Notes: generated by a model not told the origin, from the letters alone. A DNA stretch of 64,000 nt from Myxococcales bacterium (GCA_047601445.1 JASGJH010000001.1:544001-608000); one strand, 5' to 3'. Positions 1 to 64,000 are shown, numbered from the stretch's first letter. Program-made: numbers and translations.

Positions 1-945
1 GAACCTCGCAGGCCGATGCTCCATGCCGCACGCGGGGAGCCCACGCCCGGCTCGAGCGAGAGCGTTGCTCCTCGCAGCAATTTCGATCTCGCGGCCCAGC
101 TCTCGGAACTTGGCCAAGCGTGAGAAGCCGCGGGGTAGGGTGATCGCCAACATGGTCGCGGCCGCGGCGCCAAAGCCCAGGCCGAGAGGCAAGAGGACTC
201 GCCCCGTGTTGCGCACCGTGCAATCACGGTAGCCGCTCCAGTCCTCATCGCAGTCTGTAAACATGAATGCGGCGCCGTAGGCGGCGAAGGTGACACCGAG
301 CACACCGAAGCCGCCCCCGACGACCGCCCACGCGAAGGGCCGCACGAAATGGATTTGGCTGCGCTCCGCGTCGAGCTCGGCCAGACGTTGAGCGTGTGGA
401 TGCACCTGTAGCGGCGCTCCGGGCGGAGGGGACTGTGGGGCAGGGCCTTGTGGAAGGGCGGCATGCTCGCCGCCCGCGCTTTCGGCTCCCGCGTATGCCC
501 CGATCGGGACCAGCCCTCGATTTTGTGCCTCCCAGCGCAGCCAGTTGGGGTCCCGGCACTGCAGCGAGCTCACTTCGGCGACCAGCTCGTCGTACCAGCC
601 CGCAACCTTGCGGTGCATGGTGCGCTGCTCCTCGGGCACGTCCACGTTGAGAGAGGCGTCCGGGCCCACGCTGATCAACCAGCGCACGCGCGCCACAGCC
701 GGATTACTGGCGCTGGTACGGGTTGCCTCGAGGTAGGTCGGAGACTGGGCCTTCACGATGACGTAGTGGCGTGCTTGCAGTGCGAGCAAGGTCGCCAAAT
801 ACGTGCGCTCACGATCGAGCTCCGAGCTCGACGTGGAGACTGGACAGCCCGCCGTGTTGTGAAGGGACCAGTTGGTTTCCTTCTTCACACAGCCGGACAG
901 CAAGGCATGCAGCAAAAGAAAAAGGCACGCGAATTGGGTTCGCAT
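1..945 (-). CDS. Lipoprotein with C-terminal TM hairpin; runs off the left window edge (not in the ORF track)
   Basis: Hand-translated from ATG at 945 (GGAG upstream): MRTQFACLFLLLHALLSGC lipobox, no stop down to position 1. Two hydrophobic segments flank CDEDWSGYRDC. Probable 1-nt frameshift near 81-83. Confidence 0.75.
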   Translation of the reverse strand, partial: MRTQFACLFLLLHALLSGCVKKETNWSLHNTAGCPVSTSSSELDRERTYLATLLALQARHYVIVKAQSPTYLEATRTSASNPAVARVRWLISVGPDASLNVDVPEEQRTMHRKVAGWYDELVAEVSSLQCRDPNWLRWEAQNRGLVPIGAYAGAESAGGEHAALPQGPAPQSPPPGAPLQVHPHAQRLAELDAERSQIHFVRPFAWAVVGGGFGVLGVTFAAYGAAFMFTDCDEDWSGYRDCTVRNTGRVLLPLGLGFGAAAATMLAITLPRGFSRLAKFRELGREIEIAARSNALARAGRGLPACGMEHRPARF

Positions 946-995
946 GCCCTGAGTCTCCGCAGCCCCTGCGGACGTTCAAAGTTTCTCGGGGTGAA

Positions 996-1771
996 TCAGC
1001 CCGAACCCGAGACGGCCTTCTCCGGACGCTCGCGCGCCGAGGCCTTGACGAAGTCGCGGTTCATGCGGGCGATGAAAGCGATGCTGATTTCCTTCGGGCA
1101 GGCAGCCTCGCACTCGCGGTGGTTGGTGCAGTTGCCGAAGCCTTCCGCGTCCATCTGGCGCACCATGGCGAGCACGCGCCGATCGCGCTGGGGCTCACCC
1201 TGCGGCAGCAGGCCCAGGTGGCCGACCTTGGCGCTGGTGAAGAGCGAGGCCGAGGCGTTGGGGCAGGCTGCGACGCAAGCACCGCAGCCGATGCAGGCGG
1301 CCGCGTCGAACGCCAGGTCGGCGTCCGTCTTGTTCACGCGAATGCCGTTGGCCTCGGGGGCCGAGCCGGCACGCACCGAGATGTAGCCGCCGGACTGAAT
1401 GATGCGGTCGAAGGAGCTGCGGTCGACCACCAAGTCACGCAGCACCGGGAAGGCGCGCGCGCGGAAGGGTTCGACCCAGATCTCGTCGCCGCTCTTGAAC
1501 GTGCGCATGTGCAGCTGGCAGGCGGTGGTGGCCGACTGCGGGCCGTGCGGCACGCCGTTGATCATGATGCCGCACATGCCGCAGATACCCTCGCGGCAAT
1601 CGCTGTCGAACGCGATGGGCTCCTCGCCCTTCGCGATCAACGTCTCGTTCAAGATGTCGAGCATCTCCAGGAACGAAGCGTGCTCGGTGACCTTGAGCTC
1701 GTAGTGGACGAACTTGCCTTCGGCCTGGGGCGCAGGCTGACGCCACACGTGGAGGTGAATGTTCAGCTCGC

Positions 1772-1775
<4 letters not shown>
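996..1775 (-). CDS. sdhB: Succinate dehydrogenase/fumarate reductase iron-sulfur subunit
   Basis: [11 protein letters not shown] 2Fe-2S motif, [12 protein letters not shown] and [12 protein letters not shown] clusters; overlaps the sdhA stop. Confidence 0.95.
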
Positions 1776-3715
<1,940 letters not shown>

Positions 3716-3733
3716 GTTCGCGAACCTTTTCCT

Positions 3734-4438
3734 TTACTCCGCAGCTTCCGCATCGTCCGACAGGACAGGGTCGACCGGCTGGAGATTGCCGGTGAGAACC
3801 GAGAGCGGCACCGAGATGAAGCCGAGCACGATCACCACGGTGAGCGCTCCGGCGATGCCCGAGCGCAGGCCGTTGTACTTGGGATGGTCGAGGCCCAGCG
3901 TCTGCGTGAGGCTCCAGATGCCGTGATAGAGGTGCATCCCGAGCACGCCCATGGCCGCGATGTAGAGCACCGCGATGACCGGGTTGGCGAGCGCTTGCGT
4001 CAGGTTGTTGTAGACGTCGCCATGGACGAACACGAACGCATTGCCGACGCCGACCGTGAGCGTCAGCACGTGATAGAGGATGAACGAGAGCAGCAGGATG
4101 CCGCCGTAGCGCATGGTCAGTGCGGCGTAGTTCGTCGCCAGGTTCTTGCGCTGCATGTACTGCTTGGGTCGCGCCTCGGCGCTCTTGCCCCAAAGCGCGA
4201 ACGCGCACTGGATGTGCACCGCCAGGGCCGCCAGCAACACGATGCGCTGGCCCCACAGGAGCGGCGGGTTGTTCGCCAAGAAGCCCGCATACTCGTTGTA
4301 CTTGTCGCGGCCCGCGAAGGCGCCCAGGTGACCGAGCATGTGGAGGATGACCCATCCCACCACGATGAGTCCCGAGGTGGCCATCGCCACCTTCTTGCCG
4401 ATGGTGGTCCCGTAGAATGTCATTACCCTGGTCGTCAT
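3734..4438 (-). CDS. sdhC: Succinate dehydrogenase cytochrome b558 subunit (single-subunit membrane anchor)
   Basis: Start moved to MTTRVMTF (GGAGGA RBS upstream); TTIGKKVAMATSG, HMLGHL, HLYHGIWSLTQTLG; about 5 TM helices. Confidence 0.9.
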   Translation of the reverse strand: MTTRVMTFYGTTIGKKVAMATSGLIVVGWVILHMLGHLGAFAGRDKYNEYAGFLANNPPLLWGQRIVLLAALAVHIQCAFALWGKSAEARPKQYMQRKNLATNYAALTMRYGGILLLSFILYHVLTLTVGVGNAFVFVHGDVYNNLTQALANPVIAVLYIAAMGVLGMHLYHGIWSLTQTLGLDHPKYNGLRSGIAGALTVVIVLGFISVPLSVLTGNLQPVDPVLSDDAEAAE

Positions 4439-4648
4439 CGCATCTCCTCCGGTCCGACCGCAGTTCTCGCGAGGCCTGCTTCTCGTCACAGGTGGGCTCG
4501 TCGAGCGCGCGGGGCAGACTGGGCAGCCGACGGCGCGGCGCGCGGGCCGTCGGATCTCAGATCGTGGGAGGCTCCGTGGCCTCACCGAGACGGCGAGCGA
4601 TTTAGCATATTTGCCGCACAGGGTCTACCGATTGGCAATCACCTGAGC

Positions 4649-5851
4649 TCAGTTGTTCGCGTCGCTCGGGGGGTCCAGGTAGTCGACCAATTCCCCGCGA
4701 AATGTTCGCAGCGTGGTGGAAACACCCGACCGCGCCACGATGTAGTTGGGACCTACTGGAACCTTGCCACGTCCGTGGGGGGTATCCACGATGAACTTGG
4801 GCAAGGCGATGCCGCTCAGACGTCCCTGCAGGGCCGCCATGATCTCGAGCCCGGTATCGAGCGGGGTCCGCAGGTGGCCAGTGCCGCGCACAGGGTCAGC
4901 CTGCAGCAGGTAATAGGGACGCACCCGGGTTCGCACGAGGCCTCGAAATAGCTGCTCGAGCACCTGGGCGTCGTCGTTCACGCCGCGCAACAGCACGGTG
5001 TGGTTCATCACGGGGATGCCGTGGTCCACCAGCATGGCGCAGGCACGCTTCGCCTCTGCGCTCAGCTCGCGCGGGTGGTTGAAGTGGGTCATCAGCCAGA
5101 CGGCAGGGTGGGCGCGCAGAGCCCGGCACAACTCGGGCGTGATGCGCTGGGGCAAGGTCACGGGCGTCCGCGAGGCGACACGCAGATTGCCGATGCTCTC
5201 GATCTCGGCCAGTGCCTCGAGCAACGCTTGCAAGCGCTCGGTCTTCATCACCAGGGGATCGCCCCCGGACACGATGACCTCCTGGACCGCGGGATGCGCA
5301 CGCAGATAGGCCAGGGCGGGCTCCAGGCTGGCCAGGCTGCGTGTGCCGCCGCCGTTGCCCACCATGCGGGAGCGCGTGCAGAAGCGGCAGTAGACCGAGC
5401 AGCGATCGGTGGCGATCAAGAGGGCGCGATCCGGGTAGCGCTGCACCAGATGCGGAGCGACCTCGTTGGCCTCCTCGCCGAGCGGGTCTCTCAGATCGCC
5501 CGCCACCTCGCGACCTTCGAGGGCGTGAGGGACGCATTGGCGGCGGATGGGGCAGGCCGGATCGTGACGGTCGATGAGGGACGCGTAATAAGGCGTGATC
5601 GAGAGCGGGAAGCCGCCCGCAAGGGCACGCTCGGTCCCCTGCCGCTCGAGCGGGGTCAGGGCCACGGCGGCGTCCAAGGCAGCGAGATCCGTGATGGCGT
5701 TGGCCAGCTGCCAGCGCCAATCCGTGGCTTCCTGCGGCCCACCAGGTTCGGACAGGCCGACCTGAGAACCTTGAGCACGCTCCTGAAGCTCTCGCGCTAC
5801 CGGCGGTTCCGGCCGATCAGACAGCGCGAGCTGCCTCTTCGTCGACGACAT
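4649..5851 (-). CDS. KamA-family radical SAM aminomutase (lysine 2,3-aminomutase/EpmB-like)
   Basis: DWRWQL, EDPL-like RDPLGEE, QRYPDRALL, CSVYCRFCTR (CxxxCxxC), SGGDPL, THFNHPRE, GRGKVP PLP lysine; start placed at MSSTKRQ. Confidence 0.9.
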   Translation of the reverse strand: MSSTKRQLALSDRPEPPVARELQERAQGSQVGLSEPGGPQEATDWRWQLANAITDLAALDAAVALTPLERQGTERALAGGFPLSITPYYASLIDRHDPACPIRRQCVPHALEGREVAGDLRDPLGEEANEVAPHLVQRYPDRALLIATDRCSVYCRFCTRSRMVGNGGGTRSLASLEPALAYLRAHPAVQEVIVSGGDPLVMKTERLQALLEALAEIESIGNLRVASRTPVTLPQRITPELCRALRAHPAVWLMTHFNHPRELSAEAKRACAMLVDHGIPVMNHTVLLRGVNDDAQVLEQLFRGLVRTRVRPYYLLQADPVRGTGHLRTPLDTGLEIMAALQGRLSGIALPKFIVDTPHGRGKVPVGPNYIVARSGVSTTLRTFRGELVDYLDPPSDANN

Positions 5852-6303
5852 CGCCGGCGAGCTTAGTCGACGAGGACGATCTGGGCTCGCGTCCCCCGCA
5901 TGTGGCGCGCTGCGGGGCTCCCCCTGGGTCGCCCTGGCACAGATGGCGTGATGCCGGTTGGGGAAGGGCACCAGTGCTCGCCCGGGACTAGCCGAAAGCA
6001 GCGCCCCCAAAAATGTAGTCGTGCCTAACAATTCACGGCGGGGGGGCCTATTCCCAAATGTGAGAACTGCGACGCAGAGACAAGCACGATGTTGTAATGC
6101 TGCTGTTAATTGCCAAGTGATATCAGTAAATCTCGGGTTATCCTCGATGTGCGGATGCGTAGGGCAAGCCGGTGCGCTACATCCCGAGAGTCGCTAGCCG
6201 TGTCACCTCGAGACACCGGCTTGCTCCTGTTTGACGGACTCGGACCCTGAGCGGGCCGGGGTTCCGCGGCAGCGTAGTCCCCTCAACCGAGAGCCCACCC
6301 GCG

Positions 6304-8079
6304 ATGACGACGACGCAACTGACCAAGAATCCCACCTTGTTGGCGTGGGTCGACGAGCAAGCAAAGCTGACCAAGCCGGAAAAGATTGTCTGGGTCGATG
6401 GCAGCGACGAAGAGCACAAGCGGCTGACCGAAATCGCCCTGGCCGAGGGAGCCATCGAGCCCCTCAACCCCGAGAAGCTCCCCGGTTGCTTCTACAGTCG
6501 CTCGAACCCGAATGACGTTGCGCGCGTCGAGCACCTTACCTTTATCTGCACGCCCACCAAGGAAGAGGCCGGTCCCACCAACAACTGGATGGCCCCCGAC
6601 GAGGCGTACAAGAAGCTGCGTGGTCTCTTCGACGGCTCCATGAAGGGCCGCACCATGTACGTCATCCCGTACGTCATGGGACCGCTGGGCTCGCCGATTA
6701 GTAAGGTGGGCGTGGAGCTCACCGACAGCGTCTACGTGGTGCTCAACATGCGCATCATGGCGCGCATGGGCAAAGGGGCCCTCGACCAGCTGGGCAACTC
6801 CAACGACTTCAATCGCGGTCTCCACTCGACGCTCGACATCAACCCCGAGCGTCGTTTCATTTGTCACTTCCCGCAGGACAACACCATCTGGTCCGTGGGC
6901 TCGGGCTACGGTGGCAACGTCCTGCTCGGCAAGAAGTGCCTGGCGCTCCGCATCGGCAGCTACCTCGGTCGCAAGGAAGGCTGGCTCGCCGAGCACATGC
7001 TCATCCTCGGCGTCGAGAACCCGCAGGGCGAGACCCACTACGTGGCAGCCGCGTTCCCCAGCGCGTGCGGCAAGACCAACTTCGCCATGCTCATCCCGCC
7101 CCAGCACTACAAGGGCTGGAAGGTGTGGACAGTCGGCGACGACATCGCCTGGATGAAGGTCGGTGAGGACGGCCGTCTGTGGGCCATCAACCCCGAGGCC
7201 GGTTACTTCGGCGTGGCGCCCGGCACCAGCATGAAGTCCAACCCGAACGCCATGAAGACCGTGCTCAAGAACACGATCTTCACGAACGTGGCGAAGACGG
7301 AGGACGGCGACGTGTGGTGGGAAGGCAAGGACGGCGAAGTCCCCCAGCGCATGACCGATTGGCAAGGACGCCCCTGGGTCAAGGGCGAGTCCAAGGAGAA
7401 GGCGGCGCACCCGAACTCTCGCTTCACCGCGCCCGCCATCAACAACCCCGCGCTCTCGCCCCACGCCAACGATCCGCAGGGCGTGCCGATCAGCGCCATC
7501 ATCTTCGGTGGCCGTCGCGCCACCACCGTGCCGCTCGTCATGGAGTCCTTCAACTGGGCGCACGGCGTGTACTTCGGCGCCACCATGGGCTCCGAGACCA
7601 CGGCTGCCGCGGTCGGTCAGGTCGGCATCGTGCGTCGCGACCCGATGGCGATGCTGCCCTTCTGCGGATACAACGTGGGCGATTACTTCGAGCATTGGCT
7701 CGGCATGCAGAACCGCATCAAGAACCCGCCCAAGATCTTCATGGTCAACTGGTTCCGCCAGAAGGACGGCAAGTTCGTGTGGCCCGGCTTCGGCGACAAC
7801 ATGCGCGTGCTCAAGTGGGTGCTGGATCGCGTCGAGGGCAAGGTCCCCGCGCGTGAGACCGTGGTCGGCATGGTGCCGCGCGACGGCGATCTCGACACGC
7901 AGGCGCTCGATGCGCAGCCCGGCGATCTCGAGGCTGCCATGCGCGTAGACCTGGGCGAGTGGAAGCAGGAGCTCGAGGGCCAGGCCGACTGGTTCGAGCA
8001 GGTGGGCAGCACGCTGCCCAAGGCGCTCAAGCTGCAGCGCGAGATGCTCATCGAGCGCGTGGCTCAGGCCACCCGCTGA
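6304..8079 (+). CDS. pckG: Phosphoenolpyruvate carboxykinase (GTP)
   Basis: GSGYGGNVLLGKKC, WLAEHM, FPSACGKTN, VGDDIAW, HPNSRF, RRDPMAMLPFCGY. Confidence 0.97.
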   Translation: MTTTQLTKNPTLLAWVDEQAKLTKPEKIVWVDGSDEEHKRLTEIALAEGAIEPLNPEKLPGCFYSRSNPNDVARVEHLTFICTPTKEEAGPTNNWMAPDEAYKKLRGLFDGSMKGRTMYVIPYVMGPLGSPISKVGVELTDSVYVVLNMRIMARMGKGALDQLGNSNDFNRGLHSTLDINPERRFICHFPQDNTIWSVGSGYGGNVLLGKKCLALRIGSYLGRKEGWLAEHMLILGVENPQGETHYVAAAFPSACGKTNFAMLIPPQHYKGWKVWTVGDDIAWMKVGEDGRLWAINPEAGYFGVAPGTSMKSNPNAMKTVLKNTIFTNVAKTEDGDVWWEGKDGEVPQRMTDWQGRPWVKGESKEKAAHPNSRFTAPAINNPALSPHANDPQGVPISAIIFGGRRATTVPLVMESFNWAHGVYFGATMGSETTAAAVGQVGIVRRDPMAMLPFCGYNVGDYFEHWLGMQNRIKNPPKIFMVNWFRQKDGKFVWPGFGDNMRVLKWVLDRVEGKVPARETVVGMVPRDGDLDTQALDAQPGDLEAAMRVDLGEWKQELEGQADWFEQVGSTLPKALKLQREMLIERVAQATR

Positions 8080-8104
8080 GCCTTCGCCAGCTACGTAGCG
8101 AGAC

Positions 8105-8139
8105 CCCGTGAGGCCCAAGCCTCGCGGGTTTTTTGTTTT
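8105..8139 (+). terminator. Rho-independent terminator of pckG
   Basis: 10-bp stem CCCGTGAGGC/GCCTCGCGGG (one G-U), CCAA loop, followed by TTTTTTGTTTT. Confidence 0.85.
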
Positions 8140-8169
8140 CGTGGGTGGGCGCGAAACGTCGTCGCAAGC

Positions 8170-9010
8170 TCACCTGGGCTGGCACTTGCCGGTCACCTTC
8201 GTGCGCACGATCGCATAGGGATAGAAGCAGAAGTCGTCGGGGTTCGAGCAGGCGGCATCTTCGCGACAATAGCCATTGGGTTTGGCCGCTGCTGCAGTAG
8301 CCGACACCGGCATCCGGCGGGATGAAGCAGCCGCCGCCAAAGAAGCAATGGTCGACCTTGCTGCAGTCGTCGCCATCTTGGCGATCGCTGCACGTACGTA
8401 TCCCGGCGTCGTCAAGGTGGGTGACGCAGGTCCGTTCGAGGCAGTCTCGGTCGTCGTCGCATGGTCTGCCATCTAGGCCGGATGAACAGGTCATCCCCGT
8501 GGGCGTGTCGACGCAGTGGTGACCATCGGGGCAGTCCGTGTTGCTCGTGCACGATTGCTCGACTGCGGTGCAGACACCTTGGAAAACGCCTTCGACGAGA
8601 CCCCGACACACCAGCGACGCGCAGTCCGTGTGTTCGGAGCAGACGCTGCCTTCCTTGCCGTCGGTGCAGTGCCCCAAGCGCGGGATCCCGTTGTAGGTCG
8701 TGCTCACGCAGAACCCAGTGTTGCAACCCGCATTTCCCCAGCAGGCGGAACCCAAGTCACCCGTGGTGCAAATCTGCGCAATGCCGTGATCGTCGTCGAT
8801 GCAGAAGCCGCCCGGGCAGGGACCGCTCTCGCGGCAGATCGGCCCGACGAACGTGGCGTCGTTGGCATCGGCGGCTCCATCGGAGGCGTCGGCGTCGGCG
8901 TCGGGGAGGCTCGCGTCCACCCAACGGCTCGAGGGGTCGTTCTCGACACACGCCCCGCCGAGCAGCACGATCAGGTGCGCGAACCGCCGAGTTGGGCGGG
9001 TTCCAATCAT
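8170..9010 (-). CDS. Cys-rich repeat lipoprotein, apparently frameshifted near 8285
   Basis: Lipobox LGGAC and repeated G-x2-C-x4/5-C-x3-C modules. The Cys pattern continues in the 8170..8472 frame (KPNGYCREDAACSNPDDFC...). Confidence 0.7.
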
Positions 9011-9174
9011 GCGGAAGAGCTCTCCAACGTAAAACGAGAGAATTGCTGAGCTTGATTGCGCTGCGCTGCCCCTTCTGGCCCAAATTCGTCCTGATCACCC
9101 CTGCCTGGGCTTGTGGTTTTCCCAGGTCCGACGTCTAAGGGCGTCGGCTCTCTTTTACCTGTGGGGGAAATTGC

Positions 9175-9855
9175 ATGCGCATTCAGTCTCTGCTTGGGCT
9201 CTCGGTGTTGACCTTGGTTGCGGCCGCGTCGAGCGGCTGTGGTGTTCGCTTGCTGCGTACGCCCACCAACGTGTCCGACGCGCAGCCGATCAAGATCGAG
9301 GGCTACTCCTCCAAGAGCCGCTCGTTCGACAACGGAGTGCTCAAGATCGGGAGCTACGCCGTGAACAACGTCGACCGCGACTGGCAAAAGGGCTCCGGCG
9401 TGGAGGCTGGCCCGTTCTCCAAGGAGAAGAAGAAGAACGCCTATCGCTACGACATCACGGCCCAGGCCCGCACCTTGCACGGCGAGTGCACCGAGGAGCA
9501 GGTCGCCAAGGGCGTGGCCGGGTTCGGTTCGACCCACGTGACCTTCGGCTGTGCATGCACGGAGGGCGAAAAACAGGTCTCCAAGATCGACGTGGTGGAC
9601 GGCGCTGGCACGGTTCAGGTGGGCGAGGGCGTCACCTACAACGTGACGAGCCTCAACGACGTCGAGGGCGGCGGCACCTCGAACAGTGCGCTGGGCTATC
9701 AGTTCCAGGGCCCGCAGGGGTTGGGTGTGGTGGACGTGAGCGGCACCGGGCGCGCCTGGGTTCCCGCCAACTCGGCCGAAGATGACACCTTCGGGCTGGC
9801 CTGCAGTTACGCGGGCCTGCTGCTGTACCGCCCGGCCTCCGGCTCGATGTTCTGA
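9175..9855 (+). CDS. Hypothetical lipoprotein
   Basis: Signal peptide with ASSGC lipobox-like end, strongly GC3-biased codons, GGGGA upstream. Confidence 0.75.
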   Translation: MRIQSLLGLSVLTLVAAASSGCGVRLLRTPTNVSDAQPIKIEGYSSKSRSFDNGVLKIGSYAVNNVDRDWQKGSGVEAGPFSKEKKKNAYRYDITAQARTLHGECTEEQVAKGVAGFGSTHVTFGCACTEGEKQVSKIDVVDGAGTVQVGEGVTYNVTSLNDVEGGGTSNSALGYQFQGPQGLGVVDVSGTGRAWVPANSAEDDTFGLACSYAGLLLYRPASGSMF

Positions 9856-9906
9856 TGTGCGTGACTTGAGCTGACCCGCGGCCAGCTGAGCTATGCTGCG
9901 GCGCGG

Positions 9907-10968
9907 GTGATCAAGTACATCGGTAGCAAGCGTCTGCTTTTGCCCAACATCGTGCGCGCGGCTCACGCGTTGCCAGGGGGCAGGCGCGTGCTCGACCTGT
10001 TCAGCGGCACGTCTCGCGTGGGCCACGCGTTCAAGGCGGCCGGCTATCAGGTCACGGCCAACGATCACAACAGCTACGCCTATCGGCTCGCTCAGTGCTA
10101 CGTGCAGGCCGATCGCGCGAACGTGGTGGGGGACGCCGAGCGATTGCTCGCGGAACTCGCGCGGCTACCGGGACGCGCGGGCTACTTCACCGAGACCTTC
10201 TGCCAGCGTTCGCGCTACGTCCAGCCCCACAACGGCGAGCGGGTCGACGCGATCCGCGAGCGCATCGCTCAACTGGCCCTCGAGCCGGTGCTGGAGTCGG
10301 TGCTGCTGGTCTCGCTGATGGAGGCGGCCGATCGCGTCGACTCCACGTGCGGGCTGCAGATGGCGTATCTCAAGAAGTGGTCGGCGCGTTCCCACAACCA
10401 GCTCGAGCTGCGCATGCCCGACGTGTTGCCGGGGGCCGGCGACGCTTGGCATTCGGACGCTCTCGAGGCGGCGGGGCGAGCGAGCTTCGATCTCGTCTAT
10501 TTGGACCCGCCCTACAATCAGCATCGCTACTTGGGCAACTACCATGTGTGGGAGTCCCTGGTGCGTTGGGACAAGCCCGAGGTCTACGGGCTGGCCATGA
10601 AGCGCATGGACGCCAAGGACTACAAGAGCGACTTCAACTCGCGCCCGCGCATTCGGGAGGCCCTCTCGAAGGTGGTCGAGCGGCTCGACACTCGTTACGT
10701 GCTCGTGTCGTTCAACAACGAGGGCTACCTGTCTCACGAAGAGCTCGCCGAGATGCTGGCCGTGCGGGGTGAAGTGGCCTCGCTGGAGCTGAACTACAAG
10801 CGCTACGTGGGAGCCCAGATCGGCATCTACAACCCACAGGGCGAGAAGGTCGGCCGGGTCAGCCATCTGCGCAATTCGGAGTATCTGTTCCTGGCGGGGC
10901 CCGATGCCAACCGGTTGCTCGCGCACAGCACCGAAGCAGCAGGGGCCGTTTCCGCCTCGGCCGAGTAG
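9907..10968 (+). CDS. DNA adenine methyltransferase (D12/FokI-like), orphan
   Basis: N-terminal KYIGSK, motif I DLFSGT, motif IV YLDPPYN, VLVSFNNEG; GTG start. Confidence 0.88.
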   Translation: MIKYIGSKRLLLPNIVRAAHALPGGRRVLDLFSGTSRVGHAFKAAGYQVTANDHNSYAYRLAQCYVQADRANVVGDAERLLAELARLPGRAGYFTETFCQRSRYVQPHNGERVDAIRERIAQLALEPVLESVLLVSLMEAADRVDSTCGLQMAYLKKWSARSHNQLELRMPDVLPGAGDAWHSDALEAAGRASFDLVYLDPPYNQHRYLGNYHVWESLVRWDKPEVYGLAMKRMDAKDYKSDFNSRPRIREALSKVVERLDTRYVLVSFNNEGYLSHEELAEMLAVRGEVASLELNYKRYVGAQIGIYNPQGEKVGRVSHLRNSEYLFLAGPDANRLLAHSTEAAGAVSASAE

Positions 10969-10970
10969 CG

Positions 10971-13478
10971 CTACTGGCCGATGACCGGGGTTTGCCCGGA
11001 GAGCAGACCTCCCACGAAGCGCTGCCAGTCGGGCTTGCCTGCGCCGAGGTAGACGAAGTGACCGTCTTCCCCGCTGGCCGGCTGATACTGGTGCGAGCCC
11101 TGGGTGTAGAACGAGTCCTTCACGATCTCCACGTTGCCAGACAGCGGTGCGGCCACGGGCTTGACACCGTTGTAAGTGACCAGCACGGGCATCACCGTGT
11201 CGAATTGGGCCGCGTTGGAGTAGGCCTGTTGGGTCGTCTCTGGAGCGTAGGTGTCGCCCACGCCGTAGGTCATGAAGACGTGCTTGGGGGTGGTGCCGAT
11301 GGCCGGGCTCCGCAGCTGGGGCGCGAAGTTCACCGGGTCGACGGGTTCGAAGAAGCTCTGCAGGAGCGCCAGCACCGGGTGATTGGAGCCGATGCAGTTC
11401 GGGCAGGTCTTCTCTGCACCAGCTTCGGGATCACCGAGCACCAGCGGAATGACCGAGGCGATGTCGACGGGGGACTTCTTGGTGGTGAGGGCTTCGCTGA
11501 GGTCACCGCCCACACCCGAGAGCACGGCACCGATGACGTCGTTCTCGTAGGGGAGGGCCAGGCTCACGTGGGTGGCACCCTGCGAATGGCCGAAGAAGGC
11601 GAGCTTCGTGGCATCGAAGCGGAAACTCTGACCGAAGGCGCTGCCAGCATCACCGGAGGCAGAGAGCGCCCAGCGCACGAGGGAGAAGAGATCCGCGCTG
11701 CCTTGGGCGACGTTGTCACGGGCGGCACGCGGGTTGGTGAAGTTGTAGAAGAGTTCGTCCGAGCCCAGCGTGGAGCCGTTCTTGCGCGAACCGTGCTGCG
11801 GCAGGTCGATGGTGAGGACGGCGGCGCCGCCCGCGGGGAGCGAAGCCAGGTCGTTCAAGCCTGACTTGAAGCTGCCGCCCGTGCCGTGGCCGTAGATCAC
11901 CAACGGATAGCCGGAGGCAGGAGCGGCGGTCTTGGGGAGGAGCAGGCCGAAGCAGACGTCCTCGTTGCGCACGACCTGGGCCGTGCCGTTGGCGTCGAGG
12001 GTGATGTTGCCGCCCGTGGTGAGATAGGGGGCTTCACCGTTCTGGAAGATGGGCAGCGTGATGCGACCGTGGATCTCGGCATAGGCGGGATCTCCAGCGC
12101 CGCACGCGCGCTCTCCGCCATCGGCGCACGGGGAGGTCACCCCCGGCCCACACAGGGTCACGTCCTTCACCGAGGCAGGCATGCCTGCGCGCACCGCGGC
12201 TCGCAGGCCCTTGATCAGCGTGGTGGGATCCTGCGTCGTGAAGACGGCGGCGTTGAGCACCGCGTCGGCCGTGATCTTGCCGGCAGCCTGTGGGCTCCCG
12301 AGGAAAGCGCGCAGCGGCGAATAGTCGCCGTAGGCCTTGGCGAGCGCGGGATCGGCGGGGGCGCTGGCGGAGAGCAAGGCGTTGAGATCGCCGTCGCGCG
12401 TGAAGGCCGCACCCGTGTTGGTGGTGATGCCCGTGGTCAGGATGGCCACGTAGGTGTGGCTGGGCAGCAGGGGCTCGCCGCTGTTGGTGCGGACATTGAG
12501 CCAGTTCTCGCAGACGTAGCGCGTGACGCTGCCGTTGCTCACGCCCCAGGCGCGCGAGAGTGCTTTGCCGTACTCCGGCGTGCCCGCGGTGATGTCGAAC
12601 AGGAGCACGCTGTCTTTGGTGGCGCCGGCGTAGGGCTTGGAGAAGCGGAAGTAGACCACCGGGTTGTTGGCGAAGCCCTTCAGGTCCTGGGAGGCCTGGG
12701 TGGCATAGTTGCCCACGAAGTCCACGCCGATGCCGAACAGGTCGCCCGACGAAGGGAAGCCGTTGAGGTCGAGGCCCGTGGTGCTGCGACGCACGTCGTT
12801 GGGGAAGGGGAGGCGAAAGAAGTCGCCGTCGTCGGTGCCGCGCGGAACGCGGAAATAGGACAGCGCGCCTGCCGCATCCGGAGGACACACCAGACCGTCC
12901 CATACGGTACTCGGCAAGTGCAGCGGATCGATGGGGCTGCAGGTCAGGCCGCTCGTCGCAGCGTCGACCGCACCGGGCTTCGACTGCGGCGGCTGGCACA
13001 ACAAGCCCGCGAGGCAGTCCGTGGTGCTCGAGCAGCTGGCGCCGATATCGCCGTCGCCGGTCATCAAGCAATGCTTGGTCAGGCCCTGGTCGTACCCGCA
13101 GATGAGCCCGTGCTGACAGTCCGCGGTGGCGTCACAGCGCGCGCCCTGGGCGGCCGAGCCGGCCTGCTTGCAGACGAAGCTTGCGTCCTCGACGCTGCAG
13201 AAGAGGTTGGGGCCGCACTCGCCTGTGGCCTTGCACGGATCACCCACCACCAGGATGCCTGCGAAGTCGCACACGCCGTCCACGCAGCCGAGACGCAATG
13301 CGCCGGCGCACTGCTCTTCGCTCTCACAGGGGCTGCCGATCTTTCCCTGCTCTTGCTCGGGGATCCCCGTATCGATGCAGCTGCGGGGGTTGCTCAGGCA
13401 AGGGTCCTTGGCCGAGTCGAACATGCCGCAACCGGCGAGCACCACGACTACACCCACCCACCTCGACGCTCTAAGCAT
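10971..13478 (-). CDS. Cys-rich lipoprotein with C-terminal alpha/beta-hydrolase domain
   Basis: LAGC lipobox; about 5 GxxCxxxxxCxxGLxC repeats; FFRLPFPND; YGHGTGG; IDLPQHG; GHSQG nucleophile elbow; C-terminal DGHF. Confidence 0.85.
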   Translation of the reverse strand: MLRASRWVGVVVVLAGCGMFDSAKDPCLSNPRSCIDTGIPEQEQGKIGSPCESEEQCAGALRLGCVDGVCDFAGILVVGDPCKATGECGPNLFCSVEDASFVCKQAGSAAQGARCDATADCQHGLICGYDQGLTKHCLMTGDGDIGASCSSTTDCLAGLLCQPPQSKPGAVDAATSGLTCSPIDPLHLPSTVWDGLVCPPDAAGALSYFRVPRGTDDGDFFRLPFPNDVRRSTTGLDLNGFPSSGDLFGIGVDFVGNYATQASQDLKGFANNPVVYFRFSKPYAGATKDSVLLFDITAGTPEYGKALSRAWGVSNGSVTRYVCENWLNVRTNSGEPLLPSHTYVAILTTGITTNTGAAFTRDGDLNALLSASAPADPALAKAYGDYSPLRAFLGSPQAAGKITADAVLNAAVFTTQDPTTLIKGLRAAVRAGMPASVKDVTLCGPGVTSPCADGGERACGAGDPAYAEIHGRITLPIFQNGEAPYLTTGGNITLDANGTAQVVRNEDVCFGLLLPKTAAPASGYPLVIYGHGTGGSFKSGLNDLASLPAGGAAVLTIDLPQHGSRKNGSTLGSDELFYNFTNPRAARDNVAQGSADLFSLVRWALSASGDAGSAFGQSFRFDATKLAFFGHSQGATHVSLALPYENDVIGAVLSGVGGDLSEALTTKKSPVDIASVIPLVLGDPEAGAEKTCPNCIGSNHPVLALLQSFFEPVDPVNFAPQLRSPAIGTTPKHVFMTYGVGDTYAPETTQQAYSNAAQFDTVMPVLVTYNGVKPVAAPLSGNVEIVKDSFYTQGSHQYQPASGEDGHFVYLGAGKPDWQRFVGGLLSGQTPVIGQ

Positions 13479-13570
13479 GCCTTCGCTCCCCCTTCGCCGG
13501 GCCCAGGATAAACCAGCGCAGACCGCTCAGGTCGGCCAAACGCTCGAGCCTTATACGCGCGAACCCGCTG

Positions 13571-14704
13571 TCAGCTGCGCTCGACCAGGCGGTCCATCAT
13601 GAAGCGGCTCTTCTCGGTGGCTTCGGCGCTGAACTCCCCGAAGAAGGCGCGCACGTCCTCGAACATCCTCACGAACGCTGTTTGATCGCGCTCGAGCAGC
13701 ATCGTGCCGACCGCGTCGGCGGCTTCGCGGAACGCTCCCGTGACTTGCGCGGTCAGCGGATTGTTCATCTCGATGGGCCCATAGAGCGCCGGATCTTGTC
13801 CGAAGTGACGTGCGGCGACGTACAGTTCCATCAAGTAAGCGGGCGAGGTGAAGCGCAAACTCTCCTGCAGCGGCGTCGCGAGCTTGGCCAGGGTCAAGCC
13901 GAGCACCTGCGTCTGGTAGTGCGTGAGCACCTGCACGAAGGCCATGGCGCGGTCGTGCTCGTCGGCACTGGCGTCGGTGATGACCATCCCGCGGGCGCGG
14001 AAATTGGCGCGCACCCAGTCGGCCCAGGCGTCGCCTCGGCCCGGGCAAAACACCACGCGTTGTCCCTGAAAAGACTGTGCTCCCGGGCCGAACATCGGGT
14101 GCGTGCCGAGCACGCTCGCCTGGGTGGAGCGCAGCATGGCTGCCAGCGGCGCAGCCTTGATGGAAGTGACGTCCATCAACAACCCTCCAGCGGGTACCGC
14201 GGGGCCCACCTCCTCGATGACTTTTTCGGTGATGTCGATGGGCACGGAGATCAGCGTCACGTCCGCGCGGGCCGCCGCCTCGCGCGCCGTGAGCTCGGTG
14301 TCGAGGTCTGCCACCAGCACGGTGTGCCCAAGCTCACTGAAGAGCTCCGCCATGCGACGTCCGATGCCGCCTTTGCCGCCGATGATGGCGACGCGCTTGG
14401 GCTCGGTATGGAGCGGTACTTCGGCCTTGAGGCTCGCCTGGTAGTCGCGACTGGCCCACATGATCAGGCGGAACAAGCTCTCGGCGACCTCCACCGAGAG
14501 CCCGAGCTTGCGCGCCAGCTCGCGCCGCGCTTCGAGCACCTCGGTCTCCCGCTGGGGATCGCGGATGCGCAGGCCGTGCTCGCGCTTGATCGCCGCCAGG
14601 TCGCCGACGATCTCCATGCGTCGCTTGAGCAGCGCGAGGATCTCCTGGTCCACTGCATCAATGCGTGCGCGTACGCTGCCTAGAGGATCGTTGGGCTCGC
14701 TCAC
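13571..14704 (-). CDS. tyrA: Bifunctional chorismate mutase/prephenate dehydrogenase
   Basis: N-terminal AroQ (RARIDAVDQEIL...IRDPQRE), IIGGKGGIG, DVTSIK, THPMFGP, EHDRAMAFVQVLTH. Confidence 0.92.
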   Translation of the reverse strand: MSEPNDPLGSVRARIDAVDQEILALLKRRMEIVGDLAAIKREHGLRIRDPQRETEVLEARRELARKLGLSVEVAESLFRLIMWASRDYQASLKAEVPLHTEPKRVAIIGGKGGIGRRMAELFSELGHTVLVADLDTELTAREAAARADVTLISVPIDITEKVIEEVGPAVPAGGLLMDVTSIKAAPLAAMLRSTQASVLGTHPMFGPGAQSFQGQRVVFCPGRGDAWADWVRANFRARGMVITDASADEHDRAMAFVQVLTHYQTQVLGLTLAKLATPLQESLRFTSPAYLMELYVAARHFGQDPALYGPIEMNNPLTAQVTGAFREAADAVGTMLLERDQTAFVRMFEDVRAFFGEFSAEATEKSRFMMDRLVERS

Positions 14705-14714
14705 AGGCCTGGAG

Positions 14715-17090
14715 CTACCGCACGACGGGGGGATCCGGCAAGCTACCGCGGCGTGAGCCCCCCTCCAGGGCGAGCGCGTCTTCGTCGCGTCCCAGCTTGC
14801 GGTAGCAAGCGGCCATGGTGGCGACGGCCGCCCGCTCTCCCGCTCGGTCGGTGGCTTCTCGGGCTAGGGCCAGCGCGTGCAGGGCCTGGCGCACGGCGGC
14901 CCCGAGCTCGCCGGTCTCGATGAGCACGAGCGCGGTGGCGATGGCGGTGCGAGGCGTCTCGTTCTCCTCGCGATGGCGGGCGCGATCGAGCAAGCGCAGG
15001 GCGCCCGTGCGATCGCCTTTGACCAGTGCGGTCATGGCGCGCAGACGGTCCACGCTCGGGCCATCGCGGCCCGCTGCGATCACGAGTTCCAGGGCGCGTT
15101 CCACGGCGTCGAAATCTCGCCCCAAAATGGCTTCGACCGCCTGGTGCAGGGCTTGCGCCGACAGCGTGGCCGAGTCCCGCGGCGGCTCCGGGAGCTGCAC
15201 CTGCTCACTCTTGGGAGCGGCGTCGCCTGGGGCCCGCTCGACGCGCGGCTTGCGCATGGCCCCGGCTCGTTCGCTAAAGCTCTCGGCGAGCCTCGCGGCA
15301 CGGGCTCGCGTGGCGTCGGTGGGGTCGAACTCGACGGCCGCCGCCGCCAGTCGCACGCCCGAGCGCAGATAGCCGAGCTGACCCGCCAACCCGGCCACTT
15401 CGAGCATGATGTCCACCGCTTCGGGAGCGCGTCCGCCGCGCGCCATGTGATACGCGAGGGTCGCACGTGCGAATGCGTCGGCGCTGGGAATGCGGCGCTC
15501 CAAGGCGCGGGCGATGGCGCGATTGAGTTCGAGCATGCGGTTTGGCGGGATGCCCGCCACCACGACGGCCCGCACGATGGTCGAGAGGGACAGGCCGCTC
15601 GGTCCGCGCTCCAGCAACGACAGGGAGACGAGCTCCTCGATGGCGTCTTCGCGCACGCTGTCGCGCAGCCCCTCCGAGTCCGCGACCTCCGAGACCACCG
15701 GGGCCTCGCCCGGATCGGGCACCAGCGCAAGCGCCTCCAGCATGCGCCGTACGCCTCGCGGGAGCTTGTCGATGCGCTCCTCCACCAAGGCTTCCACGGT
15801 GTGCGTGCTCAAGCGCCCCGCAGGCCCGCGCCGCCAGCGAAATTGCTGCTCCGAGAACACCACGTCGCCCGATGCCACCAGCACGCGCACAGCCTCGGCC
15901 ACGCCGAGCGGGGTATTGCCTCCCATGGCCGCGGCGCGCCGAGCGATGTCGTTGGAGGTATTCTTTCCCAGCATCGAGAGCGCAAACGCGCGTGCCTCGG
16001 CCTGGGCGAGTCCCGGCACACGGATTTCGGCCAGCGTCCCACCCCGCGCGAAGGCCTCCGGGGCCTTGGCATCGAGCGGTAGACGCAGCACGACCAGCCC
16101 GTCGGGGCCCCCGTCGCGCGTGACCTCGGCCATCACACCGACCGTGGCGGGGTCGATCAGGGGCGCAGGGTTGACCGTGATCAGCACGCGTCGCCCGCGC
16201 TGTTCGTGGGCGCGTCCCAGGTATTGGCGCAGCGCGATGATGGTGTCCCGTCGTGACACCGGGCGTCCCTCGCGCACCGCCCGCAACGACGCGAGGGAAA
16301 GTCGATCGGGCTCCTCGTTCGAGGTCAGCACGCGCTCCAGCGTCTTGCCCTCGGGCAGCCGCCGCAATGCGTACATCAGCCCCGAAAGCGGGGCGAGCGC
16401 CGACGACTGGGCGCGCACGTCCAGCCAGGTACAGGGGTCCATCTCCTCGGCCACCTGTCGCAGCCAGGAGCTCGCGCCCGCGCCGTAGGGACCCATCAAC
16501 AGCACGCGATGCCGCCCCGGCATGGCGGCCACGTGTCGGAATGCGCCGAGCTGGTTCTGCGCGTTGCTACTGAGGCGCGGCCGGGCCAGGTGCAGGAGCG
16601 CACGGGTGCAGTCGGCGCGTCGCGGATAGTGGCGGTCGATGGCTTCACCGCGAATGCCCTTCAAGCCCTCCACGCGGCGCCCGAACAGGAACACCGTGGA
16701 GGCGGCGGCCTGGACGGCTGCGTCGAGGATGATCTCGAACGGCTCGGCCACGCTGGCCAGGGCCTGCGCGCGATCGAGGGCGTCCCCGACCAAGGGGCCC
16801 TGGGCGGGCCGCTCGACGACGCCCATGGTCAGGGCAAAAGAGACACTGCCGGATTCCTGAGCGTCGGGCTCGAACTCGGCCACCAGAGCCAGGCAGTTCT
16901 CGACGCTCCGCGCGACTTGCCGTGAATCCAGCGCGAACACCACAGTCCCGCCGAGCTCCACCACCACCTCGGCGCCGTCGCGAACGAAACGGTCACGGCC
17001 CGCGATGCGCCAGAGGGCTGCTTGCGCGATAGCTTCCGGGCTCGATTCTGCGGGCGGCAACCAGCGTTGCCAAACGATGAGTCGTTCCAT
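14715..17090 (-). CDS. Multidomain protein: degenerate cyclase-like N-terminus, degenerate P-loop (STAND-like) domain, C-terminal TPR
   Basis: VGDALDRAQAL resembles the class III cyclase helix; LLMGPYGAGASS degenerate Walker A; GNTPLGV GxP-like motif; Ala/Leu-rich TPR-like tail. Confidence 0.6.
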   Translation of the reverse strand: MERLIVWQRWLPPAESSPEAIAQAALWRIAGRDRFVRDGAEVVVELGGTVVFALDSRQVARSVENCLALVAEFEPDAQESGSVSFALTMGVVERPAQGPLVGDALDRAQALASVAEPFEIILDAAVQAAASTVFLFGRRVEGLKGIRGEAIDRHYPRRADCTRALLHLARPRLSSNAQNQLGAFRHVAAMPGRHRVLLMGPYGAGASSWLRQVAEEMDPCTWLDVRAQSSALAPLSGLMYALRRLPEGKTLERVLTSNEEPDRLSLASLRAVREGRPVSRRDTIIALRQYLGRAHEQRGRRVLITVNPAPLIDPATVGVMAEVTRDGGPDGLVVLRLPLDAKAPEAFARGGTLAEIRVPGLAQAEARAFALSMLGKNTSNDIARRAAAMGGNTPLGVAEAVRVLVASGDVVFSEQQFRWRRGPAGRLSTHTVEALVEERIDKLPRGVRRMLEALALVPDPGEAPVVSEVADSEGLRDSVREDAIEELVSLSLLERGPSGLSLSTIVRAVVVAGIPPNRMLELNRAIARALERRIPSADAFARATLAYHMARGGRAPEAVDIMLEVAGLAGQLGYLRSGVRLAAAAVEFDPTDATRARAARLAESFSERAGAMRKPRVERAPGDAAPKSEQVQLPEPPRDSATLSAQALHQAVEAILGRDFDAVERALELVIAAGRDGPSVDRLRAMTALVKGDRTGALRLLDRARHREENETPRTAIATALVLIETGELGAAVRQALHALALAREATDRAGERAAVATMAACYRKLGRDEDALALEGGSRRGSLPDPPVVR

Positions 17091-17205
17091 GCGCGTCCGA
17101 AGCTGCCCATCCCGCACAAAGCCGTGTACGCTTTGAGCAGCGTTTCACGAGGGCTAGGGGCTTGTAAAGTCTCAGCAAGAAGCGTCCAAGCGCCACGAGA
17201 AAAAC

Positions 17206-18174
17206 ATGATCCAGAACTCTACCATCCTGATCACCGGCGGAGCCGGCTTCATCGGCTCCTCCCTGACCCGCCGCCTGGTCCAAGACAACAAGATCCGCGT
17301 CCTCGATACGCTGCGCCGAAATGCGCTCGCAGAGGCCGGTCTCGACAAGCACCCCAACGTCGAAGTGGTGGTCGGTGACGTCCGCGACGCCAAGACCATG
17401 CGGGAAGCGGTGCGCGGCATGCAGTACGTCGTGCACATGGCGTCCATCGCCGGCGTGGACACGGTCCTGAAGCACCCCGTGCTGACCATGGAGGTCGCGC
17501 TCGAAGGCACCATGAATGCCCTACGCGCGTCCGTCGAAGAGGGCGGAGTGCGGCGCTTCATCGACTTCTCCACCTCGGAGGTCTTTGGCAGCTACGCCTT
17601 CCGAGTGCGCGAGGCCGACGTAACGAGCCTGGGGGCCGTCGGTGAGGCGCGCTGGACCTACGCTGTCTCCAAGCTGGCCACGGAGCACCTCGCCCATAAC
17701 TACTGGAAGGAGCACCAGCTCCCCACCTGCTCGGTACGCCCCTTCAACATCTTCGGCCCGGGTCAGGTGGGAGAGGGCGCCATCCATGCCTTCGTCGTGC
17801 GGGCGCTCAAGGGTGAGACGATCCAGGTTCACAACCAGGGCGATCAGATCCGCTCCTGGTGCTACATCGACGACATCGTCGACGGCATCCTGCTGGCCAT
17901 GAGCCGGGTAGAGGCCATCGGGCACTCCTTCAACATCGGCAATCCCCGCAGCACGATCACCATCTACCAGCTTGCCCACCTCATCGTACGTCTGGCGGGA
18001 TCCAAGTCGCCCATCGTGTCGGTGCCTTGGGACTTCCCGGACGTCGAGCTGCGCGTCCCCGACGTCCACAAGGCGGACAAGCTGCTCGGCTTCAAAGCCA
18101 GGGTGGATCTGGAGGAGGGTCTGCTGCGCACGCTGGATTGGTACCGACAAAAGCTCGACAAGACGACCAGATAG
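17206..18174 (+). CDS. NAD-dependent epimerase/dehydratase (nucleotide-sugar, extended SDR)
   Basis: TGGAGFIG, STSEVFG, YAVSK (YxxxK), RPFNIFGP, QIRSWCYIDD. Confidence 0.92.
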   Translation: MIQNSTILITGGAGFIGSSLTRRLVQDNKIRVLDTLRRNALAEAGLDKHPNVEVVVGDVRDAKTMREAVRGMQYVVHMASIAGVDTVLKHPVLTMEVALEGTMNALRASVEEGGVRRFIDFSTSEVFGSYAFRVREADVTSLGAVGEARWTYAVSKLATEHLAHNYWKEHQLPTCSVRPFNIFGPGQVGEGAIHAFVVRALKGETIQVHNQGDQIRSWCYIDDIVDGILLAMSRVEAIGHSFNIGNPRSTITIYQLAHLIVRLAGSKSPIVSVPWDFPDVELRVPDVHKADKLLGFKARVDLEEGLLRTLDWYRQKLDKTTR

Positions 18175-18254
18175 GATGCGGGCATGACCCGCCAATGCGC
18201 TTGACCTGCCCGCCGGCGCTTGGGAAGATCAACGGTGTTTTACTCGAGGTCTCG

Positions 18255-19367
18255 GTGAGCGCAGAGCGGCGGACAATTTCTCTTCGGGCTGCCCGGGCGG
18301 ACGACTGGTTCGAGAAGGTCGAGGCTTCCGCTCCCAACTTCGATCAGCTGTGCGACGCCATCGGACGCAAGTTCGTCGCGTTCGCGTTGGTGGCGGGTGT
18401 GCGCATCACCTCGCTCGCCATCGATCCCCGAAACTCCGAAAACACTCAGGTGACCTTCGGAATTGGGGCCCAGACCGACGATCACACCATGGGGTTGGCC
18501 GAGTTCCGGCGCGCGCTCACCCAGGCCTTGGTCCAGCCCGAAGAGGTGATGGACCCGCCCAGCGACCTCGAGAACGTCGACAATCAGCAGAAGTTCCTGG
18601 GGGTCCGCTACCTGCTCTTGGCGCCCATCTTCGGCATCTCGGTGCAGGAGCTCCACGTGGGCGGCGGTCGCGAGCCAACCGTGGTGATCGGCCTTGGGTC
18701 GCTGTCCGACGAAGTGTCTATCGAGGAGTTCCGCGAGGTCATTCGCGAGGCCGTGCGCCGCGAGGAGCAGGCCGCGCGGCCCCAGCGCCCCTTCGCCATC
18801 GACCTCGGGAAGATCCCCGAGGCCGAGACGGCCCTCAAGAAGGGTGACTACGAACGCGCCATCGAGATCCTCGATCCGTGGTCCGGTCCCCTCTCCATGC
18901 TGCTGCGCACACCGCAGGGACAGAATTTGGGCGCCGAGGCCAAGGCTTCGCTGGCGCGGGCCCTTGGCATCCTGGGTGCTGCTTACACCAAGAAGGCGGA
19001 GTACCCAGCCGCCGAAGAAGTGCTGCGCTTGGGCGTGCAATGGGTGCAGGACGGCGAGGTGGCCGGACAGCTGTTCGCTCAGCTCGGTGAAATTGCGCTC
19101 CATCAAGGTCAGTACGGTCAGGCCATTGGTCTGTATCGGCGTGCGCTCGCGCTCGGTTGTCCTCGGGTACAGGTGTTGGCGGAGCTGGCCGAGTGCTTCG
19201 TCAATCGCGGTCGCGCCGTGGCGGCCCTGGTGTGCGTCGACGAAGCCAGGTCTCTCGGCGTGCCCGAGTCGCGGCTCGAAGCCACGCGCGCTCAAGCGCT
19301 CGAAAAGGTGGGCGCCCGCTACGCGAAATTCCGGGAGCTCGTACCGCTCGCGGCTTCGAAGGCCTAG
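18255..19367 (+). CDS. TPR-containing protein with uncharacterised N-terminal domain
   Basis: GTG start after GAGGT; C-terminal TPRs (LGEIALHQGQYGQAIGLYRRALAL). The longer ORF call overlaps the epimerase. Confidence 0.75.
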   Translation: MSAERRTISLRAARADDWFEKVEASAPNFDQLCDAIGRKFVAFALVAGVRITSLAIDPRNSENTQVTFGIGAQTDDHTMGLAEFRRALTQALVQPEEVMDPPSDLENVDNQQKFLGVRYLLLAPIFGISVQELHVGGGREPTVVIGLGSLSDEVSIEEFREVIREAVRREEQAARPQRPFAIDLGKIPEAETALKKGDYERAIEILDPWSGPLSMLLRTPQGQNLGAEAKASLARALGILGAAYTKKAEYPAAEEVLRLGVQWVQDGEVAGQLFAQLGEIALHQGQYGQAIGLYRRALALGCPRVQVLAELAECFVNRGRAVAALVCVDEARSLGVPESRLEATRAQALEKVGARYAKFRELVPLAASKA

Positions 19368-19369
19368 CG

Positions 19370-20920
19370 ATGGCGTCTGCGCGGGGCGTGCACCAGCGGA
19401 GCAGTTGGGCGCACGCAGCGGGGGTGTCGTGCCTCGCGGCCGCGGCGCTCGCCTGCGACTCTGAAGCGTCCGCGCCGGACATTCCGGACGCGGGGCCGCC
19501 GCCCTTGCCTCAAGCCGCCCTTCCACTGCTGACCTGCCTGAGCCCGGTCCAAACGCTCGGTGAATGCACCCGTGATGGCGACTGCGGTTCGGGCAATTGC
19601 GTGTTGAACGCGAACCTATCCGTACCGGATCGCGGGCCGATCACGCTCGAGTGTGGTGCGCAGCAGGGGCTCGGATTGCCGCGCGATCCCTGTGAGGTTC
19701 GCACGGACTGCGCCAGCGGGCTGTGTGCCATGGCTGGCAACTGCTTGCAGCCTTGCACGAACGATGCGGACTGCGAACTCGGCACGTTCTGCCTGCCGGT
19801 GGAAGCGCGCCTGGCTGCCGACGCTCTCGCACCGGTCATGGCTTGCGTGCGCAATTTGGCTTTCGAGTCCGATGTCACGGTGCAGTCGGGCCCCGTCGCG
19901 CACACCAGCTCGGATCGCGACCTGGTCTCGCTCGACATGCCGGCGACCCAGGGCACCACGATGCTCTACTTCAAGCCCGACTGCGGCAGCTCGCTCGAGG
20001 TGGATAGCATCGACGTTCGGGCGGGCGGCAGTGTGTTGTTCAGCTACGACGATGTGCTCGACGGCCGCACCGCGCTCAACCCGGTCTCCAACATGGGCCC
20101 GCTCGTGCCGGTGCTCATCCCCAACAACCCGCAGGTCGGCGCCGAATACGAGTCCGGTGTAGCGGTCGGTGTGTTGACTTCGGAGGCCACGGGCATCGTC
20201 TCTTTGGTGGCCGCCAGAGAGCCCGCTGGACAGCGCATCCTCGACCTCAACTTGTTTTTGGTGGGAGGAGGCAGCGACGAGGTGCCGGGCGGTTTCCGCC
20301 CTGGCGATCCCGGAGTCACGAGCTTCACGGATAGGCTGCGGGAGCTCTATGCGGGGATCGGGATCGATCTCGGCACGGTGCGGCAGATCGACGTGGTGGG
20401 CAGCCTACGCGAGCAGTTGTCGGTGCTCGATTCCAACGTCGTGCACGATGATCAGGGCAACGCCGTGGGCCTCGACGTACCGGGCCTCGATCAGCTGTTC
20501 GAGCTCTCCATCGGGGTCGACTACGGAGGTCTCAACCTGTTCCTCGTGAGCGACATGGGGGACCTGTTGGGGATCTCCGGCGGCATTCCAGGTTCGCTCG
20601 GTGTGCTCGGCACGGCGGCCTCTGGCGTGGCCATCGCGGTCGACGTCGTAGGGCTCGATCAGGCGCCGATCGTGGCGCTGCACGAGATGTCCCATCAGAT
20701 GGGACTCTTCCACACCTCGGAGTTCGACGGCACGTGGATCGAACCGCTCTCCGATACACCGGTCTGCACTCAGACCAGTGACCAGAACGGCGACGGCTTG
20801 CTGACGCCTGCGGAGTGCGCCGGCCATGGTGCCGACAACCTGATGTTTTGGAGCGGTAGTGGCCAACGCCTCAGCGACCAACAGCGCGCGGTCCTGCAGC
20901 GCTCCATCGTGCTGAGATGA
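19370..20920 (+). CDS. Cys-rich lipoprotein with metzincin-type zinc metalloprotease domain
   Basis: ALAC lipobox, Cys-rich repeats, [11 protein letters not shown] (HExxHxxGxxH), DNLM Met-turn, DQNGDG Ca-loop. Confidence 0.82.
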
Positions 20921-20970
20921 TGGAACACCTTGCTGGATCCCCGCACCAGCCGCTACGGTCAGCCAAAGCC

Positions 20971-22468
20971 ATGAAGACCCGCTATCTGCTCGCCATCGAC
21001 CAAGGGACCACTGGCAGCACCGCGCTCTTGGTGGGCGCCGACGGGGCCGTAATCGCCCGCGCGAATTCCGAGTTCCCACAACATTTTCCGCGTCCCGCCT
21101 GGGTCGAGCACGAGCCCGAGGAGATCCTGGGCAGCGTTCGCAAGGCCATCGGAGAGGTCTTCAGGGCCTCGAGGTTGGACCCCCATGACTGCGTGGCCAT
21201 CGGCATCACCAACCAGCGCGAGACCACCGTGCTGTGGGAGCGCAACAGCGGCAGGCCCGTGCACCGGGCCATCGTGTGGCAGGACCGTCGTACCACCGAG
21301 CGCTGCGCCGAGCTCAAGCAGCGTGGGCTCGAACCCTTGTTCCGTGAGCGCACCGGGCTGGTGCTCGACCCGTACTTCTCGGGCACCAAACTCGAGTGGT
21401 TGCTCGACAACGTGCCCTTCGCGCGCCAGCACGCCGAGAGCGGAGAACTCTGCTTCGGCACCATCGATAGCTTTCTGATCCACCGGCTCACTGGCGGCGT
21501 TCACGCCACGGATGTCACCAACGCGAGCCGCACGCTCCTGTTCGACATCCGTCGCTTGAGCTGGGACGACGAGCTGCTCGGGCACCTGCGCATCCCGCGC
21601 GCCGTGTTGCCGGACGTGAAAGGCTCCTCCGAGCTCTTCGGACACACCAAGGGCTTCGATCCGCTTCCCGACGGCATTCCAATCATGGGCGTAGCCGGTG
21701 ACCAGCACGCCGCGCTGTTCGGGCAGACCTGCTTCCAGGTGGGCGAGGGCAAGTGCACCTACGGCACCGGGGCGTTCTTCCTGGTCAACACCGGGACCGC
21801 GCCCGTGCGTTCCAAGCACGGCCTCTTGAGCACCGTGGCCTGGCGCATCGGAGACCGCACCGAATATGCCCTCGAAGGCAGCGCATTCATTGCTGGCGCC
21901 GCAGTGCAATGGCTGCGCGACGGCCTGGGCCTCATCAAGTCGGCCTCCGAGATCGAGGCTCTGGCGGCCCAGGTGGAAAGTGCGGGCGACGTGGTGTTCG
22001 TGCCGGCACTGGCGGGTCTAGGCGCGCCCTACTGGGATCCTGACGCACGTGGGCTGATCTCCGGGATTACACGGGACACCACCAAGGCCCACCTGGCGCG
22101 CGCGACCCTCGAGGGAATCGCGTTTCAAGTGGCCGATCTGGCTCACTCGATGGAAGCCGACATGGGACGACCACTGACCGGCTTGCGCGTGGACGGCGGC
22201 GCCAGTCAAAATGAAGATCCTAATGAAATTCCAAGGAGATATCCTGGGGGTTCAGGTGGACCGTCCAAGCTCGGTCGAGACGACGGGGCTGGGCGCGGCC
22301 TACCTGGCTGGACTAGCCTCGGGCATGTTCGAGAGTCGTGAGGCTATCGCTCGGGCCCACCGGATTGACTGGAGTTATAAACCTACTATGAGCCTGGAGA
22401 GGCGGGAGGCGCACAAGGTGCGCTGGGCCCGCGCCGTGGCGCGTGCCAGAAGCGAGCTTGGACTGTGA
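20971..22468 (+). CDS. glpK: Glycerol kinase, frameshifted at about 22210-22216 (likely sequencing error)
   Basis: [59 protein letters not shown]. The C-terminus (FQGDILG...[14 protein letters not shown]) continues in the +1 frame 22211..22468. Confidence 0.9.
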
Positions 22469-23244
22469 CTGCCGGAGAACAGATTGGCGTGGGGTCGGAG
22501 GGAGACGCTTCCGAAAAGCGGGAGGTTCCCGTCGCGTGGGAGGCACTCGAAGACGCCTTCGAGAACAACGCCCCGGAAGTCCATAGCTACCTTCACCTGA
22601 GCACGGGCGAGGTCATCCGGGTGGTGGACGGCATCGCCGACCCCGCGACCCATGCCCGCATCGCCACCGACGCGAACTACCTGCGGGTCGACCCTGTGTC
22701 TTCCCGCGAGCAGTACCGCTGGATGGAGCGCTTCATCGCCACCGTCGAGGAAGGGCCGTTGCGGCAGAAGCTGCTCCAGTCCATCGACGGCAAGGGCGCG
22801 TTCCGCCGCTTCAAAGACGTGCTGATGGCGTTCCCGGTCGATCGCGAGCGCTGGTTTACGTTTCGATCCGAGCGGCTACGCTCCTGCATGGAGGCGTGGC
22901 TCGACGCGCAAGGAGTGGTTTCCGTGGAGCGACCTGAGTGGGCGGTGCCTACGGCCGACGACGTACGGCCCCAGGTCGAGACGGTGGAGCGTCTGCCGGC
23001 CGCGGCTGCCCCGCGCCGCGCGCCTGCCCGAGCGAATGGCCCCGAAACACAGCGTCGACGAGCCATCGAGCTCCTCGAGCTGCTGCCTGCCAAGGACCTG
23101 GAGATGGCGCTGAACTTCCTGGAGTTCCTGCGTGAGCGTCGCCCGCTCGCGCGCGCCTCCGGGCGTGACCCGCGCGACAACGGCCACGATGACGACGACG
23201 GCGTGCTCGATGAGGAGCGCGACGAGGGGCTGCGAGGACGCTGA
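22465..23244 (+). CDS. UPF0158-family protein
   Basis: YLHLSTGEV, SREQYRWMERF, IDGKGAFRRFKDVL...ERWF; overlaps the glpK stop (GTGA). Confidence 0.82.
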   Translation: MTAGEQIGVGSEGDASEKREVPVAWEALEDAFENNAPEVHSYLHLSTGEVIRVVDGIADPATHARIATDANYLRVDPVSSREQYRWMERFIATVEEGPLRQKLLQSIDGKGAFRRFKDVLMAFPVDRERWFTFRSERLRSCMEAWLDAQGVVSVERPEWAVPTADDVRPQVETVERLPAAAAPRRAPARANGPETQRRRAIELLELLPAKDLEMALNFLEFLRERRPLARASGRDPRDNGHDDDDGVLDEERDEGLRGR

Positions 23245-23247
23245 GTC

Positions 23248-23967
23248 ATGGCATCACGTGATCGCGCGGGGTGGTTGCGCGCGCTCGCGGGGTCGGGCCT
23301 GCTGAGCTGCCTCTTGCTGATTGGGCCTGAGGCTACCCGGGCGGAGCTGCCCGAAGCGCTCGGCGCCATTCGCGTCGATGGTTTGGCAGCCGTAGTCGGC
23401 GGGCTCGCGCCAGGGAAAGGCGTGATCTCCATCTATCGCAGCGACGTGGAGCTGCGCGCGCGCCTCTCGATGCTGCGCGCCGGCGCCGACCCGGAGACGG
23501 CACTCGGACCTCTTCCGGCCTCGCTGCTCTCCGCCAGCCTCGATGAACTCGTGGGCGAGGCCTTGGTCGCCTCGGAGGCGGCGCGCCTGAGCTTGGCGAA
23601 GCCCGGTCGCGAGCAGATCCTCGGCGAGCGTCAACGCTTCGCCCTGGGCGTCGGAGGGGAGGCTCAACTGCAGAGCTTTGCGCGCGCGCTCGGGGTCACG
23701 GACGGCGAACTGGGGCGCATCGTGGAGCGCAAGGCCGTGGTGAGTGGCTTCCTGGCGGCCAACCTCGAGGGCACGCTCGACCTCTCACCGAGCGAGATCG
23801 AGAAGGCTTACGCGGAGCAGGAGCATCCTTTCGGGGATCAGCCGCTCGAGCAAGTGCGTGATCAGCTGCGCGCCTGGTTGATCCAGCGTCGCGTGCAGGC
23901 CGCCGTGGGGCGCTGGGTGGAGAGCTTGCGCCAGCGCACGCCTTCGAAGCGCCTGGTCACCTACTGA
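23248..23967 (+). CDS. Exported protein, SurA-N-like helical domain
   Basis: Signal peptide; VDGLAAVV...IYRSDVE, LDELVGEAL and terminal WVESLRQR resemble the SurA/PrsA chaperone core without a PPIase domain. Confidence 0.6.
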   Translation: MASRDRAGWLRALAGSGLLSCLLLIGPEATRAELPEALGAIRVDGLAAVVGGLAPGKGVISIYRSDVELRARLSMLRAGADPETALGPLPASLLSASLDELVGEALVASEAARLSLAKPGREQILGERQRFALGVGGEAQLQSFARALGVTDGELGRIVERKAVVSGFLAANLEGTLDLSPSEIEKAYAEQEHPFGDQPLEQVRDQLRAWLIQRRVQAAVGRWVESLRQRTPSKRLVTY

Positions 23968-23979
23968 GCAGGTCACGAC

Positions 23980-24708
23980 TCAGTTGCGAACGTCTTTTGC
24001 AGGCTCGCGCGCCGAGCTGCGCGCTTCGACGTAGTCCACGACGCGGTACGGCGCGTGGTCCAGGTGAAAGTGATTGTGGTGGCCCGGATAGCCGGGCCCG
24101 AGCAGCACGTGAAATACCTCGGGGCGTTCGGCGATCTTGCGCGCCAGGTCATGCAGGAAGTCCGAGTGGGCCTGTTGATTGCCACTCGCGCTCCAGTGGC
24201 TATCCACGCGCACCTTGAGCGCGCCGCGCAGCTTGGCGGGCAAGCTCGCGTAGCGTGGACTCTTGCGGGGCAACGCGCCGAAGTCGAAGCCCGCGATGTC
24301 GATGGCGTTGCCGAGCGCGTGCTCGCTGACCCAGCTCGGATAGCGCCGCATGACGCGGCAGTTGTAGGTTCCCAGGTGAACGATGCGTTGAGGCTCGCGG
24401 CCGTAGTGCGCCAGGGCGACCTCGCTTACCAAGGCTTCGAATGCCGCGAGCTGCGCCTGAAAGGCCGGATGAATGCGCATGGGCTTCTGGTACTTCAGCC
24501 GAGCGCCACGGTAGTTCACGAGCGGCACGTCTCCGCTCTGGCAGGGCAGGGGAGAACCTGGCTCGAGCACCCGCGGGATGTCGTCGAGCGGGTACGACGG
24601 CCCCGCGTCGCTTCCCGCCTGGCCCTCCTTGGCGCGCGCGGGGGACCCGAAACCGCAGCTGATGCCGAGACACAACAAGCCCAACCACACCCAGGGACGG
24701 CGCGCCAT
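23980..24708 (-). CDS. Extensin-like C-terminal family protein (M15-like metallopeptidase motifs)
   Basis: GTYNCR, SEHALGNAIDIAGF, LGPGYPGHHNHFHLD; N-terminal signal peptide. Confidence 0.8.
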   Translation of the reverse strand: MARRPWVWLGLLCLGISCGFGSPARAKEGQAGSDAGPSYPLDDIPRVLEPGSPLPCQSGDVPLVNYRGARLKYQKPMRIHPAFQAQLAAFEALVSEVALAHYGREPQRIVHLGTYNCRVMRRYPSWVSEHALGNAIDIAGFDFGALPRKSPRYASLPAKLRGALKVRVDSHWSASGNQQAHSDFLHDLARKIAERPEVFHVLLGPGYPGHHNHFHLDHAPYRVVDYVEARSSAREPAKDVRN

Positions 24709-24776
24709 GCAGTCTCAGACGTGCGAGCTGGGAAAACGATCCACGTGCTGGCTCCCGCGGCGGCCAACGCGCGCGT

Positions 24777-25298
24777 TTACGACTCGGCGGTGAGCCCCCG
24801 CACATAGCGTCGAAAGTTCTCGACGTAGTGCTCCGCCGACAGGTGCAGGGCCGTGCGCTCGTTGTCGCTCAACTGACGGACGACCTTGCCAGGTGTCCCC
24901 ATCACCAGGGACCCATCGGGGATCTCCTTGCCCTCGGGGATCAAGGAGTTGGCCCCGATGATGCAATGGCTGCCGATCTTGGCCCGGTTGAGCACCACCG
25001 CGTTGATGCCGATCAGGCTGTGATCACCGACGATGCAGCCGTGCAGCATCACCTTGTGTCCGACGGTCACGCCGCGTCCCAGGGTCAACGGGACGCCGAG
25101 ATCCGTGTGCAGCACCGAGCCATCTTGGATGTTCGTACGCTCACCGATCACGATGGGATCGTTGTCACCGCGGATCACCACGTTGAACCACACGCTGGAG
25201 CAGTCGTGCAGGACGACCGAGCCGATTACGGTGGCGTTGGGGGCGACGAACGTCTCGCCGAGACGCTGTACCCGCCTGTCTTCGAGACGGTAAATCAT
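24777..25298 (-). CDS. Gamma carbonic anhydrase family protein
   Basis: [31 protein letters not shown] hexapeptide repeats; start at MIYRLED. Confidence 0.92.
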
Positions 25299-25371
25299 GG
25301 CTGCGACATACCATGTGTGCCGGGCCCCGACCGCTCTTGCCAAGCCCGGGCCAGCGACGTAGAGGATCTAG

Positions 25372-26030
25372 GTGACGCCCCCGGCACCCATCCGCATCGT
25401 TCGAGCACCGCGGGACAAGGGTGGGCGCTACCACCATGGCGACCTGCGGCGCGCCTTGGTCGAAGCTGCGCTCGAGTTGGTGCACCAGGCTGGTCCGGCT
25501 GGCATCACCCTGCGCGAAGCCGCACGGCGGGCCGGGGTGACGCACGCAGCACCCTACCGCCACTTTGCGGACAAGGAGTCGTTGCTTGCCGCGGTGGCCG
25601 AAGAAGGGTTCATCCAGCTGCGAGGGAAGATGGAGCTGTCCACCCAGGGGGTCTCCGGGCTCGCGGCCATCGAGGCGATCGGCCTTGCGTACGTGCACTT
25701 CGCGCAGGAGAACCCGTCGCACTTTCGCGTGATGTTCGGGGCCGAATTGGGGGACAAGCGACGCCACCCGAGCTTGCTCGAGGCCGATCAGGCCGTGTTC
25801 GACGTGCTGCGTGAGGCCATCGCCAGCGCGCAGCGAGCCCTCGAGCTGCCGGCCGGAGAGCCTGCCAGCATGGGCATGGTGGCCTGGTCCATGTTGCACG
25901 GGGTGGCGGCGATGGTGGTCGATGGGCAGCTGGCCAGGGCCGGTGTGCGGGGGAAAAAGTGGGCGAGTACGCGACGCGGGTCTTGCGCACGGCCGTCGCC
26001 GGGCTGAAGCAGTGGTCGGTGATCCGATGA
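25372..26030 (+). CDS. TetR/AcrR regulator (WHG-type C-terminal domain), probable -1 frameshift at G5A5 run 25949-25958
   Basis: YHHGDLRRAL, LREAARRAGVTHAAPYRHFADKESL, WSMLHG. The -1 frame gives EKVGEYATRVLRTAVAGLKQ..., ending in ATGA overlap with the next gene. Confidence 0.85.
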
Positions 26031-26620
26031 GGCCAGCCTGGGGGAGGGGTCTGCGAGGCGCGTGTCTGATGGTGGCGTGGGCGGCGTGCGCGCTTGGCTG
26101 TGGCTCGAGCCTGCGAGCGCCCAAGCCGGCGGTCTTGCCCGTCGACCAGACGGCACGCCGGGAGAGCCTGGACCAGCTGGCGCGCGCGCTTTTCGACGCC
26201 ATCCGGGCAGACGCACCCGAGCAGGCGCTGGCTCCGGCCGCCGAGCTCGACGAGCTTCTGCCCAGCCCGACCCGGACCCGCATCGAGCAAGAACGCAGGC
26301 GCCCGATCCACCAAGCCGCCAGCGTGCCCGGTCATCCGGCGGTCTGGAGCGCTGCTTCGTACGCAGGATTCTGCGCCCAGGGGGCCCGTGAAGAGCCTGC
26401 TGGTGGGGCGCTGGGGCTCGGCGGGGCGGCCTGGCTGCTCGACCGCCTGCTGGTAGTCGCGGATCTTGGTAACGGGCGCTCGGCCTCCTGGGTGGAGGGG
26501 CGCTTCCTCTTTACGGACCAGGGCTGGAGGGCACTTACGTTGAGTCGCGTAGAGACTCCGCGGGCGGGTCATTCCGATCTGGACCTGGCCCCCTGTGATG
26601 TGGAGCAAGGCATCCGGTAG
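26027..26620 (+). CDS. Hypothetical lipoprotein
   Basis: ATG at 26027; CALGC lipobox; body reads as a globular domain. Confidence 0.65.
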   Translation: MRPAWGRGLRGACLMVAWAACALGCGSSLRAPKPAVLPVDQTARRESLDQLARALFDAIRADAPEQALAPAAELDELLPSPTRTRIEQERRRPIHQAASVPGHPAVWSAASYAGFCAQGAREEPAGGALGLGGAAWLLDRLLVVADLGNGRSASWVEGRFLFTDQGWRALTLSRVETPRAGHSDLDLAPCDVEQGIR

Positions 26621-26636
26621 CCCCAATATATTGTGG
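26621..26636. promoter_or_regulatory. NrdR-box-like palindrome upstream of smc
   Basis: CCCCAATATATTGTGG matches the core CwAtATaTwG of the NrdR box; AT-rich palindrome in a GC-rich context. Confidence 0.55.
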
Positions 26637-26806
26637 ATGTCACGCCCTGACCCCTACCGTTAATCGTGGAAATGATTGCAATCGCGAAAAGCGGCTGATA
26701 ACTGGGGACGACCAGCGCTGGGGCCCGTTGGGCCGGCTGGGACGTAGGGCGCGGGCCGCCATCTGGGGTCGGGAAGAGCCGACAGCGGCATCACAAGGAT
26801 TGGACG

Positions 26807-29800
26807 ATGAAGCTCAAGACGCTCGAGATCTGCGGGTTCAAGTCGTTCGTGGACAAGACCGTCGTGCGGTTCGACCACGAGATCACCGGCGTGGTGGGAC
26901 CCAATGGCTGCGGCAAGTCCAACATCGTCGACGCCATCCGCTGGGCCATGGGCGAACAGTCCGCCAAGCACCTGCGCGGCAAGCACATGGACGACGTGAT
27001 CTTCAACGGCTCGGAGGCGCGTGGTCCCCACAGCTTCGCCGAGGTCACGATCACGTTCGATAACTCCGACGGTGCGGCCCCCCTCGAGTTCAAGGATTAC
27101 GCCGAGATCGCCGTGACCCGCCGGCTCACGCGCGACGGCGACAGCAGCTACCTGATCAACAAGGTGCCGGTGCGTCTGATGGACGTCACCGCGCTGTTCC
27201 TCGGCACCGGCGTCGGCACCAAGGCCTATTCGATTATCGAGCAGGGCCGCATCGGCTTGATCGTCACGGCCAAGCCCGAAGAGCGCCGCCATCTCATCGA
27301 AGAGGCCGCGGGCATCACCAAGTTCAAGGCCCACAAGCAGAAGGCCGAGCGCAAGATGGAGCAGACGCGGCAGAACCTGCTGCGCGTCAGCGACATCCTC
27401 GGCGAGCTCGACAAGAGTCTGGCCTCGCTCAAGCGGCAGGCGCAAAAGGCCGAGCGCTACAAGGCTTACCGCGACGAGCAGCGCGATCTGGAGTTGTGGG
27501 TCGGCAGCCATCGCTACCTCGAGCTACACGCCACGCGTGGTGCCCTGCTCGGCCAGCTCGCCGGGGCCCAAGAGGAGGCCGACGGCCTGCGCGTCAGCTT
27601 GAGTGCCCAGGAGACCGAGATCGAAGCCGATCGACTGCTCCTGTCCTCGGAAGAGATGGCCGTACAAGAGGCCACCTCCGTGGCTCACCAGCTCGACAAC
27701 GCAGTGCGGCTGCTCGAGGCGCAGGTGAAGCACAACTCGGAGCGCTTGGCGCAGCTTCGTCACGGCGAAGCGGCGGCGGAGCGCGAGTTGGCCGAGATCA
27801 CCAACCAGCGCGAGCGCTTCAGCGCCGAGAAGGTGCAGCTCGAGGAAAGCCTGGCAGAGCTCGAAGAGGTCGCCTCCGCGGAGGGCGCGGTGCTCGAGCG
27901 CGAGAGTGAACTCTTGGAGCAGCGCAAGCGGGCTGCCCAGGACGCTGATCAGGCCATGAACGTGGGTCGGTCCCGCGTGACCGAGGCGGCCACGCGCATC
28001 GCGCGAGCCGAGGCGGTCCTGAGCGGCTTCGAGCGTCGACGCGGAGAGGCCTTTCAGCGCCTCGAGCGCCTGCGCAGCGAGCGCGAGACCCTCGAGATGC
28101 GCAGCATGGAGCTGTCCGAGCAGACCCGCGAGCTGGCGGCGCGTCTGGACGGGCTGCGTGGCGACAAGCAGACCACAGTGGAGCGCAAGGGCGAGCTCGA
28201 GCGGGAGCTGGACCAGGCCCGCAAGGACGTGCGCGAGAGCGAAGTGCGCACCGACGAGGTGCGTTCGGAGCTGGCGGACAAGCGGTCGCGCCTGCGCTCG
28301 CTGGAGCAGATTCACCAGCGCTTCGAGGGCGTGGGGGCCGGCGTCCGCGCCTTGATGCAGCGAGCCCAGAACGACGCGTCGCTGCGCGTGGTCGGCATGC
28401 TCGCCGATCGCCTGGACTGCCCTTCGGAGCACACGCAGGCCTTGGCCGGTGCGCTCGGTGAACGCCTCCAGTACGTGGTGGTCGAAGACCTGGCGGCGGG
28501 TACCCAGGCCATCCAAACCTTGCGCGATCAGAAGAAGGGCCGCGCCACGGTGATCTCGCGCTCGCCGCGCGCGCGCACGCTCGCCGCGCGCGCGCCGCTG
28601 GGGGAGCCTGGCGTCATCGGATTGCTCGCGGAGTTGGTGCGCTACGCCAGCGAAGACGCGAACCTGGTGCACAATCTGCTCGGCGACGTCCTCGTGGTGG
28701 AGGACCTGGCGACGGCCCAGCGCGTCTACGAGCAGGCGGGCTTCGACGGCACCTTGGTCACGCGCCAGGGTGAGGTGCTCGGCGCGGACGGACGGCTCAC
28801 GGGCGGTTCCGGCGAAGACGCGGGCGCCCACATGCTCGAGGTCAAGCGCGAGATTCGCGAGCTCGGACCCGTGGTGGCGCGGCTCGAACAGGAGATGGCC
28901 AGCGCCCAGGCGCGCGTCAGCGAGTTGCGCGCCTCCATCGCGCGTCGTCAGGCCGAGCTCGACGCGGCCCGCACCGAAGGCCACGACGCCGAGCTCGCCA
29001 TGGTGCGCGCCGAGAAGGACCTCAAGCGCGCCGAGGAAGAGCTCGCCCGTGCCCGCGATCGCAGCGAGCAGCTGGCCTACGAGACCGACGATCTTTCGTC
29101 GAGCCTGGCCGAGGCGTCCAGCGAGGAGACCGAGGCCCGCGGGGAGATCGCTTCGGCCAAGGGCGCGCGTGAACAGGCCGAGAACGACCTGGCTGGCTTC
29201 GAGCAGGTAAGCCAGGAGCGTCGCCGCTTGGTGGAGGCCCAGGCCACCATCGTGACCGAGATTCGCGTGCGCGCCGCCGAAGCGCGTCAGCGCGTGCAGA
29301 GCGACCGCGTGGCCCTCGACCGCGTCGAGCGCGGCTTGGCCGATTTGTCCACGCGCCTCACGCGCGTCGAGCGCGAGCTCGTGGATACGGTGGAGAAGCA
29401 GGGCCAGACGGCCGCACAAATCGTGGTCGATCGCGAGTCGCTGAGCGAGCGCGTGGGCGAGGCCAAGCAGGCCGCCGACACGCTCTCGGAGGCGCGCGCC
29501 GCCTACGAAGAAAAGAAGCTCTTGCTGGGCGGTCGGGAGGCGCAGCTCAAGGAACTGCGCGCGCGTATCGACAGCGCCGCGGGCGTGGCCAACCAGCTTA
29601 CGCTCAAGGAGCGTCAGGCCCAGATGTCGCTGGATCGCTTGATCGAGCAGATTCAGGAGCGCCACCGCACCGACGTCCGCTTGGTACTCACCGAGTTCCA
29701 CATTCGGGAGCTTCCCGACGCCGCGACCACCGACCGCATCCAGGAGCTCGATCGTCTGCTCGAGCGTATGGGGCCCATCAACCTCACGGCTATCGAGGAG

Positions 29801-30412
29801 TACGAGGAGCAGTCCAAGCGCTACGAGTACTTGAGCGGCCAGAAGAAGGACCTCGAGACGGCGCTCGACCAGCTCGACGCTGCCATCCGCCAGATGAACC
29901 GCGAGAGCAAGAAGCTCTTCCGCGACACCTTCGAGTCCGTGGCGGCGCGCTTCTCCCAGATCTTCCCGAAGATGTTCGGCGGCGGTAGTGCGCAGCTGAA
30001 GCTCACCAATCCCGATGACATGCTGGAGACCGGCGTGGAGATCATCGCGCAGCCGCCGGGCAAGCGCGTGGGGGCCATGGAGCTCCTGAGCGGCGGTGAG
30101 AAGGCTCTCACTGCGGTGTCGTTGATCTTCGCGCTCTTCCAGCACAAGCCGAGCCCGTTCTGCTTGCTCGACGAGGTGGACGCGCCGCTCGACGAGGCGA
30201 ACATCGGGCGCTTCGCCGAGGCCATTCGCTCGATGACCGCGCACTCGCAGTTCATCGTGATCACGCACTCCAAGCGCACCATGGAAATCGCCGATGTGCT
30301 GTACGGCGTGACCATGGAAAGGCCCGGCATCTCGACGCTGGTGTCCGTGGAGCTGCGTCAGGGTTCCCAGAAGCGCTCGGCCGACCCGCGCAACGAAGCT
30401 GCGGTCGCTTGA
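26807..30412 (+). CDS. smc: Chromosome segregation protein SMC
   Basis: GFKSF, GPNGCGKSN Walker A, IIEQG Q-loop, coiled coils, hinge (ALGERLQYVVV, GRAT, TGG), LSGGEK signature, LLDEVDAPLD, FIVITH. Confidence 0.97.
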   Translation: MKLKTLEICGFKSFVDKTVVRFDHEITGVVGPNGCGKSNIVDAIRWAMGEQSAKHLRGKHMDDVIFNGSEARGPHSFAEVTITFDNSDGAAPLEFKDYAEIAVTRRLTRDGDSSYLINKVPVRLMDVTALFLGTGVGTKAYSIIEQGRIGLIVTAKPEERRHLIEEAAGITKFKAHKQKAERKMEQTRQNLLRVSDILGELDKSLASLKRQAQKAERYKAYRDEQRDLELWVGSHRYLELHATRGALLGQLAGAQEEADGLRVSLSAQETEIEADRLLLSSEEMAVQEATSVAHQLDNAVRLLEAQVKHNSERLAQLRHGEAAAERELAEITNQRERFSAEKVQLEESLAELEEVASAEGAVLERESELLEQRKRAAQDADQAMNVGRSRVTEAATRIARAEAVLSGFERRRGEAFQRLERLRSERETLEMRSMELSEQTRELAARLDGLRGDKQTTVERKGELERELDQARKDVRESEVRTDEVRSELADKRSRLRSLEQIHQRFEGVGAGVRALMQRAQNDASLRVVGMLADRLDCPSEHTQALAGALGERLQYVVVEDLAAGTQAIQTLRDQKKGRATVISRSPRARTLAARAPLGEPGVIGLLAELVRYASEDANLVHNLLGDVLVVEDLATAQRVYEQAGFDGTLVTRQGEVLGADGRLTGGSGEDAGAHMLEVKREIRELGPVVARLEQEMASAQARVSELRASIARRQAELDAARTEGHDAELAMVRAEKDLKRAEEELARARDRSEQLAYETDDLSSSLAEASSEETEARGEIASAKGAREQAENDLAGFEQVSQERRRLVEAQATIVTEIRVRAAEARQRVQSDRVALDRVERGLADLSTRLTRVERELVDTVEKQGQTAAQIVVDRESLSERVGEAKQAADTLSEARAAYEEKKLLLGGREAQLKELRARIDSAAGVANQLTLKERQAQMSLDRLIEQIQERHRTDVRLVLTEFHIRELPDAATTDRIQELDRLLERMGPINLTAIEEYEEQSKRYEYLSGQKKDLETALDQLDAAIRQMNRESKKLFRDTFESVAARFSQIFPKMFGGGSAQLKLTNPDDMLETGVEIIAQPPGKRVGAMELLSGGEKALTAVSLIFALFQHKPSPFCLLDEVDAPLDEANIGRFAEAIRSMTAHSQFIVITHSKRTMEIADVLYGVTMERPGISTLVSVELRQGSQKRSADPRNEAAVA

Positions 30413-30421
30413 ACACGGCCG

Positions 30422-30454
30422 CGAGCTGAGCGCAGGCTCGAGCTGAGCACAGGC
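30422..30454. repeat. Short direct repeat after the smc stop
   Basis: CGAGCTGAGCGCAGGC / CGAGCTGAGCACAGGC, 17-nt period. Confidence 0.6.
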
Positions 30455-30651
30455 CAACCCGCGCAACGAGCCGCAGCGGCCGCCCGAAGGCGCGCCAAAG
30501 CTGCGTGGACGCCCTACGGGGTAGGTCTGCGTGCGCCGAAAATGGGCTTGTTTGCCAGAAAATTCTCCCCTAGCGTCATGCGGGGCGCGGAAGGGGGTCG
30601 ACCGCGTGCCCGTACATCCGTTGGACACTTCCATCATGCGAGGTTGCTTCG

Positions 30652-31218
30652 ATGCGGTCTTTCTCTCGGTTCGGGTTTGGTTTGATGGCTGTCGCGGCAC
30701 TTGGGGCGGGCGCCTGCGGAGGCGATGACGACGGCGGCAGCTCGAGCGTGTCCTCTGGCACCAAGATCAGTGATCTCTCGGACGCCCAAGAAATGACGCT
30801 CTGCAAGGAAATCGCCGACCGCATCAAGCCGCTCAACGACGGACTCAGCGACTTCTCTTGCATCATCGAGGGCCTCACGGCTGAGTCCCAGGGCCTCGGC
30901 ATGTGCGAGGACGTCGCCAACACGTGCAAGAGCCAGCCTGTCGAGGAGGCGGATGCCGGCACAGCTACGGGCGACATCGATTGCACGATGAGCGACGGTT
31001 CGACGGCCGACTGCAACGCTACGGTCGGCGAGTTCCGCGCGTGCATCGATGCGCAGGTCAAACAAGCGCAGACTCTGTTCGGAAGCATCACCTGCGACAG
31101 TGACCCCAACGAGCTCAACAACACTCAGACGCCACCCACTCCCGCGGAGTGCAAGGTGCTCGAGAGCAAGTGTCCGGCCTTCATGAACGAGGTAGACACC
31201 GACATGGGCGGAGTTTGA
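30652..31218 (+). CDS. Cys-rich acidic lipoprotein
   Basis: LGAGACGGDDD lipobox; about 10 Cys, CNATVGEFRAC motif. Confidence 0.78.
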   Translation: MRSFSRFGFGLMAVAALGAGACGGDDDGGSSSVSSGTKISDLSDAQEMTLCKEIADRIKPLNDGLSDFSCIIEGLTAESQGLGMCEDVANTCKSQPVEEADAGTATGDIDCTMSDGSTADCNATVGEFRACIDAQVKQAQTLFGSITCDSDPNELNNTQTPPTPAECKVLESKCPAFMNEVDTDMGGV

Positions 31219-31310
31219 GCGAACCCGCTGGGGCGCTTTGCGGAGCTCAGTGCACGCGCACGGGGCGCGCAGGTTTGCTCGCGCGCAGCACGCCCATTCA
31301 GAGTGCGCGA

Positions 31311-31742
31311 CTAGTCGTCGCGTGAGACCTTGGAGCGGCCAGCCTTGGTGCGGGCGCGCTGCTTCTTCTCGTCCACACGGCGAGCTTTGGCGGCGCGACT
31401 CGGCTTGGTGGCCACACGCCTCTTGGGTCTGGTCATGGCGCGCTCGAGCAGTGCCACCAGCTTGGCCTTGACCTCGTCCAGATTACGGCCTTGCTCGCGG
31501 TACTCCTGGCTCACCACCAGGATGCAGCCCTCGGCGTCCACGTTGCGGCCCGCCAGTGCCACCAGGCGCAGGCGCGTCCCCTCGTCGATCCACTCGACCT
31601 TGCGCGGATCGAACAGCATCTGCACCTTGCTCTCGGTGCGGTTCACGTGCTGGCCGCCCGGCCCTTGAGCGCGCGCCGTGCGGATGCTGAAGGACGCCGC
31701 GGGAATCGAGCGGCGTGCGCCGATGGGAATGTCCTGAGCCAT
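31311..31742 (-). CDS. arfB: Alternative ribosome-rescue peptidyl-tRNA hydrolase
   Basis: GPGGQHVNRTESKV, REQGRN, basic tail PKRRVATKPSRAAKARRVDEKK. Confidence 0.92.
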   Translation of the reverse strand: MAQDIPIGARRSIPAASFSIRTARAQGPGGQHVNRTESKVQMLFDPRKVEWIDEGTRLRLVALAGRNVDAEGCILVVSQEYREQGRNLDEVKAKLVALLERAMTRPKRRVATKPSRAAKARRVDEKKQRARTKAGRSKVSRDD

Positions 31743-31955
31743 GGTCTGTCCACGTTTTAGCAGCCTGGCTCACACGCCAACGCTGCGCGGCGAGGTTCTC
31801 CTGAACGCTCACTGTTCCACGGAATTGTGGGCGAGATCGAGTATTTGGCGTCACCAGTGAGCGCCTCGGCGGCAACTCTGCAGTGCCAGCGAAGGTTGTG
31901 CACTTTCTACGCGAGAACCTCTAGTGTGGCGCCGCAGCTGAAGCTGGAGGTTCAT

Positions 31956-32714
31956 GTGGTTCGACGGGTCTTGTTCGCGGCTTGTTTGTTCGCCGGTTGT
32001 GCAGCTCCCGCCAAGACGGTCCAGGTCGTCGAGTACACCCCGCGCAAGCCGGTGGTTCAGCGTCCGCCCGAGCCTACCCATGAAGAGCGCGCGGCACGCG
32101 CCGACGCGCGCGTGGCGGTGCGAGGCATCGAAGGCACGCTCTCGAACTACGACGTGCGCTACACGATGGAGAAGCGAGGCGCAGAGTTCGGCGCTTGTCA
32201 CGAGCCGCGCGCGCGCCGCATGCCTCGCCTCGCTGGGAACATCGAGTTCGCCATCAAGGTCACGCCCGAGGGGGCCGTGAGCCAGGTCCAGGTACGCAAC
32301 TCGGACGTGGGTGATCGCGCTCTCGAGCGCTGCTTCGTCGACGTGATCTCGAGCACGCCCTTTCCGCGTCCCAACGGCGGTGAGGCCAACGTGACCTGGA
32401 GCATGATCCTGGGACCGTTGCGCCCCGGCAAGGACCCTGAGCTTTGGGAGCAGCAGCGCATCGAACGTGTGTTGGCCAAGGAGGCTCCCGAGCTGCGCGA
32501 GAGTTGTGCGGTCCCGACCGACGGCTCCTATCTGATCACGGCCTGGGTGAACAAGCGGGGGCGTGTGGTGACGGCCGGTGTCTCTGCGCCGAACGGCAGC
32601 GAGCCCGCCACGCTCGACTGCTTGGCCCAGGGCCTGCGCTCCTGGAAAATGCCCAAGCCCAGGAAGAACACGCTCGCCAAGATTAGCTTTCCGCTCGGCT
32701 CTCAAGAGATGTGA
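31956..32714 (+). CDS. Lipoprotein with AgmX/PglI (TonB-C-like) domains
   Basis: GGAGG RBS then GTG; LFAGC lipobox; C..LAGNIEFAIKVTPEGAV...ERC....FPRP pattern, with a second copy at the C-terminus. Confidence 0.75.
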   Translation: MVRRVLFAACLFAGCAAPAKTVQVVEYTPRKPVVQRPPEPTHEERAARADARVAVRGIEGTLSNYDVRYTMEKRGAEFGACHEPRARRMPRLAGNIEFAIKVTPEGAVSQVQVRNSDVGDRALERCFVDVISSTPFPRPNGGEANVTWSMILGPLRPGKDPELWEQQRIERVLAKEAPELRESCAVPTDGSYLITAWVNKRGRVVTAGVSAPNGSEPATLDCLAQGLRSWKMPKPRKNTLAKISFPLGSQEM

Positions 32715-34200
32715 AGCGCCGCGATGGCAGCGGCCAGGTGTGCACGGGCCGTCCGCTTTCCCCCAGGGCCAGGTAGTGCTCGAGGGCGGCCACGAAGGCC
32801 TCGTTCATGGGCAGGGAGCGCGCGTGGTGTTCGAGCAGCGCGCGCTGCACTTGGGCGCCGGTGTGCATCGACTCGGTGCGCAGCCGGATCAGCTCCAAAA
32901 AGGGGCCATAATCGCTCTCGTGCACGCCCGCCGAGGCGAGTCCTCGAGCGGCCTCGGGTAGCAGCCAGAACACCAGCTCGCGGGCGCCTCGCGCGCGTAA
33001 GGAACCGTGGGCGTCGGGCCAGCTCAGCTCGGCGAGCAGGCCGCGCTTGGCAGCGGCGTAGAAGTTCCGGGACGCGGCCTCGAAGGGCATGACGCGCACG
33101 AGCTCGTCCATGTGCTCCGCGAGGCTCAGCGTGAGCCCGAGCGTGAAGGCCGCGTTGGCCACCATGTCTGCGACCGTGGGGCCGGCCGGCAAGGAGCGAT
33201 GCTCGATCCGGAGGTGTCCGCCGTCCACGGGATCGTACACCGCGCGGTTCCAGCTCCAGACCGTGCTGTGGTGAAGCCTGAGTACCTCGAGCTCGGGAGC
33301 TTGGCCGTGCGCGAGCTGGCTGAAGGGGTCGTCGCCGCGCGTCACAGGTAGCACCACGTCGTGATCGATGGCGCCGCCCATGAAGGGGTCGATGGGATGC
33401 GCGATCCAGTTCTTTCCGAAGGAGACCCGTGAGCGCCCGCGCTCGGACTCTCGCGGATCGGTACGCACGTCGACCGCCTGCTTGAAGAGCGCCACCCGGG
33501 TCTCCTCCCACAATCGATGCTGCGCAAAGAAAGGTGAGTTGCCGGCCACCGCTAGCACCGGGGCCGCCGCCAGCTGGGCCGCGTTGTAGTGGTGCACAAA
33601 GCTGTGGGCCGGCACGCGCAGGTGAATCTGGAAGGAGGTGTTGGCGCCCTCCAGGCTCACGTCGTCTACCCTTAGCTGCAAGCTGTCTCGGCCCTCGATG
33701 TGCACGCGAAAGGGCTCGCCGCGCTTGCGTCGCAGGGCCTTGGAGAGCGCATGGTAGCGAGGCCGGTCGCTGAAGGCCTGCAGCCCCAGATCGTCGAGCC
33801 GCAGGGTCGGCAGGATGCCCACGATGGCGACGCGCGCTCCTTGCTCGGCTGCGGCCGAGCGCAGGCGGGCCACGGCACGCTCCAACTGCGAGCGCATGTC
33901 GGCGAAGGGACGTCCGCGCAACAGGGCGGGCTGCGCGTTGAACTCGAGGTTGAAGCGATTGATCTCGACCGTCACCTGCGGATCGGCGAGACGGGCGAGG
34001 ACCTCCTCATTGCATGCCTTGGGTTGCCCGGCGTCGTCGATGAGGTTCACCTCGAGCTCCGTGCCCACGCTGAGCGGTCCCAGACCGAAGTCCCGGCGCG
34101 AGAGGACCTGCGCGAGGGCGCCGAGATCCGCTGCGAGACGATCCCGGAAGCGCACGTAATCGTGGGGGGAGAAGTCGGTGCGATCGATCGAAATGCCCAT
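32683..34200 (-). CDS. Glutamate-cysteine ligase family 2 (GCS2) protein
   Basis: VGTELEVNL, EINRFNLE, GILPTL, NTSFQIHL, GNSPF, LWEETRVALFKQAVD, WNRAVY, HLRIEHR. Confidence 0.88.
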   Translation of the reverse strand: MGISIDRTDFSPHDYVRFRDRLAADLGALAQVLSRRDFGLGPLSVGTELEVNLIDDAGQPKACNEEVLARLADPQVTVEINRFNLEFNAQPALLRGRPFADMRSQLERAVARLRSAAAEQGARVAIVGILPTLRLDDLGLQAFSDRPRYHALSKALRRKRGEPFRVHIEGRDSLQLRVDDVSLEGANTSFQIHLRVPAHSFVHHYNAAQLAAAPVLAVAGNSPFFAQHRLWEETRVALFKQAVDVRTDPRESERGRSRVSFGKNWIAHPIDPFMGGAIDHDVVLPVTRGDDPFSQLAHGQAPELEVLRLHHSTVWSWNRAVYDPVDGGHLRIEHRSLPAGPTVADMVANAAFTLGLTLSLAEHMDELVRVMPFEAASRNFYAAAKRGLLAELSWPDAHGSLRARGARELVFWLLPEAARGLASAGVHESDYGPFLELIRLRTESMHTGAQVQRALLEHHARSLPMNEAFVAALEHYLALGESGRPVHTWPLPSRRFTSLESRAES

Positions 34201-34293
34201 TGCGTCTGGCTGGAAGTAGGCGCTGCCAGCGCCCTCGCTATGCAAGGGAAGCGCGGGCAGGGGGCCTTGCGCATCGCGCTCACGATCCTATTT

Positions 34294-34305
34294 TCAGTCG
34301 TATGA
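34294..34305. promoter_or_regulatory. Possible TetR operator at the start of the exporter operon
   Basis: Imperfect palindrome TCA-GT-CG-TA-TGA overlapping the TATTTT -10-like box and the ATG. Confidence 0.3.
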
Positions 34306-35276
34306 TCCAAAACTGGTCGGCTCGCCATCTCGCGATAATTGCGACTGTTTTTGTGTCGGCATGCACGCGCGAGCCGGTCATCTCCGAGGGCGCCTTCCAG
34401 GGAGTGGTGGAGCTCGATGTGATCACGCTTTCCTTCGAGGTCCCGGGACGCGTCGAGCGCGTGAACGTCGCGGAGGGGCAGGCCTTGCAGGGCGCCACCG
34501 TGCTGGCCGAGCTCGACGAGACCATGGCGCGCGCAGAGCGTGAGGCGCGCGCGGCGGATCTGGAGGCTGCCAAGGCGCAGCTGGAGCTACTCGAGGCTGG
34601 CGCGCGCAGCGAGGACATCAAGGCCATCGAGGTGGAGCTCAACAGCGTGCGCGACCAGGAGGTCGTGCTCGCGCGCCAACGTCAGCGGCAGGAGCAGCTC
34701 ACGCGCAGCGGCGCCGCGGCCAGCGCCAGCCTCGATGACCTGGACACGCGCGCGAGTACGCTGGCTGGTCGACGCGACGTGTTGGAGCAGCGTCTGCGCG
34801 GCATGCGGGCCGGCGCGCGCCGGCAGGAACTCGAGGCCGCGCGCGCCAAGGTCAAGGCCCTCGAAGCCGCGCTATTGGCCGCCGACGTGCGGCTCGGACG
34901 CTTCAAGCTCGGCTACGAGGGAAGCGCCGAGGTCCTTGAGAACCATGTCAAAGGCGGGGAGTACGTGAACGCGGGCGCCCCTGCTTTCACCATCGCGGAC
35001 CTGGACCATCCGTACGTGGACATCTTCGTGCCCCAGGCCCACATCGCTTCGATTCACGTCGGGATGCCGATGTCGGTCCGGGTGGATTCGCTCGCGCGAG
35101 CGGTGGCGGGCAAGGTGGAGCGGGTGGGGCGGCAGACCGAGTTCACGCCACGCTTTCTCTTCAGCGAGAAGGAGCGCGTGAATCTGGTGATTCGCGTGCG
35201 CGTACGAGTGGAGGATCGCAAGCACGAGCTGAAGGCGGGCGTACCGGCATTCGTGAAAATGGGGGAGGCATCATGA
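34302..35276 (+). CDS. HlyD-family membrane fusion protein (YbhG-like)
   Basis: Lipobox-like FVSAC, GRVERVNVAEG, GARSEDI coiled coil, EFTPR, LKAGVPA. Confidence 0.88.
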   Translation: MIQNWSARHLAIIATVFVSACTREPVISEGAFQGVVELDVITLSFEVPGRVERVNVAEGQALQGATVLAELDETMARAEREARAADLEAAKAQLELLEAGARSEDIKAIEVELNSVRDQEVVLARQRQRQEQLTRSGAAASASLDDLDTRASTLAGRRDVLEQRLRGMRAGARRQELEAARAKVKALEAALLAADVRLGRFKLGYEGSAEVLENHVKGGEYVNAGAPAFTIADLDHPYVDIFVPQAHIASIHVGMPMSVRVDSLARAVAGKVERVGRQTEFTPRFLFSEKERVNLVIRVRVRVEDRKHELKAGVPAFVKMGEAS

Positions 35277-36286
35277 GCTCGCCAGAGCGAGAGGGAGCGC
35301 CTGCGCAACGCGAACTGGTGATCCAGATATCGCATCTGTCGCGTCGGTTCGGCTCGATCATGGCGGTGCGCGATGTTTCCCTCGAGGTGCGCCGCGGCGA
35401 AATCTTCGGGGTTCTCGGGCCCAACGGTGCAGGCAAATCCACCACCATTCGCATGCTGTGCGGCATCCTCGATCCGAGCGGAGGCAGCGGCATGGTGGTC
35501 GGCTACGACCTCTTGACGCAGTCCGAGCTGATCAAGACGCGCATCGGCTACATGACTCAGCGCTTCAGCCTCTACGAGGACCTGACGGTGGAGGAGAACC
35601 TGCGCTTCTACGCGGGGATCTACGGGGTCAAGCGTGCCGAACGCAAGCAACGCATCGAGGCCATCCTGGCGCGTACCGGCCTGGGCGAGCGTCGGCAGCA
35701 AATCGCGGGCACGCTCTCGGGAGGTTGGAAGCAACGCGTGGCGCTGGCCTGCTCCACCGTGCACGAGCCGCCGCTCCTGTTCCTGGATGAGCCGACGGCA
35801 GGCGTGGACCCGGTGAGCCGCCGTCAGTTCTGGAACCAGATCCACCGGGTGGCTGCCGAAGGAACCACCGTGGTGGTGACCACGCACTACATGGACGAAG
35901 CCGAGCGTTGCCATCGCCTGGCCTTCATCTTCCGTGGCGAAGTGCTGGCGGTGGGCACACCGCGCGAAGTGGTCGAGGCGCGCGGTCTGTCGGTGGTCGA
36001 GGTGGTCTGCGAGGAGTCGGTGCGCGCTGCGGACGCGCTCCACGATCATGGTGTGGTCGACGAAGTCACGTTCCTCGGCGAGGTCATGCGTGTGGCCCTG
36101 CGCGGATGTGCCGACCCGGAGGGCTTCGTGCGCGCGAGACTCGAGGAGCACGGGATTCCCTTTCGCGACCTGCACGTGGGGCGCGCCAACGTGGAGGACG
36201 CCTTCGTGTCCATGGTGCGCGCCGAACAAGCCCGCGAAGATGCCGCGGCCGCGCACGGTGCGGGGCAAGTCAGGAGCACGTCATGA
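35273..36286 (+). CDS. ABC transporter ATP-binding protein (YbhF-like)
   Basis: GPNGAGKST, LSGGWKQR, FLDEPTAGVDP, TTHYMDEAE. Confidence 0.95.
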   Translation: MSSPEREGAPAQRELVIQISHLSRRFGSIMAVRDVSLEVRRGEIFGVLGPNGAGKSTTIRMLCGILDPSGGSGMVVGYDLLTQSELIKTRIGYMTQRFSLYEDLTVEENLRFYAGIYGVKRAERKQRIEAILARTGLGERRQQIAGTLSGGWKQRVALACSTVHEPPLLFLDEPTAGVDPVSRRQFWNQIHRVAAEGTTVVVTTHYMDEAERCHRLAFIFRGEVLAVGTPREVVEARGLSVVEVVCEESVRAADALHDHGVVDEVTFLGEVMRVALRGCADPEGFVRARLEEHGIPFRDLHVGRANVEDAFVSMVRAEQAREDAAAAHGAGQVRSTS

Positions 36287-37407
36287 CGCGCTTCTTGGCC
36301 ATCGCTTGGAAAGAGCTGATTCAGCTGCGCCGCGACAAGCCGACGCTGGCGATGATGGCGGCTTTGCCCGTGATGCAGTTGATGCTTTTCGGGTACGCCA
36401 TCAACACCGATGTCCGCAACATTCCCACGGTGATCTACGACCAAGATCGCTCGGCCGAGTCTCGCGATTTCGTGCGGCGCCTGGAGGTCACGGGCTTTTA
36501 TACGCTCAAGGGCAACGTGCAGAGCTACGACGAGGTCCAGCGCGAGATGCGCTCGGGCCGCGCGCGTGTGTCGGTGGTCCTGCCTCCCGATTTCTCCGAG
36601 CGCCTCCATGCGGGGCAGGGCACGGCTGTCCAGTTGGTGGTGGATGGCTCGGATCCACAGACGGTCGCCAGCGCCACCAACACCGCCGCATCCTTGTCGA
36701 TCTCGCGCTCGCTCGAGCTGATGGTGCAGCGTCTCTCGCACAGCGCGCTGCACGTCAATCCCAATCCCATCTCGCTCGAGCCCGTGACTTGGTACAACCC
36801 GGAGCTGCGCACCGCGGTCTACGTGGTACCCGGCTTGGTCGGGGTCATCCTGACGATGACCATGATCATGCTCACCTCGATGGCCATCGCCCGTGAGCGC
36901 GAGCGCGGCACGCTCGAGCAGCTGATCGTCTCGCCGGTGCGCCGGATCGAGTTGATCGTCGGCAAGATCGCGCCCTATGTGGTCATCGGCTATCTGCAGA
37001 TGTCGATCGTCTTCCTGGTGGGGCGTGTGGTCTTCCGGATGCCCTTCGCAGGCTCCATCGGGCTCTTGTACAGCTTGGCCTCGGTGTTCATCGCGGCGAA
37101 CCTCGCGCTCGGCCTGTTCTTCTCGACCCTCGCGCGCACCCAGCAACAAGCCATGCAGATGTCGTTCTTCTTCATGCTCCCCAACATCTTGCTGAGCGGC
37201 TTCATGTTTCCCTTCGAAGCCATGCCCAGACCCGCGCAGTGGCTCTCGCAGGCGCTCCCCCTCACGCACTTCATGCGCATCGTCCGCGGCATCATCCTCA
37301 AGGGCGCCGGGTTCTCCGACGTGGCGTCCGAGCTGGTCTGGCTCGCTTGCATCCTCGGCGTGCTGATCACGCTGGCGGCGCTCCGCTTCACCAAGAAGCT
37401 GGTGTAG
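36283..37407 (+). CDS. ABC-2 type permease (YbhR/S-like)
   Basis: KELIQLRRD, FGYAINTD, VDGSD, WYNPEL, RERERGTLEQL, LSGFMFP; ATGA coupling. Confidence 0.93.
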   Translation: MTRFLAIAWKELIQLRRDKPTLAMMAALPVMQLMLFGYAINTDVRNIPTVIYDQDRSAESRDFVRRLEVTGFYTLKGNVQSYDEVQREMRSGRARVSVVLPPDFSERLHAGQGTAVQLVVDGSDPQTVASATNTAASLSISRSLELMVQRLSHSALHVNPNPISLEPVTWYNPELRTAVYVVPGLVGVILTMTMIMLTSMAIARERERGTLEQLIVSPVRRIELIVGKIAPYVVIGYLQMSIVFLVGRVVFRMPFAGSIGLLYSLASVFIAANLALGLFFSTLARTQQQAMQMSFFFMLPNILLSGFMFPFEAMPRPAQWLSQALPLTHFMRIVRGIILKGAGFSDVASELVWLACILGVLITLAALRFTKKLV

Positions 37408-37409
37408 CC

Positions 37410-38039
37410 GTGGCGCGTCCCGCGAGCGACATCGCCGAGCGCGTCGTGGTGGCTGCCCGCGCCCGTTTCTTGGCCGAGGGAGTGGCTGGCGCATCGCTGC
37501 GCGCGATCGCGCGTGACGCGGGCACCAACCTGGGCATGGTCTACTACTACTTCTCCACCAAGGACGCGTTGTTCATGGCCGTGGTGGAGGAGGTGTACGC
37601 CAAGCTGCTCGACGACCTGGCCCGGGTGCTGGCGGCCGCGGGCCCGAACTTGGAGCGACAGGTGCGGGCGCTGTACGGCCGGCTCGCCGAGCTGAGCGAG
37701 CTGGAGGTCGATGTCCTCGGATTGGTCCTGCGGGAGGCACTTGGCTCCTCGAGCCGGGCGGCTGGCCTGTTCGCGCGCTTTGCGCGTGGGCACATCCCCC
37801 TTTTGGTGAGCGTGTTCACGCAGGCCCAGGCACGGGACGAGGCTCGGCGCGAGTTGCCCCCGCTGGTGCTGGTGATCGGGACGCTCGCCGCGGGGATCCT
37901 GCCCCAGTTGCTGCGGCGCCGCCTCGAGACGGCCGAGGTGCCCGTTTCGGACCTGCTACCCGGCCCAAAGGAGTTGGCTGATTTGCTGTCAAAGTTGGTT
38001 CTCAACGGAATGTCAAAAAGTGTCGACAAGCGTTGGTGA
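37410..38039 (+). CDS. TetR/AcrR regulator (CecR-like position in exporter operon)
   Basis: HTH ASLRAIARDAGTNLGMVYYYFSTKDAL; GTG 2 nt after the permease stop. Confidence 0.85.
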   Translation: MARPASDIAERVVVAARARFLAEGVAGASLRAIARDAGTNLGMVYYYFSTKDALFMAVVEEVYAKLLDDLARVLAAAGPNLERQVRALYGRLAELSELEVDVLGLVLREALGSSSRAAGLFARFARGHIPLLVSVFTQAQARDEARRELPPLVLVIGTLAAGILPQLLRRRLETAEVPVSDLLPGPKELADLLSKLVLNGMSKSVDKRW

Positions 38040-38095
38040 AACTCGCTCGTGGTGAATCGGAAACGTAAGCTCCGAGTCGAGGCCTCCGGTCCAGA

Positions 38096-41000
38096 TTGAC
38101 CGACCCAGTCGGTGAGGCCAGACAAGCGCCCTTTCGGACACCCCGGGGGCGCTCAGACGTTCCCGGAATCGAAGCAGGCGGAGCTCCCGTGATATTCGAA
38201 GACCCCTCTCGTAGGCGATGGCGTGCGGCCGTAGCTGGATTCGTGCTCATCGTCAGCGGCGTGCTCGGCGTGATCGCGCTGGCCGCCATGGGCGTGCTGA
38301 CGCCGGTCGACCTTCCGAACATCTTCGAGAAGCGTCCCAGTGTGAGGGCGCGGGAGCTGAGCCGCTGGCACGACAGCTACGTCAAGCCGGTCTACTCGGC
38401 CAAGCAGATGAAGGTGCTGGCACGTAAGCGCGCGGTGGAGCAGCGTCGACGCGCCAAGGTGGTGCAGGACGCGGCCGACACCGTGCTACCCCTGCCCGAG
38501 CACGCCGTGGTGGCCTTCAGCGTGCGCGATGACTCGGCTGCACAGGCGTCCCTGGAGCGGCACATCAAAGAGATCGACGTCGTGATCCCCGACTGGTTCA
38601 GCGCGGCAGGGCCGGGCTGCGCCATCGAGGAGCATATCGACGCACCGAGCCAGCGCATCTTGGCCAGCACCGACGTGCTCGTGCTGCCGCGCATCGCGAA
38701 CCTCTCGGGCCAGACCTGGCGAGGTGAGTCCTTCGCCGCGATGATGCGCGACGACGTCCAGCGCGGCTGTTTCGTCGACAAGCTGACGAAGCGCCTGGTG
38801 GATCTGGGAGCCGATGGCGTCAACGTCGACGTGGAGGAGTTGGCGCCCGAGGATTCCGAGCCGCTGCTCGAGCTGCTGGTGGATCTCAAGAACGCGCTGC
38901 ACGCCCGCGGTATGCGCCTGACGGTGGACGTCGCCTTCTACGATACGGCCTACGACCTCGAGTTCATCGGGCAGGTGGCCGACGCTGTGTTCGTGATGGG
39001 GTACGACCAGCACTATCCGGCCTCCGAGCCGGGGCCGGTGTCCGGTCGCAAGTGGTTCAATGAGTCGGTCCAGGCGGCGCTCACGCGCGTCAATGCGGAC
39101 CGCCTGGTCGTGGCCATCGGCGCCTACTGTTACGACTGGATCGTCGCGGAGAACGCGCCCGCCGCGGAGAGCCTCTCCTTCCGCGAGGCCATGGACCGCG
39201 CACGGGCGGCCGGGGCGGTGCCGGAGTTCGAGCGCGACGCCGAGAACGCGCGTTTCGGATACAGCGACGCGCAACAGCAGGTCCACGAAGTATGGTGCCA
39301 GGACGCGCTGAGCGCCTGGAACCAGACGGCCACGCTGGCCGACCACGGCATCTCGCGGGTGGCGTTGTGGCGCCTGGGAACCGAAGACGAGACTCTGTGG
39401 AGCTTCCTGGGCGCGAAGCAGCGGCCGGCGGCCGCGAGCGTGCTGTCCACGATTCAGCAGACCCGCTCGGTGGACTTGTTCGGAGAAGGCGAGGTGCTCA
39501 CCATCCGTTCCGAGCCCACGCCCGGCAAGCGCTCCATGGAGGTGGACGGTCGTAACCGTGTCTCCTACGCGCGCTACGAACAGGCGCCCACGGGCTTCCT
39601 GGTCGAGCGGCGCGGGTCGCAGGCCAAGGACCTCGTGCTCACCTTCGACGACGGACCTGACCCGAAATGGACGCCGGGGGTGTTGAAGGCGCTCAAGGAG
39701 CTGGAAGTCCCCGGTACGTTCTTCGTGGTCGGCGATCAGGCCATGCAGTATCCGGATTTGGTCGCGGACATCGATCGCGCGGGTCACCTGATCGGCAATC
39801 ACACCTTCAGCCATCCCCATCTCGATCGACTGACGCCCGCCGAAACCGTGGTGGAGCTCAACGCCACCGCACGCTTGCTCGAGGGCCTCACGGGCACGCG
39901 CTCGCCGCTGTTCCGCGCGCCGTACACGGCCAACGTCGACCCGAGTCGGCCCGAGGACCTGGGCCCCCTGCGCGTTGCCCTGCAGAACGGCTATGTGTTC
40001 GTTGGCGCCAACGTGGACCCGCTCGACTGGGACTCGCCTGGACCTCAGGTCATCGCGCAGCGCATGGTGGAGCAAGCGGAGCAGGGGGGACGCGTCGTCT
40101 TGTTGCACGACGGCGGCGGCGAGCGCGCGGATACCATCGCGGCCCTGCGCATCGCGGTGCCCGAGCTGCGCAAGCGCGGCTACCGCTTCGTGTCGGTGGA
40201 TCAGTACATGGGCGTTGCGCGCGCCGAGCTCGTGGAGCCCCTGAGCCCCAAGGAACACGCCCTGGCGTGGGGAAACCTCAGTGTGGCGCGCGCGCGTAGC
40301 TGGGGTTGGCTGTTGCTCGAGCTACTGTTCGTGGGCTGCACGATTCTCGCCGTGGTGCGTGTGATCATGCTGGGCGCGCTTACGCTCGCCCAGGCGCGAA
40401 AGCGCGAGACCACGCGCCGTGAAGGTTACGAGCCGCTGGTGACGGTACTGGTCCCCGCGTTCAACGAGGGACTCGTCATCGACCGCACCATCGACACGCT
40501 GCTCAACACGGGATACGAGAAGCTCGAAATCCTGATCATCGACGACGGCTCCAGCGACGACACGGCAGAGGTCGTGGAGCAGCGCTCGCTCAAGGACGCG
40601 CGCGTGCGCCTCTTGCGTAAGGCCAACGGCGGTAAGGCCCACGCGGCCAACGCAGGCCTTGCAGTGGCGAATGGCGAGATCGTCGTGGCGGTGGACGCCG
40701 ACACCTTGATCCTTCCTGGCGCGATCGAGCGTCTCGTGGCGCACTTCGGCGATCCCGAGGTCACTGCGGTCTGCGGCAACGTCGAAGTCGGCAACGTCAA
40801 CTCGTGGCTCACGCGTTTTCAGGCCATCGAGTACGTCACGAGCCAGAACTTCGACCGTCGCGCCTTCGCGCTGCTGAACTCCATCAGCGTGGTCCCGGGA
40901 GCGCTCGGTGCTTGGCGCCGGGACGCGGTGCTCAAGGTGGGGGGCTACAGCTCCGATACGCTCACCGAGGACGCCGACCTGACGCTCACCATGCTGCGCG

Positions 41001-41515
41001 CCGGTGGACGCATCGAGTACGAGCCGCGCGCCGTAGGCCGCACCGAAGCACCCGAGACCGTGAGCGCCCTGCTGAAGCAGCGTTTCCGCTGGACCTACGG
41101 CACCTATCAGTGCCTCGTCAAACACAGGAAGGGCTTCTTCAAGGGCACGCTCGGCTGGGTGGGCATGCCGAACATGGTGGTCTTCCAGGTGCTCTTCGCG
41201 GCGCTCAGCCCCATCGGCGACCTCGTCATGCTGCTCTCGCTGTTCCGCGGCGACGCCGGGGCGTTCTTGGCGGGCTATCTGGTGTTCTTGCTGATGGACG
41301 TATGCGGTTCGCTGCTCGCTTTCATGCTCGACGACAAGCCCAAGCGCTGGCTCTGGATGCTCCTCGTTCAGCGCTTCACCTATCGCCAGCTCATGTACTT
41401 CGTGAGCCTCAAGGCGATGATCGCCGCCCTGCGCGGCGCGCGCCACGGGTGGAAGAAGCTCGAGCGCACCGGAAGCGTTGAGCTTGCTCCTGCCAGCACG
41501 CCGCAGGCCGAATAG
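38096..41515 (+). CDS. GH18-like + polysaccharide deacetylase (CE4) + processive GT2 fusion protein
   Basis: DGVNVDVEE, MGYDQH, ALWRLG (GH18); TFDDGP, HTFSH, FRAPY, LLHDGG (NodB); DDGS, DAD, TED, QRFRW (GT2). Start may be GTG 38189 after GGAG. Confidence 0.92.
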   Translation: MTDPVGEARQAPFRTPRGRSDVPGIEAGGAPVIFEDPSRRRWRAAVAGFVLIVSGVLGVIALAAMGVLTPVDLPNIFEKRPSVRARELSRWHDSYVKPVYSAKQMKVLARKRAVEQRRRAKVVQDAADTVLPLPEHAVVAFSVRDDSAAQASLERHIKEIDVVIPDWFSAAGPGCAIEEHIDAPSQRILASTDVLVLPRIANLSGQTWRGESFAAMMRDDVQRGCFVDKLTKRLVDLGADGVNVDVEELAPEDSEPLLELLVDLKNALHARGMRLTVDVAFYDTAYDLEFIGQVADAVFVMGYDQHYPASEPGPVSGRKWFNESVQAALTRVNADRLVVAIGAYCYDWIVAENAPAAESLSFREAMDRARAAGAVPEFERDAENARFGYSDAQQQVHEVWCQDALSAWNQTATLADHGISRVALWRLGTEDETLWSFLGAKQRPAAASVLSTIQQTRSVDLFGEGEVLTIRSEPTPGKRSMEVDGRNRVSYARYEQAPTGFLVERRGSQAKDLVLTFDDGPDPKWTPGVLKALKELEVPGTFFVVGDQAMQYPDLVADIDRAGHLIGNHTFSHPHLDRLTPAETVVELNATARLLEGLTGTRSPLFRAPYTANVDPSRPEDLGPLRVALQNGYVFVGANVDPLDWDSPGPQVIAQRMVEQAEQGGRVVLLHDGGGERADTIAALRIAVPELRKRGYRFVSVDQYMGVARAELVEPLSPKEHALAWGNLSVARARSWGWLLLELLFVGCTILAVVRVIMLGALTLAQARKRETTRREGYEPLVTVLVPAFNEGLVIDRTIDTLLNTGYEKLEILIIDDGSSDDTAEVVEQRSLKDARVRLLRKANGGKAHAANAGLAVANGEIVVAVDADTLILPGAIERLVAHFGDPEVTAVCGNVEVGNVNSWLTRFQAIEYVTSQNFDRRAFALLNSISVVPGALGAWRRDAVLKVGGYSSDTLTEDADLTLTMLRAGGRIEYEPRAVGRTEAPETVSALLKQRFRWTYGTYQCLVKHRKGFFKGTLGWVGMPNMVVFQVLFAALSPIGDLVMLLSLFRGDAGAFLAGYLVFLLMDVCGSLLAFMLDDKPKRWLWMLLVQRFTYRQLMYFVSLKAMIAALRGARHGWKKLERTGSVELAPASTPQAE

Positions 41516-41521
41516 AAGAAA

Positions 41522-41683
41522 CGGCCATCGGCCATCAGCTCTCGGCGAGCCGCCACCAGCGAGCCGCCATGAGCCATCGGCGAGCTGCCATGAGCCCGCG
41601 CGCGGCTTGCCGCATGCTGCTTGCTGGCCGTCCGCTGAGCGCTGATGGCGGCCTGCGGATGGCCGCTTACCGCTTACCGCTTA
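41522..41683. repeat. Heptamer-periodic palindromic intergenic element
   Basis: GGCCATC x2, GCGAGCyGCCA x3, CCGCTTA x3; inverted pairs GCCATCAGC/GCTGATGGC and CGGCCATC/GATGGCCG; lies between convergent genes. Confidence 0.65.
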
Positions 41684-42259
41684 CCGACTCGCGTGCACCA
41701 CGATGATTTCGCGCAGGCGCTTGGAGTCGGACGCGTGCTCGACCTCCACGCGGTACATGCCGGGCTTCTCGACATGGACTTCGAGAGGCGGCGCTTCGGC
41801 AGTGGTCGGGTGCAAGAACTCGTACACGCAGCCTGCGCTGTGGCAGCTCGGCTCCGCCGTGTGCAGCACCTGGCTCGTAGGACTGACCTTGAGGCCGTGG
41901 GGTAGGTCCATGCGCACGGAGGCGAACTCGGCGTCGTGTTGGTCCAGCGAAAGGATCAGCGGCAACGCTGCGTGCCCTTCATCCGGCAGTTCAATCCGGT
42001 GCTCCACGAACGGCTCCTCACCGCCGGTGGGATCGAGCAGCACGAGGTGAGCCGCGATGGCCATGGAAGCCAAGGCGGGCAGGCTCAATCGAAGGTGACT
42101 GAACTTGGTGGAGCGCTTGCGCCGGCGCTCCTGGGCCGCGGCGTTCTCCTGCCTCTCCGCGTCCACCAGCGCTCGCAGCAAGCGGGCCTCGAGCTCCGGC
42201 GTGGGCTCCACCAATCGCACGTTCTTGAGTGCTCTGCGCAAGGGATCGTTGGACTTCAT
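41681..42259 (-). CDS. Putative membrane-anchored anti-sigma factor
   Basis: Coupled to the ECF sigma (ATGA); N-terminal helical domain (EPTPELEARLLRAL), basic patch, one TM, beta-rich C-terminal domain with a Cys pair. Confidence 0.7.
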   Translation of the reverse strand: MKSNDPLRRALKNVRLVEPTPELEARLLRALVDAERQENAAAQERRRKRSTKFSHLRLSLPALASMAIAAHLVLLDPTGGEEPFVEHRIELPDEGHAALPLILSLDQHDAEFASVRMDLPHGLKVSPTSQVLHTAEPSCHSAGCVYEFLHPTTAEAPPLEVHVEKPGMYRVEVEHASDSKRLREIIVVHASR

Positions 42260-42975
42260 GTCGCACCTGCATCGTCGGTGTTGGGCCGAGTCGACGTGGC
42301 GCAGACAGCGACCGCCTCGGGGGCGGCGCCTACCATGGCAGCCCTCAGTCGGGCGTGGCCACGCGCGTGACGACTCTTGACCGTGCCTAGTGGCAAAGAC
42401 AGGGCTTCACTGACTTCCTGATAGCTAAGCTCTTCGATGTCGCACAGCCAGACCACCGTGCGGTAGGGCTCCGGCAGCGCGCGCACGGTGCGCAACACGG
42501 ACTCGGTGTCGCGCAGCATCTCGAGGGAGTGCTCCGGGGTCGGTAGAGGATTGGGGCCGTTCTCGTTGCCGAACCAATCTTCGAACAGTGTCCCGAAGCG
42601 TTCCAACGCCTCACGCACCAGCCCGCGGCGGCGCGCTGTGTGGCGCACGGAGTCCATGTGCTCGTTGCGGACGATGCCGTAGAGCCAGCCGAGGAGGGGC
42701 GCTTCGGCGCGGTAGCTCGAGCGGTGCTGGTACGCTTTGACCAACGCGTTCTGGAGCAGGTCCTCGGCCGCTTCGGGGCTGTCGGCCAGGGTACGGCACA
42801 ACCTCAGAAGCGGCGGAAACAATGGACGCACGGCCCGCGCGAAATCTTCGCGTGACCATGCTTCGCAGGCTGACCCGAGATCGCGTACCGCTTCTTCTTG
42901 GGTCTCAACCGGTAGGAGACGCACGGCGCTGATCATACGGAGCCAAACCCCTGGTTGCCACGTGAAGTCACGCAT
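42256..42975 (-). CDS. ECF RNA polymerase sigma factor
   Basis: AEDLLQNALVKAY, WLYGIVRN (region 2); LPEPYRTV...LSYQEVSEALSLPLGTVKSRHARG (region 4). Start probably ATG 42975 rather than 42990. Confidence 0.92.
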   Translation of the reverse strand: MRDFTWQPGVWLRMISAVRLLPVETQEEAVRDLGSACEAWSREDFARAVRPLFPPLLRLCRTLADSPEAAEDLLQNALVKAYQHRSSYRAEAPLLGWLYGIVRNEHMDSVRHTARRRGLVREALERFGTLFEDWFGNENGPNPLPTPEHSLEMLRDTESVLRTVRALPEPYRTVVWLCDIEELSYQEVSEALSLPLGTVKSRHARGHARLRAAMVGAAPEAVAVCATSTRPNTDDAGAT

Positions 42976-42980
42976 CTGGA

Positions 42981-43008
42981 AAGACGCCATGAACGACCGG
43001 CCGGTTCC
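42981..43008 (-). promoter_or_regulatory. ECF-type autoregulatory promoter
   Basis: Minus strand GGAACC-N16-CGTCTT, a few nt before in-frame ATG 42975. Confidence 0.6.
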
Positions 43009-43075
43009 CCGCCCTGAAGCGGACCGGCAATGACCAGGAAAGTCCTTGAGAATTCAGCGGATTGGCGGAGACCGT

Positions 43076-45289
43076 TCAGTCTTCGACCACGCGTGCGAGG
43101 GCGCGCGTGTGAGATTCCGCCAACACTTGGACTGGAACGTCGAGCACATCCTCGATCTCGAGGGTGTCTCCACCCACGAAGCCGAGCAGGCTGAAGGGGA
43201 CCCCGAGTGTTTCGCAGCGCTCCTGGACCTTGGCCCGTTGCTCGGGAGCGAAGCTTACTACCACCCTGGAGGGTTCCTCGTGGAACAACTTGGGGAGCGG
43301 GTCGGTCCCGCCCGCCGCGGGCAGCTCCACGGAGCAGCCGATGCGCCCCGCGATGCAGCACTCGGCCAGCGCCACACCCAGGCCGCCGTCGCTCACGTCG
43401 TGGGCGCTCGACAGGAGGCGATCGCGCGCCAGGTCCAGCACGGCGCGCTGCAACTTCACTTCGGCTGCCAGGTCCAGCGTCAGGGCCTGCCCGCGCAGCT
43501 CCCCCGTGCGCGAGACCAGGAACTCGGAGCCCGCGAGGTTCCCGCCCCCGGGGACGCCGAGCAGCGCGACCATATCGGCCTGACGCACGAAGCCGATGCC
43601 CATGCGGTCGCTGGCATCACGCAGCTGACCGACCACGGCCACCGTAGGCGTGCCGGGCGCGGACCCTTCACGCAGCGCCACCGAGCTCTGCACCACGGGC
43701 AGCTTGAGTGCCAGACAGGCGTCGCGGACCCCATCGACCATCTCGGACAGGCGCCAGTTGGTCTCGGGCTGATCGGCGTGACCCAAGCTCAAGCCCACGG
43801 CGATGCCGAGCGCTTCGGCGCCCACGCACACCACGTTGCGGGCGCACTCGGCCACTGCCATCGCCGCACCCTGGCGCGGATCGAGCTGGGCGTGCCGGCC
43901 GTGGCCGTCCACGGAGAGCGCGATCCACTTCTCCTTGGTGTTCTCGTCCTCGGAGGAGAAGCGCAGCAGGGCGGCGTCGCCGACGGCGTTGCGGCCGCCA
44001 CCCGTGCGCGCACTGCTGTCGAGACGACGCATGAGCCATTCGCGGCTCCCGACGTTGACCGACCCGAGCAAGCGCACGAGTTCGCTCTCTGCGTCCTCGT
44101 TGCGTTTGAGCGCCAGGGCAGGCGTCGTGGGGTCGAGCTGAGCCGCCTTGACGGGGCGCTCGTAGGAAGGCGCGTCCTGTACCAGCAGGGACACTGGCAG
44201 GTCCGCCACCACCACCTGCTTGGCCTCCGAGGTGCTCTTGCTCGCGCTCTCGTCGGGGCTCGCCTTGCACACCACGCGGCCCGTGTTCGTCACGCGTCCG
44301 ATCACCCGGGCGGGGACTTCGTGGCGCTGGAAGACCTCGAGCACCGCGTCCTCGCGTCCCTTGCGCACCACCAACAGCAAGGCCTCGGCAGGTGCGCACA
44401 GTGCCTGGAACGGCGAAGGACGCTCGGTCCCCCGCGGCAGCGCGTCGAGGTCGATTTCGACGCCCGTCTCACCGCGCGCGGCCAGGCGCACGATGGCGCC
44501 GGCCAAGCCCGAGACGCCGATGCCCGCAGCACCCTCGATGGAGCCGAGCTTGAGGGCCGCCAGGCAGCTCTCGTTGAGTCGCTTGTGGATGTCTTCGGCG
44601 GCCTGAGCGCCGAGCACACCTGCATAGAGTAGGGTGTTGCCGAGCCCGGTGGCTCGCCCCTCGGCCAGCGCTTCGCTGCGCGCTACCCCGAGACCGATTC
44701 CCTGCACCAACTGCAAGGCCTCGTAGCGGCTGTCGAATCCGAGATCGCCGCCCGCGATGCCGACGGCCATGCTCTTGCTCAGGCCGGCCAATCGCTGCGC
44801 CAGTTCCTTGAGCTGATCGGCGGTCTGCACTTCGCCAGGGGTGCCCAATCGCAGCGCGTCGAAGAGCGCGAGCGGCTCGGCGCCGGTGGCGACCACATCG
44901 CGCATGGCGCTGCCGAGACACATGGCTGCCGCGGCCCCGAGATCACTCAGCTCTTGCTTGGGCTCTGCCCATGCCAGCGAGAACACGGCGCATTGCCCGT
45001 CGCCGAGATCGAGCGCTGCTGCGCCGCCGAGACTGCTGCTGCGCACGACGTGAGCACCAGAGGTCGGCAGGCGTCGCGTATGGACCCGCGAAGACTTCTG
45101 TGACTCGCGCTCTGACCAGAGCACCGAGAGCACGCCCAGCTCGGCGTGAGTAAGGTTGCGGGCCAACTCCTTGACGGCGCGTGAGAGCTCCGTTTCAGAC
45201 AGGCCGAGCGTGCGAGCGAGCTCCGCTGTGACTTCCGGATCCCCTGGAAAAGGAACCACTTTTGTATCTGTCTTCTTCGCTGTGGCCAT
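43076..45289 (-). CDS. PurL (small FGAM synthase) paralog lacking catalytic motifs
   Basis: Colinear with small PurL over 737 aa (GLSETE..ELGVLSVLWSE, GDAALLR, AVAECARNV, SAHDVSDGGL, LFHEEPSR), but the SEHC, ESHNHP, DMGAAG and ESQER motifs are replaced. Confidence 0.85.
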   Translation of the reverse strand: MATAKKTDTKVVPFPGDPEVTAELARTLGLSETELSRAVKELARNLTHAELGVLSVLWSERESQKSSRVHTRRLPTSGAHVVRSSSLGGAAALDLGDGQCAVFSLAWAEPKQELSDLGAAAAMCLGSAMRDVVATGAEPLALFDALRLGTPGEVQTADQLKELAQRLAGLSKSMAVGIAGGDLGFDSRYEALQLVQGIGLGVARSEALAEGRATGLGNTLLYAGVLGAQAAEDIHKRLNESCLAALKLGSIEGAAGIGVSGLAGAIVRLAARGETGVEIDLDALPRGTERPSPFQALCAPAEALLLVVRKGREDAVLEVFQRHEVPARVIGRVTNTGRVVCKASPDESASKSTSEAKQVVVADLPVSLLVQDAPSYERPVKAAQLDPTTPALALKRNEDAESELVRLLGSVNVGSREWLMRRLDSSARTGGGRNAVGDAALLRFSSEDENTKEKWIALSVDGHGRHAQLDPRQGAAMAVAECARNVVCVGAEALGIAVGLSLGHADQPETNWRLSEMVDGVRDACLALKLPVVQSSVALREGSAPGTPTVAVVGQLRDASDRMGIGFVRQADMVALLGVPGGGNLAGSEFLVSRTGELRGQALTLDLAAEVKLQRAVLDLARDRLLSSAHDVSDGGLGVALAECCIAGRIGCSVELPAAGGTDPLPKLFHEEPSRVVVSFAPEQRAKVQERCETLGVPFSLLGFVGGDTLEIEDVLDVPVQVLAESHTRALARVVED

Positions 45290-45360
45290 GCTGGGCGGCG
45301 AACCTTAGCCCGCGCGGTTGGTGCGGGCCAGGTGTCGCCGACTTGCCGCACAGCCCTGAC

Positions 45361-45981
45361 TCACCCGGGCGTACCCGAGTCGAGAAGCGAAAGTAGCTCC
45401 GAGGTGGCGAGGGCAGGGTCCGCCGCGGACAGCACTTCGCGCACCACAGCTATGCCGCGTGCCCCTGATTGGCGTAGTTCGGCCACGTCCGCGGCGCGCA
45501 CTCCCCCCAGGGCGTACACAGGCAGTCGTACGGCCGCGATCGTGCGTGCGAACCCGGCGATTCCGAGCGGGGGCCCCTTGGCCGCCACCTCGTGGACCGG
45601 TGACAGGGTGGCGTAGTCGGCGCCCTGGCGGGCGGCCTCGAAGAGCCCCTTGAGGTCATGGCGCGAGACCCCGACCCAGCGTTGGGAGCCCAAAAGTTTG
45701 CGCGCCACCTCGATCGGCAGTCCCGCCTCGGGGAGCTGTACGCCGTCGGCTTCCACGGCCAGCGCGATGTCGACCCGATCGTTGATGAGCAGGGTGCTCT
45801 CGCGGGCCCGGGTGAGGGCGCGCAGCTCCAGGGCGACCCCCAAGATCTCACGGGTGGTGCTCTGGCGCGTTCGGAGCTGGACGGCCACGCGGCGGGGGGG
45901 CACGGCGGACAGGGCCCGCGTCAGGCGACCCACCAGGTCCGGCCCCTCGTCGGTGATCAGAATCAGGTCAAAGGACGGCAT
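45361..45981 (-). CDS. thiE: Thiamine phosphate synthase (ThiE/TenI family)
   Basis: VQLR, LLINDRVDIA, ADGVQL, GVSRH, GADYATLSPV, PVYALGGV, GIAVV. Confidence 0.85.
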   Translation of the reverse strand: MPSFDLILITDEGPDLVGRLTRALSAVPPRRVAVQLRTRQSTTREILGVALELRALTRARESTLLINDRVDIALAVEADGVQLPEAGLPIEVARKLLGSQRWVGVSRHDLKGLFEAARQGADYATLSPVHEVAAKGPPLGIAGFARTIAAVRLPVYALGGVRAADVAELRQSGARGIAVVREVLSAADPALATSELLSLLDSGTPG

Positions 45982-45996
45982 GGGCGCGCCCTCTCC

Positions 45997-46317
45997 TCAT
46001 TCGTCGACGTCGGTGTCCTCGCCGGCTTCGGCGCGTTCGGGGGCGCTCTTTTCGAGCTTGTCGAGCTCCTTCTCGTCGAGCTCGGGCAGGCCAAGTTCGG
46101 AGCGTGCCCGCTGTGCATAGCGCGAGCCAGGGTACTGCTCGACGATCTGTCGCAACGTGGTTTCGCGTGCTTTGTCATCGCCTTCCTTCTGGAACCGCTC
46201 TGACAGAATCCAAAGTGCCTTGGGGGCCGTGTCCTCGAGGGGGCGCTCGTTTTTGCTCGTCGCGCACTGATACGGGGCCAAAAGCGCCGCGCACAAGGCA
46301 AGTACCGCAGACTTCAT
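45997..46317 (-). CDS. Small lipoprotein-like protein with single TPR-like hairpin
   Basis: Hydrophobic N-terminus ending [22 protein letters not shown] resembles YbgF/BamD-type TPR; ATGA-coupled to thiG. Confidence 0.7.
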
Positions 46318-47099
46318 GCTCTCTCCGATCCAATCACGCCTTCGAGCGGGCTCGACGCCGTGGCGTACAGCTTCTTGGGGATGCGCCCCGAAAGGTAGGC
46401 CAGCCTACCTGCCTCCACGGCCAAGCGCATCGCGCGCGCCATGCGCACCGGATCCTTGGCGCCAGCGATGGCGGTGTTCATCAGCACGCCATGGCAACCG
46501 AGCTCCATGGCGATGGCGGCGTCGGAGGCGGTGCCCACGCCGGCGTCGACGATGACCGGGACCTTCGACTGCTTGAGGATGATCTCGATGTTGTAGGGAT
46601 TGCGGATGCCGAGGCCCGAGCCGATGGGGGCGGCCAGCGGCATGACCGCGGCGCAGCCGATGTCCTCGAGCTTCTTGCAGGTGATGGGATCGTCGTTGGT
46701 GTAGGGCAGCACGGTGAAGCCCTCCTTGACCAACACGCGCGCGGCCTCGAGCGTCTGCTCGACGTCCGGGAACAGCGTGGCCGGATCGCCCAGCACCTCG
46801 AGCTTGACCAGGCTGCTCATGCCGGCCTCGCGGGCCAGCCGGCACGTACGCACCGCGTCGCTGGCGGTGTAGCAGTGGGCGGTGTTCGGAAGCAGCGTGA
46901 ACTTGCGCTCCCGCAGATACTCGAAAAGGGCTTGATCCTGAGGCTTGGAGAGATCCACGCGCCGTACGGCGACCGTGACTACCTGGGCGCCGGAGGCGTC
47001 GAGTGCCGCCTTGGTCTCCTCGAGATCCTTGTACTTGCCCGTGCCCACGAAGAGACGGGATTCGAACGTATGCGGACCAATAGTGAGCACGTCTTGCAT
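46314..47099 (-). CDS. thiG: Thiazole synthase
   Basis: [50 protein letters not shown]. Confidence 0.97.
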
Positions 47100-47126
47100 G
47101 GGCTTTGGTACCTGGGTTGCCGGGGT

Positions 47127-47327
47127 TCAGCCGCCGCCCACGAACTGGACGACTTCGAGCTTGTCGCCCTCGAGGAGGCAGGTAGAGGCGTGTTGTGCGC
47201 GCGGGACGATGTCGGCGTTGCGCTCGACTGCCACGGGGCGCTCGCCGAGTCCCAGTGTCTCGAGCAATACGCCGATGGTGAGGCCTTCCTGCACCTCGCG
47301 CGGCTCGCCGTTGATCTCGATGCGCAT
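47127..47327 (-). CDS. thiS: Sulfur carrier protein ThiS
   Basis: MRIEINGE...[12 protein letters not shown]...[10 protein letters not shown]-terminal GG. Confidence 0.95.
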
Positions 47328-47414
47328 GCGGGCGAGCCTAGCAGCGGCCCCGGGTTTCACCAACGCGCACGAAGAGACCGCGCAGCCCCCTTCCCATGAC
47401 CCGTAGCCAGCCCA

Positions 47415-47500
47415 GCGTGAGCGAAGCGAACCTCGCGGCGGGGTGGGTCCCATCGCGGCTTTGCCGCGGTGGGCGGGGAGGTCGCGTGACCTCCCCGCGC
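47415..47500. repeat. REP-like double hairpin in the thiS/mlaE divergent region
   Basis: GAGCGAAGCGAA leader; hairpin CCATCGCGGC-TTT-GCCGCGGTGG; perfect 11-bp hairpin GCGGGGAGGTC-GCGT-GACCTCCCCGC. Confidence 0.6.
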
Positions 47501-47522
47501 CAAAAAATGGTATCACTCGCGC

Positions 47523-48356
47523 GTGCCCAGTCAGGCAGACCCCGCGCTGAACGAGCGCCCCAAGCTGTTGGCGATCCTCCAGGAGATGGCGCTGCTCTTG
47601 ATCCGTCCGTTCGTGGCGGTGCTGGCCGAGATCGGGCTCACTGTGCGGCTGTTGAGCGCCACCTTGTTCTGGGGGGTGCGGCGCCCCTATCGCTTCAACC
47701 TGTTCCTCGAGGCGATGGAGTTCGTCGGCGTTCAGTCGGTGTTCATCGTGGGCCTCACGGGCCTGTTCATCGGCATGGTGTTCGGCATTCAGCTGGTAGA
47801 CGGGTTCCGCGACTTCGGCGCAGAGAACCAGACGGGTGCGGTGGTCGGCATGGCCCTGGCGCGCGAGCTCTCGCCGGTGTTTACGGCGCTCATGGTGTCG
47901 AGCCGCGCGGGCAGCGCCATGAGCACGGAGCTGGGCTCGATGCGGGTGTCGGACCAGATTGACGCGCTCACCACGATGGCGGTGAACCCGGTGCAGTACC
48001 TGGTGGTGCCGCGGGTGCTGGCGGGCTTTCTGATGGTGCCGCTGCTCACCATGTTGTTCAACATGGTCGGCATCTTCGGGGCTTGGCTGGTGTGCGTGCA
48101 GATCCTGGGCCTCGACAGCGGCATCTTCGTCGACAAGGTCCGCTGGTTCGTGGACGCGTCGGATCTGCGTCAGGGGCTCGTGAAGGCCTTCGCCTTCGGT
48201 CTCACTATCTCACTGATCGCCTGTCGTCACGGCTTCTATGCCAAGGGCGGCGCGGCGGGAGTGGGGCAGGCCACCACGGCGGCCGTGGTGCAGAGCGCGG
48301 TCTCGATCCTGGCGCTCGACTACGTCATCACCTCGGTGATCACCGGCGGCTTTTGA
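47523..48356 (+). CDS. mlaE: MlaE-family ABC permease
   Basis: [53 protein letters not shown]. Confidence 0.92.
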
Positions 48357-49150
48357 TGGCGGCCGTCGGCCCGAACGGGCGCAACCAGGCCCAGGCGAGC
48401 TCCGATCCGGTGCACGTGCGGGTGGTGGACCTGGTGAAGTCCTACGCGGGCACGCCCATCCTCAAGGGCGTCACCTTCGACCTATTCCGCGGCGTGACCA
48501 ACGTGATTATCGGGGCCAGCGGCTCAGGCAAAACAGTGTTCCTGCGGCAGCTCATCCGCCTGGAACGCCCGGACTCGGGGCGCATCGAGGTGGACGGCGT
48601 GGACATCGTGCCGCTGGGGGAGCTCGAGCTGGCTCCGTTCCGCCGGAAGTTCGGCATGGTGTTTCAGATGTCGGCGCTGTTCGACTCCATGAACGTGTTC
48701 GACAACGTGGCCTTTCCGCTGCGCGAGCACACGAAGCTTTCGCGCAAAGACATCCAGACCAAGGTCGAGGAGAGCCTCAGCGCCCTCGGCATTGCGCACG
48801 CCATTTACAAGCAGCCCTCGGAAATCTCGGGCGGCATGAAAAAGCGCGTGGCCGTGGCGCGCGCGCTGGTGATGGAACCCGAGATCCTGATTTACGACGA
48901 GCCCACCACGGGTCTGGACCCGATCACCTCGCGCACGGTGGACGAGCTAATCGAGACCACGCGGGAACGCTTCGGCATCACCTCGGTGGTCATCAGTCAC
49001 GACATGGAGAGCGTGTTCAGCATCGGGCACCGCGTGACCCTGCTGTACAAGGGCCGTATGGAAGTCAGCGTGTCGCGCGACGAGCTGATTCACAGCGACA
49101 ACGTGCACGTGAAGGAGTTCCTCGAAGCGAGCGGCGTGCGGATGCCGTGA
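48356..49150 (+). CDS. mlaF: MlaF-family ABC ATP-binding protein
   Basis: GASGSGKT, FQMSALFDSMNVFDNVAFPLRE, ISGGMKKRV, YDEPTTGLDP, SHD. Confidence 0.92.
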   Translation: MAAVGPNGRNQAQASSDPVHVRVVDLVKSYAGTPILKGVTFDLFRGVTNVIIGASGSGKTVFLRQLIRLERPDSGRIEVDGVDIVPLGELELAPFRRKFGMVFQMSALFDSMNVFDNVAFPLREHTKLSRKDIQTKVEESLSALGIAHAIYKQPSEISGGMKKRVAVARALVMEPEILIYDEPTTGLDPITSRTVDELIETTRERFGITSVVISHDMESVFSIGHRVTLLYKGRMEVSVSRDELIHSDNVHVKEFLEASGVRMP

Positions 49151-49173
49151 GGGTGTCGTGGCTGGGTGGCAGT

Positions 49174-49309
49174 GGGGCGAACCGCGCACGCGCACGACTG
49201 CGTTTCAAGAACACGAATACGAAAACACGTACGGGGACGTGCTGCTGCTCGTCCCCGTGTTCGTCCGCGTACTGGTGAGACGTAATCGTGCGCGTGCGCG
49301 ACTCGTCCC
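49174..49309. repeat. Long palindromic (REP/MITE-like) element between convergent mlaF and dam-like genes
   Basis: Perfect 15-bp inverted repeat CGCGCACGCGCACGA (49183-49197)/TCGTGCGCGTGCGCG (49286-49300); inner 9-bp stem ACGGGGACG/CGTCCCCGT. Confidence 0.75.
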
Positions 49310-49315
49310 GGCTCC

Positions 49316-50200
49316 TCAACGGTAGTTGCGAACCACGACCTCTTTGACAGGGCCGCGGGTGCTCGCGTCGCAGCTGACGGCGCGAGGCGCCATCACGGTG
49401 TCGATCTGGAAGCCGCGGTAGAGCTCGCGGATGAAGGGCACGTCGCTGTTGGACAGCATCAGCTTGGCGCCGCGGCGGTCGAGCTCGCGGAACACGTCGC
49501 GCAGGCGGGTCTGATCGGCCTGGCTGAAGCCGTCCTGGGCGTAGGAGGTGAAGTTGGCCGTACGCGAGACGGGCTCGTAGGGGGGATCCATGTACACGAA
49601 GTCGCCCGGGCGGGCTTCGCTGAGCAGGGTCTCGAAGGAGGTGCAGCGGATGTCTGCGCTGGCGAGGCGAGCGCTGGCCGCGAAAAGGTTCTCCGTGTCG
49701 AGGATGCCTGGGTTCTTGTAGGCGCCCATGGGCACGTTGAACTCGCCCTTGCGGTTCACACGGTAGAGCCCGTTGAAGCAGGTCTTGTTCAGGTAAATGA
49801 ACATCGCGGCGCGCTCGACCGCGAGCTTGTGGGAGGTCTTGCCGGAGCGCTGATTGAAGCGCTCGCGCACCGCGTAGTAGCTGTCCTTGTCGTGCTGCTT
49901 GGCCAGTTTGGCGAGCTCGCGCACGAGGTCGCCAGCGTGATCGCGCACGGTGGTGTAGGTGCGGACGAGATCGGGGTTGATGTCACAGAGCAGGGCGCGC
50001 TCGGGGGCGCGCGCGAAAAACATGGCCCCGCCCCCCATGAAAGGCTCCACGTGGCGCATCAGTTCCACGCCCGAGGGCATGAGGGCGCCCAGGGCGTGCC
50101 GGAGTTTTCCCTTTCCTCCCACCCACTTGAGGAAGGGGCCCGCATCCGGGGTGGAGCTCGGGACGGGGCTGACGGCGACTCGCATGGCACGTGTAGGCAT
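49316..50200 (-). CDS. Dam-family (D12) DNA adenine methyltransferase, orphan
   Basis: PFLKWVGGK, EPFMGGG, YLNKTCFNGLYRVN..GEFNVPMG, YMDPPY, FTSY, MLSNS. Confidence 0.92.
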   Translation of the reverse strand: MPTRAMRVAVSPVPSSTPDAGPFLKWVGGKGKLRHALGALMPSGVELMRHVEPFMGGGAMFFARAPERALLCDINPDLVRTYTTVRDHAGDLVRELAKLAKQHDKDSYYAVRERFNQRSGKTSHKLAVERAAMFIYLNKTCFNGLYRVNRKGEFNVPMGAYKNPGILDTENLFAASARLASADIRCTSFETLLSEARPGDFVYMDPPYEPVSRTANFTSYAQDGFSQADQTRLRDVFRELDRRGAKLMLSNSDVPFIRELYRGFQIDTVMAPRAVSCDASTRGPVKEVVVRNYR

Positions 50201-50374
50201 GCGTGGGATGCTATCCCACCCGATCTGGCTCACCAAAAACCCGACGCGTTCGACGATCCGGCCCCGCCCAGGCTCGCCTGGGGGCGCGGGAGTCGTTAGG
50301 TTGCTGCGAACGGGTTGCGTGAGCGCACGGCGACGGCACGGGCGCACGCCCGCGAGAGACAGACGAAGGCGGAC

Positions 50375-51130
50375 ATGGCGAAGAGTGACGTAATCGCGAT
50401 CGAAGGGCTCGAGGTGGACTGCGTGGTCGGCGTGTACCCCCACGAGCGGGACCGCCTGCAGCCCCTACGCGTGGACCTGTACATGGAGTGCGACACGCGG
50501 CGCGCCGGGCAGCACGAGCGCCTGCGGGAATCCGTGGACTATGCGGCGGTGGCCTCGCAGGTGACCTTCCTGCTCAAGACCTGTCGCTTCGGGATGCTCG
50601 AGACAGCGGCCCACGCGCTGTCGCGCCTGCTTTTGGCGCCGCCCGCGTTGGGGGAGCGCCGCGCCCAGGTCGAGGCGCTGCGCCTGCGGCTCACCAAGCC
50701 CTTCGCCTTGTCGGGGCTGGCGGTGCCCTCGCTCCAGATCAGCCGAGACCTCTCCGACGTCACGCTGGAGACCGAAGAGTCGCGTTTCGGGCGCGTGGAC
50801 ATCGTGTTCGAGACCAGCGAGGCGGGCATCTATCGGCTCAACGTGGCGCCCAACAGCGGGATCCCGCTGCACATGCACAAGAAGATGCGCGAGGCCGAGA
50901 TGGTGCTCAGCGACGGCCTGTTGTGTCAGGGAGCGCGCGTGCAGGCGGGCAGCGTGTTCCACTGGCCGTTGCACGCCGCCCATCGCTACGACAATCCGAC
51001 GGATCGCTACCAGACCATCCTGTGCGTGGACTCGCCGAGCTTCATGGAAGACGACGAGATCGAGGTGGACGGTGAGCCCGCCGACGTGAAGCCCACCTTC
51101 ATCTTGCCGCGCGCCACGGTGTCGGCATGA
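50375..51130 (+). CDS. folB: Dihydroneopterin aldolase fused to a cupin domain
   Basis: VGVYPHER..QPLRVDL, SVDY, FGMLE, LTKP (FolB); then LHMHKKMREAE and HWPLHAAHRY cupin motifs. Confidence 0.82.
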   Translation: MAKSDVIAIEGLEVDCVVGVYPHERDRLQPLRVDLYMECDTRRAGQHERLRESVDYAAVASQVTFLLKTCRFGMLETAAHALSRLLLAPPALGERRAQVEALRLRLTKPFALSGLAVPSLQISRDLSDVTLETEESRFGRVDIVFETSEAGIYRLNVAPNSGIPLHMHKKMREAEMVLSDGLLCQGARVQAGSVFHWPLHAAHRYDNPTDRYQTILCVDSPSFMEDDEIEVDGEPADVKPTFILPRATVSA

Positions 51131-51879
51131 GCGTGGGCAGGGTGTCGCTCGTGACCGGGGCCTCCGGGGGCATCGGGCGGGCGGTGGTCGAGCGCCTGGT
51201 CGAGACCGGACGCACGGTGATCGCGACGGGTCGAAAGGGCGACGCACTAGGGGAACTCGAGGCGCGCTTCCCAGGCAGGGTGATCCCGCTGGTGGCGGAC
51301 TTGGCCGTGGCAGGCGAAGCGGACGCGCTCTACGAGCGTGCGTTGGGCGTGAAGGGGCAGCTCAGCGAGCTGGTGTGCGCGGCGGGCATCGTGCACTACG
51401 CACCCGTCGGGCAGGTCAGCGAACGTGATCTGCGGGCGCAACTCGAGCTGAATTTCGTGGCTGCTTTTCTGCTCGGGCAGCGCGTGGGCAAGCACCTGGA
51501 GGAGCGTGGTGCGGGCAGCATGGTGTTCGTGGCGAGCACGCTCGGCGCGCGTCCAGCCAAGCTCACGTCGGCCTACGGTGCCAGCAAAGCCGCTCTGATC
51601 AGCATGGCGCAGGCGTTCGCGCTCGAGCTGGCCCCGCGCGTGCGCGTGAACGTGGTCGCTCCAGGCATCGTGGATACGCCCATGGTGCGTGTGGCGCGCG
51701 ACGGCAGCCAGCTCGACGCAGCGGGCGTGCAAGCACAGCTCGAACGACTTGCGGCCATCCACCCGCTCGAGCGCCTGGGGACGCCCGACGAGGTCGCGCA
51801 GGCCGTGCTGTTCGCGTTGGATGCGAGCTGGATGACGGGCAGCGTGATCACGGTCGATGGCGGCGTGAGCCTGGCCTAG
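51127..51879 (+). CDS. Short-chain dehydrogenase/reductase
   Basis: TGASGGIG, YGASK, RVNVVAPG, TGSVITVDGG; ATGA-coupled to folB-cupin. Confidence 0.9.
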   Translation: MSVGRVSLVTGASGGIGRAVVERLVETGRTVIATGRKGDALGELEARFPGRVIPLVADLAVAGEADALYERALGVKGQLSELVCAAGIVHYAPVGQVSERDLRAQLELNFVAAFLLGQRVGKHLEERGAGSMVFVASTLGARPAKLTSAYGASKAALISMAQAFALELAPRVRVNVVAPGIVDTPMVRVARDGSQLDAAGVQAQLERLAAIHPLERLGTPDEVAQAVLFALDASWMTGSVITVDGGVSLA

Positions 51880-51880
51880 G

Positions 51881-53116
51881 CTAGTGCGCTGATGATTTGC
51901 GCGCGGGTTGCACCCGGCGCATGCCGAGTGCGATGCCGAGGGCCGTCAGGTTGATGCCTGCGCAGGCCCAGAAGGGCACGCTGGGCGCCGAGCGATACAG
52001 CGCCCCCGCCAAGACTGGTCCGAACGTGCGCGCCAGACTCGCCATGCTCTGGTTGGAGCTCAGGGTCTCGCCCTGGCGTGCCGGGTCGGCCAGACGCGAG
52101 ATGTAGGCCGAGATGGATGGCTGCGTGAAGCCGTTGCCCACTGCGATCAGCCCGCTTACGGCGTACAGCGCCCACAGACCCGCTCGCGGCGCCAGGCTGA
52201 AGCCCACGAAGCCCGTGATCATCAAGCCGAGCCCAGCGTAGGCCAACGAGGTCTCGCGAATCTTGCCCGAGACCCGGCGCATGAAGAGCCCCTGCACGAG
52301 CGCGCCGATGAAGCCCATGTACACGAACATCCAGCCCACCTGACGTTCGCGCAGACCGAAGGAGTCCGCGGCATACAGCGCGTAGGTGAACTCCAGCCCG
52401 GAGAAGGCCAGGATGATCAAGCCGTTGGTGCACACCGCCTGTGCGATGCCCGGGGTCTGCAAGGAGCGAGTCAGGGCGGCCAGGCGCTGGGCGATGGGAG
52501 AGCGCCCGTCCGCGGCGCGCGATCTGCGCTCGGGTGGTAGGGACTCGGGTAACGCCGTGAAGGCCCACAGGAGATTGATCAAGCTCAGACCGGCGGCGAC
52601 GAAGCAGGCGAGGGGGCCCACCCGTCCGTTAATGGGCTGCGTGAGCAGACCTCCCACGCCCGGGCCGATGATGAAGCCGATGCCGAAGGCCATGCCGATC
52701 AGGCCCATGCCCTTCACGCGCTCTTCGGGGGTGGTGATGTCCGCGATGTAAGCGCTGGCGGTGCCGAGGTTGGCGGTGGCGGCGCCGCTCGCCGCGCGCG
52801 CCAGAAACAGCCAGGCCACCGAGCTCGCGAAGCCCAGCGCGAGGCCGAGGCCCGCCATGCCGAGCACGGAGAACGCGATGGAGATCAACATCACGGGGCG
52901 GCGGCCGATGCGATCCGAGAGTCGACCCCACAGCGGCATGAACAGGAACTGCATGGCCGAGTAGCAGCCACCGAGCGCGGTCGCCGTAAGCTCGTCGACG
53001 CCGAACACGTCACGGGCCTGCAAGCTCAAGAACGGCATGACGAGGCCGAACCCAAGCAGGTCGAGGAGGACCGTGAGGAAGATGACACCGAGAGACGGGA
53101 CGCGTTCTTTGGCCAC
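51881..53116 (-). CDS. MFS transporter (TetA/DHA1-like)
   Basis: LDLLGFGLVMP, GRLSDRIGRRP motif A, AYIADIT, GFIIGP; start probably GTG 53116. Confidence 0.9.
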   Translation of the reverse strand: MAKERVPSLGVIFLTVLLDLLGFGLVMPFLSLQARDVFGVDELTATALGGCYSAMQFLFMPLWGRLSDRIGRRPVMLISIAFSVLGMAGLGLALGFASSVAWLFLARAASGAATANLGTASAYIADITTPEERVKGMGLIGMAFGIGFIIGPGVGGLLTQPINGRVGPLACFVAAGLSLINLLWAFTALPESLPPERRSRAADGRSPIAQRLAALTRSLQTPGIAQAVCTNGLIILAFSGLEFTYALYAADSFGLRERQVGWMFVYMGFIGALVQGLFMRRVSGKIRETSLAYAGLGLMITGFVGFSLAPRAGLWALYAVSGLIAVGNGFTQPSISAYISRLADPARQGETLSSNQSMASLARTFGPVLAGALYRSAPSVPFWACAGINLTALGIALGMRRVQPARKSSAH

Positions 53117-53246
53117 GACGAGCGGCTGGGGTCTAGCCCGCCGGATCCCGAGGTGCCACGGGGTGATCTCCAACATTCGGGGGGAGATGCCGCGAGTCGG
53201 AGGTCGCCAAGCGGGGGCGCTGCACTAGACTAGCCACGCTTTCCAT

Positions 53247-54095
53247 ATGGGGTCATCCATCGTGTCCTGCTTCGGCGCCTGGTTCATGACGGGCGCGCTC
53301 GCGCGCGGGACAGTGCGCTTTCTGGTGGTCGTGGGGGTGTTGCTGGCGCTGGGGGCGGGCCCGGCGCAGGCCCAGAGCGGCGATGCGCAGCAGGCCAAGG
53401 CCCTGTTCGAGCAGGGCCTCGAGGCGAGCGACTCCGAGCGCTGGGCCGAGGCGGCCGACTACTTCACGCGCTCGCGTGCGCTGCTCGAGCGTCCGAGCAC
53501 GGTGTTCAATCTGGTGGGGGCCCTGTATCGCCTCGGGCGCTATCGCGAAGGCTTGGCCGCCGCGGTGGACTACTTGGCGCTGTCCAACCCGGTGGCCGAT
53601 GCTGCGAAGCGCAAGGAGATCGAGTCGCTGCGTGAGAACATGGCCAAGGCCGTGGGGACCGCGCGCATCGAGGTCGCCCCTGCGGACGCGAACGTGGACC
53701 TCGACGGGGAGGCTCTGACGCCGACCAGCGAGGGCTACACGTTGCAGCTCGATCCCGGCGTGCACGGGCTGGTGGCGCGGCGTGAGGGCTATCGAGACTT
53801 GAATCAGTCCTTCGTCCTCGAGCGCGGCGCTAGCGTGAATCTGCGTGTGCAGCTCGAGCCCAGCTCGGAACCCGCCGCGGTCGAGACGGGCAGCCCCCCG
53901 CTGTTGGCGGAGGGCCCGAACTCCTCCGAGCCGTCGGTCCCTGCTCCCAAGGAGCGCTCGCGCAAGCGGCTGCGGCGCGCCCTCTGGATCACGGGGGCCG
54001 TGCTGGTGGCGGGCGGGGTCGCCACGGCCGTCGCCCTGGCGTTGCGGCCCGAACCCGAGTGCAAGGGCGGCAGCACGGGGTTCTGCCTCGAGTGA
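53247..54095 (+). CDS. TPR + PEGA domain membrane-anchored protein
   Basis: Signal peptide AQA|Q, TPR (AKALFEQG...), PEGA (ANVDLDG...LDPGVHGLVARREGY), C-terminal TM; start may be ATG 53286. Confidence 0.82.
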   Translation: MGSSIVSCFGAWFMTGALARGTVRFLVVVGVLLALGAGPAQAQSGDAQQAKALFEQGLEASDSERWAEAADYFTRSRALLERPSTVFNLVGALYRLGRYREGLAAAVDYLALSNPVADAAKRKEIESLRENMAKAVGTARIEVAPADANVDLDGEALTPTSEGYTLQLDPGVHGLVARREGYRDLNQSFVLERGASVNLRVQLEPSSEPAAVETGSPPLLAEGPNSSEPSVPAPKERSRKRLRRALWITGAVLVAGGVATAVALALRPEPECKGGSTGFCLE

Positions 54096-54104
54096 GGCGC
54101 GCCC

Positions 54105-55130
54105 ATGGCCTCCGCCCCTGAGCCCAGCTTGGCTCCTCCAACGCGCCGCAGGCTCGGCCGCTGGCTCAAATGGTCGCTGCCTGCGCTAGCGCTCGTCCTG
54201 GGTGGCGTGTGGCTCGATCGGCGGCTCACCTTTGCGGCGCTCTTTCTACGCTTCGAGGGGGGCAAGCTGGGGACGAGCTGGCTCTCCCAGTATCGCGCGC
54301 GCAAGGTGACCACCGAGGACTGGCGACTCGCCTTCGGTCGCCGCGGACGCCTCTACGTGCCGGCCGGGGGCGCGACGCGCGGGCTCTTGCTGGTGCACGG
54401 GATGCACCCGCAGGGCATCGACGAGCCGCGCCTCACGGGGTTCGCCCGTAGCTTGGCCGCGAGCGGCGTGGTGGTGGGCACCCCCGAGCTGCCGGACTTG
54501 ATGCGATTCCAGGTCTCCCGCACCGACGTGGTGGCGGTGGCGGACGCGGCCAAGCAGCTCCGGCGTGAGCTGGGCGGCCCGGGCGTGACCGTCTTCGGCG
54601 TGAGCTTCGGAGGCGGACTCGCGCTGCGGGCGGCTTGTGAGCCGGCGCTGTCGGGGGGCTTCGGCAATCTGATCGCCCTGGGAGCCCCGGCGGACTTGGT
54701 GCGGGTGGCCCGGTTCGCGCTCGGCGAGACCGTGGAGGGGCCCGACGGCAAGGCCTTTCCCCTCAAGCCCCATGCCTACGCGCGCAAGGCCATGCTGCAT
54801 TTCTTTCTGGGCAGCGAGCTCGCGGTGCCACCTGGACCGGGTCGCGACGAGGTCCTGCGCCTGGCCCTGAAGGCGCGCACGCCGGAGCTCGCGGCCCTAT
54901 CTCCGTCGGCGTGCCGCACGCCCATCACGGTGCCTGTCCATCTCGCCCACGGCCTCGGCGACAACGTCATTCCGTACACCGAGACGCTGTGGCTCGCGCG
55001 GCAGCTTCCGACTTCGCGCCCGCCCGAGGTGCTGGTGTCTCCGGCCATCTCGCACGCCGAATACGCGCCCCCGACCCTGGCTCAGCGCTTCCAGCTCATC
55101 GAATTCATGGCGAAAGCCGCGGATTGGTGA
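54105..55130 (+). CDS. Alpha/beta-hydrolase fold protein
   Basis: N-terminal TM, LLVHG, GVSFGG nucleophile elbow, HGLGDNVIP, ISHAE. Confidence 0.8.
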   Translation: MASAPEPSLAPPTRRRLGRWLKWSLPALALVLGGVWLDRRLTFAALFLRFEGGKLGTSWLSQYRARKVTTEDWRLAFGRRGRLYVPAGGATRGLLLVHGMHPQGIDEPRLTGFARSLAASGVVVGTPELPDLMRFQVSRTDVVAVADAAKQLRRELGGPGVTVFGVSFGGGLALRAACEPALSGGFGNLIALGAPADLVRVARFALGETVEGPDGKAFPLKPHAYARKAMLHFFLGSELAVPPGPGRDEVLRLALKARTPELAALSPSACRTPITVPVHLAHGLGDNVIPYTETLWLARQLPTSRPPEVLVSPAISHAEYAPPTLAQRFQLIEFMAKAADW

Positions 55131-55200
55131 AGCCCGCGGCATGCTGGCGAGAACGCTCGCTGCGCGCTACACCCGCTAGCCTGTTTTCCCCGGGGTTTCG

Positions 55201-56118
55201 ATGGTCGACGTAAGCAAGCACCGCCTCACGCACCTCCGGCAGCTCGAAGCCGAGAGCATCCACATCATCCGTGAAGTAGCCGCCGAGTTCGAGAAGCCGG
55301 TGATGCTCTACTCCATCGGCAAGGACTCCACGGTGCTCGCGCGCTTGGCGATCAAGGCGTTTCATCCGGCGCCCGTGCCGTTCCCGCTGCTCCACGTGGA
55401 CACCACCTGGAAGTTCCGGGACATGTACGCCTTTCGCGAGAAGTTCGTGAAGGACAACAACCTCAACCTGATCAAGTGGACGAATCCCGACGGCTTGCGG
55501 GACAACGTGAACCCCTTCGATCAGGGCTCCGAGAAGTACACCACGATCATGAAGACTCAGGCGCTGGTGCAGGCGCTCACGAAGCACGGCTTCGACGCCG
55601 CCTTCGGTGGTGCCCGCCGCGACGAAGAGAAGTCGCGCGCCAAGGAGCGCATCTACAGCTTCCGAGACCGCTTCCAGCAGTGGGATCCCAAGAATCAGCG
55701 GCCCGAGCTGTGGAACCTCTACAACTCCAAGATCAACCGCGGTGAGAGCATCCGCGTGTTCCCGATGTCCAACTGGACCGAGCTCGACATCTGGCAATAC
55801 ATCTACCTCGAGCAGCTGCCCATCGTGCCGCTCTACTTCGCGGCGCCGCGCCCGGTGGTGGAGCGTGGTGGCTCGTTGATCATGGTGGACGACGAGCGCA
55901 TGCGCTTGAACCCCGGCGAGACGCCGATGACGAAGATGATCCGCTTCCGCACGCTCGGTTGCTACCCGCTGTCGGGCGCCATCGAGAGCGAAGCGACCAC
56001 GCTGCCCGAGATCATCCGCGAGATGTTGATGACGCGTTACTCCGAGCGGCAGGGCCGCTTGATCGATCACGACCAGGCCGCGTCCATGGAGCGCAAGAAG
56101 CGCGAGGGTTACTTCTGA
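55201..56118 (+). CDS. cysD: Sulfate adenylyltransferase subunit 2
   Basis: [49 protein letters not shown]. Confidence 0.97.
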
Positions 56119-57986
56119 TGTCGACCGCAACCCAGAACGTAAGCGCCAAGTCCGACGAAGAGCTGATCGACAAGGACATCCTGGGCTTCCTGCAGAAGCA
56201 CGAGAACAAGGAGCTCCTGCGCTTCGTGATCGTGGGCTCCGTGGATGACGGCAAGAGCACGCTCATCGGCCGCCTCCTGTTCGAGCTCAAGGCGGTCTAC
56301 GAGGACCAGCTCGAGGCCGTGATGAAGGCGACCACCATGGTCGGCGTGCCGATCGACTTCTCGCTCATCACCGACGGCCTCGAGGCCGAGCGCGCCCAGG
56401 GCATCACCATCGACGTGGCCTATCGGTACTTCACCACCGAGAAGCGCAAGTTCATCGTGGCGGATACGCCCGGCCACACCCAGTACACGCGCAACATGGT
56501 GACCGGTGCCTCCACGGCGGACGTGGGCATCATCTTGATCGACGCGCGCCTGGGCGTGCTCGAACAGTCCCGCCGCCACGCTTACATCGCGTCGCTTCTG
56601 GGGATCCCGCACCTGCTGGTGGCAGTGAACAAGATGGACCTGGTGGAGTACGGTCAGGCTCGCTTCGAGGAGATTCAGGCCGAGTTCCGCAAGTTCACGG
56701 CGAGTCTGAACTTCAAGGACGTGACGTTCGTGCCCGTCAGCGCCCTGTTGGGCGAGAACGTGGTGCAGCGCGGCGAGCACATGCCCTGGTACGAGGGCCC
56801 CACCGTGCTCGGTTTCTTGGAGACGGTGCCGATCGCCGAGGATCGCAATCTCAAGGACTTCCGCTTCCCCGTGCAGTACGTGATCCGTCCGCACCTCAAC
56901 TACCGCGGCTTTGCTGCGCAGTTGGCGAGCGGCGTGGTGAAGAAGGGGGACTCGGTGATGGTGTTGCCCTCGGGCAAGACCTCCCGCGTGAAGGGCATCG
57001 ATGCCTTCGACGGCGAGCGCCAGGAGGCGTTCATGCCCGAGAGCGTGACGATCCGACTCGAAGACGAGATCGACTGCTCGCGCGGCGACATGCTGGTGCA
57101 CCCGAACAACCGCCCACGCGTGGGACGCAGCTTCCAGGCCGACGTGGTGTGGATGCACGAGCGCCCGCTGGATCCACAGAAGAGCTACTTCCTCAAGCAC
57201 ACCTCGCAGACCATCCGCATGCAGGTGGAGATGGTGCACGACCGCATCGAGCTCACCACTCTGGAGCGGGTGCCCGCGCAGACTCTCGCGCTGAACGAGA
57301 TCGGCTGCCTCACCATCACCTGCCACCGCCCGGTCTACTACGACGCCTACCTCGACAACCGAGCCACGGGCGCCTTCGTGATCGTGGACTCCCTGAATAA
57401 CGCCACCGTGGCGGCCGGCATGATCCGGCGCGACGAGGGCGAGGCCGACCAGAGCGTGGACGATGCGCTCAAGGAGCTGCGCGCCGGCTCGGGTCTCGCC
57501 AACCGCACTCAGGTGAGCCCCAAGGAGCGACGCGAGCGGCTCGGTCAGACGGGCGTGACGGTGTGGCTCTCGGGCTTGCCGGGGTCCGGCAAGGTCAACG
57601 TGGCCTACGTACTCGAGCGCAAGTTGTTCGATATGGGACACTCGGCCCACGTGCTGGCTCCCGAGGGGCACGCCATCGAGGCCGTCGCCGTGGCCGCCAA
57701 GGCGCTCACCGACGCGGGGCTCATCTCCATCTGCGCCTTGCCCGCCAAGACACGCGCGGAGCGCGCCCTGGTACGCGAGAAGGTCGGGGGCGAGCGCTTC
57801 GTGGAGGTCTTCGTGAACACGGACCCTGCCATCAGCGCCGAGCGTAAGCCCGACGCAGACCGCGTCGGCTTCGAAGCGCCGGCCCAGCCGGACCTCACGT
57901 TGTCGCAGGACGACTCTCGCGTGGAGCGCGCCGTCGACAAGATCATCGAACTCCTGGCCAAGCGCAGCCAGGTGGACCTCGGCTGA
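56118..57986 (+). CDS. cysN: Sulfate adenylyltransferase GTPase subunit fused to a degenerate APS-kinase domain
   Basis: GSVDDGKSTLIGRL, QGITIDVAYRYF, DTPGH, NKMD; C-terminal CysC-like WLSGLPGSGK..DAGLI..FVEVFV..FEAP lacking LDGD and lid. Confidence 0.93.
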   Translation: MSTATQNVSAKSDEELIDKDILGFLQKHENKELLRFVIVGSVDDGKSTLIGRLLFELKAVYEDQLEAVMKATTMVGVPIDFSLITDGLEAERAQGITIDVAYRYFTTEKRKFIVADTPGHTQYTRNMVTGASTADVGIILIDARLGVLEQSRRHAYIASLLGIPHLLVAVNKMDLVEYGQARFEEIQAEFRKFTASLNFKDVTFVPVSALLGENVVQRGEHMPWYEGPTVLGFLETVPIAEDRNLKDFRFPVQYVIRPHLNYRGFAAQLASGVVKKGDSVMVLPSGKTSRVKGIDAFDGERQEAFMPESVTIRLEDEIDCSRGDMLVHPNNRPRVGRSFQADVVWMHERPLDPQKSYFLKHTSQTIRMQVEMVHDRIELTTLERVPAQTLALNEIGCLTITCHRPVYYDAYLDNRATGAFVIVDSLNNATVAAGMIRRDEGEADQSVDDALKELRAGSGLANRTQVSPKERRERLGQTGVTVWLSGLPGSGKVNVAYVLERKLFDMGHSAHVLAPEGHAIEAVAVAAKALTDAGLISICALPAKTRAERALVREKVGGERFVEVFVNTDPAISAERKPDADRVGFEAPAQPDLTLSQDDSRVERAVDKIIELLAKRSQVDLG

Positions 57987-58200
57987 CGCGGCGCGCGGAC
58001 GCGGCCGACGCCATGTCCCCAGCGCGTCTTCGAGAACCCCGACGCCCGTCGCGATGAATCGCGGCGGAATTGGGTAATTCTTGAATTTCGAGCAGTTAAC
58101 GAATTCGGGCGTCGCGCGCCGTGCCCGCGTGATAGGGTCCGCCCCGGATGGCGCTGTCTCGCGCATCCCATCGCCAATCCGCTGTTCAGTCGGAGGGATC

Positions 58201-59943
58201 ATGCGTCGAACCACGAGGATCCGAGTGCCGTGGGGGATGATCGCGGGCGTGTGGCTCGCTGCGTGCTCGGGATCCCACGACGATGAGCTCGGCAATGACG
58301 GCACCAGCATGGACGGCTCCATCGCGGGCGACGGAGCCGCAGGGGATCCTCCCAGCGACGCTGCGCTCGGTCACGATGCCGCCAGCGACGGGGACAGTTC
58401 TGGGGACGGTGACGGCGGGCGCGGGCAGGGCGATGGCGATGCAGGTTCGTCCGACGCAGGGGGCGACGCTTCCAGCGAGATCCCACGCAATAAGATTGTG
58501 TGGGTCAACGCGAGCAGCGGCAGCGACGGCAATGCCGGTACCAGCGAGGCGCCCTTCAAGACCGTGGCTTACGCGTTTTCTCAAGTAGGCGAGCACGGCC
58601 TCGTGTGGCTGCAACCGAGCGCCTTTACCAACGCCAACGAGGGTTTTCAGGGTACGGAAATCTATGACGGCGTGCACGCGCCGCTCGACACCTTCGTGCG
58701 CGGCACCGGCCCAGGCGTGACCGTCGGCATCACGCTCAACTATGCGCAGGGCGGCAGCCTCGAGGACGTGGCCGTGGAGCTGGCGGAAACCGGGCGTGTG
58801 TTGGTGACAGGGGGCGCGCTGCGCTTGCTCGGCGTGAGCTTTCAGCGCTCGGCCACCAGCGGTGTGCTCGACCCCATCGAGGTGAGCGGCGACGCCAAGG
58901 TAACCTTGGAGCCAGGCAACGATCCGAACCACGACTACATCGGCCCGGGTGCCGCGCCGGTCGGCACCTTCGCGATGTTGCGCGACGCCTCCGAGTTCGC
59001 TGTGAAAGGCGGCGTCATCGACGGCTTCAGCGGTCGCGCGTTCTACCTCGACGGCACGGCTCGACTCACGCTGCAGAACGTCGCGATCACGGACAACGCC
59101 AACATGTTGGTCAGCAACGAGGGCGTGCTCTCCCTCAACAGCAAGGCCAGCCACATCTTGCTCGAAGACACCACCCTCGACATGCAGAACCACGGCGGCG
59201 CGGCCTGCATCATCCAGGACGACCAGGTGTTCGACGCGGATCCCACCACCACGACGATCACGGTGCGACGCTCCAAGCTCAAGGGCTGCTGGGGCGGCGG
59301 CATGCAGCTGCGGGAGGGTGACCCCGTGGTCGTGGTGGAAGACAGCGAGTTCAGCCAGTCCACCGGGCGCTACGGCATCGAGAGCGGACAAATTGGCTTC
59401 GATAGCGGGCAAGTCTTCGGGAAACCCAAGCTCACTGTCACGGGCTCCACCTTCAGCAACAACTACATGGGCGGCATCGCCATGCGCTCGGGGGGCTCGC
59501 TCTCCCTCAGCGGAGGCACGGTGACGGCCAACGGTCGCACGGGGTTCCCCGGCGACGCCGGCGTGCTCCTCACGGGCGGCTTTCCTTATGCGCTGGCGAT
59601 GCGCGGCGTGAGCGTCACCAACAATTTCATGTCGGGTGTCTCCGTGTCCGGCGATGGAAGCGCGAGCTTCGACTTGGGGACCCTGGCCAGTCCGGGGAAC
59701 AACGTGCTCACCGGCAATGCCACCCAGCAATTGCGGCTCGAGACCGCGGCCGACTCCGTGGTGCCAGCCATCGGCAATACCTGGACCGCGAGCCAGCAAG
59801 GGGCGGGCGCGGACGGCCGCTACGCTGTGTCGAGTGCCCACTGCGGGAACGCGAATCCGTGTCAGTTCACGAGCGGCACCGGCATCAACTACGCGTTCGT
59901 CGGCGCCGGGACCAACGCTCGCGTGCAGCTCGCCGCCCAGTGA
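58201..59943 (+). CDS. Lipoprotein with DUF1565-like motif and parallel beta-helix
   Basis: LAAC lipobox, Gly/Asp linker, VWVNASSGSDGNAGTSEAPFKTV, N/G-rich beta-helix repeats, DLGTLASPGNN. Confidence 0.8.
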   Translation: MRRTTRIRVPWGMIAGVWLAACSGSHDDELGNDGTSMDGSIAGDGAAGDPPSDAALGHDAASDGDSSGDGDGGRGQGDGDAGSSDAGGDASSEIPRNKIVWVNASSGSDGNAGTSEAPFKTVAYAFSQVGEHGLVWLQPSAFTNANEGFQGTEIYDGVHAPLDTFVRGTGPGVTVGITLNYAQGGSLEDVAVELAETGRVLVTGGALRLLGVSFQRSATSGVLDPIEVSGDAKVTLEPGNDPNHDYIGPGAAPVGTFAMLRDASEFAVKGGVIDGFSGRAFYLDGTARLTLQNVAITDNANMLVSNEGVLSLNSKASHILLEDTTLDMQNHGGAACIIQDDQVFDADPTTTTITVRRSKLKGCWGGGMQLREGDPVVVVEDSEFSQSTGRYGIESGQIGFDSGQVFGKPKLTVTGSTFSNNYMGGIAMRSGGSLSLSGGTVTANGRTGFPGDAGVLLTGGFPYALAMRGVSVTNNFMSGVSVSGDGSASFDLGTLASPGNNVLTGNATQQLRLETAADSVVPAIGNTWTASQQGAGADGRYAVSSAHCGNANPCQFTSGTGINYAFVGAGTNARVQLAAQ

Positions 59944-59977
59944 GGCGGGGCGCCCGCGCGGGCGCTAGACTAGGCCC

Positions 59978-60688
59978 ATGAAGCCTGCCTCGAGCACCCG
60001 TCTACTCCTGGTACGTCATGGCGCGACGCAGCTCACCGCGGAAGACCGCTTCTCCGGTTCCGTCGGGGTCGAACTCTCGGACGAAGGACGCTTTCAAGCG
60101 CGCAAGCTGGCCGAGCGTCTCGAGTCGGAGGCCATCAGCGCGGTGTATGCGAGCCCATTGAGCCGCACCCTGGAGACCGCGAGCATCCTCGCGGCATCAC
60201 ACAAGCTCGAGGTGCAACCGCGGGACGGGCTGCGCGAGATCAGCCACGGGCACTGGGAGGGCCTGACTCGGCGCGAAGTCGAGCAACGGTTTCCACTGGA
60301 GTACGCGGCCTGGGACGAAGACCCCTTCACCTTTGCGCCGCGGGAGGGCGAGTCGGGCGTGAGCGTGCTTTCGCGGGCCTTGCCGGTGATCCGCGAGATC
60401 GTGCTCGCCCATGTCGGTGAGACCGTGCTCGTCGTCTCTCACAAGGCGACGTTGCGTATCCTCCTCTCGAGCCTGCTCGGGTTCGACGTGCGGGGCTATC
60501 GTGATCGCCTCGACCAGTCTCCGGCCTGCCTGAACGTGATGGACTTCCGCGACGCAGTGCGCGCCCGCCTGATGTTGTTCAACGACATCTCGCATTACCA
60601 GGAGCAGCCGCGGCGGCCCACGCAGAACCTCTCCAGTTGGTGGGACGAACCCCCCGGCAAGGGCGCTTCAACGCCGCCCCGCGAATAG
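59978..60688 (+). CDS. Histidine phosphatase (PGM family)
   Basis: LVRHG, SPLSR, LREISHGHWEG, GES, VVSH, FNDISH. Confidence 0.92.
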   Translation: MKPASSTRLLLVRHGATQLTAEDRFSGSVGVELSDEGRFQARKLAERLESEAISAVYASPLSRTLETASILAASHKLEVQPRDGLREISHGHWEGLTRREVEQRFPLEYAAWDEDPFTFAPREGESGVSVLSRALPVIREIVLAHVGETVLVVSHKATLRILLSSLLGFDVRGYRDRLDQSPACLNVMDFRDAVRARLMLFNDISHYQEQPRRPTQNLSSWWDEPPGKGASTPPRE

Positions 60689-61582
60689 CCTCAGTAGTTG
60701 CTCGACCACCACGCGCACCCGCGGAGACCCGCGTTTGCCGGGGGCGATCAGCAACTGGATCGGCGGCCCCTCGGCCGCGAAGGGCGTGAGTAGCTCGAGC
60801 AACTCGCCGCGCCCCAGCGGGCCAGCCACGGCGTAGTCGTGGGCTTGAACGATGCCCACCCCCGCGATCGCAGCCTCGATCAGCGCTTCACCGTGGTCGA
60901 CGATGAGCTTGCTGGGCTGCGCGCGGCTTGCCTCGCTCACGGACCAATTCGCGAATGTGAAAGGTTGAGCCTTACCGTTGGGCAAGAGGAAGGCCAGGCA
61001 TTCGTGCTGGGCCAGCTGGGCAGGGCTCTCTGGTTTGCCTCGACGCGCGATGTAGGCGGGCGAGGCCACCGTCTTCCAGGTGATGTCCGCAAGCTTGCGC
61101 TGCGTCGTGCTCGCGTGCGGAGTGCCGTGGCCGATGCGGATGGCCAGGTCCACGCGCTCGTCCGAGAGGCGCACCAGGCGGTCGGTGAGATTGGCCCGCA
61201 GCGTGAGCTGGGGGTAGCGATCGAGCATCGGCGTGAGCGCGGGCAGCACGAGTGAGCGCCCCAGCATCAACGGCAGAGACAGCGTGACCAGGCCGCGCGG
61301 TATGCGCTGCGCCTCGCTCAGGCGCTCGCGGGCAGCCTGCACGTTGATCACCGCATCTTGGCAGCTGCGCAGGAAGGCCGCGCCCTCTTCGGTGAGCGCC
61401 ACGCTGCGCGAGCTGCGGTCGAGCAAGCGCGTGCCGAGCTCGGCCTCCAGGCGGCTGATGGCCTTGCTCACGCCCGACGGGGTGAGCCCCAGACGCTCGG
61501 CGGCCTGGCGAAAGCTGCGCGTCTCCGCAGTGACCACGAAGGGCACCACGCCCACGAAGAGGTCGTTCTCCGGTTGGGCCAA
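60668..61582 (-). CDS. LysR-family regulator (CrgA-like)
   Basis: SFRQAAERLGLTPSGVSKAISRLEAELGTRLLDRSSR, DLAIRIG, ASPAY; TTG start 1 nt after the upstream stop. Confidence 0.9.
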   Translation of the reverse strand: MAQPENDLFVGVVPFVVTAETRSFRQAAERLGLTPSGVSKAISRLEAELGTRLLDRSSRSVALTEEGAAFLRSCQDAVINVQAARERLSEAQRIPRGLVTLSLPLMLGRSLVLPALTPMLDRYPQLTLRANLTDRLVRLSDERVDLAIRIGHGTPHASTTQRKLADITWKTVASPAYIARRGKPESPAQLAQHECLAFLLPNGKAQPFTFANWSVSEASRAQPSKLIVDHGEALIEAAIAGVGIVQAHDYAVAGPLGRGELLELLTPFAAEGPPIQLLIAPGKRGSPRVRVVVEQLLRLFAGRR

Positions 61583-61583
61583 C

Positions 61584-62231
61584 TCAGCGCACCACCTTGA
61601 AGCCGAAGTCGAGCGTCTTGAGGGAGCCCCACAGCTTGAGCCAGATGGGCATCATGGCCTCGGTGGCGCGCGCCGCGCTGATGTCGCCGAGGTCGACCAC
61701 GTCGCGCCAGCCGAACCAGGTCTTGAGGAGCTCGGCCGTCTGTGCCTTGGCGGCAGCATCGTTGCCGCACATGAACATGGTGATCTCACCGGGCACGCGG
61801 GCGGGGGCGACCATCACGGAGCAGTTCACCGTGTTGAGGGTCTTCACCACGCGCAGCTCGGGAAAAGCGGCCTGCAGGCGCTCGCCAAGGGAGTCCTCGA
61901 GTCCGAAAGCCAGGCGCGGGCCCTTGCCCGGCACCATCTCGAGCGGATTGGAGACGTCGATCAGGAGCTTGCGCCCGAGGTTCGCTGCGCCTGCCAACCC
62001 GAGCACCTCGACCGAGGCGGTGCCGTGCGTGCAGTTGAACAGGATCTCTCCGAAGCTCGCGGCGTCGGCAAAGGTGCCATGGGACGCCTGCTTGCCGTTC
62101 TTCTCGGCCCAGGCCGCGGCCTTGGCGTTGTTGGCGGTGCGCGAGCCCAGCTTGACCTCGTGACCAAGAGTCACGAATTTGCTGCCCAGGGTCTCGCCCA
62201 CCATGCCCGTGCCCAGAATGCCAATCTTCAT
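61584..62231 (-). CDS. NADPH-dependent F420 reductase-like dinucleotide-binding oxidoreductase
   Basis: MKIGILGTGMVG, IDVSNP, SLGERLQ, VVKTLNTV, CGNDAAAK, DLGDI. Confidence 0.88.
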   Translation of the reverse strand: MKIGILGTGMVGETLGSKFVTLGHEVKLGSRTANNAKAAAWAEKNGKQASHGTFADAASFGEILFNCTHGTASVEVLGLAGAANLGRKLLIDVSNPLEMVPGKGPRLAFGLEDSLGERLQAAFPELRVVKTLNTVNCSVMVAPARVPGEITMFMCGNDAAAKAQTAELLKTWFGWRDVVDLGDISAARATEAMMPIWLKLWGSLKTLDFGFKVVR

Positions 62232-62291
62232 GTTTGCCTCCTCCTGGCGGTAGATCTAGATCGTCCGGGCGAAGGAGCCAGCCCTCTCGCG

Positions 62292-62308
62292 GTCACTTCA
62301 AAGATGAC
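62292..62308. promoter_or_regulatory. Palindrome upstream of the oxidoreductase-LysR pair
   Basis: GTCA-N9-TGAC about 60-75 nt upstream of the start; could be a LysR site. Confidence 0.3.
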
Positions 62309-62359
62309 TGGGAGTCACCGATCGCCGGACGCGCGCTCCTGGCGGCCGCGGGACAAGGC

Positions 62360-62869
62360 TCAGAATTGCCAGCGCAGCGATAGGCTACCCCGGCCGGCAC
62401 CGGCGTCGACGCCGAAGGCCGTCGGGAGCAGCTCCTGACGTGCCCGCTGCCGTGCCCGCCGCAGGCGAAATGCGCCGTGGGTGATGAGCCCGACGCCCAC
62501 GAGGCCTACCGCGAGGCCGCTCCAAATGCTGGCCCGACGGGCCTGCTCGCGCTGCTGCTCGCGCCTGCGTTCGCAGTCCTCGTCTGGCGGATGGGTGCCG
62601 ATGAAGTCGAAGCTACAGCCGAGCATGGGCGGACCCTTGAAAAGGAAGACCACGAGTGAAACTGGCACGCTCGCCAGGGTGATCAGCGAGCCGCCGACCA
62701 CCTCGAGCGCGGGTCCCGTTTGCCCCGAGCGACTGCCGGACTCCAGGCTGGGTTGCGGGAGAGACCCGGGGCCCGTGTATTGCTGAGCCTGGGCTGCGCT
62801 CGTGGTGAGCAGGCAGCTGCAAAGGCCGAGCATCCACTGCAGCGCGGCAAGTCTCCGACGCACGTGCAT
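62360..62869 (-). CDS. Small exported membrane protein (paralog of neighbour)
   Basis: Start MHVRRR; signal AQA|Q; two TMs around a Cys-Cys loop; ends SLSLRWQF. Confidence 0.72.
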   Translation of the reverse strand: MHVRRRLAALQWMLGLCSCLLTTSAAQAQQYTGPGSLPQPSLESGSRSGQTGPALEVVGGSLITLASVPVSLVVFLFKGPPMLGCSFDFIGTHPPDEDCERRREQQREQARRASIWSGLAVGLVGVGLITHGAFRLRRARQRARQELLPTAFGVDAGAGRGSLSLRWQF

Positions 62870-62907
62870 GGCCGCGAGGGTAACCCGGAACCGCGGACTT
62901 CTAGCCG

Positions 62908-63444
62908 TCAAAAGCGCCAGCCCACGGAGGCGCTCGTTTGCACAGGAGACGGTGTGAAGTTCCACACGCTGGGCTGCAGCGCCGCGAGTCTGCGCGCGCG
63001 CTTTCGATGCTTGAGCCGGATGGCGCCGTGGATGGTGAGGACGGTTCCGACGGCTGCGATGGCGCCCCCGATGCCGGCTCCCCAGTGCGTGGCTTCGCGA
63101 GTCTGAGCGCGGGCTTCACGCTCGCAGCGTTCTTCTTCTTCAGGATCGCTGGGTGTGTTGTCGAACAGGCCGAGGTCACCACATGCAAACAGCGATGGGC
63201 CCATATAGAACGCAGTCAAAAAGCCCACCGCTATGCTGGCATGGATCAGGGCGGCGCCCGTCACGAGTTCGAAGCGCGGGCCCGCCAGCGAGGGTGGCTG
63301 AGCGCGCTCTGGGGAGGCGTTGGCCCTCGGTGCCTCGAGCGCTTGCGCGGACACGTCGGCCGTGAGGAACGTGAGGCCGAGTCCCAGCATGCAAGCGAGG
63401 ATGCGCCACGGCGACGCGGAGGGGCGTGTGTTGGCAGCGAACAA
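62908..63444 (-). CDS. Small exported membrane protein (paralog of neighbour)
   Basis: TTG start after GAGGT; signal VSA|Q; same GP..E..G / GP...C / C.R / HGA.RL pattern; ends ASVGWRF. Confidence 0.72.
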   Translation of the reverse strand: MFAANTRPSASPWRILACMLGLGLTFLTADVSAQALEAPRANASPERAQPPSLAGPRFELVTGAALIHASIAVGFLTAFYMGPSLFACGDLGLFDNTPSDPEEEERCEREARAQTREATHWGAGIGGAIAAVGTVLTIHGAIRLKHRKRARRLAALQPSVWNFTPSPVQTSASVGWRF

Positions 63445-63630
63445 GGGGCACCTCGCTGGAGAGCACTAGGCGATGACGCAGCGACTCCTTGCAAGGTCGA
63501 GGCCAGACGTTGAGCCTTCGTTTGAAGTACGATTTGGTCGTTTGCCTCACGGCCGATGCCCGAGAGGTGTGAACTTCCGGCTTCACCCCGAGACTGTGCC
63601 GTCGTGCTTTGTTCACGCGCGTGGGATCGA

Positions 63631-64000
63631 TTACCAGCCGAGCAAACGTCGCATGTCCTCACTGACGGCGGTCTCGGGTTCGAGGGCCAGGTAGCGCTCT
63701 GCTGCGCGACGGGCTTCGTCCATGCGGCGCAAGGCGAGCAGCGAATGCACTCGCAGGCGGCTCGCGCGCTCGCGCAGGGGGCTGGCGTAGGCATCGAGCT
63801 CGAAGCGGTCGAGCAAGACCAGCGTGCGCAAAGGGTCACGCAGGCCCTCGAAGCACAGCGCGGCGGCGGCGTATGCAAGTGGTGGACGCTGGCGTGGCTC
63901 GGCCAACTGAGCTGCCCGCTCGTAGGAGATCACGGCCGTGTTGAACCTGCCCAGAGCGCGCAGCGCATGGGCTTCCAGCTCGCGCCATTCCAGCTCGGGC
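63631..64000 (-). CDS. C-terminal part of a TPR protein (possibly FecR/TPR anti-sigma type); runs off the right edge
   Basis: Frame open to the window end: PELEWRELEAHALRALGRFNTAVISYERAA...SPLRERA...ARRAAERYLALEP. Confidence 0.7.
   Translation of the reverse strand, partial: PELEWRELEAHALRALGRFNTAVISYERAAQLAEPRQRPPLAYAAAALCFEGLRDPLRTLVLLDRFELDAYASPLRERASRLRVHSLLALRRMDEARRAAERYLALEPETAVSEDMRRLLGW

Follow-up and report, generated by a model that had tools for sequence, protein, structure and literature searches.

A small PurL with a destroyed catalytic site is kept under selection throughout a genus of Polyangiales

The gene considered here, purL*, lies in the window (the whole stretch of 64,000 nucleotides that was analysed) and belongs to a clade of proteins that databases label as FGAM synthase. 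Its product has the fold of small PurL together with a catalytic site that has been taken apart. This raises the question of whether purL* still serves purine synthesis and, if it does not, what the gene is kept for.

43076..45289, minus strand: purL*, encoding the catalytically dead small PurL P0001 of 737 aa (ORF, Pfam domains, and AlphaFold model)

The reading frame of purL* starts with ATG and has no internal stop, and its codon composition (GC1/2/3 of 0.74/0.49/0.83) resembles that of the adjacent thiE and thiG. The intact 737-aa frame with GC3-typical codons that a sequence-only reading of this DNA had described is thus borne out. P0001 contains the Pfam domains FGAR-AT_linker, AIRS, and AIRS_C. 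Its closest solved relative is the PurL from T. thermophilus, 3viu (E 4e-74), which is also the top Foldseek match of the AlphaFold model (TM 0.87). The model has a pLDDT of 92.8 and leans towards the active fold, since the 118-row alignment used for it contains active enzymes. The duplicated PurM-like fold with its linker domain is present in both the domain search and the model. The C-terminal half of P0001 aligns to the catalytic half of T. maritima PurL, as the internal two-fold of PurL would predict; the auxiliary site is in this way a symmetric copy of the catalytic site. Homodimer prediction for residues 431-737 gave a score of 0.12 (mark 0.42). Atlas searches with purL* returned PurL clusters only, or matches below 0.9. 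Identity to the active enzymes of the same order is 37-44%. The scores of P0001 are under both curated small-PurL cut-offs (362 < 525.75 bits for TIGR01736 and 417.9 < 648 bits for PRK01213); P0001 is outside the active small-PurL family.

The changes in the catalytic site are located as follows, with Tm and St denoting T. maritima and Salmonella numbering.

45095..45118, minus strand: WSERESQK, residues 58-65; the first catalytic His (Tm H32, St H216) is replaced by Arg and Tm Y35 by Gln (alignments to solved chains)
44954..44980, minus strand: SLAWAEPKQ, residues 104-112; KxESHNHPS is lost (Tm K68, E70, H72; St H296) (alignments)
44579..44617, minus strand: remnant of the Gly-rich catalytic loop, with 26 residues deleted (alignment, loop lengths)
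44507..44527, minus strand: AGIGVSG, residues 255-261; QDMGAAG is lost (Tm D236) (alignment)
44378..44398, minus strand: CAPAEAL, residues 298-304; SESQERM is lost (alignment)
43775..43798, minus strand: VGLSLGHA, residues 498-505; a C-half motif of the catalytic site (CLNFG) is lost (alignment)
43667..43687, minus strand: SSVALRE, residues 535-541; a C-half motif of the catalytic site (GNVSLYN) is lost (alignment)

In P0001, R61 stands at the position of H32 in T. maritima and of H216 in Salmonella; A108 takes the place of Salmonella H296. This means that both catalytic histidines (of WSEH and ESHNHP) are missing. When the catalytic motifs were counted in 140 aligned homologs, from which 9 duplicates had been dropped first, 60 had none or one of the seven, 79 had all seven, and a single split-frame sequence had four. 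This bimodal distribution indicates that the motif loss in purL* is not due to chance. Dereplication at 90% identity of sequences of at least 680 aa then gave a comparison set of 46 dead and 70 canonical sequences. The positions of H32, Y35, K68, E70, S71, H72, N73, H74, D236, and N478, which we take to be functional positions of T. maritima PurL, show no variation in 70/70 canonical sequences, but other residues mostly occupy them in the 46 dead ones. The first catalytic His and the Asn of GNVSLYN, each present in 70/70 canonical sequences, are absent from the common residues of the dead clade, and the Asp at the position of Tm D236 is found in 70/70 canonical sequences versus 2/46 dead ones. 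Of K68, E70, D94, D236, and N478 (Tm numbering), presumably the ATP and Mg ligands, P0001 keeps D94 only, as D131; this residue is kept in 31/46 dead sequences. The segment of KxESHNHPS is 13-21 residues long in the dead sequences, whereas it has 16 residues in all 70 canonical ones. The Gly-rich loop has 13 residues between G224 and L238 in P0001 and 39 in 64/70 canonical relatives, and the length of the lid loop ranges between 13 and 32 residues across the dead clade.

The database name and the intact fold would agree with an FGAM synthase that still works on ammonia, independently of PurQ. Such an activity is extremely improbable: neither histidine is left, the metal ligands and the catalytic loop have gone, the same genome encodes an intact large PurL, and far smaller changes, two-residue deletions in the Gly-rich loop of Salmonella PurL, are described as abolishing FGAM production (PMC7124931).

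The motif changes reported by the sequence-only reading all agreed with the translation and the alignments. It had also summarised them as a rewritten catalytic half beside a kept ADP half. The auxiliary-site residues are indeed kept and the catalytic site is lost, but the loss tracks the site and not the N-terminal half: two of the lost motifs (residues 498-505 and 535-541) are in the C-terminal half, and the symmetric D/N144, G181, and D/N/E182 of the N-terminal half are kept in 46/46 dead sequences. Auxiliary-ADP residues of both halves are therefore retained.

It could be considered that the former active site was remodelled rather than abandoned, so that P0001 would be a ligand sensor or a new enzyme, in which either the old site has turned to a different phosphorylated metabolite or ATP chemistry takes place at the auxiliary site. 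Several residues of the pocket leave room for such a model. R130 (Tm R93), which we take to be a phosphate contact, is kept in 46/46 dead sequences, and Gln64 (46/46), E62 (41/46), and H498 (38/46) are newly conserved at positions of the former ATP pocket. In addition, the auxiliary site mirrors the catalytic one. On the other hand, the Asp that marks the PurM superfamily varies at site 1 (Asp in 31, Ser in 9, Glu in 3, and Asn in 2 sequences), and at site 2 its place is taken by Asn, which active PurL also has there. The length range of the lid loop also speaks against it, as does the presence of ThiL in the genome that carries purL* and in 8/10 of the genus. A remodelled sensor or enzyme seems rather unlikely on balance.

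The residues of the auxiliary site lie in three motifs.

43961..43981, minus strand: GDAALLR, kept; D438 corresponds to St D679, near the auxiliary ADP phosphate (mapping to solved chains)
43832..43858, minus strand: AVAECARNV, kept; E481 and N485 correspond to St E718 and N722 (mapping to solved chains)
43382..43408, minus strand: SAHDVSDGG, kept; D631 and D634 correspond to St D884 and D887 (mapping to solved chains)

P0001 has the residues that would form the auxiliary Mg-ADP site, namely D438, D461, E481, N485, H630, D631, and D/E634. LFHEEPSR is also present, and the survival of these three motifs and LFHEEPSR is as the earlier reading had it. The pairs E481/N485 and D631/D634 (St E718, N722, D884, and D887) are, as we assume, the Mg ligands of this site. 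E481 and N485 are conserved in 46/46 dead sequences, and the ligand pair of AVAECARNV in 70/70 canonical ones. H630 and D631 are likewise found in 46/46 dead sequences, Asp or Glu at 634 in 46/46, and Asp at 438 in 44/46. In Salmonella PurL, D679 is located near the ADP phosphate (PMC3815217). The ADP of PurL is called structural, vestigial, or of unknown function in two papers (PMC3815217, PMC13013826). The ADP of the human enzyme appears to become buried as the protein folds and to be non-exchangeable (PMC13013826), which favours a folding role over sensing. Retention of the auxiliary residues may reflect folding alone.

Full-length orthologs of purL* were found in 9/9 congeners (51-82% identity), and all of them are degenerate and stop-free, so that the gene occurs in 10/10 genomes of this genus of Polyangiales, a sample made up of uncultured assemblies throughout. 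Among 301 genomes of the order, of which the unpublished G122 enters no other result, only these ten reached 244 bits or more with a profile of the C-terminal segment; the next score was 165. The named members of the dead clade are Polyangiales or Myxococcaceae MAG proteins, and the clade forms one side of a branch with a support of 100 (FastTree, midpoint root). The dN/dS values (Nei-Gojobori) were 0.05 for the G008-G009 pair, 0.12 for G002-G003 and for G000-G007, and 0.14 for G000-G004 and for G004-G007, compared with 0.13-0.18 for the neighbouring thiE and 0.03-0.07 for thiG. Deeper pairs gave 0.2-0.6 with saturated dS, and dS was near saturation in most pairs. Stops, frameshifts, and a dN/dS near 1, the marks of a pseudogene, were found in none of the ten genomes. 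The proposal of a maintained, non-catalytic PurL is consequently upheld by intact orthologs in every congener, none of which has the catalytic motifs intact, and by dN/dS far below 1. The protein is very probably dead as an FGAM synthase and yet under selection. Descent from PurL with loss of catalytic residues is combined in purL* with purifying selection; it is a real, genus-wide, selected pseudoenzyme, for which the function discussed below is put forward by inference.

A second, canonical purL, for which a search had been proposed, was found elsewhere in the genome. This genome (9.5 Mb, one contig, 98.7% complete) encodes a large PurL at C1:8646334-8650200, which scores far above the cut-off and has intact motifs, and the gene is not linked to purL*. 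PurM and PurD are also present. Large PurL was seen in 9/10 genomes of the genus, whole in six and in pieces in G001, G006, and G008; it was not found in the 72% complete assembly of G003. Profile searches for PurS (control 12/14) gave no match in any of the 10 genus genomes, versus 24/31 other genomes of the order, and free PurQ above the cut-off was found in 0/10 versus 23/31. Profiles made from PurS and PurQ of the nearest relatives detected neither protein in the purL* genome outside large PurL. Small PurL and PurS had no match in 7 of the 31 other order genomes, which carry large PurL; loss of small PurL is therefore the usual outcome where large PurL is present.

These absences bear on the earlier suggestion that purL* is a decoy or scaffold for PurS/PurQ. 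The fold and the auxiliary site are kept, and ADP is reportedly needed for assembly of PurS/PurQ/PurL, in work attributed to Hoskins in 2004. This suggestion is now hardly credible, as PurS and free PurQ are lacking in all ten genomes and purQ is gone from the locus.

Regulation of large PurL, or of other enzymes of purine or thiamine synthesis, can also be envisaged, as can a vestigial scaffold of a purine enzyme cluster; either would be a specific form of the binding role favoured below. Such a role would agree with the co-occurrence of purL* and large PurL in 9/10 genomes and with the acidic residue found in 46/46 dead sequences at D424, the position of the gate residue St D657. Dead viral homologs of PurL are described as recruiting cellular PFAS (PMC7605207). 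PurL has been proposed as a scaffold in a review (PMC10912719), although the same review has E. coli PurL as an interacting protein and not as the scaffold. Furthermore, the loop after D424 shows no variation among active enzymes but has anything from 16 to 27 residues in the dead clade, and the gene of large PurL is unlinked to purL*. These specific forms are considered unlikely.

The surroundings of purL* were compared among genomes with respect to the following features.

45361..47330, minus strand: thiS, thiG, a small TPR-like gene, and thiE, the ancestral upstream neighbourhood of purQ-purL (domain searches, synteny)
45302..45331, minus strand: putative promoter-like element CTGGCC-N18-TAAGGT, 12 nt before the ATG (upstream hexamer comparison)
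41681..42990, minus strand: ECF sigma factor gene and a gene of 192 aa, frequent but not obligate neighbours (synteny)

The gene thiE is directly upstream of purL* in 9/10 genus genomes, and in the tenth the contig ends; the gap is 71 bp in the purL* genome. In G016 and G036 the gene order is thiS-thiG-thiE-signal peptidase-purQ-purL, and thi genes are near small purL in 5/11 non-genus loci examined. Relative to the order thiE-(signal peptidase)-purQ-purL of related families, purQ, purS, and the signal peptidase gene are all gone. The adjacency to thiE, taken together with the order in the outgroups, means that purL* is the original small purL, still in the ancestral place, from in front of which purQ was removed, and the term paralog used in the earlier reading does not apply. 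A replacement of ThiL was considered, since purL* follows thiE and the auxiliary site is ThiL-like. It was rejected, because P0001 scores 29.9 bits (< 184) for thiL and ThiL is encoded by a separate gene in the purL* genome and in 8/10 of the genus.

A -10-like hexamer, GCTA[AC][GT]GT, is located upstream of purL* in 10/10 genus genomes, at a distance of 12 nt from the ATG in 7/10, and the full CTGGCC-N18-TAAGGT pattern occurs once in the genome. A scan with the consensus sigma-70 promoter did not flag the element at 45302..45331, and no riboswitch or other Rfam family matched in the window. The ECF sigma pair adjoins purL* in 4/10 genomes and in 5/8 metagenome loci of the clade. A partner role of this pair was rejected: with the queries used, the pair was not found in 5/5 other tested genus genomes that keep purL* (72-90% complete). 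Gene context in the genus and in the metagenome loci brought out no candidate binding partner.

Two segments of P0001 differ from active small PurL in another way.

43079..43474, minus strand: residues 606-737 (B2 subdomain), a candidate binding surface (rate and identity comparisons)
45242..45289, minus strand: basic extension at the N-terminus, residues 1-16, confined to the dead clade (KK counts)

The segment 606-737 is the only one that is more constrained than in active small PurL. Its rate relative to PurM, PheS, and PurD was 1.01/1.54/0.94 in the dead proteins and 1.70/2.03/1.59 in the active ones, a slowing of 1.3-1.7-fold. Every other segment is faster than in the active enzymes, and the N-terminal A1 subdomain is 13-15 times faster relative to these clocks. 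Raw identity over residues 561-737 was 0.77 in the genus versus 0.46 in active enzymes, an effect that is overstated since the comparison set reaches deeper than the genus. A depth-matched comparison was therefore made between 8 genus genomes and 49 canonical genomes (30 of them added), whose pairs are not independent. At a PurD identity of 0.76-0.82, identity over residues 606-730 was 0.83 (0.78-0.86, 15 pairs) in the dead proteins and 0.65 (0.55-0.76, 52 pairs) in the active ones; at 0.70-0.76, the values were 0.76 and 0.61. Polar sites that vary in the outgroup are invariant in the 8 genus genomes at 12/23 positions of the C-terminal segment versus 11/56 in PheS and PurD, and at 8/14 in the linker; the genome pairs are not independent, which makes the p-values too small. 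Surface exposure of the fixed residues was judged by the kind of residue and its secondary structure rather than from coordinates. An overlapping gene or RNA as the cause of the C-terminal conservation was rejected: synonymous sites are free in B2 (dS of about 1), and the codon-aligned antisense frame is open over 177-246 codons in 3/10 genomes only. At the other end of the protein, KK occurs inside the first 10 residues in 42/46 dead sequences versus 0/70 canonical ones, with start sites as predicted.

The uneven rates could also be read as those of a slowly decaying relic, retained solely because misfolding is selected against or because the gene is linked to the thi genes. The fast A1 subdomain would fit decay, and so would the progressive erosion seen within the genus, where the branch of G001, G008, and G009 retains more remnants of the ancestral motifs. 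However, the frame is free of stops and frameshifts in all ten genomes at a dS of about 1, and even A1 has a dN/dS of 0.08-0.19 in the five closest pairs. In addition, the adjacent purQ was deleted, the C-terminus tightened, and the promoter-like element kept. A relic is therefore quite improbable.

The model that we prefer can be outlined as follows. Large PurL would have taken over step 4 of purine synthesis, which freed small PurL. The latter would then have been retired from catalysis and kept in place for a non-enzymatic job. The protein may still fold around Mg-ADP, and the C-terminal subdomain (residues 606-737), with its fixed polar residues, may provide a binding or adaptor surface, perhaps assisted by the new basic N-terminus. 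The job under selection is probably non-catalytic binding centred on the C-terminal half. The best account is an ADP-stabilised binding or adaptor protein that would use its C-terminal surface, with a partner other than PurS or PurQ.

Small PurL itself (TIGR01736, PRK01213; PDB 3VIU, 2HS0-2HS4, 3D54) shares with purL* the length, domain order, fold, auxiliary residues, and genomic position. It differs from purL* in that the latter has lost the catalytic residues and loop, falls below both cut-offs, has no PurS/PurQ in its genome, is more conserved in its C-terminal 130 residues, and has a new basic N-terminus. The auxiliary (A2/B2) half of PurL is described as a non-catalytic, PurM-like half with Mg-ADP of unknown or structural function (PMC3815217, PMC13013826); in purL* neither half is catalytic, and conservation is higher in the auxiliary one. 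The vFGARAT/vGAT proteins of gammaherpesviruses (ORF75 family; TIGR01739) resemble purL* in that they are derived from PurL, take no part in purine synthesis, and are kept for another role, as described in PMC7605207. They are virion proteins that come from host large PurL with a glutaminase domain, whereas purL* is a small PurL that a bacterial chromosome has inherited in place. Against TIGR01739, P0001 scored 75.8 bits (< 716.1), and its 737 aa include no glutaminase domain. The role of vFGARAT is known protein binding, and by analogy purL* would work like these herpesviral pseudoenzymes while standing outside their family.

A profile search of 1.84 billion representatives gave further degenerate small PurLs among the best 150 matches. 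Of 161 aligned rows, 21 were labelled degenerate, 14 of them outside the purL* clade. On the tree (FastTree), 9 changes are needed, at least 8 of which are forced by well-supported branches, a count weakened by long branches, by compositional skew, and by the bias of the library towards divergent sequences, and in which several placements are single sequences. One further dead clade contains 28 sequences, one of them named Bdellovibrionota, and has lost the same catalytic residues. Like purL*, it keeps D438, E481, R484, N485, H630, and D631 in 28/28 sequences, and a basic N-terminal motif is found in 22/28. Unlike purL*, it forms a separate branch, with 20-36% identity by region, and has lost D634 and R130. 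For P0189, no dead relatives were found among 118 further matches. Literature searches over freely accessible papers found none on a bacterial dead PurL.

Several consequences follow for PurL. Because catalysis and both partners were removed while the ADP site was kept, the role of this site can be tested on its own. The genus also documents cleanly how a pseudoenzyme comes about in bacteria: the replacement enzyme is present, the partners are deleted, and the gene is kept under selection, with the sister lineages that simply lost the gene as controls. The annotation of the dead clade as FGAM synthase misleads metabolic models. More tentatively, small PurL might have an old second function in its auxiliary-ADP half, as a nucleotide-dependent adaptor or a sensor of the energy state, which would be uncovered repeatedly when catalysis passes to large PurL or is lost. 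If this is true, the recurrence of dead PurLs that retain this one set of residues (up to about 8 separate placements, with two sizeable clades compared) would mark an unrecognised class of bacterial pseudoenzymes, and the second function would explain the ADP of unknown function in PurL.

A second clade of dead small PurLs comprises 28 sequences (P0256, P0260, P0262, P0266 and P0298-P0321), in which the residues of the auxiliary Mg-ADP site are retained. The N-terminal motif of this clade is basic, resembling MAIKxRRGxLYPP, and one member bears the name Bdellovibrionota. Further degenerate small PurLs are found on separate branches (P0127, P0167, P0189, P0196, P0224, P0237, P0240, P0268, P0207, P0242 and P0264). 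The auxiliary signature is retained in most of these 11 sequences, and the Gly-rich catalytic loop is shortened in several; P0207, P0242 and P0264 have lost both the catalytic and the auxiliary sites. It should be mentioned that three small PurLs of 891-1261 aa (P0128, P0141 and P0162) are canonical apart from an insertion at the GNC/CIGVP site, which, judged by eye, looks like an intein.

The leader of purL*, the catalytically dead small PurL gene, has two forms in the genus (the 10 Polyangiales genomes carrying it). In G001, G008 and G009 (loci L015, L078 and L079), the -10-like hexamer common to all ten precedes a longer leader, in which an AAGGAG ribosome site is present. In the other seven, merely 12 nt separate the hexamer from the ATG: these are near-leaderless.

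Further genes are of note around purL* and elsewhere in the window and, for the last entry, at loci of canonical relatives:
38096-41515 (+), 1139-aa fusion protein that joins a GH18 domain with polysaccharide deacetylase and GT2 glycosyltransferase parts
41681-42990 (-), ECF sigma factor and an overlapping 192-aa gene, product of no known family
45997-46317 (-), small gene flanked by thiG and thiE, its product TPR-like and resembling a lipoprotein
56109-58322 (-), second 737-aa ORF, no Pfam match at E 0.01
L081:4493-5119, with equivalents in L082, L085, L086 and L090, S26 signal-peptidase-like gene 3' of thiE in canonical relatives

The 192-aa product might be an anti-sigma factor. The ECF pair is patchily distributed inside the genus and was found in none of four non-genus genomes. 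In several congeners, the GH18 fusion gene is convergent on this pair or directly on purL*. On the upstream side, the TPR-like gene is also present in G013 and G039, and the genus loci lack the S26 gene of their canonical relatives.

Three genomes carry a full-length PurM differing from that of other genus members (E about 1e-48, under the cut-off):
G002:C987:4212-5228, divergent PurM
G003:C531:5126-6142, divergent PurM
G017:C206:3549-4577, divergent PurM

This PurM possibly represents a second replacement within the purine pathway.
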